A stretch of DNA of 64,000 nt from Octopus vulgaris (taxonomy: Eukaryota), in contig OX597836.1 in assembly GCA_951406725.2 (NCBI GenBank), positions 32,054,001 to 32,118,000 of the forward strand. Reading direction: 5' to 3'. The position numbers were made by a program, and so were the translations under genes. A model generated the notes under the pieces. That model was not told where the DNA came from. It saw only the letters and a list, made by a program, of their open reading frames with translations, and searched no databases. Shown piece after piece: positions 1 to 64,000 of this stretch. Within the stretch, counting starts at the first letter, position 1. The number at the start of each line of letters is the position of its first letter.

Positions 1-182
1 GCAGTTCTATTTTTTAAAACATTTTTGCTGACAGTATCCCAAAAGTCATTAGGACCAGTTCTTCTCTAAATAATTACTTAAAGCATATAATTCTGTGCAG
101 AAACATTATGTTTATAAACCTAATTTTATAGAATATATTCAGAACCACTTTCATATTTACAAAAACTACTGATTTCATACGA

Positions 183-1235
183 TACTGTATTTTCCATGAC
201 ATACAAGTCAAGTTAATATATAGTGTAAAACATGTAGATTCAAATATCATCTCAATCTTTCCAAATCCAGCAGAATTTCACATGAAATTTTTGGTCCTTT
301 AAAGTTGTCTTGGTATGTAAGTCAATCTACTTTTTGGCAGTAAATTTTGGTTTTAAAAAATATCAGGGTGTATGCCAGAAAATACAGAATATGATAATAG
401 GATGTGGGAAATAATTGTGACCATCCATACTGTGTTTTCTGATAAACAAGTCAGTGTTGTATACAGAATAAACATGTAGTGTAAACATTCCAAATCATGA
501 AGCATTTCACATGGAATTTTTGATCCTTCAAAGTCATCTTGGTGTAAGCCTACCTTTTTTTGGCTGCAAAATTTGATCTGCAAAATTCATCTGGTATGCT
601 GGAAAAATATACTATGTACGTAAGACAGAAGTGTATGATTTGAAAAAGACTTAGCTGCTATTTCTAATAGATCTAGTAACAGTGTAGAAGTTTCCTTTCC
701 TAGCTCATGCATACATACAGTATTTTCCAGCATACAAGTCAACATAGTGTAAACATGTAGCATAAACATTCAAACACCATCACTGTCTTTCTAAATCCTT
801 TTGCATTTCACATGGAAGTTTTATTTCTCAAAAGCCATCCAGGTGTATATATAAGTCGACCTACCTTTTTGGGGCTATACATCTTGTACTGAAAAATTCA
901 ACTTCTGAGCTAGAAAATATGGTATGTCCATATATAAGACAGAAGTGTGCATTTTGAAAGAGATTTAGCAGTATTTTAAAATGGACGAGTGTCTGTAGCC
1001 GTTTTACTTGTTCGCTCTTAAATACATAATATATTTTCCAGCATGAAATTTGATGTAGTATATAGTGTTAAATTGTAGTGTACATATACAAATATCATCA
1101 CTATCTTTTCAAATTCTGCTGCATTTCACATGGAATTTTTGGTCCTCCAAACTCGTCTTGGTGTAAAAGTTGATTACTTTATTTGACTGTAAATTTTGGT
1201 CTGAAAAATTCAACTTGTATGCCAGAAAATATGAA
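183..1235. mobile_element. Four tandem, decayed copies of a ~200-bp pogo/Tc2-like MITE (related copy at ~40333-40528)
   Basis: Repeating unit TAC(T/A)GTATTTT(T)CC...ATTTCACATG(G/A)AATTTTT...GAAAATA(C/T)(G/A)GTA with inverted ends at ~183, 428, 714 and 1030; spacers at ~623-690 and ~937-1000 are also homologous. Confidence 0.6.
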
Positions 1236-1282
1236 AATTTAGGGGTAATACTTTTGTGATTGGTGTCTATGCTCAATATTTG

Positions 1283-1579
1283 TTCCTTCTTGAGCCATCC
1301 CTGGTTCATAAGGGCCGATTTCCCAGTTTCCTTGGCGTATAGGTTCCCCACCTGGACGGGATGCCGGTCCGTTGTAGGTAAGCTGCAAGATGCAGGAGGA
1401 AAGCATGAGAGAAAGTTGTGGTGAAAGAGTCAGCAGAAATTCACCATTACTTTTTGCCAGAGCTGCGTGGTGCTTAGGTGTTCCGCTCATAAACACACAC
1501 ATCGTCTGGTCTGAGATTCGAACCCATGTTCCCTCGATTGCGAGTCTGCTACTCTAACCACTAGGCCATGCGCCTCCAC
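1283..1579 (-). mobile_element. tRNA-headed SINE (family C)
   Basis: Minus-strand head GTGGAGGCGCATGGCCTAGTGGTTAGAG...GGGTTCGAATC (A/B boxes); homologous to the + copy at 34198-34510. Confidence 0.8.
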
Positions 1580-1589
1580 ACAAAATAAT

Positions 1590-1840
1590 AAATGCACCCT
1601 TTTAAAGCCTAGTCAGGCTCATGGGCCCAGTTTCCTGGTTTCAATGGTGTATGTGTTCCCCAGCTGAATGGCACACCAATCCATCGCAGCATTACTCATT
1701 TTTGCCAGCTGAGTGGACTGGAGCAACGCAAAATGAAGTGTTTTGCTCAAGAACACAACACATCGCCCGGTCCAGGAATTGAAACCACAATCTTATGATC
1801 ATGATGCTGACACCCTAACCACTAAGCAATACACCTCCAC
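1590..1840 (-). mobile_element. tRNA-headed SINE with V-domain-like segment
   Basis: Head GTGGAGGTGTATTGCTTAGTGGTTAGG...GGTTTCAATTCC; central CTGCGATGGATTGG resembles the V-SINE core; 3' end related to family C. Confidence 0.65.
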
Positions 1841-2259
1841 ATGCTCAATATTCTCTTCATAGACATGGTTTTCAATGCCACATTATTACAGCAGAGGATT
1901 CAATATTTACAATGAAAAATATATCAATCAGCAATAAAAAAAACCAATACAGCAAAATTTAATGAAATGTCATCCTAGCGCATTATGCCATGACCAAATG
2001 CCTTCTTCCATAGCCTTGCTGCAAATAAAGCTTTGTGAAGGAAATTTCTTGGAGAAATGGTACAAAAGCTAGTCATATGGATGCATTCTCACAGACACAC
2101 ACATACACACACACATGGACACACATGCACACGTATGTGCACACACACTTGTATATGCATTCACACACATGTATACACGCATACACACATGCACATACAT
2201 CATATACACACATGTGCATGCACTCATGCACACATGCACGCATACACACATACATACAT

Positions 2260-2640
2260 AAAGAATACTGGTGGAATATTTCAATAAAACAGGAACCCAA
2301 TGTAAGTATAACAGGCCAGATTGGATTTGCATGTTAGAGGGAACTAAAGCTGTGTATCGTTGCGATGATCAGCTGCTCAATAGATTTGAATGTCCTTTGA
2401 AAAACTGGAGCAAAAAAAACATCTATTGATCATTGATAAGGAACCTACAACTCTTTTAAACCAAGCTACAGGTTTTTATTTGTTCCTTTAATCATAGATG
2501 CCCTGGGTTACATAACTGATATGCAGAGAGATCTGGAAACACTTGGGTTATCCAAAAAATAGAATAGACTGACTCACATTCTTCAAATACAATTGATCAG
2601 AAAAACAATAAAAATTCATAAAATTTCTCAAAGCTTCTCC
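2260..2640 (+). pseudogene. R4/Dong-type non-LTR retrotransposon, restriction-like endonuclease remnant
   Basis: Frameshifted translation KEYWWNISIK..CKYNRPD...NIY*SLIRNLQL..YRFLFVPLIIDALGYIT matches the RLE motifs (RPD, PIIVGALG). Confidence 0.7.
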
Positions 2641-3304
2641 TTTTGAGGTACTTGGGTGAATACATGCACATAGTCACGTACACATATTCAATATCTATTC
2701 ATGCATACACATGATCGCTAATGAAACATATGCACTTACTAGTGTTGTCTTGTGACACGCACACCAACGAGTGCAAGTTTATCCATATGCACACAACTTG
2801 CATGCCTTTATGTATACAAAAACCAATTCAGGTGACTACAAACTCCAATAGCTGTCGTCACTTAAGCCAAAGCCTTGCTATTCTGTTGGTGGCTTGTTTG
2901 AATTCTGCAGTGAAAAGCACTTAAAATAAATCCCAAAGATTTATAATGTGTGTGCACACGTGTGCATATGTGTGTGTATGTGTGTGTTTATGTGTATCTA
3001 TATATATATAATTATGTGTGCATATGTGTATATATACATATATATACATGTGTATGTGTGTTTGTAGAGAGAGAGGAATACACACATACATACAAACTTA
3101 CATAAATATGCATGTATATATATGTACATTAACCTAAATCAGGCATGACCTCCCAGCAAATATGGAGACCTCTCCCACTAATATGCTGCCTAGCAATCAA
3201 GCTGGTTGCCCTGCTGCTGCCATACCAGCATGTACCTAAGCTGACTGTCAACATGCTGTCAATAAATTTAGCAACAAATATTGAAAACTATTCTCAATAA
3301 AATA

Positions 3305-3527
3305 TTGGGTTGTCCGAAAGTTCGTGCCGATTTATAGTAGCTTACCTTTCGACTTACCCTGCCAGGCACCTCACTTCTGGGAAGAGGGTATTTTCTAGTT
3401 AAAGGAAAGATGGAGATGCATTGTGCAACAAAATGTTTAATTTATTATTGATTAAAAAATAATAGCAAATATTTATTGACCGTGTTCTTTCCTTCAAAAA
3501 TCGGCATGAACTTTCCGGACAACCCAA
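3305..3527. mobile_element. Mariner-derived MITE
   Basis: TIRs TTGGGTTGTCCG(G)AAAGTTC(G/A)TGCCGATTT flanked by TA; interior keeps the transposase C-terminus (EEGIF*LKERWRCIVQQN..IID*). Confidence 0.85.
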
Positions 3528-3941
3528 TATTTCAAGAGAAGATCATTTTGTTTTTAAAACTCTTCCTTGAAAAATAAAAAAGCACTTTAATAATGTAAAT
3601 GAAAGTAGAAATGAGCTGGGTCCAATGGTGATTAACGAAATCAGTGGAGAATATTCACAACGATGGAATGATTATCTTGTCTTGGCAAATTAATGCTTGT
3701 TTATGTGTCCTTTCGATGATTGCATACGCCCACCTTAGAGATACAGAAGAATTAAACAAAGGCAAAGCAATACAAAGAATGCCATTATGGCATTTTGAAA
3801 ATGGGAATGAGCATCATCAATCTTCAGAAACCTATCAGTTGTGTCATATTGATTATCACATTCAAACTGAGAGATAAATAAACTCCCTGTTGACAAAGTG
3901 TGAAAAATAGAACAGAATAATGTTTGGAAATATTAACAAGA

Positions 3942-4110
3942 GGCACAGGAGTGGCTGTGTGGTAAGTAGCTTGCTTACCAACCATATTGTTCCAGGTTCA
4001 GTCCCACTGTGTGCCACTTTGCGCAAGTGTCTTCTACTATAGCCTCGGACCGACCAAAGCCTTGTTAGTGGATTTGTTAGACGGAAGCTGAAAGAAGCCC
4101 GTCGTATATA

Positions 4111-4161
<51 letters not shown>

Positions 4162-4366
4162 TTGTGTGTCTGTGTTTGTCCCCTTCAGTATCGCTTGACA
4201 ACCGATGCTGGTGTGTTTACATCCCCATAACTTAGCAGTTTGGCAAAAGAGACTGATAGAATAAGTACTAGGCTTACAAAGAATAAGTCCTGGGGTCGAT
4301 TTGCTCGACTAAAGTCAGTGCTCCAGCATGGCTGCAGTCAAATGACTGAAACAAGTAAACGAGTAA
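3942..4366 (+). mobile_element. SINE family A, full length
   Basis: tRNA-like head (TGGCTGTGTGG, GGTTCAGTCC), internal (TA)n(TG)n, tail CAGCATGG..CAGTCAAATGACTGAAACAAGTAAA; about 20 copies in the window. Confidence 0.9.
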
Positions 4367-4469
4367 GGGAACACGTATATACACATTGTCTGAAAAGAGA
4401 AGGTGTCCTCTGAAGAAGAAAAGGCAACAGGTGTCAGCATACCTAGGTCTGAATCTTTCAGAATGCATT

Positions 4470-4682
4470 ACTTTCAAATTTTGGCACAAGGCCAGCAATT
4501 TTGTGGAAGGAGGTAAGTCGACGACATCGACCCCATTGCTCATCTGGTACTTATTTTATCAGCTGTGAAAGGATGAAATGCAAAGTCAACCTTGACGACA
4601 TTGAAATCAGGACATAAAGATGGATGAAATGCTGCTAAGATTTTTGCCTGGTATACTAACGATTGTGTTAGCTCACTGCCTT
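4470..4682 (-). mobile_element. SINE family B (Deu/Nin-like domain)
   Basis: Reverse complement of the family with GAGCTGGCAGAA...GAGTTCAAATTCC...GCCTTTCATCCTTTCGGGGTCGATAAA..AGTACC. Confidence 0.75.
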
Positions 4683-5109
4683 AATCTGCCAGAACATGTT
4701 AAGAATGAACACATACATTATTGTTTTGGCTGTTTCTGTTCTTTGAGCACATAATAAATTATTATCAGTTTGTCAGAACTGAGCACACATCAAAGAATAT
4801 GGTTATTTGGTTGCTGAATCCTATAAAGAAGAGCCATCAATCTTGCTTAGATTCACTGATCTGGGAATAGCTTTGACTGAAGAGGCACAACCAGGAGGAA
4901 ACACTGTGTTGTTTCAAAGTTCCCTTACATCCATGAATCAAGTGTGTTATGAATACATCATCTGAAAGGAGAATAACTTCTCCATTAATATAACTCTCTT
5001 TCCTCTTTACTCTTTTACTCTTTTACTTGTTTCAATCATTTGACTGCAGCTATGCTGGAGCACCACCTTTAGACGAGCAAATCGACCCTAGGAGCTACAA
5101 CCACTTTCT

Positions 5110-5345
5110 TTTGACATAGAGTATATAATTACATTCATTTATTTAAGAACCTACATAAACAATATACTAGGTCACTGGCTGAATTAGTATGGGATTTCAG
5201 AAAGAGAAAATAGACAATGAAATATCTAGGTCCATGCTTAAAATGGCATTTCCACTCAAGGATGGTGGAAGCAAATGTAATCTATGTTCATTAGAAGCAT
5301 TAAAGATGTTGAGGCATAAAAATAGTCTAATAAAAACATGTAATA
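5110..5345 (+). pseudogene. Penelope-like element GIY-YIG endonuclease C-terminal remnant
   Basis: Frameshifted translation ..YTRSLAELVWDFR/KEKIDNEISRSMLKMAFPLKDGGSKCNLCSLEALKML is colinear with the EN at 14569-14966. Confidence 0.55.
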
Positions 5346-6179
5346 TATAATTAATTACATGCTGACAAGTATAATAGAGCTTTTGGATCAATTTCAATAA
5401 CCTAGTAAATTTTTTAAGAGGATATGCTTTCGTCCTTATTTCATCTGCCCCATTTCCTAACCTCAGAAATAATTAATTATTAATTATTAATCCTTCATTA
5501 GCCTTAATTAACTCTTGTTTCACATAATCATCATTCATAATTTTTATTGTAAAATTTAATACTATTTCAATTATTATCATTATTGATCTATAATTTTAAA
5601 ACTTGTTTAATTCCATTAATATTTCAATTCATATATTTTTTATTTTGCTTTTAATCATTTTGTTAATTATTTTGTTTTTCATATTCTCCAAATATTTCTA
5701 TTTTGATTTTTCTTTCACTTTACTTTGATTTTATAAGTTTTCAAATTTTTAGTTTATAAGTTTCTAGATTTAAAGTTTTCAACTCATTTAAATATCTTAA
5801 ATTCTATAAAAACAGATTTTATATTTTAAATTTTGATTATATTAAATTTTGAGTTGAACTTTTTAAATCTTTTAATTTTTATTTATTTATTTATCTTCAA
5901 CCATTTGATCAGTTACATTTTACCTTTACAATATTAAACTTGTTAATTCTTTTAATCACTGAGGTTCTATATCTCTGCATGCATTTCCTAATTCCTAACT
6001 CACAATTCTTTCAATTTATTTCTATTTTTCTCAACTTTATTCTTTTATATAAATTTATTCCATAAATTTCATTTACAATGCTTAATTCAGGATTTCCCTT
6101 ATCTTTCTGATTTGCAGTTCATTGCAGTATTATTTCTTTATCTTTTCTCTACCTTTATTCATAAAGAAAGTTTCAACTT

Positions 6180-6325
6180 ATTATTATTATTGATGTTGTT
6201 GTTCTATGTTTCGCTTTTGCTTTACATTTGTACAACTTGGCACCAAGTCTTACACAGAGACCTCAAAAGACAAGTTGGAAGTTCATGTTGGGGTTCTTCT
6301 TCTTCTTCTTCTTCTTCTTCTTCTT

Positions 6326-6418
<93 letters not shown>

Positions 6419-6653
6419 TTCAGTAGCATCTTCTGTTTCAATTCTGTTTCCATTTCTTGCCGAATGTCTTCCTGACACCTAGGGCAGAGAAATGTACTGT
6501 ATACATTGGTAGGCCATTGAAACAAACACACCAGATTGTTCATTTACAGAGTCATGTGATAAAGAAAAAGGGGAAGACAGAGAGAAAAAGGGAAAAATAG
6601 AAAAATAGAAATATAAACAAATAAAATAAAGGGGGGAAAAGAAAGAAGAAAAT

Positions 6654-6741
<88 letters not shown>

Positions 6742-7170
6742 TATTCTGATGATCAATATGATGATGATGATGATGAAAAGATATGTTTCTTCTTGATAAC
6801 TGCTGCGTTTGCACATTATCCATTAAGTACCACCTAGATACCTGAGGTACATAATGGATATGAGTCTTTTAATGCATTTGGTGATCGTACGATGTTGAGA
6901 AGTGTTAGGACTGGATGAAAATGAATGAACCAAATCTAAAATTATAAATAAAAATATATCCAAAATTGTGCATATGAGTGCCCAATAAAAAAAATTCTAA
7001 AGATCTATGAAATTTTATGGCGATACTGCTCTATATAAAATGTGTGCTGTGACCATTAAGGCATAATTTTTTGTATGTCCTTTAAGAATGGTTTTCCTGG
7101 TATCATATCTATGAATTTCTCAGTTCCTTTCTTTATTATCTCAAGTATTCCTATGATAACAACCAGTTAT
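6180..7170 (-). mobile_element. Cluster of R4/Dong-like 3' ends stacked in (TTA)n/(TCT)n/(TCA)n arrays
   Basis: 6200-6295 is the reverse complement of the 3' UTR at 59780-59865; ~7070-7165 translates VIIGILEIIKKGTEKFIDMIPGKPFLKDIQK; trinucleotide arrays at 6296-6418 and 6656-6742. Confidence 0.6.
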
Positions 7171-7263
7171 CATGGCATATTTTGGCAATCTCCATGCCTA
7201 CATCTTGGCATATTTGCATGGCATATATGCCAATCTCCATGCCTACATATATATGTATATATA

Positions 7264-7640
7264 TCATCATCATCATCATCATCATCGTTTAACGTCCGTT
7301 TTCCATGCTAGCATGGGTTAGATGGTTTGACCGGGGTCTGGGAAGCCAGGAGACTGCGCCAGGCTTCAGTCTGATCTGGCAATGTTTCTTCAGCTTGATG
7401 CCCTTCCTAATGCCAACCACTCTGTGAGTGTAGCAGGTGCTTTTTACGTGCCACCAGCACAGGGGCCAGGGGAGGCTGGCAAACAGCCACGATCGGTTGG
7501 TGCTTTTTACGTATCACCGACACAGACGCCAGTCAGGCGGCGCTGGCATCAGCCATGTTCGGATGGTGCTTTTCACGTGCCACCGGCATGGGTATCTTAA
7601 CTATGATTTCCATTTGATTTTTATTTTAATGTTGGTGTTG
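7264..7640 (-). mobile_element. RTE-type LINE 3' end with (GAT)n tail
   Basis: (CAT)n CGTTTAACGTCCG..CCATGCTAGCATGGG; same sequence at 8060, 12582, 27380, 47680 and 51017. Confidence 0.75.
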
Positions 7641-7674
7641 ACACACTTATATGTATATATATATATTTATATAT

Positions 7675-7879
7675 ATTAAAGAATGTAGCTGAGTAAAGCT
7701 GGAATAATGTGAAAAGGTAAGAAAATAAACTAAAAAATGAAATGAAAAGAAAACAAAGTTACAGTTTTACCAAGGTAAAATTGTAACTTTGTTCAACTTA
7801 GTTCTGCTATCTTTTCATTTTGTAGTTTATTTTCTACCTTACCACACTGTTCCAGTTTCACACAACTCCATTCTTTAAT
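7675..7879. repeat. Old imperfect palindrome
   Basis: Centre ACAAAGTTACAGTTTTACC-AA-GGTAAAATTGTAACTTTGT; outer arms ATTAAAGAATG...CATTCTTTAAT. Confidence 0.65.
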
Positions 7880-8248
7880 GTTGTACCTCACAATGCTACA
7901 CAAAAACTACTGCATATTAATATATTGTTTTGACTCTTCATCCTAGCAATAATGGTGCTAGTAAGTACCCTCTGTCACTTTTGAGACCACTATTAATTTT
8001 GCAATTAAGTTCAAATTGTTAATAAGCCACCCATTTAATTTGTTGTATATGTATATATATCATTATCATCATCATCATCATCGTTTAACGTCCGTTCTCC
8101 ATGCTAGCATGGGTTGGACGGCTCGACCGGGGATCTGGGAAGCCAGAAGGCTGCACCAGGCTCCGGTCTTATCTGGCAATGTTTCTACAGCTGGATGCCC
8201 TTCCTAACGCCAACCACTCCGTGAGTGTAGTGGGTGCTTTTTATGTGC

Positions 8249-8280
<32 letters not shown>

Positions 8281-9269
8281 CTTGGAAAAGGATGTGTGCT
8301 GTTCAATCATATACTACGAACATATGAAAGTGCTAATTGAACTTTATGAACATTACTAATTACCTTTTTTAATGTTTAATACACTTCAACATTGTAAAAA
8401 TATTTTCTTATCAAATACAGCAATAAAAACGAGACCACATTGTAACTTTATTCCCTGACTTTGAATCAACATCAATTTTCAAATGGTGTTGAGTCTAATA
8501 GTACCTGAGTGAAAAGGTTGCATGCAAGGAAGGTAAGTCTATGGAAAAATTCTTTTAGAAATGCTGCCTGTCTGATGATGAGCCATGTTTCATAATATTA
8601 TGAACTTATTGAATACAATGTTCAGGTGGCTCACTTCTTCAGAAAGGTAACCTCTGCTGGCTCTATTCTTTAAACTTAATATTTTTTCAAGTGAAAAAGT
8701 ATTTTGTTTAAATCTTTTATTTTTGTTTTTTGTTCTTCTGCAATCTTTAATTTCTTTAATTTCAAGAATATAATTGTTTAATTACAAATTCTGAATGGCA
8801 ATTTGTTGGATCTATATTAAGTGTTGGAACAAGATGATCACAGTCTGCATAAGGAAATCCATAATAATCTCTCTATTAAACTTTTCTCCTTCTTGATATG
8901 TGACTCTGATTAATTAATGAATTTAATTAATTAATTAATTAATTAATTAATTAATTAATTAGTTAATTTATTGATTAATTAATGCCTTTCTGAATATTGA
9001 ATATTTATTTATGAGTTGTGTTTTTAACGTATTCGCATGAAATTCTTTATCTTTTATCTTTTAATTGTTTCAGTCATTAGACCGGCCATGCTGCAGCACC
9101 ACCTTGAGGAACTATTAGTGAAATGAATTGACCTCAGTACTTTTTTACAGCCTAGTACAGAGTCTATTGATCTCTTGTTATGGGACATTAACACAACAGC
9201 ACCAGTTGTCACATAGTACTCGTGGGTTACAAACACAGTCACTGACATATAATATATATATATATACAT

Positions 9270-9303
<34 letters not shown>

Positions 9304-9340
9304 CCCTGTCTTCTCTTCTCGGGATCTTTCCTTCTCCTAT

Positions 9341-9375
9341 GTTTCCGACGAAGAGCTCCGCTCGAAACGTCAAAC
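9341..9375 (+). ncRNA. Minimal type I hammerhead motif (U4C variant) in a PLE-like cassette at 9304-9480
   Basis: GTTT-CCGACGA-A-GAGC tcc GCTC-GAAA-CG-TC-AAAC: stems I and II and the palindromic ACGT stem III are intact; core position 4 deviates. Confidence 0.65.
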
Positions 9376-9572
9376 CCTCCTTCTTCCCTTCTTTCCTGAG
9401 CGTCCAATAATACTTTATTTGTTCCATGTCCTTGCGTTGTTGTTTTTTTGTTTTTGTTTTCTTGTTTGGATTAACTTTATATATATATGCTTTGCGCAGA
9501 AGCGGTACCATAGCCAATGAGGGTTATCCGAGGCGTGGTTATTGCTAGTTGAAAACTATATATGTATATATC

Positions 9573-9740
9573 GCAAATGAAAGATGGAAGATGGAATATA
9601 CGAGAATTTATTATTAATCATGACAATTGTTTTGACACATCTAGCATCGATTCCTCTTGGGTGCAACACTCAACAAGAAGAAACAATGCTAGATGTGTCG
9701 AAACAATTCTCATATATTCCATCTTCTGTCTTTCATTTGC
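9573..9740. repeat. Fold-back (inverted-repeat) cassette between TA tracts
   Basis: GCAAATGAAAGA..GAAGATGGAATATA pairs with TATATTCCATCTTC..TCTTTCATTTGC; inner arms GACACATCTAGCAT / ATGCTAGATGTGTC. Confidence 0.75.
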
Positions 9741-9757
9741 CATATACCTTACGATCA

Positions 9758-9871
<114 letters not shown>

Positions 9872-9876
9872 GACTG

Positions 9877-9912
<36 letters not shown>

Positions 9913-10057
9913 TGCAGGCATGGCTGTGTAGTAAGAGGCTTGCTTCCCAGCCACATGGTTCCAGGTTCTGTCTCACTGTGTGGCACCTTGGGCAAGTATC
10001 TTCTACCATAGTTCAGGCTGACCAAAAGCCTTGTGAGTGGATTTGGTAGGCAGAAAT

Positions 10058-10131
<74 letters not shown>

Positions 10132-10143
10132 CATATTGTTGCT

Positions 10144-10223
<80 letters not shown>

Positions 10224-10602
10224 TAAACTTCTTTCAGTTTCTATCTACTAAAGCCTCTCACAAGGCTTTGGTTGGATCAAGACCTTAGTAGAAAATACTT
10301 GCCCAAGATGCAGTGCAGTGAGATTGAACCTGTAACCATGTGGTTGGGAAGCAAGCTTTTTTACCACATAGCCACACCTGCACATAATATTGAATTTTAA
10401 AACAAATATAGAAGCGATCAGTTTCCATATTTTATTCGTCTCATCTACAACAAATTTTAATAAAGATTGATTTCGTCTGACATCATGTAGACCAGTGCTT
10501 CTCAAACTATCTGATGTGGTGTACCACCAGTTTTTTTTTCCACTGTGCCAGGGACCGGTAATATTTCTTAATAATATTAATTTATACCGGAAACAATATA
10601 TA

Positions 10603-11302
10603 TAATATAAGCGGGACCAGCCATCTGAATGTGGCTAGGGACAGGGCGGGGTGGTGGGGGTGTTACTGATGCATTTAGCCCCAGGCGACTATAGAGATCA
10701 CCAGGAGAGCCGACACCATCACGGTGTCCATGCTAGCCTGCAAAGGGAGATCAGCCTCCCCGAAGATACGAATGCTACACCGTGATGGTGTCGGCTCTCC
10801 TGGTGACGTCTATAGTCGCCTGGGGCTAAATGCATCAGTAACACCCCCACCACCCCGCCCTGTCCCTAGCCACATTCAGATGGCTGGTCCCGCTTATATT
10901 ACAGAGCAGTTACTGTTTATACCTCGCTTAGAGATTTATTATTGTTATCGAACAGATTTTCGACGCCAGTGACTGTGTTTACAGTGAAAATCTATATATT
11001 TCTAGCCTGTAGAGGAAGTCCCTCAACGAAGAACGGTGTTTGCCATGCGCTGACGAGAGGCAATACCTCGAAACCGGTCCGTGTGTAGCATTCGTATCTT
11101 CGGGGAGGCTGATCTCCCTTTGCAGGCTAGCAAGGACACCGTGATGGTGTCGGCTCTCCTGGTGACGTCTATAGTCGCCTGGGGCTAAATGCATCAGTAA
11201 CACCCCCACCACCCCGCCCTGTCCCTAGCCACATTCAGATGGCTGGTCCCGCTTATATTACAGAGCAGTTACTGTTTATACCTCGCTTAGAGATTTATTA
11301 TT
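10603..11302 (+). mobile_element. Retrozyme-like non-autonomous retroelement: 359-bp monomer in ~1.5 tandem copies plus an inverted 5' arm
   Basis: 10781-10943 is repeated at 11140-11302; 10603-10780 is the near-perfect reverse complement of 11083-11260; GC-rich, non-coding, with one intact HHR. Confidence 0.8.
11041..11090 (+). ncRNA. Type I hammerhead ribozyme with canonical core
   Basis: CATGCG-CTGACGA-GAGG caata CCTC-GAAA-CCGG-TC^CGTGTG; 6-bp proximal stem I then an internal loop; predicted cleavage after C11079. Confidence 0.88.
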
Positions 11303-11361
11303 AATATATATAATGAATATAATAAAAGTTGACAATTTTTTAAATCTTATATATTTATTTT

Positions 11362-11757
11362 GTGTGGTAAGTAGCTTGCTTTCGAACCACATACTTCCGG
11401 GTTCAGTCCCAATGTGTGGTACCTTGGGCAAGTGTCTTCTACTATAACCTTGGGCCAACCAAAGCCTTGTGAGTGGATTTGATAGATGGAAACTGAACAG
11501 AAGCCCATCATATATATGGATATATATATATATATATATATGTGTGTGTATATGTTTATGTGTCTGTGTTTGTCTCCCCAACATCGCTTGACAACCGATG
11601 CTGGTGTGTTTACATCCCCGTAACTTAGTAGTTCGGCAAAAAAGACTGATAGAATTAGTACTAGGCTTACAAAGAATAAGCACTGGGGTCGATTTGTTCG
11701 ACTAAAGGCGGTGATCCAGCATGGCCACAGTCACATGACTGAAACAAGTAAAAGAGT
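11362..11757 (+). mobile_element. SINE family A
   Basis: Colinear with the 3942-4366 copy, slightly 5'-truncated. Confidence 0.9.
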
Positions 11758-12581
11758 ATATAATACAATATCACTTAAGCATTTTATAAGCATTTTATAA
11801 TGTTTCTTTCTTTTCTGGAAACTCACCATTTACCGGTAGCTGACAGTTCACGGACCGGCACCAGTCCACGGACCACTACTTTTAGTAGCCCTGATATAGA
11901 GCATTGAAATAATACACACACTTAAATGAGCAAGATAACATTTTGAGGTTAATCTGACATTTATTTTGTTCCATAACAACATGAGATAACATTATCAACT
12001 GGTAATTATTTATTTACCAAATTCATGAACCCAACCACAGTGTGGTTCGTTATCCTAATATATCAACATCTAAGCATTCACTCCACTTATCTTTTGTATT
12101 CACATTGTTTTACCTTCTTGGCTTGCTCCTTCTTTCATTGTTTTAATGCTTAGGAATCTTTTATTTGTTTTGGTCATTGGACTGTGGCCATGCTGGGGCA
12201 AAGTCCTTGAGAAATTGTAGTCGAACAAATCTACCCTGGGACATGCTTTTTTAAGCCAGTTACTTATTGCTGAAGTGCCAGGCTACGGGAACGTAAACAC
12301 ACCAACACCAGTTGTCACGCACACACACACACATATAGGCCAACAAACGTTAAGGAAAGGCAAAGATCTCAAGTCTTGCCATGCCTTAATGATTGTTATC
12401 CTCTTTAAACAATTATATATCAACTATATCTGAACTCTGCAATGGCTCCATAACTACTATCTCAGCTATAACCTTGGAACACTAGTAATCTGTTACAGCA
12501 CTTAAGCTAGCGTACCTAATCAGTTAGATCACCTGTGAATTAAACCCCCATATTTTATACATACATATATATGTATATATA

Positions 12582-13295
12582 TCATCATCATCATCATCAT
12601 TGTTTAACGACTGCTTTCCATGCTAGCATGGGTTGGACGATTTGACTGAAAACTGGTGAACCAGATGGTTGCACCAGGCTCAATCTGATCTGGCAGATTT
12701 TCTACAGCTAGATGCCCTTCCTAATGCCAACCATTCCAAGAGTGTAGTGGGTGCTTTTACAAGCTCCCAGGCATGAAGGCCAGTTAGGCAGTACTGGCAA
12801 CAGTGACGCTCAAATGCTGTTTTTTGTGTGCCACTGGCACAGGAGCCAGTCCAGTGGTACTGGCAACAACCTCACTCGAATGTCTTTTCACGTGCCACTG
12901 GCACAAGTGTCAGTAAGGCGATGCTGGTAATGATCACGCTCGAATGGTGATCTTTACATGCCACCAGCATTGAAGCCAGTTTGCTGCTCTGGCAACGATC
13001 ACACTTGGATGGTGCTCTGAGCGTTCCAGTAGCTCGGATGCCAGTCATCAAATTTGGTTTCAATTTCACTTGACTCAACAGGTCTTTGCAAGCAGAGTTT
13101 AGTGTCCAATGAAGGAAAGGTATGCTTAAGTGGGCTGGTTAAATCCCTGACATAGGCTACGAGATTATGGTCTCACTTGGCTTGCCGGTCTTCTCAAGCA
13201 CAGCATATTTCCAAAGCTCCCGGTCACTAGTCATTGCCTCGGTGAGGCCTAATGTTCGAATGTTCAACACCTCATCCCAGGTCATGCTGGGTCTC
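12582..13295 (-). mobile_element. RTE LINE 3' end (ORF C-terminus, 3' UTR with ~50-bp internal repeats, (GAT)n tail)
   Basis: Minus-strand translation RPSMTWDEVL..RTLGLTEAMTSDRELWKYAV resembles the RTE C-terminal GRPxxTW...DRxxW motif. Confidence 0.75.
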
Positions 13296-13362
13296 TCTCT
13301 CTCTATATATATATGGAATATTTACTATGAAGCATTGTGTAGAGAGTATTGTATAAAGGATC

Positions 13363-13503
13363 GTGGGTAAGGCCAAAACAATGAGAAGTAAATGCAAGGC
13401 AAATCACAAGAAAACAAATATGTGAATTAATGTAGACTTACTTTTTATTCAAAATTTCGGGGTTATGACCCCATTATCTTTGCATTGTTTTGGCCTTACC
13501 CAC
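13363..13503. repeat. Short cassette with 21-bp inverted ends and a truncated HHR-like motif on the minus strand
   Basis: GTGGGTAAGGCCAAAACAATG...CATTGTTTTGGCCTTACCCAC; minus strand reads GATAAT-GGGGT cata ACCCC-GAAA-TTT. Confidence 0.55.
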
Positions 13504-13763
13504 AATATATATATATATCACTGTGATCACCATGACCGACTAGGTTATCAGATGTTGCTACACATCGCTGGTCACAATGCGCTTCGCATTGTTTTAGCTA
13601 CCCCACTGGCTAAGGGAGCAGGCCAACAGAAGAAAGCATGAGAAAAAGTTGTGGCGAAGGAGTACAGCAGGGATCGCCACCACCCCCTGCCGGAACCTCA
13701 TGGAGCTTTAGGTGTTTTCGCTCAATATACACTCACAACGCTCGGTCTGGGAATCGAAATTGC

Positions 13764-13824
<61 letters not shown>

Positions 13825-14116
13825 ATGGCAATATTAAAAATAAGGATTGCTCTGAAGTAGCAATAGCATTATCTTTAATTCAATAATTATATATCGACTT
13901 TTAAGACAAACACATGTTGCAATTGCAACCCTTCTATAAAACAGTGCAGTTTCTTCAGAGTCTTAATTTGATATCCCTCGATATGGCCATTTAATGATTT
14001 TCTTTTATAAACTCTGCGTTGCACAATTCAGAACTGTCCATTAAGTCAGACACGAACAATCTCAATTTCAAGTTCTTATTGGATAATCATTTTCAGTCCA
14101 TTGTTTCAGAAACTTA

Positions 14117-14549
14117 CTCTTTTACTCTTTTATTCTTTTACTTGTTTTAGTCATTTGACTGTGGCCATGCTGGAGCACCAGCTTTCGTTGAGCAAATCGA
14201 CCCCAGGACTTATTCTTTGTAGGTTTAGCACTTATTCTATCAGTCTCTTTTGCCAAACCACTAAGTTACAGGGACGTAAACACACCAGCATTGGTTGTCA
14301 AGCGATGTTGGGGGGACAAACACATACACAAACACACACACACACACACCCACACACACACACACACATATATATAAATATACAACGGGCTTCTTTCAGT
14401 TTCTGTCTATCGAATCCACTCACAAAGCTTTGGTTGTCCTGAGGCTATTGTAGAAGGCATTTGTCCAATGTGTCATGCAGTGGGACTGAACTCAGAACCA
14501 TGTAGTTGGTAAGCAAGCTACTTACCTCACAGCCACTCTAACACCTGCA
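14117..14549 (-). mobile_element. SINE family A
   Basis: Full-length reverse-complement copy. Confidence 0.9.
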
Positions 14550-14568
14550 TAGTTTAAATGATCATTGT

Positions 14569-15930
14569 TCATTTATACTTCACAAACGTGAATTTTCTCA
14601 TGTGCAGGCATCTCAATGCTTGCTCCTGTCTAGAATTTATTGCATAACCCTTGGATGGGAAAATCCCGTAAAATTCTTCTAAACAGGTCAGATCTATTGA
14701 TTCCATGTCTGCATGGTTTTGCACTGCAAATTAATTGCCATTTAATCATATAGTCCTTGTTACTGTCCTTAAAGGACCAGATTAATTTTCTAAGACTCGT
14801 TTGGAAACTTTTATTTTTGTCTTTAAATGAACTCAAATGATTTGCCCGTCTCCTCTTGAAACTTAATGATGTCCCACCAATGTAAAAGAATTTCTTACCC
14901 TCAGATGTCACTATACATCTACATATTACCTTTTCAGTTTTACACTTATTTCCCACAAAACAGAATTACCTATTTCTTTACTACCCACAAGGGACTAAAC
15001 ACAGAGAGGACAAACAAGGACAGACAAACGGATGAAGTTGATTATATCGACCCCAGTGCATAACTGGTACTTATTTAATTGACCCCGAAAGGATGAAAGG
15101 CTAAGTCAACCTTAGCGGAATTTCAACTCAGAACATAACGACAGATGAAATACCTATTTCTTTACTATCCACAAGGGGCTAAACACAGAGAGGCCAAACA
15201 AGGACAGACAAATGGATGAAGTCGATTATATCGACCCCAGTGCGTAACTGGTACTTATTTAATCGACCCCGAAAGGATGAAAGGCAAAGTCGACCTTGGC
15301 GGAATTTGAACTCAGAACGTAGCGACAGACGAAATTCCGCTAAGCATTTTGCCCAGTGTGCTAACGATTCTGCCAGCTCGCCACCTTATCATAACAGGAT
15401 TACCATTAAAAACAATTGCAAAGATAGCCTTTTATATTTCCCTTAGATTTAGTTTCAATTTGATCATTCATTGTAGAATTAAATTCATTCCCGCCAAGTT
15501 CTTTATTACTATTTGCTCCTTATGATACCATTATTTTTGTTCTTTTTCTAGCTGAATTTTTATTTGATTTGACATTATTATTAATGTTAAATTGAGTTGT
15601 TTCCCTTTCCACAACATTTAATTTCTTAGCGTTCCCTTCTATTTGGGTTTCTTTATTCCGTTTGATGTTATTATGTTTTGAATTTATTATGCCATTCTGA
15701 TTGTAATCACGTTTTTGAAATTTAGATATTATTTTAACATCATGTGCTGCTATAATTTGTGCAATATTATGGCTGAGACAATAACCCGATATAATCTCAT
15801 GTCAATTAAAAATGTAATATTTGTGGTTTCTTGGAAAATATTTTTTAAATTGCCATATTAAAAACAATTTGGAAAAATTGTAATTGACCTGTAACCACAT
15901 GGAATGATTAACCATAAAGTATACTTCGAG
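14569..15930 (-). pseudogene. Penelope-like retroelement (Naiad-like) RT-EN linker and GIY-YIG endonuclease, interrupted by SINE B copies
   Basis: FKKYFPRNHKYYIFN..GYCLSHNIAQIIAAH (~15730-15860), CNC (~15410), then CFVGNKCKTEKVICRC..FYIGGTSLSFKRRRANHLSSF..TSLRKLIW..IKW, frameshift, LEEF..INSRQE..RCLHMRKF..* ending at 14569. Confidence 0.8.
14968..15389 (-). mobile_element. SINE family B, partial tandem dimer
   Basis: Two head-to-tail copies; flanks AACAG(A/G)ATTACC resemble a target-site duplication. Confidence 0.85.
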
Positions 15931-16237
15931 TTAAGATCATAATTTTGATGTTTATACCCATTTTTCAAAGGAGTAAGTTTTCTCTGATTTTGATCCAGTT
16001 AGCATTTATTTTACTTTTATTTTTAATCTTTAAATCTTTTAGCTGATTTTATATAAAAAGAATTTGAGATTTTATTAGAGAATACTACATCCTCATTTGC
16101 ATTAGCAGTAGGACAATTTTTAACCCTGTTATCAACAATCTCACAATTTTTCCTTTTGTTATAAATATATATATAAATATATATATATATTGTTAGCCAC
16201 TACACGCATTTTTTCTCTCCTTGTTTTTTCTGTGTCC

Positions 16238-16273
16238 CTTTCTGTAGAAGAGCGTAGGCTCGAAACGTAAAAG
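16238..16273 (+). ncRNA. Minimal hammerhead-like motif (CUGUAGA core variant) in cassette 16190-16365
   Basis: CTTT-CTGTAGA-A-GAGC gtag GCTC-GAAA-CG-TA-AAAG; decayed sister copy on the minus strand at 24582-24616. Confidence 0.6.
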
Positions 16274-16481
16274 ACTTTTTCTCTCCTGAGCGTTATACTA
16301 ATACATCTGTTTGCTTTGTACACCGCCTGTCTTTGTCTTTTGTTTTTTTCGTAAACTCTCCCTATATATAGTTGATGAAATAAGTACCAGTTAGTCACTG
16401 GGGTTAATGTAACTGACTTACCCCTTCCCCCAAAATTACTAGCTTTGTGCCAAAATTTAAAATCATCATTAAAAAGGAAAG

Positions 16482-16700
16482 TGAGGTGGTGAGCTGGCAG
16501 AATTGTTAGCATGCTGGACAGAATGCTTAGCAGTATTTCGCCTGTTATTATGTTCTGAGTTCAAATTCCACTGAAGTCAACTTTACCTTTCATCCTTTCA
16601 GGGTTGATGAATTAAGTACCAGTTATGTACTGGAGTCGATGTAATTGACTCATCCCCCTCCCCTAAATTTCAGGCCTTGTGCCTATACTAGAAAGGATTA
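16482..16700 (+). mobile_element. SINE family B
   Basis: GAGCTGGCAGAA head and CCTTTCATCCTTTCAGGG core. Confidence 0.8.
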
Positions 16701-17391
16701 TTAGTAATAGCAGTAGTTGTAGAAATAATGGTGGTAGTAGCTGCAGTAGTAGGAGATGTAGCAACAGCAGCAACTGCTATAGTAGTATAATAGTAGTAGT
16801 AACAGTAGCAGCAATAATAAACTACAGGGTTAGTAGTCTGATGTCCATCTACTACCCACATCAGCTTTATATGTTCAATCAGTTCATTCATTCATTCATT
16901 CAACAAATTCTGTTTCGGAAAATATCAATGAAACACCAGCATCGAAATACAAACAACAAGAGCTCTGAGCCAACTACAATGTGCAAAGCAGGAAGACAGA
17001 AAGACATCAACATATGATGGTTATATTACAGCAGAGTAAAAGCAAATACTTTGAAGTTGTGGTTTATGACAAGCAGGCTGTTGAATGTCACGTTAGGGAA
17101 CTGTTAACTGCAGAAGCTTTCTTATGGAAAGTCTATGATCTGCTTTAAGCCGTATTGGGTAGTGGAGGAAGATTAAAGGGAAATACATTTTAGCCATGAA
17201 TGAACAGTTGTGTTAAGCAAGGTTATGCACTGTTTCGATGCTCATTGGGATGTTTATGGTGTTTATGCTGCAATGCTTGTTTGAACAATCGATAAATGAT
17301 GGATAAACATTGTTCTTTCTCCCACAAAAACATACATGCACAAAACAGACACGTGCAGACCTACACACATGTATGTATGTATATATAAATA

Positions 17392-17450
<59 letters not shown>

Positions 17451-17667
17451 TTGTGTAAATGTATATATGTTGGTAGATTAATATATATGTGCATACATAT
17501 GAGTATATGTATATTTATGTGTGTGTATATATATATATATATGCATGTGTATAGTATGTTTATATTAAATATCAATTTATGTATATGAATGTAAATGTAT
17601 GTATATATGTATGCCTATATATCTATATATATATATACATACATACATACATACATACATACATACA

Positions 17668-17716
<49 letters not shown>

Positions 17717-17959
17717 TTGAAAGTCTATGAGGAATACTTAATATAGATTTTGAAGTGTAAAGGTGATTTTTAAAAAAATGTTATGAAATCTCTTATGAGG
17801 ATTTTTTAGAAGAATTTTTTTTTCTAGTGTGTGAGTACTTTTGTTAAACTTTTTTCAAACACACATGCTCTTTAAGAGGAAGATGTTACTTTTGTGATAG
17901 TGGTAGTATTATTTTCAAACTTATGGTTTTACTATTGTCTATTATATGGAATGTAGGCT

Positions 17960-18400
17960 GTTTGGGCTTTAATTTCAGATTTAAAATTCTTATAAATTAT
18001 CTTTCTTTTGTCTATCATAGTTGTATGTTTTCACTGGCTATTTTGTAAAATGGTAATATTTTAAATTTTCCATTTGTATAGATATCTATGAGTTCACTTC
18101 ATGCGACATTCTGAAGACATGAATCCCAAATTTGTTGTTTATGTACATTCACACAGCTAGTCAGTTTCCTTCATGTCTCCCCAATGTAGTTTCCATTACA
18201 TTCTGGGCATTTGACTCAGTAGATGAGGTTTTTGTTTTGCAATTCATGCATGCATTCACTTTTAATTCCTTCCCATTCTCGAATCTTTTGGTTGTCCCTT
18301 GCTCAATCAATTCACATGCCCCACAATGGGGGTCTCCACAGTTGGTTACTTGCATCATTTCTTTTGTTCAAATGTGAATTTCACCTTTGTTAGGAGTCTC
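17960..18400 (-). pseudogene. Penelope-like retroelement (Neptune-like) Zn-linker and GIY-YIG endonuclease remnant
   Basis: VTNCGDPHCGACELI..KVNACMNCKTK, frameshift, NLIY*VKCPECNGNYIGET*RKL..VNVHKQQI..FKILPFYKI. Confidence 0.8.
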
Positions 18401-18556
18401 TTGAAGTTAGGTGGTTGTATTCAACTGTTGTGATTTTTTATTATTCTTTGGAGAGTTGGTGATTGATGTAGATTTGGAAGGTATCATATGACTGAGTGCA
18501 GGATGTTGTGGTTTCTAGGACTGTGGGTTACTACAAATGGAATATTTGTATTTGTA

Positions 18557-18611
<55 letters not shown>

Positions 18612-18761
18612 TATATATACATATATATATAGTTATTGATGTGTGCAACAAACTACCATTCAAAAAGCTGGGCTCAGTATTTGACTACATCAAACTCTCC
18701 CCACACCAGTGTAATACAGTCAGTGATGCCTCAATATTGATTAAGGCAATAATGTGGCATG

Positions 18762-18968
18762 CTGGCAGAAACATCAGCATGCCGGGCGAAATGCTCAGTG
18801 GTATTTTGTCTGTCTTTACATTCTGAGTTCAAATTCCGCCAAGGTCAACTTTGCCTTTTATCCTTTCAGGGTCGATAAATTAAGTGCCACTTGCATACTG
18901 GGGTTGATCTAATTGACTGGCCACCTACCCAAAAGTTTCAGGCCTTGTGCCTTGAGTAGAAAAGAATA
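18762..18968 (+). mobile_element. SINE family B
   Basis: Colinear with the other B copies. Confidence 0.8.
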
Positions 18969-20130
18969 TTGATTAGGGCAATAAGAGCTGTTGTGTAGGG
19001 ACAAGAGCCACAAGTAGTTTAAGAGGACAGATAAAAGAAACCAGATAATTAGATATAGTCATGTGATGATGTGATCAGTAATCTATTTAATTATTGATTT
19101 TTTATTGTTGAAATCTGTGTAATCAATCATCAGAAATATCAAAGATTTATTTCATGTTTTTTTTCTTACACACACACACACACACACACAAACACACATA
19201 CACACGCACAAATAAATGTTTGTGTGTATGTGTGTGTGTGAGTTTGCGTGTGTTTATTTGTGTGTTTCTGTGTATATTTATGCATATATGCATATATATA
19301 TATTTATGTGTGTGTGTATATATATATATATATGTGTGTGTGTGTTTCTGTGTATATTTATGTGTATATGTATATATATATATTTATGTGTGTATATATA
19401 TATGAGTGTGTGTGTGTGTGTGTGTTTATTTGTGTGTTTCTGTGTATATTTATGTGTATATGCATATATATATATATTTATGTGTGTGTGTATATATATA
19501 TATGTGTGTGTGTGTGTGTATTTGTGTGTGTGCGTGTGAATGGATTGAGCAAGTGCTTTTACTACAACAGTTTACAATCGTTTCATCTGAATTTACTCTC
19601 ATCCATCTTGCAATATTATGCCATCATATCTAAGGAGGGAAGCTAGCAGAATCATCAGCATAGCAGCTGAAATATTTAGCGGCATTTTCTCAGTGTTTAC
19701 GTTTTGAGTTCAAATTCCCCCAAAGTCAACTTTGCCTGTCATCTTTTTGGGGTCAATAAAGTAAGTACCAGTCGAGTACTGGGATCCATGTAACTGACTA
19801 ATTCCCTGCTCTGATATTACTGGCCTTGTGCCAAATGTTGAAATCAATATTATACAACCATACATTCTGCCATTGATTACTCTCCGAGTGCCTTGAAGTG
19901 ACACATGTTAAATGAGATTCATCAGAATTACATATAGAAAGAATTTGAAAATTATTGTCATTATATAATCGCTGTGGATATTTGTGGATTTTCATACATT
20001 TCATAAAATTACCACTCTCCAGATTACTGTCTTGTCTGATAGCCAGTACCCATGGATGAGCTTAATAGGGTAAACGCCAGAGTTAATGCTGATATGAAAT
20101 TATTATATATGTGTAGGTGCATATAAATTC

Positions 20131-20163
<33 letters not shown>

Positions 20164-20221
20164 CAGACGCATATATAATTATATATATATGCATAGGTAC
20201 ATACATACACATATTTATATA

Positions 20222-20253
<32 letters not shown>

Positions 20254-20396
20254 CATACACATCCATACACATACACATATATGACTTTTGCATTTCATTT
20301 GCAAGATAAATGAACAGGAATAAGTAAAAATATGAGGCAACAGGAATAAGTTTTAACAAAGCTATTGGTTTAATGCTTGAAGGGGAAAAGAAAATG

Positions 20397-20433
20397 TCTT
20401 AACATTTTGGACATTAGTCCCCTCATCAGAAAA
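20397..20433 (-). ncRNA. Decayed minimal hammerhead motif
   Basis: Minus strand TTTT-CTGATGA-GG-GGAC taat GTCC-AAAA-TG-TT-AAGA; the deviations from GAAA-CG are CpG-type transitions. Confidence 0.5.
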
Positions 20434-20632
20434 GCGAAAAAGAGGAAAGGTATTAGGAAGGTTGAACGAGTATATACAGTATGTATACATATGTCTGTCT
20501 GCATGTGTGTTTGTGCATGTGTATATATATATATATATATATACATACATATATATATATATAAAAATGGTAAGACAACAAAAAAATGAAAGAAACCTTG
20601 ATATTATGTAAATAGATGAATTTATAAGACAG

Positions 20633-20663
<31 letters not shown>

Positions 20664-21114
20664 TTTATTAACTTTAATGGTAATGCTTATTCTGTTTCAG
20701 ATTCCAATTCTATTGTGAATTCTCATGAAATAATTCCACTTTAATAAAACATGATCTGGTTTTGGTGATATTGCAAACGTCTAACTTGATAATTTTGATC
20801 AATGTAAAAAAGTTCATTGTGTGACAACTAAGAAGTTTTTGATAATCTGTTTTCTTATTTTTCAGTTAATTTGATAAATTCTTGAAAAATAGCTAATTTT
20901 CAAATTTCTTACTCTTTTTTTCTTTTTAGATTTATATATATTTTTTCTGTACTGGCTTTAGTTTATTATTTGAATTTTGCATTCTAGAAAAATATGCGTT
21001 ATTTTTGGAAATTTTTTTGTTTTGTTTTATGAAATTATTTTTGGATTTATATATTATCTGTCTGTTTTTTGGTTGGACATCAAGAAAGAGAATAACAGCA
21101 ACAATGACGATGAT

Positions 21115-21163
<49 letters not shown>

Positions 21164-21533
21164 AATGATGATGATGATGATGATAATGATGATGATGATG
21201 GTGATGATGACAGTGATGGTGCTGCTGCTCATGATGGTGATGGCGACAGTAGTGGTGGTGGTGATGACGATGATTATGATGATACTAATGCTGGTGAATA
21301 CAGAATATTTATCTTTTTCTAAACAGTTTGAGGAAGAACTTAAAATAAAAGTGAAAATAATTTCACAGCCAAGCAACAAATGGCAATTTGGCCTTGGAAC
21401 AAGGAGATATCTACGTGGCATTTCAATCTATTAGAATTAATTCTAATGGAGTGATGTCTAATGACTCAAAGAATATATTTTATTCTCATTACCTTTCTTA
21501 CCCAATGTATATCATTATATGTACACACATATG

Positions 21534-21564
<31 letters not shown>

Positions 21565-22181
21565 GTGTGTGTGTGTGAAGGGGCATGGCTTCAGCAACTC
21601 AGCACTGAATCTGTCTGAAATGTAAACGGAAAATAGATCAGTTTTAAAACATTGATGTCAGGGTCACAAAAGCAAAGTTTGAAGGGAATAGTAGTCATTT
21701 CCTTTGATTTCTAGACAGAAGAAAATAGGAAGTACCACTTACTAAGTAAAAAAGTAAAAAAAAGCTTAAAAAAAAAAAAAAAAATGGGGGGAAACCCCCC
21801 AAAAAACAAAAACAAAATTTTGTTTCACAGTTATATCAATGTCACATTGTTTATGTTTTGTTTATACACTTATTAGATGTGGGATAGGGTTCTATGAAAT
21901 GCCTCTTCATGATGCTGAGTTAAAAAAAAAAAAGATGAATATCTCAGACCAAGTGAGACAACTCATCCTATAGATGAACAAGAATGGGGGATATCAATGT
22001 TTCACTGTCTTTCATCTCATCAGTATTATACACTCGAATCACCCCCAAAATGGACCAAACTTGCTGTTCTGAGGTTTATATGCAAACAGTGTAAAGTTTA
22101 TTTGGTGATGTGCTGTAGCATAGCACAAGTAAACCAAAACTATATATATATATATACATATACACACACACACACACACAC

Positions 22182-22312
<131 letters not shown>

Positions 22313-22469
22313 CATATATATATACTTATATATATATATATATATGCACACACACACATACATTTGATTAATGAGAGAGACGTTCTTTACTGGTAAGCTA
22401 GCAGGTGTATACCATACAATATATCATCCAATAGCTATTCTTATCTATCCTAGTTTTAGGATGTATGGT

Positions 22470-22600
22470 TATGACAAGCAGAGGAATGCCTGATTCAATT
22501 TTTATTGTCAAAGCTGTCACAGAAGAATTACAAAGAGAATGAGTTGCTTCTTGGGTTTGTTAATCTGTAGAAGGCTTTTGATAGTTTTCCCCATCAAAGT
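22470..22600 (+). pseudogene. Highly decayed RTE-type reverse transcriptase fragment
   Basis: RGMPDSIFIV...FVNL*KAFD resembles RT motifs RGTTDAIF and FVDLEKAFD. Confidence 0.45.
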
Positions 22601-23025
22601 TAGCAAGTTTAGAAGGGAAAAATGAGTTAGAGTAGTTATGCTGATGTATGATGGAGCTGAGGTTGGAAAGGCTGTTGAATTAGATCATGGAATCGGTGTG
22701 AAGTTAGAAAACCTGTAAAGTTGTGTATGATATGGTTTATGGGTATGATACCTGGGTAATGAATGCTGAGTTGTATAGAAGGCTGGGATATGCAGAAAGA
22801 AGAATGGTTTGGTTGTGAGCAGAGTGTCACTGAATGAGAGGAATAGAAAATGAATTATGGAGACTGCCACATAAAAAGCGCCCATACTGGTGCCATGTAA
22901 AAAATATTGGTGCTGTGCCACAGACAAAGCACCCATGCTGGTGCCACATATAATGTACCTGTGCTGGTGCCACATACAGAGCATCTGTGCTGGCTCCATG
23001 TAAGAAGTACTTGTGTGTGTGTGTA

Positions 23026-23057
<32 letters not shown>

Positions 23058-24312
23058 TGTGTGTGTGTGTGTGTGAGAGTTTATCTCCCACCATCTTAAT
23101 TCTATGTTTGACTTCCACCACCACCATAACCACCACCACCATCCCCACTGCCACCACTTAGCAACAAGTGTTGGTGTGTTCATGTCCTGTAACTGAGCAG
23201 GTCAGCAAAAGAGACTGATAGAACAAGTGCCAGGCTTAAACAAAATTAATATAAATATTGGGGTCAATTCATTTGACTAAAATCCTTGAAGGTGGTGCCC
23301 CAGCATGACCACAGTCTAATGACTGAAGCATATCAAAAGACACTAGAAAAAAAGCATAAAAACAAGGATAAGTTATTTCCTTCGTTGCTTAAATTCATCA
23401 ATCTCTTGATATATTTATTCATTCTTGTCAATCACAGAAATCTTACTCTAGCTTACATCTTTCACTAAACTGTTCTCAGATCATAAATATATTCAAAATT
23501 ATTTGTTAGACTGTTAGGAATATTTTTTTATCGAAAAGCAAACAGATTCTGTTGAATTATGTATCAATAGAACATATATTTAGACATTAATTAAATCTAT
23601 ATCTACACTATATAGAACCAATGCATGGTTTAGTATCTCTATTTACACATATAATTGTATAAATATAACTATATATTAAATATACTACTTATACAAATCA
23701 TTAACTTACAGCTGTCAGCTATAGTTTTCTTTTTCTTTTAAATGGGAGAATTTTCTATGCTTATTCCTAAGTGCATTCATATATTATAAGTCAATATCGT
23801 GTTATGTTAAAAGACATTTTTCTTAGTTCTGCATTAAAGCCATAAGTCTAAAAGTATGTCTCTATTACCAAATGTATATATTTCTTAAGTATTAAAATTC
23901 TTAAACAAAATGCAGACAAACTAAAAGATATGAAATAAGTGCTTCAGAGGAAAAATAAAAAAAAGACATGGTCACCATTGTAGGTTGAATGCATTAACTA
24001 TTAACTTACAAGAAAAATGTTATAAATATATAAACACTTCATCAGACTTTCTGAATGGGAAAAATGCAAAGTTTTTCATTTGTCTTCGATTTGTATCTTC
24101 TAGACATGTGCATGCATGTATATGTGTGTGTGAATGTGTGTGTATGTGTGTATGTGTGTGCATATGTGTGTGAGTGTGTGCATGTCTTTGTACGTATGTG
24201 TATGTCTGTGGGTGCATGTATCTACCACATACAAAGCTTATCTTCTCTGATTTATATATGTGTGTGAGTGTATTTTACACATGCAGGCACACACAGACGC
24301 ACACACACACAT

Positions 24313-24410
24313 ATTAATTAATATTTAGCAGAAATAACAGAGTAGCTCAAGGCATGAGAGTTTAATATGTTGGCACTTATCGAACTTTGTTACTTCTGCT
24401 AAATATTAAT
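24313..24410. repeat. Short fold-back cassette
   Basis: TTAATATTTAGCAGAAATAACAGAGT...ACTTTGTTACTTCTGCTAAATATTAA. Confidence 0.6.
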
Positions 24411-24490
24411 AAAAAATATACATATACTCATATTCTGGATCCTATTTTTCCTGTTTGCACCAACATATATATATATATGTATATATATAT

Positions 24491-24663
24491 AGGGAGAATT
24501 CACAAAAAAACAAAAGACAAAGACAGGTGGTGTAGACAACAAACAGATGTACTAGTATAATGTTCAGGGAGTGAAAAAGTCCTTAGCGTTTCAAGCATAC
24601 GCTCTTCCACAGAAAGAAACAAGGAAAGAAATTAAAGAATGTGTAGTGGCTAGTGATCTATCA

Positions 24664-24665
<2 letters not shown>
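24491..24665 (-). mobile_element. Minus-strand copy of the HHR-bearing cassette seen at 16190-16365
   Basis: Colinear reverse complement, flanked by (TA)n; HHR reads CTGTGGAAGAGCGTATGCTTGAAACG. Confidence 0.7.
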
Positions 24666-24729
<64 letters not shown>

Positions 24730-24999
24730 CGTCTGTCTTTACGTTCTGAGTTCAAATTCTGCTGAAGTTCACTTTGCCTTTCATCATTTCGGGGGTCGAT
24801 AGATTAAGTACCAGTTGCGTACTGCGGTCGATCTAATCGACTGGCCTCCTCCCCAAAATTTCAGCCCTCGTACCTAGAGCAGAAAAGGTGTGTATATATA
24901 TATAGTATCAATGAAATCATGTAAACATTTTTTAAACAAACAACACTAATGGGGATTTCTTATTTACTTACTGTCTTATTTTTACTTCGTATTTTCCAG

Positions 25000-25245
25000 A
25001 TGGCTGGTCACTTGACTGTTCAGGGGCGAGCTAAGGTAGCAGCATGCAGTGAAGTGTGGAATTCCATTGTTTTGTTTCAGAGATGGTGGCTTGCATGGAA
25101 AGGTAAGCATGCAACACTTTGTCTGGACGCAATAAAAAGTTGTCATGCAAAACTGATGACCACGGACTCTGTGAATGATGCAAGAAGAAGTGGCCATCCA
25201 ACCACATCCTGATCGGTGGAGAATGTGGTAACAATGCAGAAAATT
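25000..25245 (+). pseudogene. Tc1/mariner-superfamily transposase N-terminal HTH remnant
   Basis: MAGHLTVQGRAKVAA..QRWW..AIKSCHAKLMTTDSVNDARRSGHP (decayed TGSV..RSGRP motif), then stop. Confidence 0.65.
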
Positions 25246-25559
25246 CCTTACATACCTTCTTATGAGAATATAAACATCATTTAATCAAGCCGCCCTTGTC
25301 CTGAAGAGTAGCCTGTGGTTTACACCTCGCTTGGATATTTACCACTTCCAGCGTTCTGCTCACTATGAAATATATGTATCCCAAATCTTATCCACTCCAT
25401 TTCTTAACTCTCATGATGGCTGTCCATTCGTGACTGAGGAAGACCATTGCTGACCTTCAGGAACATTGTGCACTCTTGGCTATAGGGGAAGAAAAAAAAC
25501 AGCACATATCGAGCAGAGGTCAGCAATGCCTATGCAGAATTTCAGGTTCAATAAGGCTT

Positions 25560-26860
25560 GTACGACACCTCATAAACCTTCTTTACTCTATTGACATTAT
25601 CAAGAGATAAACCAAAGTATCATGAATTCATGAATATTTTACATATTTTGACGGCTTCTTTGACAGCTTGTCGTTGTAATTTTTTAATTTGGCATGTGTT
25701 TATCTAGTTTTCTGAACCTGAGCTTCCCAAATATGGTACTGAAGATGTTAGTCATGTAGCCTAGTGTTCTGACAAGTACTGGTAGAGATCTAAAATTTAG
25801 TTTGGATGGAATAATTACAAATTTCTCATCAATTCAGTATGAATGTTTTTCTTTTTCAATAATCTTTAACATCATGTCGACATCTGTTGCACAACAGATT
25901 TCAACCACTCTGCATAATTTCTTTACTCTCTTTCATATAATTACGTCTGCTATGTCGTGCTTGCATTTTGCTGAAGTCTTGACAAGGACATTCCAACAGC
26001 CTTCTTTCAAATTATGTGTGGTTATGTTCTCACATCATTGCAGCTTCTTAGGATTATCCTTTCTGCAGATTCCATTATGTTGTGTTCTAACCATAACATG
26101 TTTCCTAAGCAGATAATACTATGAGGACGTTTTCAAGGAGCTACTTAAGATGTGGATAACAATCTCATTACTAATTCCACAAAGCCTGTATTGGTTTTCA
26201 TTTTCATGTGGTTTATCTGCATCTCAATCTCTTTCATGCATCAGATATTTTGTAGCTATTTCCTGTTTCTGGATTGCAAAAGAATATCTCTCAAAGTGAA
26301 AGCCAATATCATGGCTATTATTTCAGGATAGACTACATTGGTTGTCAATTTTACTGTCACTTTGAAACCTGGAAATATAGACATATGGGGCATTTTCGCA
26401 GGTATGCATTCAACCTTTCTTTCAGTAACCTGTTTCAGTACAGTTGTGCAACTTCCCTGGGTGTATGTCCTAGATCGTCAGTCCGGGAATATGTTGCGAG
26501 AAGCTCCATTCCAATTCTCAAGGTGTTGCCATCCTCATTTATGCATATTTGATCCATGATGGGGCTTTGATATTTGGTGGTTTGCAGATGCTAATGAAGG
26601 GGCTTTCGAAGGCTGTTTGAATCAAAGTTAAGCCTCTGCCAACAAGATTTTATCCTAAGTTCACATCGCAGTCACCGAGGAAATTCATGGACATTTCTAG
26701 CTTGACTCAATAGTTTTTGTGTTTCAGCATCAATGGCCTGGATCTTATTTAGCATCCCCAATGAGCAACCCAAATGTTGACATGAATTCTGATATAGCAA
26801 ACACATTGTAGGGTTTCAGTTTATAGCATGAAAGTTCTGAGGATGATCATAAGATATTTT
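25560..26860 (-). pseudogene. R4/Dong-type LINE remnant (CCHC and RLE region)
   Basis: RLCGISNEIVIHILSS..YYL, then WNVLVKTSAKCKHDIADVII..LCRVVEICCATDVD..EKE..LPVLVRTLGY; homologous to 2260-2640. Confidence 0.7.
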
Positions 26861-26861
26861 C

Positions 26862-27249
26862 AGCTGTGTGGTAAGTAGTTTGCTTACGAACCACATGGTT
26901 CCGGGTTCAGTCCCACTGCATGGCACCTTGGGCAAGTATCTTCTACTATAGCCTCGGGCCAACCAAAGCCTTGTGAGTGGATTTGGTAGAGGGAAACTGA
27001 AAGAAGCCCATCATATATATGTATATATATATATATGTATGTGTGTGTATATGTTTGTGTGTCTGTGTTTGTCCCCGCAACATCACTTGACAGTCGATGC
27101 TGGTGTGTTTACATCCCTGTAATTTAGCGGTTCGGCAAAAGTACTAGGCTTACAAAGAATAAGTCCTGGGGTCGATTTGCTCAACTAAAGGTGATGCTCC
27201 AGCATGGCCACAGCCAAATGACTGAAACAAGTAAAAGAGTAAAAGAGTA
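26862..27249 (+). mobile_element. SINE family A inserted in the LINE remnant
   Basis: Colinear with other family A copies. Confidence 0.9.
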
Positions 27250-27364
27250 TCCATTCTTTTGTATCTGAACATTTTCCATCAGATATTTGAGCTGAAGGTC
27301 ACCGATAGTAATATTACTACATAGGTTTGTAGTTCTTCAATATTTAACAATCATCACCACCACC

Positions 27365-27417
<53 letters not shown>

Positions 27418-28438
27418 TTAAAGTTCCTATTCCATGCTGGCATGGTTTGGACGGTTTTACAGGAGCTGACAAGATCAGAGAACTGCACGAGGCTCTAATA
27501 CCTTCTTTATCATGGTTTCTATGGCTGGATGCCCTTCCTTATGACAACCACTTTACAGAGCATAATGTGTGCTTATTACATGGCACCAGCATTGGTAGGG
27601 TCACCCATTTTATTCTCAACTACTCTTTTCTGATTATGGAGATTTTTGCTGATTGTTTTCTGTTCCTGTCTGAGAATAAGTAGTCCGATTTCAGTGTAAA
27701 AAGGGTGAAGAACCCCTTCAGTCATGAATAACCATGGAGCTGCACCTAGAAAGTTCCTGTCTGAGGCATAGGTCAGGGCAAGGTTGTTTATGGAAAACCA
27801 GCAGTCGTCCATGCATACCAGCCTCTCTTCTCTCTCCATGCCACTGATGTTATCCAAGGGAAAGGCAAAGGGGCCGATACAGCTTGGCACTAAAGATGTC
27901 AGTACTCATTTCTACAGGGAGCAACGTAAAATAACGTGTCTTACTCAAGAACACAACACAGTCCACTCTGGGAATCGAACTCATTACCTCATGATTGTGA
28001 GCCCAACGCTCTAACCACTGAGCCACGTGCCTTCAGAAGCTTTTCCCTATTTACTTTTCCCAAGCATTTTTTAGATTATATTTTACATTCCTTGTTGGTT
28101 GGGAGTTGATTTATCTAAGCAACATGACATAACTGATAGTTCCCAGCAGAGTGATTATCCTTTTTTACCATTTTCAAAACCCATGTTAACACTCTTTTTA
28201 TTGTTTTGCCTTTTATCAAATGCTTCTGAATCACCAAGGCGGTGTTTTGCAGTCATTGAAAGAGCACATAAACTAGCATTAATTCGCGATAATAAGGCGA
28301 GTATTACGTTGTTGTAAATATTCTCCACCAAACTGTGGAATATTATTTTATTGCCAGTGTTGTTGCTAGATTCATTGACAGCTTGTTGGCAATCAGCTTA
28401 GGTACATGTCGGCATAAATTGCTCAAATATATATATAG

Positions 28439-28529
<91 letters not shown>

Positions 28530-28550
28530 CATATGTATATGTGTGTGTGT

Positions 28551-28587
<37 letters not shown>

Positions 28588-28658
28588 TGTGTATCTATAT
28601 ATATATATATATATATCGTTTTTTCGATCCTTGTTTTTGTATGCGTTTGTATGCGTTT

Positions 28659-28709
<51 letters not shown>

Positions 28710-29049
28710 GTATATGATATGTGTGTGTGTATATTAATATATATATATATCTATGAGCATGTATCTATCTATATATATATCGTTTTTTCTATCCTTGCTT
28801 TTGTATGCATTCGATTCTTTCTTCCAAGGAATCTAATGCTCTTAACTTAGTTTTTCCTTGGGGCTGGCCAGATTGGAGAAATCTCAAGAATAAGCAGTCG
28901 AAATTGCAAGGATAATCTGGTTCTTGACTGAAGATAGAAAACTTCGAATGACCCGTCATTGTTTCCTTTGTATCATCTATCTGGATGTTTTGTTATCCCT
29001 TTTTGTATCACTTAGTTGTCCTGATGTTTTGTGTTCTTGTCCCATTTTG

Positions 29050-29095
<46 letters not shown>

Positions 29096-29508
29096 TACAC
29101 ATACATACATATTTATATATATGAGAGAGAGAGAGAGAGTTTGATAGATAGATAGATAAATAAATAGATGGATAGATGGATAGATAACTTTTTATTGTGG
29201 CCACACAGGGCTAAACACAGAATAAAAATGGACGAAATACAATGTAGAGTTTTTTCTTTTCGAGGTGGGATGGGTGGGACATACAAAGAAAAAAAAGGTT
29301 CGATCAATAGGGATCTGTGGGTTGTGTGATGTATAAAAATATAATATATATATATATAAATAAAGTTCACAGTTTAGGTGTAACCCTGGAAAGAAAAACC
29401 GACAAAAAAGGCCAAGGTTACCTCAGACAGTTCGAAAATGAACACATGAGTAAGTTGCCTTACCTCTCGTTAGATGGATAGATAGATAGATAGATAGATG
29501 GATAAATG

Positions 29509-29548
<40 letters not shown>

Positions 29549-29559
29549 CACACACACAC

Positions 29560-29593
<34 letters not shown>

Positions 29594-29649
29594 CGGAGAT
29601 GTACCTGCATAGCTAGTGATTTGATCTGAGATCGTGTGCTGAAACGAAA

Positions 29650-29932
29650 ACAATTGCAGCGTGGAAGGTGTTTGTAAGCCATTTAAGAAACATACAAAAG
29701 CCGTTCGATTCACTTCAACATTTAATTTTAATTTGTCAAAATATTTTCGTCGCTAGAATCCGCGACCTGTTCACTGACAAAAATCCGTGCAGCACGGGAT
29801 TTTTGTCAGTGAACAGGTCGCGGATTCTAGCGAGAAAATATTTTGACAAATTAAAATTAAATGTTGAAGTGAATCGAACGGCTTTTGTATGTTTCTTAAA
29901 TGGCTTACAAACACCTTCCATGCTGCAATTGT
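29650..29932. repeat. Near-perfect ~283-bp palindrome (fold-back PLE-like cassette; left arm extends to ~29592)
   Basis: ~141-bp arms centred on A29791, with only about three differences visible; flanked by (TA)n. Confidence 0.95.
29732..29781 (-). ncRNA. Hammerhead-like motif with compensatory G3-C8 core
   Basis: Minus strand TTTGTCA-GTGAACA-G-GTCGC ggattcta GCGAC-GAAA-ATAT-TT-TGACAAA; mirror copy on + at 29802-29850 lacks one C of stem II. Confidence 0.7.
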
Positions 29933-30159
29933 ATATATATTATATATGAGAAAAAGAGAGATTGATAGGTAGATAGATAAATAGATAAATAGATAAATAG
30001 ATAGTTAGATAAACAGATAGATGCGTAGGTAGGTAGGTAGTTAGGTAGGTAGATTGAAAGATATACACATATACATACATACAGATACATACATATACAT
30101 ACATATGCATATACATATATAACTATATATCTGTGTGTGTGTTTGTGTGTGTGAGAGAG

Positions 30160-30214
<55 letters not shown>

Positions 30215-31399
30215 AAAACATAAAAAATATTATCCACTCATATATTAGATATCTTAAAATTAATCTCCCTAGGAAAATCGCAAATGAGGCTGATAACAGA
30301 TTAGGAATAATAATTAAGATTTGATATCATTATACATGTATAACAAAGATATTTGCATCTATTAATTGCATATAAGCAGATAAATATATTGATTGCCATA
30401 ATGAATTCTAGTTAACATAATATCTTCGGGCCAAAACTGTAATTAAATCTGATTAATGATATTTCATTTATCAGTTTAGTATATTCTTCATTGTAACCAA
30501 AGTTGGCTAAATTTGGTAGATTATCATTAAAGTATCAGAGCATACAATTTGAAGACAAATTCTATTATTATATATTGATTTGCACAAAATCCTAAGTACT
30601 TGTTTAGCAATATGTATTTGAATTTCAAGTACAGAATGCTTCCAAGGCCAGTCTCACCTTCTATCTATTGGTTTTGGTGATGGCACCATTCTGCTTTGAA
30701 CCACATTACATATAAATGCTTATGTGTGATAAATGATACAAACGTATAAATTTACATGAGGTGTATGTAAATCTGAATGACAAGGAGTGGCATCTCATTA
30801 AGCACCAAGCTCTGTTATCATACATGGTATGTGAAATAGGTATTAAGTATTGTTACTTATACACAGAGGAATGACCAAAAAAAAATAATGGTTTCGAGGT
30901 CTGGCATAAAGCTAGCAGTTTCATAGAAGTAAGGGAAGCTGATTGCATCAACCTCAGTGGTCAACTGGTAATTATTTTATCAACCTCGAAGGGATGAAAG
31001 GCAAAGTTGACCTAGGCGGAATTTGAACTCAGAACTTGAAGACGGATGAAATGCCGTTATGAATTCTGCCCAGTGTGTGAACGATTCTGCCAGCTTGCTA
31101 CCTTAATAATGATAATAATAATGATAATAATAAAAGTCCTTTCTACTATAGGCGCAAGGCCCGAAATTTTTGGGGAGGGGACTAGTTGATTACATCGACC
31201 CCAATACATAACTGGTACTTAATTTATCAACCTCGAAAGGATGAAAGGCAAATTAGCATTTGAACTCAGAACAAGAAAACAGACAAAATACCTCAAAGCA
31301 TTTTGCCCAGTGTGATAACAACTCTGACAATAACAATAACAACCACCTAATAATAACAACAACAACAACAATAATAATAATAATAATAACAACAACGAT

Positions 31400-32175
31400 A
31401 ATAATAAAGAACATGTATGATAATCGACATTGCATGCCCTGGTGACAATAGGATTGATGTGAAAGAAGAAAAAATAAACAACTGTGACAACTATAGGCGC
31501 AGGAGTAGCTGTGTGGTAAGTAGCTTGTCTACCAACCACATGGTTCCGGGTTCAGTCCCACTGCATGGCACCTTGGGTAAGTGTCTTCTACTATAGCCTC
31601 GGGCCGACCAAAGCCTTGTGAGTGGATTTGGTAGACGGAAACTGAAAGAAGCCCGTCATATATATGTATATATATATGCATGTGTTTGTGTGTCTGTGTT
31701 TGCTTGACAACCGATGCTGGTGTGTTTATGTCCCCGTCACTTAGCGGTTCGGCAAAAGAGACCGATAGAATAAGTACTGGGCTTACAAAAGAATAAGTCT
31801 TGCGGTCGAGTTGCTCGATTAAAGGCGGTGCTCCAGCATGGCCGCAGTCAAATGACTGAAACAAGTAAAAGAGAAAGAGAAAGAAAATGACAATTTGAAA
31901 TGGGAAATAAGAAGGCTGTTGTCAAGGAAGAGAGTAAACATGATACCAATAGTAAATGGTGCACTAAACTACCAACATGGCTGAAAAAGATCAGTGAAAG
32001 TAGAACACATACAAAAATCAACATTGCTTGGAACTGCAAGAATTCTTCACAGGGTTCATGAAGCATGACCAGTAAACAAATGTCACCTTAGTCTGCTGGC
32101 TGTGGACAGCTGACACTTTCCATCATACCCAGCAAAATAAGCTGTGAGTTTTCATATAATAATAATAATGATGAT
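31400..32175 (+). pseudogene. R4/Dong-like LINE 3' end in a (TAA)n array, interrupted by SINE A
   Basis: TCMIIDIACPGDNRIDVKEEK..., DNLKWEIRRL..MIPIVNGAL..EHIQKSTLLGTARILHRVHEA*, 3' UTR, (TAA)n. Confidence 0.8.
31496..31880 (+). mobile_element. SINE family A
   Basis: Full-length, low-divergence copy. Confidence 0.9.
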
Positions 32176-32195
32176 GATGATAATAATAATAATAA

Positions 32196-32707
32196 TGCCC
32201 TGATGCAGTACCAGGCAATGGCTCTCATGGCTTCTGATCTTAACTGATTGGAAGTGTTATCATGTACATTGTTTTGTCTTGGTATAAAAGATGGGCTACA
32301 GCAAATATTCTGCTCAATACCACAGATTTGCTTGTCAGTTGTTTGACCTTAACCAGTTGAGCATGTCCCTTAGTGGCTGACGATATGTGCATCTCTGATC
32401 ACGAGCAGAAGTAGTGGGGGAGCATCATAGCCATGTGTTGAGAGGGATTCTTTGGGGTTTGAATAATTCACCTCTAGAAACATGGGTGTTTCGTTCAATA
32501 TCCTTAAACAACCCTTAGTCAGGGACCTTTTGAGCAGGATGGGCTACTCAACTAGAAGAAAATTCTAACTGGGCCCCACCTGCAAGGTCATGTGCTGTTT
32601 ATCTTGATATGAGATCACCATGTCGCGCACATATGGTTGTGATGCATGTGCCTAGTGTACCCTTATCAGCTGGGTAGTCATGATGGCATGCACTGCTCTC
32701 TCACACA
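32196..32707 (+). mobile_element. Non-coding element inserted in (TAA)n (probable Dong-like 3' UTR or non-autonomous derivative)
   Basis: 3' part is nearly identical to 59923-60138; both copies are bounded by (TAA)n. Confidence 0.6.
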
Positions 32708-32718
32708 ATAATAATAAC

Positions 32719-32775
<57 letters not shown>

Positions 32776-33169
32776 TCTTTTACTCTTTTACTTGTTTCAG
32801 TCATTTGACTGCGGCCATGCTGGAGCACCGCCTTTAATCGAGCAACTCGACCTCGGTACTTATTCTTTGTAAGCCCAGTACTTATTCTCTCGGTCTCTTT
32901 TTTGCCGAACCGCTAAGTGACGGGGACGTAAGCACACCAGCATCGTTTGTCAAGCAATGCTAGTGGGACAAACACAAACACATACACATATATATATATA
33001 TACATATATACGACGGGCTTCTTTCAGTTTCCGTCTACCAAATCCACTCACAAAGCATTGGTCGGCCCGGGGCTATAGCAGAAGACACTTGCCCAAGATG
33101 CCATGCAGTGGGACTGAACCCGGAACCATGTGGTTGGTTAGCAAGCTACTTACCACACAGCCACTCCTG
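32776..33169 (-). mobile_element. SINE family A
   Basis: Full-length reverse-complement copy within a (TAA)n array. Confidence 0.9.
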
Positions 33170-33201
33170 TTATAATAATAATAAAAATAATGATAATTAT
33201 G

Positions 33202-33257
<56 letters not shown>

Positions 33258-33579
33258 TTTATAATGTGATTACCGTATGTCACTTTTGTATCCTACACTA
33301 AAACTGTGGGATATACGATAATACAAAACGAGGAAGACACAAACTGTTTCCAATTGATGTATTCCCAAATACTCTGCCAACAACTGTGACCAATCCCAAA
33401 CAACTCTCAACGAACTACAACAACTTCTCCACAATTTCTTGCAACTCCACGAACTCACAAATGACACCTTTTGACTTCCTGTGATTTCTCATCTCTTGCT
33501 CTCAGTCAAATACATTGCTACTTATACGAGCTCGGCTAGTCCATTCTCTCAAGGGGTGTCATGACTGTAACCATAACAG

Positions 33580-33684
<105 letters not shown>

Positions 33685-34197
33685 GACCTTTCTACTATAG
33701 GCACAAGGCCTGAAATTTGTGGGGAAGGAATAAGTCAATCACATCAACCCCCAGTACTTGACTGGTACTTGATTTATCGAGCCTAAAATGATGAAAGGCA
33801 AAGTTGATCTTGGTGGAATTTGAGCTCAGAACTTGAAGATGGACAATGTCAACCACTTTACAGAGTGTACTGGGTGCTTTTCACATAGCACCAGCACAAG
33901 TACTTTTTTATGTGGTACCAGCACCAGCAGGGCTACCAAATAATTTGCAAGACAAAGACCGTTTAGTGGGAGAAGGAATGAAATTGAGGGAAGTGACTGT
34001 GGGCCAGGTGAGAGGTTAGAGTATGACAGAGGGACAGAGGTGTATGTATAGACATAAACATAATGTTTTTAGGACCTCAGTTTTGATGTGACAGGTAATT
34101 CTTCTTGAGAACCATAATTGCTAATTAATTCAGTCTCAGTATTCTGAGGTTAGCTTTTACTACTTCATCTTACACCTTCCTGGATCTCCCGCTTTCA

Positions 34198-34510
34198 GTA
34201 GAGGCACATGGCCTAGTGGTTAGAGCAGCAGACTCGCAGTTGAGGGATCGCAAAGTTCAAATCTCAGACTGGGCAATGTGTATGTTTATGAGTGAAACAC
34301 CTAAGCTCCATGCGGCTCTGGCAGAAGGTAATAGCAAACTTCTGCTGACTCTTTTGCCACAACTTTCTCTCACTCTTTACTCCTGCATCTTGCAGCTCAC
34401 CTGTGATTGACTGGCATCCTGTTCAGGTGGGGAACCTATACACCAAGAAAACCAAGAAACCCGCTCTTATGAGCCATGCATGGCTCGAGTAGGAACAAAA
34501 CAACAAACAA
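34198..34510 (+). mobile_element. tRNA-headed SINE (family C)
   Basis: GTAGAGGCACATGGCCTAGTGGTTAGAGC head, (AAC)-like tail; homologous to 1283-1579. Confidence 0.8.
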
Positions 34511-34544
34511 CTCCCTCTTTCACAGATTCCAGTTACATTTAGTG

Positions 34545-34930
34545 AATGGCATTTCTTTGTGTAGCTGTCTGCATCTATACACATCGCATGACCACATCAG
34601 TGTAATCTTCTCTCTTACACACCCTGTCTAATTCCTCCTTATGTCCAATTTCAACATATTTTTTACTTTGTACATGCACATAGGCATTTCACATCCAACA
34701 TAGCTTGCTAGTTTCATTTCCTTCTCATCATTATATGTCTTCTACATTCAAGGCCCATGACTCACTTTCATGTAATATTGCTGTTCATGCACAAATATCA
34801 ATCTGCTTTTGGCTTTGGGAAAAAGGCCTTTTGTTACCAACGGCATTAATAGCTCTCTGAATTTGCTCCAGCTTCTTTTTATTCTAACAACTATACTTTT
34901 AGAACATCCTCCTCTACTGCTAATTAGAGC
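34545..34930 (-). pseudogene. RTE LINE post-RT fragment
   Basis: GGCSKSIVVRIKRSWSKFRELLMPLVTKGLFPKAKSRL followed by ESWAL. Confidence 0.7.
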
Positions 34931-35361
34931 ATTTTGGTAACAGAAACTAAGGATTCTCTGGAGCATTTCAGAAAATCTATTTCCTTTGTCAGCGCCATGA
35001 AATGGGAGAAAACATGAGGCATTTTTCACATTTTCTAACTGGGAAAACAGTTTCATAAAAAGTGAAAGTTTAATACTGTATATTCATACACATAGTTTTA
35101 AATGTAAAAAGTGCAGTGCTGAATTAACCATTAAGCAAAATAAGCACATACTTGGGACATCAAGGGAAGGAGGGGGCACCACAGAAATGGTAAATGGTAA
35201 ATGGTTAACAGCACTCCTAAGTTTGCTTTCTCTGTTAACATTCCTGTGATTCTACCCCACACTGCATATATGTGTCCATTGCTTTCCCTGGGTACATCAC
35301 AGGAAATTCCTAACTATTCCTGTCTACCCATAAAAAAGTGGCCATTTTCAAGGTGGAGAAA

Positions 35362-35700
35362 ATAGTTAGTTAGTTAGTTAATTTTTTGGCTCTAAAAGCA
35401 AAAAGCAAGGCCATGTAGAGGGACATGGAGTTACGTACAGGGTGGTGTTCATGTAAAGAGTTCAGGCCACTTGAGGTCAAGGGAGACCTTGGACCGAGCA
35501 GTCGTCGGCATCTTCACCATCTTGTCTGGCAGCTTATTCCACGGATCTGCAACCAGGACAGAGAAAGCCCGTCTCCTTCGATTGAGATGAAATCGTTGCA
35601 GACAGAGCTTTTCGGAATGACCCCGCAGCCAACGCTCTGGAGCAGGAGTGAAGAACAGCTCTTTCGAGAGGTTACACTTTCCGCTTATGATGTTGTGAGC
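35362..35700 (-). mobile_element. CR1-type LINE 3' end with (TAAC)n tail
   Basis: LRGHSEKL..FHLNRRRRAFSVLVADPWNKLPDKMV..SKVSLD is a typical CR1 ORF2 C-terminus. Confidence 0.8.
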
Positions 35701-36276
35701 ATACTTGAATACCAAAGGTAGAGTAAAATATAAAGTTGATTCAAACAGAAAAGCTACACAAACTGCTACACAGGGTTTCACGTAGTTAAACATCAGACAG
35801 AAGTGAACGTTTGGAACAATACAATGGTTTATAAATGTTTAAAAATTGGTGCTGAGATAACAATTTGGTAAATCATCAAAAAGACATATAAAGCTAATTG
35901 GACATGGGTTATGACATTTGAAATCTAATGGAATCTTTTGTACAAAAGATTGATTGTTGCTGAAAAATTATATGAACGTAAAGAAACCAATAATAGCTGA
36001 ATAAAATTTAATAATATAACTCACATATATAATGTGATAATAATTGTAATAACTACAATAAAGAGGGGCAAAGGGGAAAGAGTTATTTTAGAAATTAAGA
36101 ATCTAAGAAAAATATAGTAAAAAGTAAAAACAAGGGTGAATGAGTTTCACAAGAACAAATAAATAAATGGATAAGTTTGGTATAGTTGAAAGAGAGGGTT
36201 AGTCTGTGTGAGAGTAAAGGAAAGAGGGGAAGAGAAGGAATAATAATGGAGATGAAAGTTATATATACTTAAAAGG

Positions 36277-36707
36277 GTAGGAGTGGCTGTGTGGTAAGTA
36301 GCTTGCTTACCAACCACATGGTTCTGGGTTTAGTCCCACTGAGTGGCACCTTTGGCAAGTGCCTTCTACTATAGCCTCGGGCCGACCGAAGCCTTGTGAG
36401 TGGATTTGGTAGATAGAAACTGAAAGAAGCCTGTCGTATATATGTATATATAGATATGTATGTGTGTGTGTGTATATGTATGTGTGTGTATATATGTTTG
36501 TGTGTCTGTGTTTGTCCCCCCAACATCGCTTCACAACCGATGCTGGTGTGTTTACGTCCCCGTAACTTAGTGGTACGGCAAAAGAGATCAATAGAATAAG
36601 TACTAGGCTTACAAAGAATAAGTCCTGGGGTCGATTTGCTCGACTAAAGGCGGTGCTCCAGCATGGCCACAGTCAAATGACTGAAACAAGTAAAAGAGTA
36701 AAAGAGT
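36277..36707 (+). mobile_element. SINE family A
   Basis: Full-length copy. Confidence 0.9.
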
Positions 36708-37850
36708 ATATCTGTATTTGAATAGGTTCTTGGTATGAGGGGGTGCTGGTAAGTTTCTGGCTTTAAGGGTATCATGAAAGGCCTGGTTGGTGGCCCAGCT
36801 TTCCATGTTCTTTTACAGGGCTTAGAAAAACTGAAGGACTGCTGCAATAAGTGCGTGAATCAGAGGGGGATATGTTCAATAAAATCATAATTAAGTAATC
36901 CTCCTGTATTTTCTTTTACCCAAAGACAAGAACTTTCCAGCATCTTCTTGTATATAACATTTTGTGTGACTGTTGTTAACATTAGTGGAAAACTTTTCTG
37001 AAAGCACTTACCATATAAAGCTCATGTACTTCTGTTTAGATAACCAGCATGTATAAGAAACATTACAACAATGAGAAAATTTGAGAATGGAAATGTTTGG
37101 TATCTGAAATTCTATTTTTGTTCCAGATTCATAGAATATGTTTTGTGTTTTTCCCTGTAGCCATATTATTTTGTAACTGTTTACAAGATTTGTTTCCTTA
37201 CAATTGTTTGACGTCATTAATTTTCTCCATGTATTACAAGAAAAAAATTTTCAAACTTTGATTAGAGAATGGTACTAAATAAGGTTCTATAATGAATATT
37301 ATATGAATACAAAAGGACTTGTATTGTGAAACGTATCAACAATTCTTGTTAAACAAAAGGAAGAGGCAACATCTTGCACTTAAACAAAATTTGCAATAAT
37401 TCAGTGTAAAAGAAGATAATCTAAAAAACATAAGCAATTAGAAAAAATGTAGTCATTTTTGAGGCACCAGAAAACATTTGTTTTTGGGGATGCTCAAACA
37501 GTTTGAGAAGCATCAGATTTTGTTTTGCACTATCTATGATCAAGTGTAAGTACCCCTTAATTTTGAATATTCCAATTTTTCTCTTTTGTTCCTTAATTTT
37601 CTTTGTTTCCAGTATTCTTTCATTTTATGATCAGAAAATGAACATGAGTTAAAAATAAGATGAATGGGATGATTGGAAAGTTGGACAAACAGTTTCTTTG
37701 AGAGCCAGTGGTCTGAAATATGAACGACGTGACCGGTCAGGCAAAGCTGTAACTGCATCAGGATGGTGTAGATGCTAGACAGACTAGTACAGGGGAGTAT
37801 CTCTTTGTCTAGGATTCTATCAAGAAGTTTATAGTAGTAATAAACCTAAC

Positions 37851-38269
37851 AGGTGCAGGAGTGGCTGTGTGGTAAGTAGCTTGCTTACCAACCACATGGT
37901 TCCGGGTTCAGTCCCACTGCATGGCATCTTGGGCAAGTGTCTTCTGCTATAGCCTCGGGTCGACCAATGCCTTGTGAGTGGATTTGGTAGACGGAAACTG
38001 AAAGAAGCCTGTTGTATATATGTATATATATATCTATGTGTGTGTATATGTTTGTGTGTCTGTGTTTGTCCCCCCAACATCGCTTGACAACCGATGCTGG
38101 TGTGTTTACGTCCCCGTCACTTAGCGGTTTGGCAAAAAGAGACCGATAGAATAAGTACTGGGCTTACAAAGAATAAGTCCCGGGGTCGATTTGCTCGGCT
38201 AAAGGTGGTGCTCCAGCATGGCCGCAGTCAAATGACTGAAACAAGTAAAAGAGTAAAGAGTAAAGAGTA
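37851..38269 (+). mobile_element. SINE family A
   Basis: Full-length copy with (TAAAGAG)n tail. Confidence 0.9.
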
Positions 38270-39982
38270 ACATGGAACTTTGAGTGAAGAATCCAAAGAC
38301 CGACTTAGCCATTGCAAATTATTGGGGTGGGAGGGCATTTCCTTTTTCTTTCTCAATTAGGATTCATCATTAATCTAATGATTCTTAATGAGTTTTTCTC
38401 CTCACCACAATTGTAAATTTAATTAAAATTTCTTGGCTCATTATCTTAACAACCATCATTATCATTTGCTTTTCAGGCACAGCATGTCACAAGGCATTTT
38501 CATCTGGTTCTGATATCCTTACCGGAAACTATTTTCTACTCTGTCTTTGATTGTGTTCCAGGTTTTACTGGATTTCATCATTTACAGGAACTTCTTTTAT
38601 TACATGTGTGATTGAGTAATTATCATGTAAATGGACAAATTAATTGACCAATTAATAATCTATCTCATTACAGAGAGTTTAACACATTAATAAAATTAAT
38701 CCCTTTTTACAATTATTTTCCGTTTCATGACAAAGCCCTTGAAATCTGGTGCAGTGATTGGTTGTAGCTCAGAATTTAAGCATTAAAGCTTTTACTCCAA
38801 CACCTGTTATAAAAGTTGTATTGAGCCTCACATTTACTATTGCTTATCACAAGATTAACCATGATTGAGCTGACTTATGATTGAAGACATTGCAGCTTAA
38901 TCAATCCATTTTTATCAAATCAATATCTATAAAACTGAAATGCGAAAACGTTGCTTGATTTGTTAGTTATTTGTCTCATTTTGTGATGGGAATGGTTTAA
39001 GGGGCGGTAAATGGGGTCAAATTGGTGCCAAAATTTACACTGGGGGGGTAAAATGGAATGGTGGGAGGAGGGTTGCAAGTCGCTCGGGGCTACCGTTTGG
39101 TTGCCATGGTGAGGAATATGGGAAAAATTGAGTTTTATGGGATAGACTGGTTGCACTGTTTGAATAATGGTGGCTTTTTGTGTTGCTGCAGGGGCTAGAG
39201 GCAGTTATCTTTAATTGAGGGTGTAAAAATTTGGGGGATTTTGGAAAGTGGGGTAAAGAAGAGGGCAATAAAAAGAACCAAGCAAAGAAGACGAACAAAC
39301 GAAGAAAGGGAAAAGGAGACAACACACACAAAACAACACCACCACCAAAACCCGAGCAAAGCATGGGTCAAAATAGCTAGTCTTTTCTACTAAAGACACA
39401 AGGGGGAAATTGGGGAGGGGGAGAGATGCACTAAGCTGTTCATGCAGCATGCTAATGATTAATAATCTTTTTATCAAATATGATACTATATCTTTCAATA
39501 TATCTTATTTTAAAAGACAATATGCTGTGATTTCAAGGTGATTTTGTTGATATTTTTAGCAGGTCAAGTGATTGATTTGAACAATGGTTCTCAAAGTTTT
39601 TGACAATGTAACACATGGAGAACCAAGGAAAAATTTACTAGTAGACTATGTATGAGAAGTTAATGATTGGTAGTACCCTACGAATGGCAAGTTAAGGGAA
39701 GTTATGGTTTAAAGTTTAAAATTTAGAAAAAAATATATACAATTATTTAATTGATCATGCTCAATGAATTTTCTGGCAAATAAGTTGGCGCAGGTGTGGC
39801 TGTGTGGTAAGTAGCTTGCTTACCAACCACATGGTTCCAGGTTCAGTCCCACTGCGTGGCACCTTGGGCAAGTGTCTTCTACTATAGCCTCAGGCCGGCC
39901 AAAGCCTTGTGATTGGATTTGGTAGACGGAAACTGAAAGAATCCTGTCGTCAACCAAGGTTGGGTTCAAAATTCCACCAGGG

Positions 39983-40023
39983 CACCTGATGAAGGCTGGA
40001 GAATAAATCATGCGAAACATAGT
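39983..40023 (+). ncRNA. Decayed hammerhead motif in a cassette fused to a SINE A 5' half
   Basis: CAC-CTGATGA-A-GGCTG gagaataaat CATGC-GAAA-CA..; cassette ends in (TGTAAATAA)3. Confidence 0.5.
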
Positions 40024-41879
40024 AAGAACAAACAAGATGAGAACACATATCCATCCAATGTAAATAATGTAAATAATGTAAATAATGGACATTATGTATT
40101 TAAAATAAAACTCTAATGAAATAACATATATTCAAGACATTCAAGCATGAGAATGGCCTTACATTATATCTAAAGTATTTATATTGTGGAAGAATCATAA
40201 AAACACATAAAAACTGTTAAATTCTCTTTTCGTTTATTTCATGAGATGTGAAAATTTTTATTGCACAACAGTTATGCGGTCAATGAAACAGTTATAATGT
40301 CATACCAAAATATTCAATGAAAGTCAGTTTACTATATTTTCCAGCAGACAAGCTGACAGAGTGTATAGTGTAAACCATTCAAGCATTGTCACTTTCTTTC
40401 CAAATCCTGCTGTATTTCATGAGGAACTTTCGTTCTTCCAAAGTTGTCTTGGTGTATAAGTCAACCTATCTTTTTCAGCTGTAAATTTTGGCTGGGTAAA
40501 CTTGACTTTTATAAGGAAAAATACAATAAGTTTTGTGCTTATTTTAAGTGATTCAAATGGTTCTTCTGCAATGTGATTGCTTCAGTCTCAACTGATGGTT
40601 TCAGATTAAGTTACTTGCTAGACTCAAAAGTAATTTTTAAAAATCCATAAGAACCCAAAATCCTTTTGTGACATACCATTCTGGAACAACAGGTCCTGAA
40701 GCACTGGTATTAGCTACTTACTATTATGTGTTTAACATAATAGTAGCTACTACTACTTCTACTGCTGCTGCTGTTGCTACTACTACTACTACTACTGCTG
40801 CTTTTGCTACTACTACTGCTGGTGCTGCTGCTATTGCTGCTATGATATTACTGCTGCTGCTGCTACTACTCCTACTTATATGAGATTTTCTTAAGCATTT
40901 CATACAAATTATATGAGATTTTCTTAACCATTTCATACAACGGCGGTGCATCAGCATGGCCACAGCTCTGAGCTGAAACTACAGCAAAAAAAAAAAAAAA
41001 AATCAAGTGCTATATGTAGTCCGTTGCTCAGTTTGGTGCCACTCTTAGGTGATTTAGTGGGCTTCTCAGAAGGTATCCAAGAACCAGAAGGAGATGTTAA
41101 AAGTGAGGGATGGATTAAATCTATCACTCAAGGACAGGAATGTTTCCCACCCTTGCAGGCTTCAACACAGTTTTTGTTTACAAAACTTCCTTTTAATTAT
41201 TCCCAACCAAGACTTCCCTCCCCTTTTCTCACTCTCTTTATGTTCAACCCACAACCCTTTTTTATACACTAATTCAAAAATAAATAAATAAAATATTTTT
41301 TTTTTAAATAAATAAATTATCAAAGGTCATTCTTGAGCCACAAGCTCATAAGGTCAGTTTTGCAGATATTCTGGCATATATATTCCACTCTTGGACAGGA
41401 TGCTGGTCTGTTACAAAATTACTCATTTTTGCCAGTCAAGTTTTGCTTGGCGTTTAGTTAAAATTTTTTGTTGAATAAAATTTATTGAAAAAAGTCGCAA
41501 TAATTATGCCCCAACCTAATATATATCGTCAGTTCATCATGAATCCAAAAGAGAAGTGCAATCGAAGTTAAAGAGCAGTAGAGTATTTAAAGATAGTTAT
41601 GGCTGGTTTGTAAGGTTACTCAGAGTTTTGCATCCATAAAATCCTGACCTACAAGCTGACTGGGTGGACTCTGGATAGCGGTCTAGAGGAGACAATCCCT
41701 TGTGCTTAACCATTCTCCGTTAACTGTGTATTCAACAATAATACTATTGCTGCTGCTGCTGCTACTACTACTACTGCTGCTGCTACTACTACTACTACTA
41801 CTACTAATTCTACTTCTTCTGCTGCTACTACTGCTGCTACTACTACTACTACTATATACTACTACTGCTGCTGCTGCTG

Positions 41880-41912
<33 letters not shown>

Positions 41913-42395
41913 AAGAACATGAAATTTGTATCATAAAACCAAAGGAGGTCTTGGTGGGTTGGTACAAAAAGGGTTAAATTTTGGTAGAGAATGGTCGAGC
42001 ATTTGTTTAGTTCTTCACAAACCTAACTTCTCACAAAAGCATGTTGTCAATATTTCAATTCACTTACATTACTAATGAACTTGAGAGATAGGCTTAAGTC
42101 ACACAGTCTCTGTTCTGCTGTGAATTTAACATGCTGAATGTGTGAAATCAATAAAATTATATTACGAAGAATTTCCATGAAAGAACTTCAGGTATTTGCC
42201 ATTATCTTTGATGTATGTCTTTGATACAGTACAAAAGAAAAAGTCAAGGAAAGATTTAAAATGACTTAGAGCAAATAAAATGCAAAAAGAAAAGAAAAAA
42301 AACAAAAAAAAAATTACTAGATTTTTAAATCAAGACAAAATTTTAAGATAAAAATAATAATAGGAGAAATAATGATGATGATGATGATGATGATG

Positions 42396-42426
<31 letters not shown>

Positions 42427-42891
42427 TAATAATAATAATGGTTTCAAATTTTGCCACAAGGGCAGCAATTTGCAGGAAGGGATGAGTCGATAACATTGAC
42501 CCCAGTACGCAACTGATACTTATTTTATCGACTCCGAAAGGATGAAAGGCAAAGTCGACCTCGGCAGAATTTGAACTCAGATTGTAGTGCCAGGCAAAAT
42601 ACTGCTAAGTATTTCGTCTGGTATGCTAACAATTCTGCCAGCTTGCCCGGGCGAAATGCCTAGTGGTATTTCATCTGCCGTTACGTTCCGAGTTCAAATT
42701 CCACCGATGTTGACTTTGCCTTTCGTCCTTTCAGGGTTGATTAAATAAGTACCAGTTAATCACTGGGGGCCGATGTAATCGACTTAATCTCTTTGTCTGT
42801 CCTTGTTTTTCCCCTCTATGCTTAGCCCTCTGTGGGCAAAAAAGAAATAAAATAATGAGGATAAAGATGAGAATGATGATAGCGATATTAT

Positions 42892-42925
<34 letters not shown>

Positions 42926-43183
42926 GCTACTGCTGCTGCTGCTGATGATGATACTATGGCTGCTGCTGCTACTATTGCTATTACTACAATTGTAATTTTG
43001 GCAGAGGAGGCTAGTTGATTATAGTACCGGTACTTCTTTAATGACCCCATAATGATGAAGGGCAAAGTCAAACTCAGTGGTGTTTGAACTCAGAATGTAA
43101 AACCATACATTTTGTCTAACAGTTCTGTCAGTTTGCCACCTGAATAATAATAATAATAATAATAATAACAACAACAACAACAA

Positions 43184-43258
<75 letters not shown>

Positions 43259-43298
43259 CACTACTACTACTAATAATAATAATAATAATAATAATAAT

Positions 43299-43373
<75 letters not shown>

Positions 43374-44261
43374 AATAATAATGATGATGATGATGATGGT
43401 TTCAAATTTTGGTGCAAGGCCAGCAATTTTGTGGGTGGGGTAAGTCGATTACATCGACCCAATAATAATAATGATAATAATGGTGCACTAGCTTGGTCAC
43501 AGCCTTTGAGCTGAAATGCATAAAAGAATAAAAGAATAATGATGATGATGATGATGACGACGACGACGATGATGGTAATGATGACGACAATAATAAAAAT
43601 GATAACGATAATAATAATAATGATGATGACGCTGATGATGATGATGGTATGTTGTAAAAATATAACAGGAAACTCTTAGGGATAAGCAATTTCTTTGAAG
43701 ATTAAAAGAATAGGAAGAGGAAAAAGCATTTAAAATTGAAAAGAAAAATCATTATGCCAGTTCTATGAGCAGCAAAGTTCTCGTAGAAACACTTTAAAAT
43801 CTTGTCTTGAAAGAAGTGCAGTACATAAAAATGAAGTAACATTTTATTTAAGATTAAATCAAGGGAATCAATGGAATATTTATTGAGAATATTTTATATA
43901 AATTCTGAAATAAGTTTGATTTGAACGAGAATGTAAAGAGGTGGATTGGGAGAGGTCTTAGTGGTTTGGTACTTAACAATATGCCATTAGGTACAGGCTT
44001 GGCTGTGTGGTAAGTAGTTTGTTTCCCAACCACATGGTTCTTGGTTCAGTCTTGCTGCAAGGCACCTTGGGCAAGTGTCCTCTACTACAACCTCGAATTG
44101 AGCAAGGCCTTGTAAGTAAGCGCAGGAATGGCTGTGTGGTAAGTAGCTTGCTTACCAACCACATGATTCTGGGTTCAGAGGCATGTGTCCTCTACTACAG
44201 CCCCGAATAGAGCAAAACATTGTGAGTAGATTTGTTAGACAGAAACTGTGTGCAAGCCCTA

Positions 44262-44492
44262 GGCGGCGAGCTGGCAGAAACGTTAGCACGCCGGGCAAAA
44301 TGCTTAGCAGTATTTCGTCTGCTATTATGTTCTGAGTTCAAATTCTGCCAAGGTCGACTTTGCCTTTCATCCTTTCGGGGTCGATAAATTAAGTACCAGT
44401 TAGGTACGGGGATTGATATAATCAACTTAATCCCCTTAACTGTCCTTGTTTGTCCCCTCTATGTTTAGCCCCTTGTGGGTAATAAATGAATA
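44262..44492 (+). mobile_element. SINE family B inserted into SINE A with a 19-bp TSD
   Basis: AGAAACTGTGTGCAAGCCC at 44241-44259 and 44493-44511. Confidence 0.9.
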
Positions 44493-44819
44493 AGAAACTG
44501 TGTGCAAGCCCATCATATATGATATATATATACATAGCTGCAGGTGTGGCTGTGTGGTAAGGAGCTTGCTTACCAACCACATAGTTCCAGGTTCAGTCCC
44601 ACTGCATGGCACTTTGGGCAAGTGTCTTCTGCTATAGTTTCCTGCCAATCAAAGCCTTGTGAGTGGATTTGGTAGATGGAAACTGAAAGAAACCTCGAGT
44701 AAAGATTATTTGTCAACATAACATGGCAGTCCTGGTTAAAGACAAATGTAGCTGTAATTTAACTTCAGGAGACATCATCTCCAACTGGCCATATGGCACA
44801 ATTTGTATTGATCATGAAT

Positions 44820-45230
44820 ACAAACAGTTGAAATGAGGTTCCTCCAAAGAATCTCTAGAGCGATGTTTCTTGACAGAGTATGCAGCTCAGAGAACAAGGA
44901 AGTCTCTCCAGGTTGAGCTACTACTCTCCTACATTGAGAGCTCACAGATCTGGTAATATCATCATCATCATCGTTAAACGTCCGCTTTCGATGATTGGAA
45001 TATTACAGGCAAAACTTGCAAGATGAGTTCATCAAACCAAGCCAGCCTAGGAATGGACCAAGAATGACATGGTTGGATAACCTCCATAGTTTTAGTTGGT
45101 CATGCCTGGGAATCAAACCAGAAAGTGTAGCGATGGTTGCTTCTAATAGGATCTAATGGAGGAGGCAGCTGAGCATTCTGCCCTAACAACCAGGAGTAGG
45201 GGGTGGGGAAGATGGATGGTGGGTGATTGG
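44820..45230 (+). pseudogene. RTE-like LINE 3' fragment
   Basis: EMRFLQRISRAMFLDRVCS...PRMTWLDNL; (GATG)-like tail. Confidence 0.55.
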
Positions 45231-45232
45231 AT

Positions 45233-45642
45233 TTACTCTTTTACTCTTTCACTTGTTTCAGTCATTTGACTGCAGCCATGCTGGAGCACCACCATTAGTC
45301 GAGCAAATCGACCCCGGGACTTATTCTTTGTAAGCGCAGTACTTATTCTATCGGTCTCTTTTGTTGAACTGCTAAGTGATGGGGACGTAAACACACCAGC
45401 ATCGGTTGACAAGCAATGTTAGAGGGACAAACACAGACACACAAACACATACACACACATACATATATATATACATATATACGACAGGCTTCTTTCGGTT
45501 TCCGTCTACCAAATCCACTCACAAGGCTTTGGTCAGCCCGAGGCTATAGCAGAAGACACTTGCCCAAGATGCCACGCAGTGGGACTGAACCCGGAACCAT
45601 GTGGTTGGTTAGCAAGCTACTTACCACACAGCCACTCCTGCA
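45233..45642 (-). mobile_element. SINE family A
   Basis: Full-length reverse-complement copy. Confidence 0.9.
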
Positions 45643-46489
45643 TATGTATTATGCAGTATTCATATAAAAAGCTGATCTGGCAGAATCGTTACTGTGCTGG
45701 GCCTTTCATCTGTCTGTCTGGATGTTCAGCGTTCAAACTCTGTCAAGATTCACTTTGCCTTTCATCCTTTCAGAGTTCATAAAATAAGTCCCAGGTAAGC
45801 ACTAGGGTCCATATAATCGACTTAGCTCCTTCCTTAAACTTGCTGGCTTTGTGCCAAAATTTGAAGCCAAATTTTAGCACAAACCTAATAAATGGTATAG
45901 GGCTCAGTGAATTGATTTTCCTTCAGGCCTCAGAGTCTAAGCACTCAATTCTGATCTATGTATGCTGTGACTTACTATCAACAAATAAATACCATAGTGG
46001 CCAGTGCATCGATTTGCCAAGGGGCCTATAATGTGTCTAAAGTTAGCTTTAATTACCATTTGTGGAAATTGATATAAAATTAGTCTAGCATTGTGAAATA
46101 TATTATTTCACATAAATTGCTAATTTAATTAAGAAAATCATTAATGGTAAAGACTTTCTTTTTTATCTTCCTTGAAAATCCAAGAGACAGTCTGTATGTG
46201 TGTTGAATTACAAACTTATATACACTCAACTCGTATTTTGTGGAGATTATAAAACACAATTTTAATTTTAATTTAAAGAAATTCTGTCAATTCAATATAA
46301 AATTCCTTTGATCTGTTTCATAATTTTATTCTGTATTTATCAACCATATTATTTTCATTATTTTTGTCATTTTAATTTTGTGTGTATGTTTTGTCTGTGT
46401 AAAACATGATAAGATAAAATAAACTTCCGACTACCAAATTTAAAAACAAGATCTCCCACAAACCTCATGAATTAAACTGATTTTACTGT

Positions 46490-46742
46490 TACTCTTTTGC
46501 TCTCTTTATTTACTCTTTCACTAGTTTCAGTCATTTGACTGTGGCCATGCTGGAGCACTGCCTTTAGTCGAGCAAATCGAACCCAGGACTTATTCTTTGT
46601 AAGCCTAGTACTTATTCTATCGGTCTCTTTTTGCCGAACCGCTAAGTTACGGGGATGTAAACACACCAGCATCGGTTGTCAAGCGATGTTGGGGGAACAA
46701 ACACAGACACACAAACATATACACACACACATACATATATAC

Positions 46743-46807
<65 letters not shown>

Positions 46808-46901
46808 GCGAATTTAATTTTATTTAATTTATATAAAATTTTTTATGTATTGGATTAAGTCTTTCTTTGTTTGATTTGCATAATAGTGGTTTTGTCTCTA
46901 A

Positions 46902-46944
<43 letters not shown>

Positions 46945-47107
46945 TACGATGGACTTCTTTCAGTTTCTGTATACCAAATCCACTCACAAGGCTTTGGTCG
47001 GCCCCAGGCTATAATAGAAGACACTTGCCCAAGGTGCCACACAGTGGGACTGAACCCAGAACCATGTGGTTCGTAAGCAAGCTACTTACTACACAGCCAC
47101 TCCTACA
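46490..47107 (-). mobile_element. SINE family A with a ~100-bp insertion in its internal (TA)n
   Basis: Insert at 46805-46908 resembles one arm of the palindrome at 62750-62945. Confidence 0.8.
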
Positions 47108-47484
47108 CCTATCTATTATTTCAGATAAAATAATATATCATTTTTCAATCATCATCATCATCATTATCATCACCATCATGATTGTTGCCATCATTGTTTT
47201 CATCATCATCATCATTGCTGTCAACGCTTGCATAGGTCAGATGCAGGTTTTAGAGATTGATTTTATATATGACCAAATGCCCTTCTCGTTATGGACCCTT
47301 ACCTGTTTCCAAGTAAGGTAATATTTTCCCATGGCCAGACATAATTTTGCAGGAAATTGGAAATGAATGACACTGCTTCTCATATGATAATGATACTCAT
47401 TTGCAATTATGGTATGGCAAAGCAATGAGAGACACAAACGCACACTTATACACACATTCTCACATATACACACATACATACATA

Positions 47485-47530
<46 letters not shown>

Positions 47531-48301
47531 GTCTTCCTTCTGTTAAATCTACTCACAATATTCAAATTGGCCCAGGTCTACTATAGTAAAAGACACTTGT
47601 AGTGAGATTGAACCTGAAACCATGAGGTTGTGAAACAAACTTCTTCATCACAGCCACACCTGATCCTACCAAAAAATATCATCATCATCGTTTAACATCT
47701 GTTTTCTATGCTAGCATGGGTCGGGCGGTTTGATCGGGGTTTGGGAAGCCAGGAGGCTGCACCAGGCTCCAGTCTGATCTGGCAGTGATTCTACAGCTGG
47801 ATGCCCTTCCTAATGCCAACCACTCCATGAGTGTAGTAGGTGCTTTTAAAACGTGCCACTGGCACAGGGGCCAGAGAAGGCTGGCAATGGCCATGATCAG
47901 TTGGTGCTTTTTACGTGCCACTGGCACGGATGCCAGTCAAGGTGGCACTGGCATCAGCCATGTTCAGATGGTGCTTTTAACGTGCCACAGGCACGTGTGT
48001 TTGTGTTTGTCCCCCACAACATCGCTTGACAACCAATGTGGGTGTGTTTACATCCCCGTAACTTAGCAGTTTGGCAAAAGGGTCCCATAGTATAAGTACT
48101 AGGCTTACAAAGAATAAGTCCTTGAGTCGATTTGCTCAACTAAAGGCAGTGCTCCAGCATGGCCACGGTCAAATGACTAAAAGAAGTAAAAGAGTAACAT
48201 ACACTGAAATATTCCCAAACATGAAAACTACAGCTACTTGACCTGATAAAAATACCAGCCAAGTCTCCTTCAAATTGGCGAGAAATACACATCATTGTGT
48301 G

Positions 48302-48636
48302 GAAAATACCTGGCACTCCATTGGTTGTGAAGAGGAGGGTTCCAGTTGATCCGATCATCAGAACAGCCTGCTCGTGAAATTAATTTACAAGTGGTTGAGT
48401 ACTCCACAGACATGCATAGCCTTAACATAGTTCTCAGGGAGATTCAGCATGGCACCAGATGTGAGTAACAAGGCTGGCCGTTTGAATTATAGATACAACT
48501 TATTTCTGTCAGTTGTGTAGACTGGAGTAATGTGAAATAAAATGTGGACAAGGATACCACATGATGCTGGGAATCGAACTCACAACTTTATGGTTGTGAG
48601 ACAAGTACCTTAACCACTAACCCATACATCTTCACT
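48302..48636 (-). mobile_element. Old tRNA-headed SINE
   Basis: Minus-strand head GTGAAGATGTATGGGTTAGTGGTTAAGG...GAGTTCGATTCCC; partly homologous to 1590-1840 and 27700-28035. Confidence 0.6.
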
Positions 48637-48705
48637 ATGAGGGAAATGGAACCTTGATTGAGAAAGAACATTGTTCAGGAAAAAGTCATTTACGTGAATG
48701 TAAAT

Positions 48706-49140
48706 ATTCTTTTCCACTCTAGGCACAAGGCCTGAAATTTTGGGGGAGGATACCAGTCAATTAGATCAACTCCAGTATGCAACTGGTACTTAATTTATTG
48801 ACCTCAAAAAGATGAAATGCAAAGTTGACCTCCGCAGAATTTGAACTCAGAACGTAAAGGCAGATGAAATACCACTAAGCTTTTCACCCAGCATGCTAAT
48901 GTTTCTTATTTCTTTACTGCCCACTAGGGGCTACATACAGAGGGGACAAACAAGGACAAACAAACGGATAAAGTCGATTACATTGACCCCAGTGCATACC
49001 TGGTACTTATTTAATCGACCCCGAAAGGATGAAAGGTAAAGTCAACCTCTGCGGAATTTGAACTCAGAATGTAGCGGCAGATGAAATACCGCTAAGCATT
49101 TCGCCTAGCATGCCAATGTTTCTGCCAGCTCACCACCTCA
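48706..49140 (-). mobile_element. Two tandem SINE family B copies with different 3' ends
   Basis: Two reverse-complement B cores. Confidence 0.8.
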
Positions 49141-51067
49141 TAGGAATGCAAATATTGTACAATGTATATATTGAGTTCACAAAATATGAAGTGTAATATC
49201 TTTAAAATGAATGTTTTTAATTAAACAATATTAAAAGATTATTTATTAAACCTTCACAGAGAAAACAAAGTAAATGTCAATAGTTTACCCAATTAACAAG
49301 CACCAAATAAAAATCTATATTTCTGAAAATGAAAATAAAAATTTGGTTAATAATTTTCTAATTCTTAAATACAAAGACTCTTTGTATTTAAACAGGAAAT
49401 TGTTTATATTAAAGTATCTTTTTACACGAACAAATTAATTTAAAACATTTTATTTGTCTCACCATCAGTAAAATGATGGTTATCATATTATTAAACAAAG
49501 CAAGTAATATTGTTCGGTTTTGTTTTTTTTTCCTAATTTTCAATCTTTAAAGTAGATTTTAAAAAAAAAATTACCCCATAACTTAGCGGTTTGGTAAAAG
49601 AGACCAATAGGATTGGTACCAGGCATTAAAAGAAAAACAAAAAAAAAGAAAACAAATGGTAAAAAACTTGCTTCCTGACCACATGGTTCTAGGTTCAGTC
49701 CCACTGTGTGACACCTTGGGCATGTGTCCTCTACTACAGACCCGAATAGAACAAAACCTTGTGAGTAGATTTGGTAGACAGAAACTGTGCAAGCCCAAGG
49801 CAGCGAGCTGGCAGAAACATTAGTACGCCGGTTAAAATGCTTAGCACTATTTCGTCTGTCTTTACGTTCTGAGTTCAAATTCCGCCGAGGTCGACTTTGC
49901 CTTTCATCCTTTCGAGGTCGATAAATTAAGTACCAGTTATGTACTGGGGTCAATGTAATCGACTTAATCCCTTTGTCTGTCTTTGTTTGTCCTCTCTACG
50001 TTTAGCTCCTTGTGGGCAATAAAGAAATAAGAAGGATAGTTGTACAGGGGGTGTAACCCCCAAGTGCATGAAGGACTGAAACGGTAGATGAGGCTGATGA
50101 GCACAATATGGCCAGTGGCTCAGAAGACATGGCAAGAAAGATGTGCGGTATATTAAGGACACACTCTTGATGGAATACAGATTTGTGCCCAGTATTTATG
50201 GAAAAGATTGAGAACCCCACCATGCACATATTTGCACCTGAATCTTCAACTATTCAAATGCAGATCCTTGACGTTCAGCCTGCTGAGAGCAGATGATACC
50301 TATATCTGGAATTTCCCAATGACTGCTTCCTGTAAGGAATAGAATGAACATATTCTATGTCAGTCAGGCATATTGGAGCCGGTGAGAATTAAATGTATCA
50401 TTGAAAAGGAACAGCTACAACAATAACAACAACAACAGTAAGGATAGCAACCACAACAACAACGACAAGAGCAGCAACAGCAACAACAACTCAGTGGCTG
50501 TTGTAATAAGATATAAACTCAGCAACTCAACATCACAGACATTGTTCTTCTGTGTGACTGTATGACCCAAAGGATAGGAATCGATTTATAATCCTGAAAC
50601 GTATCTGAAAAACGATTGGAAATCGGACTAACTGAAACACGGTAGAAGTCGAACTAACTGAAACATGTAAATATCAAAGATGTAGTTAATGGCCTGCAAA
50701 ATTTAAATAGTCTTTGATCTTTGCCGATTCTGTTTCTGCTTTGCTGATGCATTTCTCCTGGAATGGAAATAAACATTCAATTATCAATCATAAATCTGCT
50801 AAACGTATTGATTTAAGTAATGCAAGATTAGAAGAGACATTATTTCTTTTTTTTTTTTTTATTGTTTAGTACTAGACCAGCTCTGATCAAGCTGACCTGT
50901 GATAAAAAAAACAAAAACAGAAAGAGCATTTTAGCCATGACCAAATAGTTTTCCTTAGTTTTTTAAACAATATGTTTAAATAACTATTTAACTACACATA
51001 CACACTCAGACACACATCATCATCATCATCGTTTAACGTCCGCTTTCCATGCTAGCATGGGTTGGAC

Positions 51068-51076
51068 AAAAAAAAA
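51068..51076 (-). terminator. Pol III oligo(T) terminator of tRNA-Lys
   Basis: T9 run after a 7-nt trailer AAGGCAG. Confidence 0.6.
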
Positions 51077-51083
51077 CTGCCTT

Positions 51084-51156
51084 CGCCCACAGGGGGACTC
51101 GAACCCACAACCCTCAGATTAAAAGTCTGATGCTCTACCAACTGAGCTATGCGGGC
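51084..51156 (-). tRNA. trnK: tRNA-Lys(UUU), gene or recent retrocopy
   Basis: GCCCGCA TAGCTCAGTTGGTAGAGCA TCAGA CTTTTAA TCTGA GGGTT GTGGG TTCGAGT CCCCC TGTGGGC G; 73 nt, one T-stem mismatch, oligo-T 8 nt downstream. Confidence 0.88.
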
Positions 51157-51723
51157 GCAGCTATATATGTATATATAAGGTGCAGGTGTGGCTGTGTCAT
51201 AAAAAGCTTGCTTCCCAATCACATGGTTCTGGGTTCAGTTACACTGTGTGGCACCTTGAGTAAGTGTCTTCTACTATAGCCTCAGGTCAACCAAAGTCTT
51301 GTGAGCAGATTTGGTAGATGGAAACTGAAAGGAGCCTGTCGTACATTGCTTGTGTTTGATTTTGTTGACTACATAGTATAGTAGGATCAGTTGGGCACTG
51401 CCTGTGAGAAAAACAGCACCTTGACATAATTTACTCTGCCAGAAATTTGGAAACAATATACAACTGTAATATGCTGTATTGTTTGGCATTCGTGTTGGAA
51501 GCTCCAATTTGTGCTAAAATTTGGTTTCAAATTTTGGCACAAAGCCAGCAAGTTTGAGGAAGGAGCTAAGTCGATTATATGGACCCTAGTGCTTACCTGG
51601 GACTTATTTTATGAACTCTGAAAGGATGAAAGGCAAAGTGAATCTTGACAGAGTTTGAACTCTGAACATCCAGACAGATGGACAAAAGGCCCAGCACAGT
51701 AATGATTCTGCCAAATCAGCTCC

Positions 51724-51975
51724 ATTTCAGAGTGTTTGGGTGTCAATCTGAGGACAGTGTAGAGGATTTGGAAAGAATTGGATGAGTCTTATGGTGATTA
51801 CAAAGGTACAGCAGCTTGGAAAACTCACTCTGATTGTTCTGGTGAGAAAAGAACACCTGAATTTGCTGGTAAGATCCAGGCCATCATTGACAACAATCTC
51901 TCCAAGTCAATCAGGCCCATCGCCAGGAATATGGGTGTGTCTCAGTTTCTATAAGGCAGGTAGTATTGTGATGAA
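51724..51975 (+). pseudogene. Tc1/mariner-superfamily transposase HTH remnant
   Basis: ISECLGVNLRTV*RIWKEL...KRTPEF..IQAIIDNNLSKSIRPIARNMGVSQ. Confidence 0.65.
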
Positions 51976-52336
51976 TATCTTTACCTTTCAATTGTGGTGA
52001 TGCCTAGACATTGTCTTGAGAGGATTTTAGTCAAACAAATTGATTCCAGTAAAGTCTGGTACCTATTCTGTTGGTTTCTTTTATCAAATGCCTGAGTTAC
52101 AGGGGCATAAACAAAGCGACACAGGTTACCAAGCAGTGGGAAGACAGAGACAAATGCAAAGACACAGACACACATACATACATTTTCTATGGCTGGATGC
52201 TCTTCCTGTTGCAAACCCTTAATATTACCTTAAGCAAGGTACTATTTCTTCAAGGGCAGATATATTTCTACAGCATATTGGAAATATATGACATTTATCT
52301 ACAACATCACAAAATGTCAAAACAAGGCCACACATA

Positions 52337-52501
52337 GGCACAGGAGTGGCTGTGTGGTAAGTAGCTTGTTTACCAACCACATGGTTCTGAGTTCAGTCCC
52401 ACTGCATGGCACCTTGGGCAAGTGTCTTCTACTATAGCCTCGGGCCGACCAAAGCCTTAAGAGTGGATTTGGTAGGTGGAAACTGAAAGAAGTCCGTCGT
52501 A

Positions 52502-52563
<62 letters not shown>

Positions 52564-52775
52564 CATATATGTTTGTGTGTCTGTGTTTGTCCCCCTAGCA
52601 TTGCTTGACAACTGATGCTGGTGTGTTTATGTCCCCATCACTTAGCGGTTCGGCAAAAGAGACCGATAGAATAAGTACTGAGCTTACAAAGAATAAGTCC
52701 CGGGGTTGAGTTGCTTGATTAAAGGCGGTGCTCCAGCATGGCCGCAGTCAAATGACTGAAACAAATAAAAGAGTA
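52337..52775 (+). mobile_element. SINE family A
   Basis: Full-length copy. Confidence 0.9.
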
Positions 52776-53914
52776 TACATGCATACATGACAGGCTTCTG
52801 TTTACCAAATCCACTCACAAGAATTTCAGTTAACCTGAAGATATAGTAGAAAACATTTGCCCAAGGTTCCACACAGTAGGACTGCACCTGAAACCATGTG
52901 GTCGAGAAGCAGACTTCTTACCACAGAGCTATTCCTGAAACTACAAATAATATTATGAAAGATCAAAAGTTATGGAGTGACTGAACAATAGAACATCGCA
53001 ATATATGGAAATATCTATTATGTAACTGATGTAATTTATGCTTACACAAAATTATCGATAGATGATGATACTAGGCGAAAACATAAATGGAATTTTAGAA
53101 TTAGTTACAAGGTTTGTATTATAGAACATCACAATGTTGGAGATATCTGTAGAAAAGTTATATCAGATAAAATAATGCAACAAGGTAATTTGGAAAGTGT
53201 AAGGTTATGCCTGTTCATATAAAACCTAATTTTGATATTTTTTTTTTCTTCTTTTTTTATGCAAGTTTTACCAATGTCTTCAGGCAACATTAAAATTTTT
53301 TTTTTTTTTTTTTTTTTGGTTTTTTCCAATATTCCTTTTGGCAATAATGTGACAATGATTCTTAGTTCTTTATTGTTATTTTGATTATTTTGTTATGACA
53401 ATTCAAACACGTCAGCTCATTTGATACGAAAATGTTTTGAGACAAGATAAGAATTTCGGGGAAATGGAATCGTGAGTAATAATATTGAAACTACTGTTAT
53501 TTCTTCTTTAATTTATTTATTTTTTATTTTTTGTTTTGACTATTAAAGAAAGAATTATGCCCATGAAACACAATTACCAAGTATTCTCTTAAGTGCCAAA
53601 ACATAATAAAATCTTAATCTTCAAAACATAACAGCAACACAGTATTTTACAGACAAATACACAGAGACCAAACTTATTTAAAATAGAATTATGGGGGTCG
53701 CATGCACCCATGTCAACACTATTTTCTTTAGCTTCCCCAATATTTCTTTAATGTGTGATAACATTCAAACTGAAATTTAAACTGTGACAAAGAAAATCTA
53801 AAACAGTTTTATGTTTGTTAGTCACATGACATGTCTTTGGCTCCATCAGTTTTGTCAGCATTGTTGTTGTTGATATTGTAATAGTTGTATTAGTTTCTCT
53901 AACCAGTCTATCCA

Positions 53915-53977
<63 letters not shown>

Positions 53978-54133
53978 CATTTCCCCTCTCTCTTTTTAGC
54001 AATGTATTCTGTTGTCATATATTTCTCTTTCTCATAACTTAATTGTTACTCTCTTTGTCCTACTATTTCTATACTCTCCCTATATCTCCTGTCCCCCACT
54101 CTCTCTCTATTTAAAAGGAAACCAAAAAAGCTA

Positions 54134-54820
54134 TCAGGTCATCCCATAAGTTCTGTCAGAATTTTGAATAAAGAAAACAAGTGATCAAATGTTCTATTTA
54201 ATTGAAATTTAATCAACAATGTACTTTCCCTCATTATCTATGACTTTCTTCCATCTATTTACAAGCTTTTTAATCCCATCAATGTAAAACTCTTTTGGTT
54301 TCAAAGTGAAGAACTCTGAAATGTCAGTTTTGACCTCCTCCTGGCTTGCAAAAGTTACGTTCCCCAAATGATTCTGTAAACTATGAAACAAATGGTAGTC
54401 TGAAGGAACAAGGTCAGGAGAATAAGGTGGATGAGGAATTTTTCCCCAACCAAGCTCTTCGATCTTCTGTGATGTGATCTTTGCATTGTCTTGCATTATG
54501 ATCTTTGTATTGTCTTGATGAAACATCACTCCTTTTCGATTAAATAAAGCGGGTCTTTTTTACTTCACAGCTTGGTTCAAACGCTTTAAATGCTGACAGT
54601 AGACTTGAACATTGATTGTTGCATTAGATGGTAACAATTCAAAGTGAATTACTCCTTTGCAATCCCACCAGATAGAGAGAAGAACCTTTTTCCCATGAAG
54701 TTCCCTTCTCGGTTGTGGTTGAGCTTTTCCCCTTTTACCAAGCCACTGTTTACAACGTTTAACATATTGATAGAAGATCCATTTTTCGTCACCAGTCACA
54801 AGTCTATCCAAAAAGGGAAC
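54134..54820 (-). pseudogene. Mariner (DD34D-type) transposase catalytic-domain pseudogene with one TIR
   Basis: FLDRLVTGDEKWIFY..KVLLSIWWDCKGVIHFELL; frameshift; FHQDN..HPPYSPDLVPSDYHLF..GIKKLVNRWKKVIDNEGKY; TA-TCAGGTCATCCCATAAGTTC terminus. Confidence 0.92.
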
Positions 54821-56031
54821 TCTAACCCTAACACTCACATTCATCAGGCAATATTTAAAGGAGAGGGATATAATGGCTTGTTGATGTGGCGAATCTCTAC
54901 TATGTCTTGCAGCCAGGTGTTCATGACTGAACATGTGCACAACTAGCCCGCAACTATTAAGTGGGTGTATATCTTTGTCATAAGGGAGAAAGCTACATCT
55001 TACTTATTTGGAATTATGTAACTTTTACTGAAAGAAAGCAATACTTAAAGTACCTATTATCTAGAAAATTCTTAAAAATTCCAATTCAAATTATATATTT
55101 TTATCAAAATGTGGTTTTCAAATTTCTTTTTAACTAAGTGATGAACTGTAATTCACCACAAGCGTTTTTAAAATGTTAAACCATGAGATATCATTTTTTA
55201 ATATCTTACTATTTCCAATATTTCCATTGCTAAAACATCCACTTTTCATGTTATCCTATTTTATATGATGAACAGAAATAAAAAAAATATGTCATTTCCT
55301 GTCTCCGTACATCTGTTGATATATGTTTATATAAGGTTATTGATATTAAAATATACAAATATATTTTATTCACAGAAGAAAATTAAGTTATGCAAACACA
55401 TGTTAAAACCAGCTATAAGTTTCTTAACATGATTTTTTTCCAATACATCCCCAAACATTTTTATAATGCCTTTGAATAAAAAAAAAAAAACTTTGAACAT
55501 CAGAGATTCTGAGTCTGCAAGTTTTAAATAAAAACTCTTATTTAAATAACAAATTAACAATTGCAATACATGCCATACAAAACGAAATATATTACTATAT
55601 GTATGTTTTAAATGTAAACAAAATATATTTATTTACAAAACCTATTCATACACAATTCTTTTATCTTTTATCTGTTACTTGTTTCGATCATTTGACTGTG
55701 GCCATGCTGTGGCAACACCTTCTAGAATTTTTAGTCAAATGAGTTGTCTCAGTAACTTTTTTTAAAGCCTAGTACTTATTCTATCATCTCCTTTGCTGAA
55801 CTGAACCGCTAAGTTACAGGAATGTAAACACAGACACAAAGACAGACAGACTCACATACACACACACATACATATATATATATATGGTGGGTTTCTTTCA
55901 GTTTCCGTCTACCAAACATGCTCACAAGGTTTTAGTCAGCCCAAGTCTATAGTAGAAGACACATGCCCGAGGTGCCAAACAGTAGGACTGAACCCTGAAC
56001 CATATGATTGGCAACCAAGCTATTTACCCCA

Positions 56032-56687
56032 TGTTGTAGTGGATACCCCCAAGTGAGAAGTGGACTGTTCCACTACTGTTAAACAGTGGACAGACACAAC
56101 AAGCAGGGTCAGTCAGTGAGGTTCACCATATGGGCCAGTCATGCAGACAATGAAGGTACATTGTCATAAGACAGGACATATCAGTGGAGACGAGGAGTCA
56201 AGCTACACATAGTGGCAGATAAGACTAACACAGAACTGAACCACACACAGGGAAAAATATATAAATTCTATTGAAAAAAGATTCTGAAGAAAAATATGTC
56301 TGATAAAACTGGAACTCCAACACAGAACTGAACTACACATAGTGAGATATAATATAAATCCATTTGAAAGATTTAAGTCAGGTCACTATGTGTTAGTAAG
56401 CGCTTCCAGTAAACAATGTAGACTGGTACTACCTGTGGCATTCTGAAAAGAAATTAATTCTGTGTGTGGAAGAATAAGAAATGGAAAAAAAAATAATAAT
56501 GCTGTGTGAAAGGAGAAAAAAAATCTCAAAGGGGGAGGTGTTGTGGTGGACAACCCCAAGTGAGAAGTGGGCTGTTCTACTGTTAGATAACGAGCAAACA
56601 CAACAAGCAGGGTCAGTTATTGAGGTATGCCATATGGACCTGTCAGGCAGACAATGAAGTTACATTGTCATAATGCAGGATGTATCA
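56032..56687 (+). mobile_element. TRIM-like miniature LTR retrotransposon
   Basis: ~150-bp LTRs TGTTG..TATCA (56032-56183, 56539-56687), PBS-like TGGAGACGAGGA at 56185, PPT AAAGGGGGAGG at 56528-56538, flanks CCCCA/CACCA, no ORF; sits inside a SINE A. Confidence 0.82.
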
Positions 56688-57691
56688 CACCACAGCTGTG
56701 CCTTACCTGTATGTATGCATACACACACATATATGTGCACATATGGCAGAAACGTTAGCACGCTGGGTGAAATGCTTAGCAGTATTTCGTCTGCCATTGC
56801 GTTTTGAGTTCAAATTCCACAGAGGTCAACTTTGCCTTTCATCCTTTCGGGGTCAATTAAATAAGTACCAGTTACGTACTGGAGTTAATGTAATCGACTT
56901 AATCCTTTTGTCTGTTCCTGTTTGTCCCCTCTATGTTTAGCCCCCTGTGGGCAATAAAGAAATATATATACATATATACATATATATACATATATATATA
57001 TATATATTCATTTATATAGAAATACACACATACGTATATGGTGGGTTTCTTTCACTTTTTGTTTACTCAAATCACTCACAAGGCTTTGGCTGGCCTATGG
57101 TTATAGTAGAAGACACTTGCCCAAGCCGCTGCACAATGGGATAGAACCTGAGACCACATGATTGTAATGGAAACTTCTCAACCTCATACCCACACCTAAG
57201 CCTATCTACTCTTCACACCCTGTTCAGAATGGCACTGTCCAAAGTGTCTTTTTTTCTCTTTTTGGTAAGAGATTAAGATATAATGTATGATATGAAGGAC
57301 ACACAGTCAATATTTCTAGCACAGCCAGCTACTCCATATTATTTTCTCTCATTGTCTGACCATTACAACTGTCGAGACAAATGTCAATCAACCAAGTCAA
57401 GTGGACATTTATGTATGCGGTTCTCTGATACACAGTATTATAAAATAAAAATTTCATGTATTTCAGACTCTAGTGCAGTTTTCTAGCTTGTTACTATTTT
57501 TGGCTTATACAAGAATTATTTTTAGATTATGCACAGCATAGCTGTTTGGTAAGAAGTTTGCTTCCAAAACAGATGATTTCTGGTTCAGTCCCCCTGTGTG
57601 GTCCCTTGGGCAAATGTTTTCTATTTCAACTCAGGTTGACCAAAGCCTTGCAAGAGGATTTGGTGCATGGAAACAGAAAGAAACCCAAGTG

Positions 57692-57763
57692 GCTGGGATT
57701 GTCTAGTGGTTAGAACTCCACGTTGTGGCCGTGGTAACCCAGGTTCGAATCTTGGTCATGGCA
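57692..57763 (+). pseudogene. trnH: tRNA-His(GUG)-derived pseudogene or retrocopy
   Basis: GCTGGGA TTGTCTAGTGGTTAGAACT CCACG TTGTGGC CGTGG TAAC CCAGG TTCGAAT CTTGG TCATGGC A; perfect anticodon arm, damaged acceptor stem, no T4 terminator. Confidence 0.8.
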
Positions 57764-57866
57764 GTCCCATTTAAACAATGGCAGTGCATCAGCACTTAGC
57801 TGAAACTACAGAATATATATATATATATATATATATCTGGTAGTAAATAATATTACTACCCTTCTT

Positions 57867-57897
<31 letters not shown>

Positions 57898-57923
57898 CAA
57901 GAGAAAACGAGAGAGCCACAGAC

Positions 57924-57966
57924 AGACTGAAAAAAGGAATAATTTACAAAGCCTGAAACCGGTACT
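57924..57966 (+). ncRNA. Decayed hammerhead-like motif
   Basis: AGA-CTGAAAA-A-AGG...CCT-GAAA-CCGG-TA-CT; palindromic ACCGGT retained, G8 lost. Confidence 0.4.
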
Positions 57967-58041
57967 AAAATGTTCTTCATGATAAAATTATTTTAGCATT
58001 TTCTACCTTGTTTTATTTTCCTTATATATATATATGTATAT

Positions 58042-58113
<72 letters not shown>

Positions 58114-58119
58114 GTATAT

Positions 58120-58353
58120 ATATTCTGTTGTGTCTGGGGAGAGTCATTTTCTTTTTGTGCCTTATTATGTAACACACTCACCGGTAAAATTTCCACTTTT
58201 TTCTTATTTTTGCAAAACTATTGAAAAGGTTGCAAGATGCAGCAAACATTTTAGGATAATAAAAATAAGGTGAAAAAGAGGAAATTTTACCGGTGAGTGT
58301 GTTACATTATAAGGCACAAAAAGAAAATGACTCTCCCCAGACATAACAGAATA
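58120..58353. repeat. Fold-back cassette with ~90-bp arms and a U3-A8 hammerhead-like spacer
   Basis: ATATTCTGTT..GTCTGGGGAGAGTCATTTTC... is mirrored by ...GAAAATGACTCTCCCCAGAC..AACAGAATAT; flanked by (TA)n. Confidence 0.85.
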
Positions 58354-58411
58354 TGCTTCAACACACGAACTCATATAAAGGATCTTGCAAACCAAATCCA
58401 AAAACGAAATA

Positions 58412-58468
<57 letters not shown>

Positions 58469-59009
58469 AGTTAAAAATAATAGATATTACATATAATTCT
58501 TTTATTAGCACAAATTTGGCTTACACCTGTTTCCAGTTGTCTTTATAGGTGCATTATTTATAGGCTCACTCAATTGGTTTATAAACAACGAGAAAAAAAT
58601 GGAAAACAGGACAAGTTAACAGAGAGAAAAGACTCTTCATCAGTTGTTGGCTGTCTATCTACTCCTCATTTTGAGCATTCAATGACAATATGAGTCTTCA
58701 AAGACAGTTGCTCACATAAATTCTAAAATAAAACTTAGGATTTATGGAGGGTCAAAGCTGAGAACCAAAAAAAATGACAGTGGAGACATACAAGGAAACT
58801 GAACAAAAACAAACATGGAGGGTTGTTAGACCAGAACGAGAGGAAAGCAGTGAATGCTGGGAGAAACATTTTTGTTTTTTGAAAAGAGAAAAGATAGATG
58901 AGAGAGAGAAAAACATGTCTGCTCATTGAAACGTTCGTGCAGGAAAAGGAAGATGATCATGTGAGGAAACGAAAGATGGACGATGGTCATGTGGGAGCAA
59001 CAAGAGAGA

Positions 59010-59530
59010 GAGAAAATTGAAATAAAAAAGATGTGGCATCTTAAAGCGAGAACTGTTCCTGTTATTGTGGATGCCCTAGGTATAACAAAGGGATGTCAGA
59101 AACATCTAGATAATATCCCTGAGTTCAAATTCCATCGAGGTCAACTTTGCTTTTCACCCTTTCAGAGTCAATAAATTAAGTACTAGTTACGTACTGAGGT
59201 CGATCTAATCGACCTGGCCTCCTCCCTAAAAATTTTGAGTCTCATGCCTAGAGTAGAAAAGAATAGAAAAGAATATCCCAGGAGAACCATTTCTCAGAGA
59301 AATCCAAAAGTTTGTGCTGACATGTACTGCCCACATCCTTAGAAAATCCCTATCAATTTAAATGTATGTGTTGTATTACATGGAGGTAATTTAACACAAC
59401 TGCCCCTGCCACTTCCCCTCCCCAAGCTTTCAGTCATGCTGTAACATCTCTTATCCTTCACTGGGTGTGTCACCACAAGTGATTGTAACAAACATGCAGA
59501 TTAAAAGTAAATAATAAATAATAATAATAA
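59010..59530 (+). pseudogene. R4/Dong-like LINE 3' end interrupted by SINE B
   Basis: EIEIKKMWHLKARTVPVIVDALG..HLDNIP/GEPFLREIQKFVLTCTAHILRKSLSI*; AATATCCC duplicated around the SINE; (TAA)n tail. Confidence 0.8.
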
Positions 59531-59584
59531 TAATAATTAATTCTTTTTATTTTAATAATAATTAATTCTTTACCCTAACCCTAA

Positions 59585-59864
59585 CTCAGATACCAGGAAA
59601 CCCCAAAATGGCCGAAATTCAAAAGATAATGCTCATGGGAACTGCTCATATCCTACGCAAAATACTTTCTATGTAATCTCAAATTTTAAAACAAACATAA
59701 TTTTCGTATGGTTTTTTAGACATTCACTAGTACAACACTAAGTACAAAACCAAATATATGGCACCCTAGGCATAACACCAACACGAACTTCCAACTTGTT
59801 GTCTCTTGAGGTCTCTGGGTGAGACTTGGAGCCAACTTGTACAAATGTAAAGCAAAAGTCAAAC

Positions 59865-59920
<56 letters not shown>
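59585..59920 (+). pseudogene. Second R4/Dong-like 3' end
   Basis: QIPGNPKMAEIQKIMLMGTAHILRKILSM*, 3' UTR, (TAA)n. Confidence 0.8.
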
Positions 59921-59923
<3 letters not shown>

Positions 59924-60137
59924 GGATGGGCTACTCGACCAGAAGAAAATTCTAACTGGGCCCCACCTGCAAGGTCATGTGCTGTTTATCTTGATATGCG
60001 ATCACCATGCCGAGCACATATGGTTGTGATGCATGTGCCTAGTGTACCCTTATCAGACGGGTAGTCATGATGGGTATACTGGGCTTCGTATATTTTATCC
60101 CAGTGTCACTTTGATGGCATGCACTGCTCTCACACTC

Positions 60138-60171
<34 letters not shown>

Positions 60172-60173
60172 TA

Positions 60174-60223
<50 letters not shown>

Positions 60224-60617
60224 CAATAATAATAACAACAACACAATAATAATAATGTTGGATTGCACAAGACTGTTTGTATAAACATTTGTTCGGTCTG
60301 GTGAACTTGGATTATTTAGAAACTAAATTACCCAGAGACGCCATCTGCATGGAAGACAATAAAACAAATGTTAAGTTAGTGAGTGGCACAGTTTGAATTG
60401 GAACTATATACAAGGACTTGAGTAAATATTGTAAGATATTTAGTCTGGTGCATTATCATTTCTTTAGACTTCAGAAAGAAGAAATCAATATCAACCAATC
60501 ATGTCGTTGCATTATAATGTGTAAATAGCTCCGTTGAGTGACCAGGAGATGAAGAAGGCAGGGGCTGTATTAATTAAATGTCTATTGGATATTTCCTTTT
60601 AGGACAGCCTCACCCAC

Positions 60618-60619
<2 letters not shown>

Positions 60620-60668
<49 letters not shown>

Positions 60669-61125
60669 GCCTGTTTGTTTGCCTGTCTGTCTGTCTTCCT
60701 CACTATCTCTTTCTCTCTTCTTTTCTTTGTTTTTCTCTCGTTGTAACTTTTCTTTTCCTTGCAACTCTGCTTTTTCAGTGCATAACTTTCTGTCTCTCTC
60801 TGTCTCTCTGTCTCTCTGTCTCTCTGTTTCTCTCCCTCTTATGCTGCCTCTCTCTCTCTTTTTCTCTCCCCTTATACTTACCTCTCTCTTTCTTCCTCTC
60901 TCTCCCTTTCTCTCCCTCTTATACTTGCCTCTCTCTCTCACTTTCTCTCCCTCTTATACTTGCCTCTCTCTTTCACTTTCTCTCCCTCTTATACTTGCCT
61001 CTCTCTTTCTTCCTCTCTCTCCCCTCCTCTCCCCTTCTATTCTCACCTCCCCTCTCCCTCTTCCCCCTTCCGATCTCTCCACCTCTCCCTCTCTCCATCC
61101 CTGTCCCTCCTCTCTCTCCTCCTCC
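60620..61125. repeat. (CTGT)n plus a pyrimidine-rich ~38-bp minisatellite
   Basis: Repeating TTCTCTCCCTCTTATACTTGCCTCTCTCT units. Confidence 0.85.
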
Positions 61126-61477
61126 ATCACATAAGTCAATCTACCTGCAACAAAGCCGTTTGTTGTCTCTAACAGGCCATCATTGATCTGTTCAACAAGT
61201 CAGTGTCACAACATAAACCATGTCAATCATTCGTTTGTAGATCTTGTAAGGAAGAATCACACAGAAAGGTTTACGGCTGCCTCCACTTCGACAAACACAG
61301 CCATACATCAACACACATGCGCGCGCATCTCTCTCTCTCTCTCTCTCACTCTGTTTCTCTCTCCTTCTTTCTCTCTCTCTCGCTATCTATCTGTGTGATG
61401 TCTGTATATGAGGGTGTGTTTATGTGTCAGTATATTTGTATGTATGTACATGATATTTGTATGTATGTGTGTATGTA

Positions 61478-61511
<34 letters not shown>

Positions 61512-61776
61512 CGTTTATATATTTGTTGTGCAAGATTTTTTATATATATATATATACATATATATGTATGTATATATACATACATATATATATATATATA
61601 TATATGTATACATATATATATGTATGTATATATACATACATATATGGCTGCAAGTGAGTGTCAATATATTTGTATGTGTGCATGTATGTGTATCTATATG
61701 TATCTTTATCTATATACATATATATATATACACAAACATACATACATACATATATACATATAAATATATATTTATA

Positions 61777-61849
<73 letters not shown>

Positions 61850-62017
61850 TTTTTTTGTGAATTCTCCCTACATATATATATATATACAGGTGTATAAAGG
61901 TTGAATGTGGATTCGTCCTTTAATTGGAGGTTTCCAAATAATACTTCTGATGTTGATTCTTCATACTTTGCTGGGAGTTTACAGATGTAAATTTGCGAAG
62001 ATATGAAAGTAGTACTT

Positions 62018-62315
62018 GTATATAATGTATTCAGAATTAATGGAATGGAGTTCTATAAATCTCAACAATTTTGCTAAAAATGGAGGAGACAAGTTGTTAA
62101 AATTCATAAGAAGTTTAATTCTTGCAGACAATCATTTTGTACAGAGATATGATAATAATGTAAATTCATTAAAATATTTTATTATTATATCTATGTAAAA
62201 AACAATTGTCTGCAAGAATTGAATTTCTTATGAATTTTAACAACTTGTATCCTCTATTTTTAACAAAATTGATCAGATTAATGGAACTTCATTCTAGAAA
62301 TTCATCATATATCAT

Positions 62316-62318
<3 letters not shown>
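62018..62318. repeat. Old imperfect ~300-bp palindrome
   Basis: ACAAGTTGTTAAAATTCATAAGAA..AATTCTTGCAGACAAT mirrored by ATTGTCTGCAAGAATT..TTCTTATGAATTTTAACAACTTGT. Confidence 0.8.
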
Positions 62319-62378
<60 letters not shown>

Positions 62379-62631
62379 CATATATATACATATATACATA
62401 TAGATAAACTGTTTGTGCCATTTATTTCATGGGCTCCTCGTGAGCTTTTGTCGAAAAGCTTGCTGTGCATTTTGTTGGAGAATTAAGTTCCTGGATTTTC
62501 CTGAAGAGAAGGCTGCAAAATGGACTCCTTATTCAATCCGTATTAGGGACTTTGCAGCCTTCGTAACATATGTAGAAAATAATAAAAAGGAATTTTGTTA
62601 AATCTTCATTCAGCTCCATTTCTTCCTACAC

Positions 62632-62666
<35 letters not shown>

Positions 62667-62749
62667 ATAATAATAATAATATTAGGGAGTATATCCAAAC
62701 TTACAGAGAAAAATTAGATTTAGGATTAAATCAAATTTCACAGTATAAA

Positions 62750-62945
62750 TATAAATTAAATTAGAGATAAAACCACTATTAGGCAACTCAAACAGTGAAA
62801 GACATAAACCAAACATAAAAAACATAAAAAACAATATATATATATATATATATATGTATATTCATTTTTTGTTTTTTATGTTTTGGTTTATGTCTTTCAC
62901 TGTTTGAGTTGCCTAATAGTGGTTTTATCTCTAATTTAATTTATA
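62750..62945. repeat. Inverted repeat around a (TA)n centre
   Basis: TATAAATTAAATTAGAGATAAAACCACTATTAGGCAACTCAAACAGTGAAAGACATAAACC and its exact reverse complement. Confidence 0.9.
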
Positions 62946-63107
62946 CGTATATATATATAATTTATATATATATATATATATATATATTGTTATATTTCGG
63001 AATGGCTATTTTGCCAGTTTAGCCAATAAAAACACACACACTATATTTTTGGTGTTACTTTGCTTCAGTGTTATTCATTTTTTACATTAATCTTAATCTT
63101 ATTTCAG

Positions 63108-63147
63108 CCAGAGTTCTTTCGTCACACTCCTGTGACTGCTTCAGTGG
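63108..63147 (-). ncRNA. Hammerhead-like motif inside the fold-back cassette 62985-63405
   Basis: Minus strand CCA-CTGAAGC-A-GTCACA ggag TGTGAC-GAAA-GAAC-TC-TGG; cassette has ~44-bp inverted arms at 62985-63028 and 63301-63347. Confidence 0.55.
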
Positions 63148-63537
63148 TCCTTTGTTTTCTTCTTTCTTATTTGTGTCTCTCCTTACTAACCGTCAGCCAT
63201 TTTGTATTTGTATTGTATGTCTTCATTTGCGCATGCTTATATCTCTATGTGCGTCTATGTTTATTTAGTGTGTGTGTGTGTGGGGGGGATGCCTGTAACA
63301 TTTATTGGCTAAACTGGCAAAATGACCATTCTGAAATATAACAATATCTGTTTCAACACACGACTTCACATAAAAAAATCTTGCACAACAAATATATAAA
63401 CGTATATATATATATCTCCATATATACAGAGAGATGGAAAGAAAGAAGAAAAAAGAAGCATAAAAGTTCATAGTTCAACTTACCAACATTATAGAAACAA
63501 GAACATAAGTCCTTAGGTGCAATACGGTGTAGATATA

Positions 63538-63665
63538 TATTGAAGATGAAAGGAAAGGTCTATAGGAGTTGCGTGAGAGCTGTAATGCTGTATGGGAGTG
63601 AGGCATGGTGTTTGAGGGAGAGAGAGATGGTAATTTGGAGAAAGACTGAGAGAAATGTGTGACAT
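63538..63665 (+). pseudogene. RTE LINE fragment
   Basis: LKMKGKVYRSCVRAVMLYGSEAWCLREREM..RKTER contains the YGSExW motif. Confidence 0.75.
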
Positions 63666-63749
63666 GAGGTTGTTTGATAAGAGAGGGACTGAGGACTTGA
63701 TGGGGATGCTGGGGTTGGAGGAATCAGTGGAATGGCTGGCAAGCGCGAA

Positions 63750-64000
63750 TGTTCCAAGTTCAGTCCCACTGAGTGGCACCTTGGACAAGTGTCTTCTACT
63801 ATAGCCTCGGGCCGACCAAAGCTTTGTATGTGTATTTGGTAGATGGAAACTAAAAGAAGCTCATGTGTGTGTATATGTATGTTTGTGTGTCTATGTTTGT
63901 CCCACCAATATCGCCTGACAACAGATGCTGGTGTGTTTACTTAGTCCCTGTAACTTAGTGGTTCAACAAAAGACACCGATAGAATAAGTACCAGGCTTAC
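63750..64000 (+). mobile_element. SINE family A, running off the window end
   Basis: Colinear with other family A copies. Confidence 0.85.

Follow-up and report, generated by a model that had tools for sequence, protein, structure and literature searches.

A recent retrozyme insertion in Octopus vulgaris with a Penelope-like footprint and a probably circular RNA template

The window analyzed in this study is a 64,000-nucleotide stretch of the Octopus vulgaris genome that carries, at positions 10603-11302, a non-coding repeat with a hammerhead ribozyme motif. The locus raises the question how such a repeat moves through the genome and from which form of its RNA it is copied. A sequence-only reading of this DNA had proposed a young retrozyme family, arranged in tandem elsewhere and mobilized by Penelope-like elements (PLEs). 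The reading that we favor, with a probability of roughly 0.65, is that a non-autonomous non-LTR retrozyme inserted here recently; a Penelope-like RT/GIY-YIG protein would have pasted it in, with RNA circles as the most likely source.

The unit had been described as GC-rich, non-coding and repeated with a 359-bp period in near-identical copies, and these points were confirmed: positions 10777-10943 and 11136-11302 are identical at 167 of 167 bases, the GC content is 0.499, and the longest ATG frame of a natural array encodes 30 aa. The element is not a tandem over the whole of 10603-11302, as had been assumed, since 10603-10780 is an inverted copy that matches 11083-11260 at 175 of 178 positions (three mismatches). 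Taking window position 11080, the first base past the predicted cleavage site, as q1 of a monomer numbered q1-359, the element consists of a 178-nt inverted arm (10603-10780, minus strand, q4-181) placed head-to-head with a 526-nt direct arm (10777-11302, plus strand, q57-359 followed by q1-223, or 1.47 units). The inverted arm has no hammerhead and its outer end is at a short 3' site (S); the outer end of the direct arm is at a long 3' site (L). Both arms are 5'-truncated, and their alignment shows a 4-nt overlap where they meet (10777-10780). Period, fold and composition define a single complete 359-nt monomer at 10944-11302 on the plus strand, and the direct arm contains one hammerhead only. 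With a single ribozyme, double cleavage is impossible and the window copy itself cannot release a monomer, contrary to what had been envisaged for this locus.

Flank comparison identified a 12-bp target-site duplication, which is AT-rich on the left (10595-10606) and recurs on the right (11303-11314), both given on the plus strand. The empty site is also represented, as contigs from three of four sequencing runs connect the left flank directly to 11303. The joint from 11302 to 10944 was present in contigs of all four runs examined; because these include a DNA-like run (the kinds of run were guessed), the joint is no demonstration of a circle. Runs X2 and X3 each gave one contig spanning the cleavage site. 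In run X1 the cover ends by 11307 and in the other three runs it goes beyond, a difference within one study that carries no evidential weight. The retrozyme is surrounded by an enclosing repeat (about 10493-11894) that is abundant in the DNA-like run and also holds a SINE-like repeat (about 11361-11770); its ends appear to resemble hAT-type inverted repeats. Elsewhere in the window, a U4 snRNA match on the plus strand (9488-9618) scores above the Rfam gathering score, has a 3' end that decays into AT-rich sequence and is probably a pseudogene. Matches to tRNAs were found at 51084-51156 (minus strand, 70.5 bits) and 57692-57763 (plus strand, 42.5 bits).

The type I hammerhead occupies 11044-11085 of the plus strand, with a 6-bp helix I (11044-11049/11080-11085), the core (11050-11056), a 4-bp helix II (11057-11069), the GAAA motif and predicted cleavage after C11079. 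These parts agree with the hammerhead that had been called intact. Helix III (11073-11078) has only 2 bp and a 2-nt palindromic loop, and it is absent from the minimum-energy fold of the monomer, so that the hammerhead is intact as a dimer only. A helix III of 1-2 bp with a palindromic loop, next to a 6-bp helix I and a 4-bp helix II, characterizes the form described as canonical metazoan type I, which requires a second ribozyme (PMC4209133). Helix I is prolonged by the long rod that had been noticed (11002-11130, plus strand), in which 11002-11015 pairs with 11117-11130 and 11027-11032 with 11097-11102. The fold of the linear monomer has a z-score of -4.0 (-3.97), with none of 100 shuffles equally good, and the circularized 359-mer, whose folding had been suggested as a check, gave -4.1. 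For a two-ribozyme transcript of natural sequence, folding as a double hammerhead costs 8 kcal/mol relative to the minimum, so that this fold is reachable and not favored. Loop II, which had been likened to a Schistosoma-type contact loop, varies more than any other part of the ribozyme, with a length of 5 or 6 nt and six or more sequences. Rfam returned no hammerhead match at the gathering score, nor up to an E-value of 5; its miRNA matches in the element were rejected as a product of the head-to-head inversion. Further downstream, a hairpin (11226-11245) precedes the S site (about 11258-11260), where insertion ends point to a putative first priming site. The tail between S and L (11261-11302, plus strand) has a hairpin at 11282-11292, a full length of 47 nt (to q228) and is common to sister families.

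Other genomic copies of the monomer, which had been predicted, were found: searching the genome returned 168 matches, located at 40 scored places out of 2280 candidates, and near-full-length matches were 93-100% identical. The family to which the window copy belongs, family A, has an exact 21-base motif with 265 genomic matches. The first 100 of these correspond to 45 places on four contigs, which by extrapolation suggests roughly 120 loci. Monomers measure 359-360 nt, arms reach up to 5.6 units, and, judged by the element ends, which are the S and L sites, there is no LTR-like organization. At least two consecutive ribozyme units occur at 14 of 65 loci and three to five at 6 of 65, in several subfamilies; the family as a whole thus has the consecutive ribozymes by which Li et al. 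(2026) define active elements, and the window copy has one. The subfamilies of family A are arranged like a ladder, the window copy being part of the terminal group, and subfamily variants are common to loci on different chromosomes. Dispersed near-identical copies, multi-unit arms and PLE-type insertion anatomy support the proposal of a young, PLE-mobilized family that is tandem elsewhere. An older sister family, A', is about 70-90% identical and its motif has 381 exact matches. The layout of family A is shared by A', by family B (L142-L171), which has a period of about 345-355, and by three further single examples. Divergent retrozyme-like families whose helix III is palindromic and whose tail is similar were seen at L128 (3780-4330), L132 (8830-9290), L080 (1-300) and L134 (6480-6570). 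Words of the element were also found in runs of five coded organism labels, and the family may accordingly be shared by related species.

The insertion ends carry most of the information on how these copies arrived. We tabulated them at 60 of 64 loci, the other four having incomplete sequence. At 35 of the 60 the insertion is two-armed with both ends classifiable, and each of these 35 has one S end and one L end; the remaining loci comprise four with one end elsewhere, 20 that are one-armed and one that is tail-to-tail. S ends fall at q175-184 and L ends at q219-230, 47 nt apart. Target duplications of 11-14 bp are present at seven of eight S+L loci outside (TA)n, compared to 4.5% in cross-locus controls, and (TA)n flanks the insertion on both sides at 37 of the 60 loci. 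The head-to-head junctions of 42 two-armed loci show an overlap of 1-7 nt in 23 cases, are blunt in six, gapped in 11 and have a longer overlap in two. An inverted 5'-truncated arm, a one-sided tail and a (TA)n bias are features of PLEs (PMC8557442; PMC3846280), and for a lizard PLE in vitro both target strands are described as cut and extended, with RT starting at two internal sites that bound the tail (PMC11167929). By analogy, we infer that S and L may be these two RT starts. The combination of S and L ends, inverted truncated arm, one-sided tail, target duplications and (TA)n targets makes mobilization of the PLE type well supported by the DNA, and we regard it as highly probable.

The same anatomy bears on the possibility that the arrays are minisatellites, derived from solo pLTR remnants that expanded in place through unequal crossover and never spread as RNA. 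A local-growth model of this kind has been put forward for vertebrates (10.64898/2026.07.22.740005), and two observations fit it: the number of units changed after insertion at one locus, and some variants are shared by part of the units only. As the main route it is refuted by the fixed S and L ends, the target duplications, the head-to-head arms and the subfamily variants found across chromosomes, all of which indicate that the multimer itself was retrotransposed. We consider local growth hardly credible as the origin of the family.

One locus suggests what the partner of the retrozyme may be. At L059, a retrozyme arm with an S end meets a 5'-truncated RT/GIY-YIG PLE arm with an L end in a 4-nt overlap. 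The RT and GIY-YIG matches in the frame are weak (both with E about 0.0015, under the Pfam cut-offs), and the frame has a cysteine-rich linker of the kind given for Neptune/Nematis. The chimera is found at four loci with common flanks, which represent one event that was duplicated and not independent events. Since its target is (TA)n, the chimera could instead be the result of a deletion between two insertions. One of the duplicates, L130, is one unit shorter than L059, so the unit number changed after insertion. The PLE of the chimera is young, with 40 places at 99-100% identity (1918 candidates), and it obeys the S+L rule in all 10 two-armed copies among 20 loci. This PLE (L059 4442-6645, L122-L141) has an N-terminal part rich in asparagine, and its two 3' ends are separated by about 56 nt. 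It carries a hammerhead-like motif with a non-canonical core, and the copy in L195 has a canonical core. Its ends show no sequence likeness to those of the retrozyme. No autonomous PLE with a retrozyme tail or ribozyme was found among 55 PLE-linked loci (30 GIY-YIG, 20 of the young PLE and five more); the search of the GIY-YIG family gave 148 matches, of which 30 were examined, and the 55 loci together are a small part of the PLEs in this genome. Searches for a cognate PLE with a covariance model and a tail profile found further retrozyme families only. A second young GIY-YIG family (L068, L073 and others) is represented by numerous copies with a 781-aa open frame.

These data also address the case that the sequence-only reading had itself named as contradicting it, i.e., that the unit belongs to an ordinary ORF-bearing PLE as its pLTR; the copies would then be truncated ones. 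The PLE-like insertion anatomy agrees with such an origin, as does the resemblance of frog retrozymes to pLTRs (10.64898/2026.07.22.740005), and the genome search was non-exhaustive, with 100 of 265 motif matches listed. When looked for at the 45 unselected places and at 31 loci over 7.5-9.5 kb, no ORF-bearing PLE with this unit as its pLTR was found; instead, the arms run into the previous unit. The only PLE frame encountered is on the opposite strand. A pair of same-strand matches 4.5 kb apart (L202) was rejected as a candidate because insertion and flanks occur twice, 4.55 kb from each other with an N gap between them, probably an assembly duplication. The RT and GIY-YIG ORF between pLTRs that defines an autonomous EN+ PLE is absent from the retrozyme. 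A truncated pLTR is thus improbable as the nature of the unit, and we continue with the non-autonomous retrozyme.

A PLE-type machinery could act on different RNAs, and the arms provide clues to which one was used. We counted arm stops at the 45 unselected places (from the first 100 of 265 motif matches), the top-scoring set being query-biased for 5' ends. There were 67 arms of at least 40 nt starting at S or L; 45 of them cross the cleavage site, and the interval from -4 to +10 around it contains no arm stop, which excludes the cleaved linear monomer as template. Stops are concentrated at the foot of the rod, with 17 of 67 at q41-70. Junction length at the cleavage site is intact in 105 of 107 units, which argues against template jumping. 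Divergence is 1.10% between opposite arms of a locus, 1.16% between units within an arm and 3.25% between loci. New variants are fixed over all units and both arms, such as 17T in eight of eight pieces of L030 and the private variant 131A in five of five pieces of L035. Variants fixed in every unit, with both arms alike, indicate that multimers were rebuilt from one unit, a bottleneck that rolling-circle copying would produce. Both arms of L215 lack one C at the cleavage junction. This was the sole locus-private indel found common to both arms, a single case noticed post hoc, and it is possible that it represents a ligation scar. Conversely, 10 of 93 locus-private variants do not extend to all units of their locus and in L004 follow a period-3 pattern, and such partial sharing is not given by one pass round one circle; it can arise after insertion, as the comparison of L130 with L059 illustrates. 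Taken together, the arms suggest that a circular template for reverse transcription is probable.

The main competitor for the circle is an uncleaved multimeric read-through transcript, used by the same PLE machinery, with a weak or passenger hammerhead and with circles, if any, not serving as intermediate. Arms that cross the cleavage site fit this template equally well, the variants confined to subsets of units are in its favor, and unprocessed RNA was the main PLE substrate in vitro in the lizard system (PMC11167929). What it explains less well are the arrays of three to five units with subfamily variants in every unit, for which it would need repeated one-unit bottlenecks, and the junction deletion in both arms of L215. 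The possible post-insertion origin of partial sharing also weakens the argument from such variants.

A perfectly palindromic helix III was found in five different sequences, four of which, common or rare, are from families A, A' and B, and in further families as well; its self-pairing energies range from -9.7 to -12.8 kcal/mol. Among 29 chosen copies, 94.9% of cells pair, a level found in 2 of 500 shuffles by a control that ignores relatedness. The core pair 3-8 is CG in 17 of these copies, UG in five, UA in four and other in three. In helix I variation is confined to one side, and the first helix II pair is broken in 13 of the 29. In the rod, a comparison of 22 copies from families A and A' showed two-sided changes at 5 of the 38 predicted pairs. 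Because helix III stays palindromic and pair 3-8 covaries, cleavage as a dimer appears to be under selection, loosely, and this maintenance by covariation is not what a read-through template would lead one to expect. On the other side stands a subfamily with a C3-A8 mismatch, seen at 10 of the 51 loci whose core could be read. A C3-A8 mismatch would be expected to impair hammerhead cleavage. The spread of this subfamily implies that efficient cleavage is not required, in line with a read-through template. Our literature search found no direct paper on the effect of C3-A8; the exchanges G8C and C3G are described to abolish cleavage (PMC11167929). With positions 3 and 8 masked, the C3-A8 subfamily is basal to the C-G group, with the C-G rows on one side of a branch at 87/86. 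We therefore dropped the idea that C3-A8 is a late loss, the order not being settled on a shorter stretch. L207 carries U3-A8. On balance we consider the read-through transcript unlikely, and the RNA circle remains the template that we prefer.

A cycle based on such circles would proceed as follows. An array with at least two ribozymes would be transcribed, after which the palindromic helix III would bring two hammerheads together for cleavage, giving the 359-nt monomer. A host ligase would close the monomer to a circle, which with one hammerhead should be poorly cleavable. The PLE protein would then make a staggered cut and both target strands would be primed, one at S and the other at L. RT would travel 0.1-5.6 turns round the circle, and the two cDNAs would join by microhomology. 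Two published observations speak against the cleavage step: hammerhead mutants had no effect on insertion in the in vitro work on the lizard PLE (PMC11167929), and eight of nine frog retrozyme dimers were uncleaved in vitro as reported in 10.64898/2026.07.22.740005. One may tentatively go further and suppose that the copies record the whole cycle, though we give this somewhat less than even odds. The scar at L215 would then reflect the ligation of cut monomers to circles; the PLE protein would always prime S on one strand and L on the other, even on two RNAs, so that the retrozyme and a PLE of Neptune type, whose ends are unrelated, would have been written at one site in one event; and the core pair would have changed from U3-A8 to C3-G8 via the still-mobile C3-A8.

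The element has the DNA-level features of non-LTR retrozymes; self-cleavage and circles have indirect support, from covariation and from the arms. In mussels, non-LTR retrozymes with 350-390-bp repeats have been shown as RNA circles (Cervera and de la Pena 2020, PMC7229834). As in the metazoan elements of that description, the octopus units are non-coding, self-paired tandem monomers of a few hundred bases with a type I hammerhead per unit, target duplications exceed 4 bp, and PLEs are present in the same genome; 359-360 nt is within the 150-450 bp given for tandem monomers. The GC content is 0.50 here and under 0.45-0.50 there. The very short palindromic helix III resembles amphibian dimer-type ribozymes, unlike the retrozymes of PMC7229834, for which circles are demonstrated; those of the octopus are predicted from DNA. 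We found neither head-to-head arms nor two fixed ends in that description, which names PLEs as candidates only. With EN+ PLEs of the Neptune/Naiad type, as portrayed in PMC8557442, PMC3846280 and PMC11167929, the octopus insertions share partial tandems, an inverted 5'-truncated arm, a tail at one end, (TA)n bias, target duplications (8-10 bp in rotifer PLEs) and two internal RT starts. They differ by the lack of an ORF in the retrozyme and by a tail of 47 nt versus 30-40, and no autonomous element with this tail was found among the 55 PLE-linked loci. Vertebrate retrozymes are presented as non-autonomous PLE derivatives by Li et al. (2026, 10.64898/2026.07.22.740005). Their conclusion on PLE dependence is the same as ours, but its basis there is co-occurrence and pLTR similarity, with local amplification proposed, whereas here it is insertion anatomy, with no pLTR similarity found in the 55 PLE-linked loci. 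MRC1 and other non-autonomous elements of Chlamys (PMC8557442) are also non-autonomous PLEs with multicopy head-to-tail insertions; in that account their 3' ends are similar to those of their autonomous partner and hammerheads are missing from most Chlamys, in which the octopus retrozyme differs. Our literature search, which included PMC10886601 and PMC8967140 and extended to neither subscription journals nor the supplements of PMC7229834 and the bioRxiv paper, which may list cephalopod retrozymes, found no paper on a cephalopod retrozyme and no such anatomy in retrozymes.

As a mere catalogue entry, the family would be one more retrozyme. Movement of animal retrozymes has so far been hypothesized, with PLEs named as candidates (PMC7229834) or proposed through co-occurrence (10.64898/2026.07.22.740005), and the origin of inverted, one-tailed PLE insertions is partly explained so far (PMC11167929). 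If the copies indeed record the whole cycle, recognition by the PLE protein would rest on structure and not on sequence. Since its priming sites are mapped and target duplications, a natural core-mismatch subfamily and a candidate partner are available, this young family provides defined substrates for tests of circle-templated two-ended priming.

Follow-up and report, generated by a model that had tools for sequence, protein, structure and literature searches.

The window analysed here, 64,000 nucleotides of the Octopus vulgaris genome (contig OX597836.1), is AT-rich animal DNA that is dense in microsatellites, and it contains a 341-bp insertion at 29592–29932 most of which is palindromic. 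The reading that we favour, with moderate confidence, is that a Penelope-like element (PLE) inserted here once, as two stretches of its terminal repeat set head to head, and that throughout the family this repeat carries a minimal hammerhead with the swapped core pair G3-C8, predicted to be a slow, dimer- or protein-assisted cleaver.

Origin and insertion form of the palindrome

The inverted arms, 29650–29790 and 29792–29932 (141 bp), are 97.9% identical, with 3 differences over 142 aligned columns, and no further copy of them was found in the 64-kb window. These values bear out the near-perfect fold-back described in an earlier sequence-only reading of this DNA. The extent given there holds for the arms, but the left copy reaches 58 nt further, to 29592, and the full insertion consists of two head-to-head pseudo-LTR pieces. 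Its parts are as follows.

29562..29591, no strand: (TA)n target; a second TA-rich run lies beyond the other end, at 29933–29949
29592..29790, minus strand: long copy (199 nt) of the pseudo-LTR end of the PLE, reaching the more distal of its two fixed 3' termini; 94–97% identical to 39 other copies that were scored
29592..29649, minus strand: 58-nt 'tail' found in one arm only, equal to the spacing of the two 3' termini and read after Frangieh et al. 2024 (PMC11167929)
29593..29682, minus strand: first 30 codons of the PLE ORF (MAYKHLPRC...), in frame with the RT/EN ORF of loci L069 and L070
29788..29791, no strand: arm junction, 4-nt self-complementary TGCA, located from the sequence
29792..29932, plus strand: inverted short copy, 141 nt, which stops at the proximal fixed 3' terminus

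We infer that the arms were joined at TGCA through microhomology. The TA-rich flanks on both sides mask any target duplication.

A genome search with the unit returned 752 candidates, of which 40 were scored, at 94–100% identity. An exact 17-mer of the core matched the genome 6,746 times (control, 1) and a 19-mer outside the motif 10,178 times; end copies of the palindrome's own PLE family, called family A below, number about 10,000. Upstream of the unit at L012 a GIY-YIG-like C-terminus was present, and extension gave open frames of up to 1025 aa. The 1025-aa frame of L062 matches Pfam GIY-YIG with E 1.8e-5, above the cut-off, and has a CxxxCxxC linker (CQSNCAVC) at residue 896. Its RT was assigned from the YVDD and DKSG motifs and from homologues named as RT-domain proteins; Pfam gave no RT match in the PLE ORF, nor any match for the 117-aa EN fragment alone. 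The nearest named homologue of the element protein is labelled Octopus.

At L069 and L070 the unit runs directly into the ORF N-terminus, and the long-copy sequence likewise continues straight into the ORF at L122, where the order is inverted truncated copy, hammerhead-bearing pseudo-LTR, ORF (broken in L122) and a second hammerhead-bearing pseudo-LTR. This layout agrees with the PLE organisation described in PMC8557442 and PMC2377424. Because the unit abuts the ORF N-terminus and L122 has this layout, the unit in the window corresponds to the hammerhead-bearing pseudo-LTR end plus the first 30 ORF codons. The translation of 29593..29682 is 38% identical to the N-terminus of the related family D (E 2.6e-16). 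That the palindrome derives from a Penelope-like element is almost certain.

The element has the features of EN+ PLEs: a single ORF with RT plus GIY-YIG at the C-terminal end, tandem pseudo-LTRs, an inverted truncated copy and a tail. As in the Neptune/Nematis-type EN+ PLEs of Craig et al. 2021 (PMC8557442), GIY-YIG follows RT, the linker is of the CX2-5CxxC form, (TA)n is targeted, the inverted copy lies at the 5' end, and a tail and partial tandem copies occur; the linker and the (TA)n bias place it at the joint Neptune/Nematis level. A term search of the supplement of PMC8557442 did not find family A. The unit does not behave as a non-LTR retrozyme, for it overlaps the ORF and is inserted singly or inverted, not as tandem non-coding monomers.

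Insertions were sampled as the first 100 matches of the external 19-mer, which yielded 82 insertions. Head-to-head fold-backs account for 46 of the 82, and 40 of these 46 pair a long with a short arm; 7 of the 82 are re-duplications of one insertion, and independent fold-backs number 40 of 76. Among the best-matching loci, 17 of 30 fold back, 8 of the 17 with flank duplications of 10–13 bp scored by eye. Within the first 32 Mb of C1, seven occurrences of one fold-back (L254, L257, L295, L296, L300, L301 and L304) have the same junction and flanks, so that it has been amplified as the passenger of a larger repeat. The palindrome in the window is an unremarkable dead copy, one of thousands of equivalent insertions. 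Its pseudo-LTR identity, and the fold-back as the routine insertion form of the element, are what the sequence-only reading missed.

Near-perfect inverted arms would also fit two other readings, an artefact of the assembly or the library and a MITE derived from a DNA transposon. Against them stand the 3 differences between the arms and the unequal fixed ends, the recurrence of this form across the genome with junctions that vary and with target duplications, and the identity of the sequence as terminal repeat of an element with RT and GIY-YIG. Both readings were rejected on these grounds, and we regard them as extremely improbable.

The 3' ends of family A copies cluster at unit positions 139–144 and 196–199, that is, 58 nt apart. 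At the other end, 47 of 100 copies start 3–10 nt upstream of the unit (mode −6), and those starting at −10 to −3 have no upstream sequence in common. From these DNA copy ends, transcription would seem to begin about 20 nt ahead of the core. In L004, L012 and L025 the 5' end that is commonest among short copies is immediately preceded by a branch-point and a polypyrimidine/AG signal, a setting that resembles a 3' splice site as well. The alternative of a short upstream exon 1, spliced to the unit, is disfavoured because the upstream sequence differs among the −10 to −3 starters, and a transcription start is preferred for the same reason.

For PAc (Poseidon, Anolis), Frangieh et al. 2024 (PMC11167929) report that the PLE protein nicks and extends both strands and that RT starts at two internal sites, which define the 'tail'. 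In the mechanism that we propose for family A, a transcript beginning about 20 nt upstream of the core would be copied by the element's RT, starting internally at two sites about 58 nt apart, one for each nicked strand of the (TA)n target; the two run-off cDNAs would then join near the RNA 5' end and give the long-plus-short fold-backs, with the template RNA left uncleaved. Two internal RT starts within the beginning of the ORF, a tail, AT-rich targets, extension of both strands and an uncleaved RNA template would all be shared with PAc. Unlike PAc, the octopus family has a tail of 58 nt instead of 30–40, an ORF that starts 56 nt downstream of the cut site, a CxxxCxxC linker of the Neptune/Nematis type, and a core swap that is natural and not engineered (PMC11167929).

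The hammerhead motif and its 3–8 pair

The motif lies on the minus strand within the long copy. The following parts were placed from the sequence.

29732..29781, minus strand: predicted minimal type I hammerhead, descriptor match at 29774
29781–29775/29738–29732, minus strand: stem I, 7 bp
29774–29768, minus strand: core GUGAACA, from G3 (29774) to A9 (29768), with C8 at 29769
29767, minus strand: extra G between A9 and G10.1
29766–29762/29753–29749, minus strand: stem II, GUCGC/GCGAC, 5 bp
29748–29745, minus strand: GAAA
29745–29740, minus strand: helix III, AAUAUU, self-complementary
29739, minus strand: U17, with the predicted cut between 29739 and 29738

The minus arm has the three-way topology of type I hammerheads: stem I, stem II with G10.1-C11.1, A15.1-U16.1 and H17. 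When the motif is folded in isolation its stem pairs have probabilities of 0.71–1.0, and no descriptor match of comparable quality (at least 5 of 7 bp) was obtained in 40 simulated 64-kb sequences drawn from a dinucleotide model. The literal CUGANGA core with C3 and G8 is absent; the GUGAACA box to which the sequence-only reading had drawn attention is present instead, and its positions 3 and 8 are Watson-Crick complementary (G-C). That reading had also expected standard searches to overlook the motif, and indeed a scan with Rfam found no hammerhead family at the locus, nor at 6 loci of the related families B and C. The short helix III is self-complementary, as dimer formation needs, with a very weak predicted duplex (−0.2 kcal/mol). 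The extra nucleotide 9/10.1 is G, as opposed to H in the published min-HHR consensus CUGANGAH; the same extra G is found in relatives with C3-G8, namely family C, family D and L357.

In the plus arm (G3 at 29809) C11.1 has been lost (GCGA-GAAAA) and the descriptor failed. The full topology that had been ascribed to each arm is therefore wrong for this one, and of the two hammerheads assigned to the two strands only that on the minus strand is intact. A read-through transcript is predicted to form a hairpin of −235 kcal/mol, compared with −14 kcal/mol for the hammerhead fold, and this hairpin would bury the motif whichever strand is transcribed. The dsRNA of about 140 bp that had been proposed would be a by-product, one that inactivates the hammerheads instead of displaying them.

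The stability of this hairpin, together with a weak match to a miRNA hairpin model, is what speaks for a functional locus that would produce dsRNA (as siRNA, miRNA or editing substrate) or one ribozyme per strand. The model match reaches only 41 of 100 bits, far under the cut-off, at one of thousands of insertions, and the miRNA reading was rejected. More generally, thousands of insertions are equivalent to this one, with fold-backs in 46 of the 82 sampled; one of its arms is broken already, and formation of the hairpin precludes the hammerhead fold. A function of the locus itself is very improbable. If cleavage takes place, it would be in tandem or pseudo-LTR transcripts through helix III dimers, and not at the locus, where on each strand the antisense arm comes first and the sense arm second.

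Several other features were observed in the window. A hammerhead with a canonical core (11043–11087, plus strand; C3 at 11050, 4-bp stem II, CCGG helix III loop) lies in the repeat 10900–11300, within a retrozyme-like unit that is about 359 nt long and partly repeated in tandem. A U4 snRNA match of 76 bits (9488–9618, plus strand), well conserved in its 5' part and degenerate in its 3' part, is probably a pseudogene. Two tRNA matches were detected, one at 51084–51156 (minus strand; 70.5 bits, the aligned anticodon being UUU) and one at 57692–57763 (plus strand; 42.5 bits).

Within family A the swap is general. When positions 3, 7 and 8 were left free, a motif search matched 5,402 times; C8 is lacking in 317 of these and G3 in 144, so that at least 4,941 (91%) are G3-C8. 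In a further sample of 100 copies selected by the 19-mer outside the motif, 26 did not cover the core; 70 of the 74 that did are G3-C8 and none is C3-G8. Conservation of GUGAACA and of the stems across the family, on which the sequence-only reading had made its proposal depend, was thus checked and gave nothing against it.

Deviating copies were also recorded. Among the first 100 non-C8 matches 35 have C8G, which corresponds to about 2% of copies and recurs across subfamilies; G3C occurs in 8 of the first 100 non-G3 matches (about 0.2%). C8G is thus about 10 times commoner than G3C, an excess that we count against our main reading. Three near-identical G3.A8 copies stand about 3.4 kb apart in a tandem array (L119–L121, G000:C2:171237734-171247632). 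An intermediate G3.G8 sub-lineage was considered and rejected: 30 such copies are spread over all subfamilies, with no convincing diagnostic site against 54 others (the best has p=0.009, one among many tested).

Family B is old (16 copies, 74–88% identical to their own majority and about 80% to family A), and its core has G3 in 14 of 16 and C8 in all 16. N7 and loop II have changed, stem II is longer, and helix III is shorter (AAUU) yet still self-complementary; its loop type occurs in 19 of 92 matches of a separate search. Canonical cores that share the stem II of family A were found only three times, every one in the old family C, whose 10 copies have the majority core CUGAUGAG, with C3 in 5 and G8 in 7. 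Since families B and C were retrieved with motif letters of family A, the conservation of their stems is partly circular.

Family D was found by its protein, which is 55% identical to that of family A over 815 aa and forms the sister branch to A (100/99); it has C3-G8, a two-sided change in stem II and an intact 1312-aa frame. In this youngest of the families A9C is present in 21 of 30 copies and stem I is mostly mismatched. Represented by L178 (G000:C17:6329000-6338000) and L324–L353, family D is very young: its intact frames measure about 1310 aa and its tandem units about 4.6 kb, its end matches number 5,037, and some older-looking copies retain A9.

Metagenome relatives were likewise found by protein, and the descriptor applied to them left positions 3, 7, 8 and 9 free. 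Three of nine loci pass it, one with C3-G8 (L357) and two with U3-A8 (L356, L359), and all three carry the extra nucleotide, a palindromic helix III and U17. A fourth, L354 (metagenome contig, 4970–5020), is C3-G8 by eye, with U15.1-A16.1, a rare core variant, and the palindrome UAGCUA. No hammerhead was found in the other 5 of 9 loci, several of which have little 3' flank.

The 3–8 pair is therefore G-C in families A and B, C-G in C, D, L357 and L354, and U-A in L356 and L359. In a hand-picked alignment of 13 rows, 6 of 14 pairs change on both sides and the 3–8 pair is present in 11 of 12 rows; as the rows are related, these two-sided changes are illustrative and carry no probability. Because positions 3 and 8 stay complementary in the G-C, C-G and U-A forms, the G3-C8 core is very probably a genuine natural covariant, judging from these sequences. 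The natural covariant family that had been proposed thus stands: the swap is family-wide in A and kept in the older B, among relatives with C3-G8 or U3-A8. It would be derived, having arisen once in an ancestor of families A and B, and would have been kept because the 3–8 pair is needed. The protein tree lacks resolution in its deeper branches, and the swap would be a single evolutionary event, which we count against our main reading.

Cleavage and relation to known hammerheads

That the swapped-core motif cleaves measurably is, from its sequence, somewhat more probable than that it does not. Among the 100 marker-selected copies of family A only one has a 5' end at the cut site, and microhomology accounts for it. 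In family D none of 30 copies ends there, with a 5' peak less sharp than that of family A. As family D has C3-G8, this proxy is uninformative about the swap, and it gives no sign of cutting in vivo. PAc, likewise, has no reads starting at the cut site, and its hammerhead mutants insert normally in vitro (PMC11167929). The sequence-only reading had stated that the double C3G/G8C swap restores activity; a rescue is reported, but a partial one (PMC11167929; PMC8495972), and metazoan min-HHRs cleave poorly even as dimers (PMC4209133). The weak helix III duplex and the extra G also speak against cleavage, although C3-G8 relatives have the same G; the conserved 3–8 pairing and the partial rescue speak for it.

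Several of these observations would fit a motif of the same PLE origin that is catalytically dead or negligible, retained for its RNA structure (in a promoter/5' UTR or RT-binding role) or hitch-hiking on successful master copies, with the swap fixed by drift through a relaxed period. The 5' ends show no cut-site peak, G3.G8 copies recur, and the youngest sister family D thrives with A9C and a broken stem I, which means that PLEs can spread with a degraded hammerhead. The published data lend themselves to the same account, PAc insertion in vitro being independent of hammerhead activity (PMC11167929) and the laboratory rescue being only partial (PMC11167929, PMC8495972). A purely structural role would not, on the other side, obviously require the 3–8 pair. 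This pair forms only in the active hammerhead fold. It is complementary in three forms across relatives found by protein, and G3-C8 survived the roughly 20% divergence between A and B while N7 and the loops changed. We therefore hold a dead motif to be a serious but unlikely alternative to the slow, assisted cleaver.

The octopus motif resembles the min-HHRs of metazoan PLEs (Cervera and de la Pena 2014, PMC4209133) in its location in the pseudo-LTR, its type I topology, the extra nucleotide 9/10.1, the G10.1-C11.1 pair, the palindromic helix III, the thousands of dispersed truncated copies, and the dual motifs on opposite strands. It differs from them in the 3–8 pair (G3-C8 here, C3-G8 and U3-A8 there), in the extra base (G against H) and in being a predicted ribozyme. 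Natural covariation of the 3–8 tertiary pair is already published in the U3-A8 form (Perreault et al. 2011, PMC3088659; PMC4209133); unlike U3-A8, the octopus pair reverses the purine-pyrimidine order. The portions of the text and supplement of PMC3088659 that were searched contain no G3-C8 example. No natural G3-C8 was found in the literature and supplements searched, a coverage that leaves aside Lunse, Weinberg and Breaker 2017, Przybilski and Hammann 2007 and supplement file 1 of PMC4209133. In this literature G3-C8 was met only as an engineered rescue variant, of which the octopus family, by its sequence, is likely the natural version.

Thousands of G3-C8 copies widen the hammerhead descriptor to N3 complementary to N8; since the family escapes the literal core, searches with CUGANGA and Rfam undercount ribozymes. 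With canonical as well as degraded sister families, this one genome offers a natural series for the question of what hammerheads do in PLEs, and the long-plus-short fold-back statistics support two-site, two-strand priming in PLE insertion. More tentatively, three of the four possible Watson-Crick 3–8 pairs may have been tried within the clade, with the octopus G3-C8 possibly a working, deliberately slow ribozyme that spares most RNA for reverse transcription, and the thousands of 150–205-nt copies may be run-off ('strong-stop-like') cDNAs of RNA that starts just upstream, with priming at two fixed sites that lie on opposite strands of the target. If this is true, the insertion mechanism of PLEs can be read at base resolution from the octopus genome.
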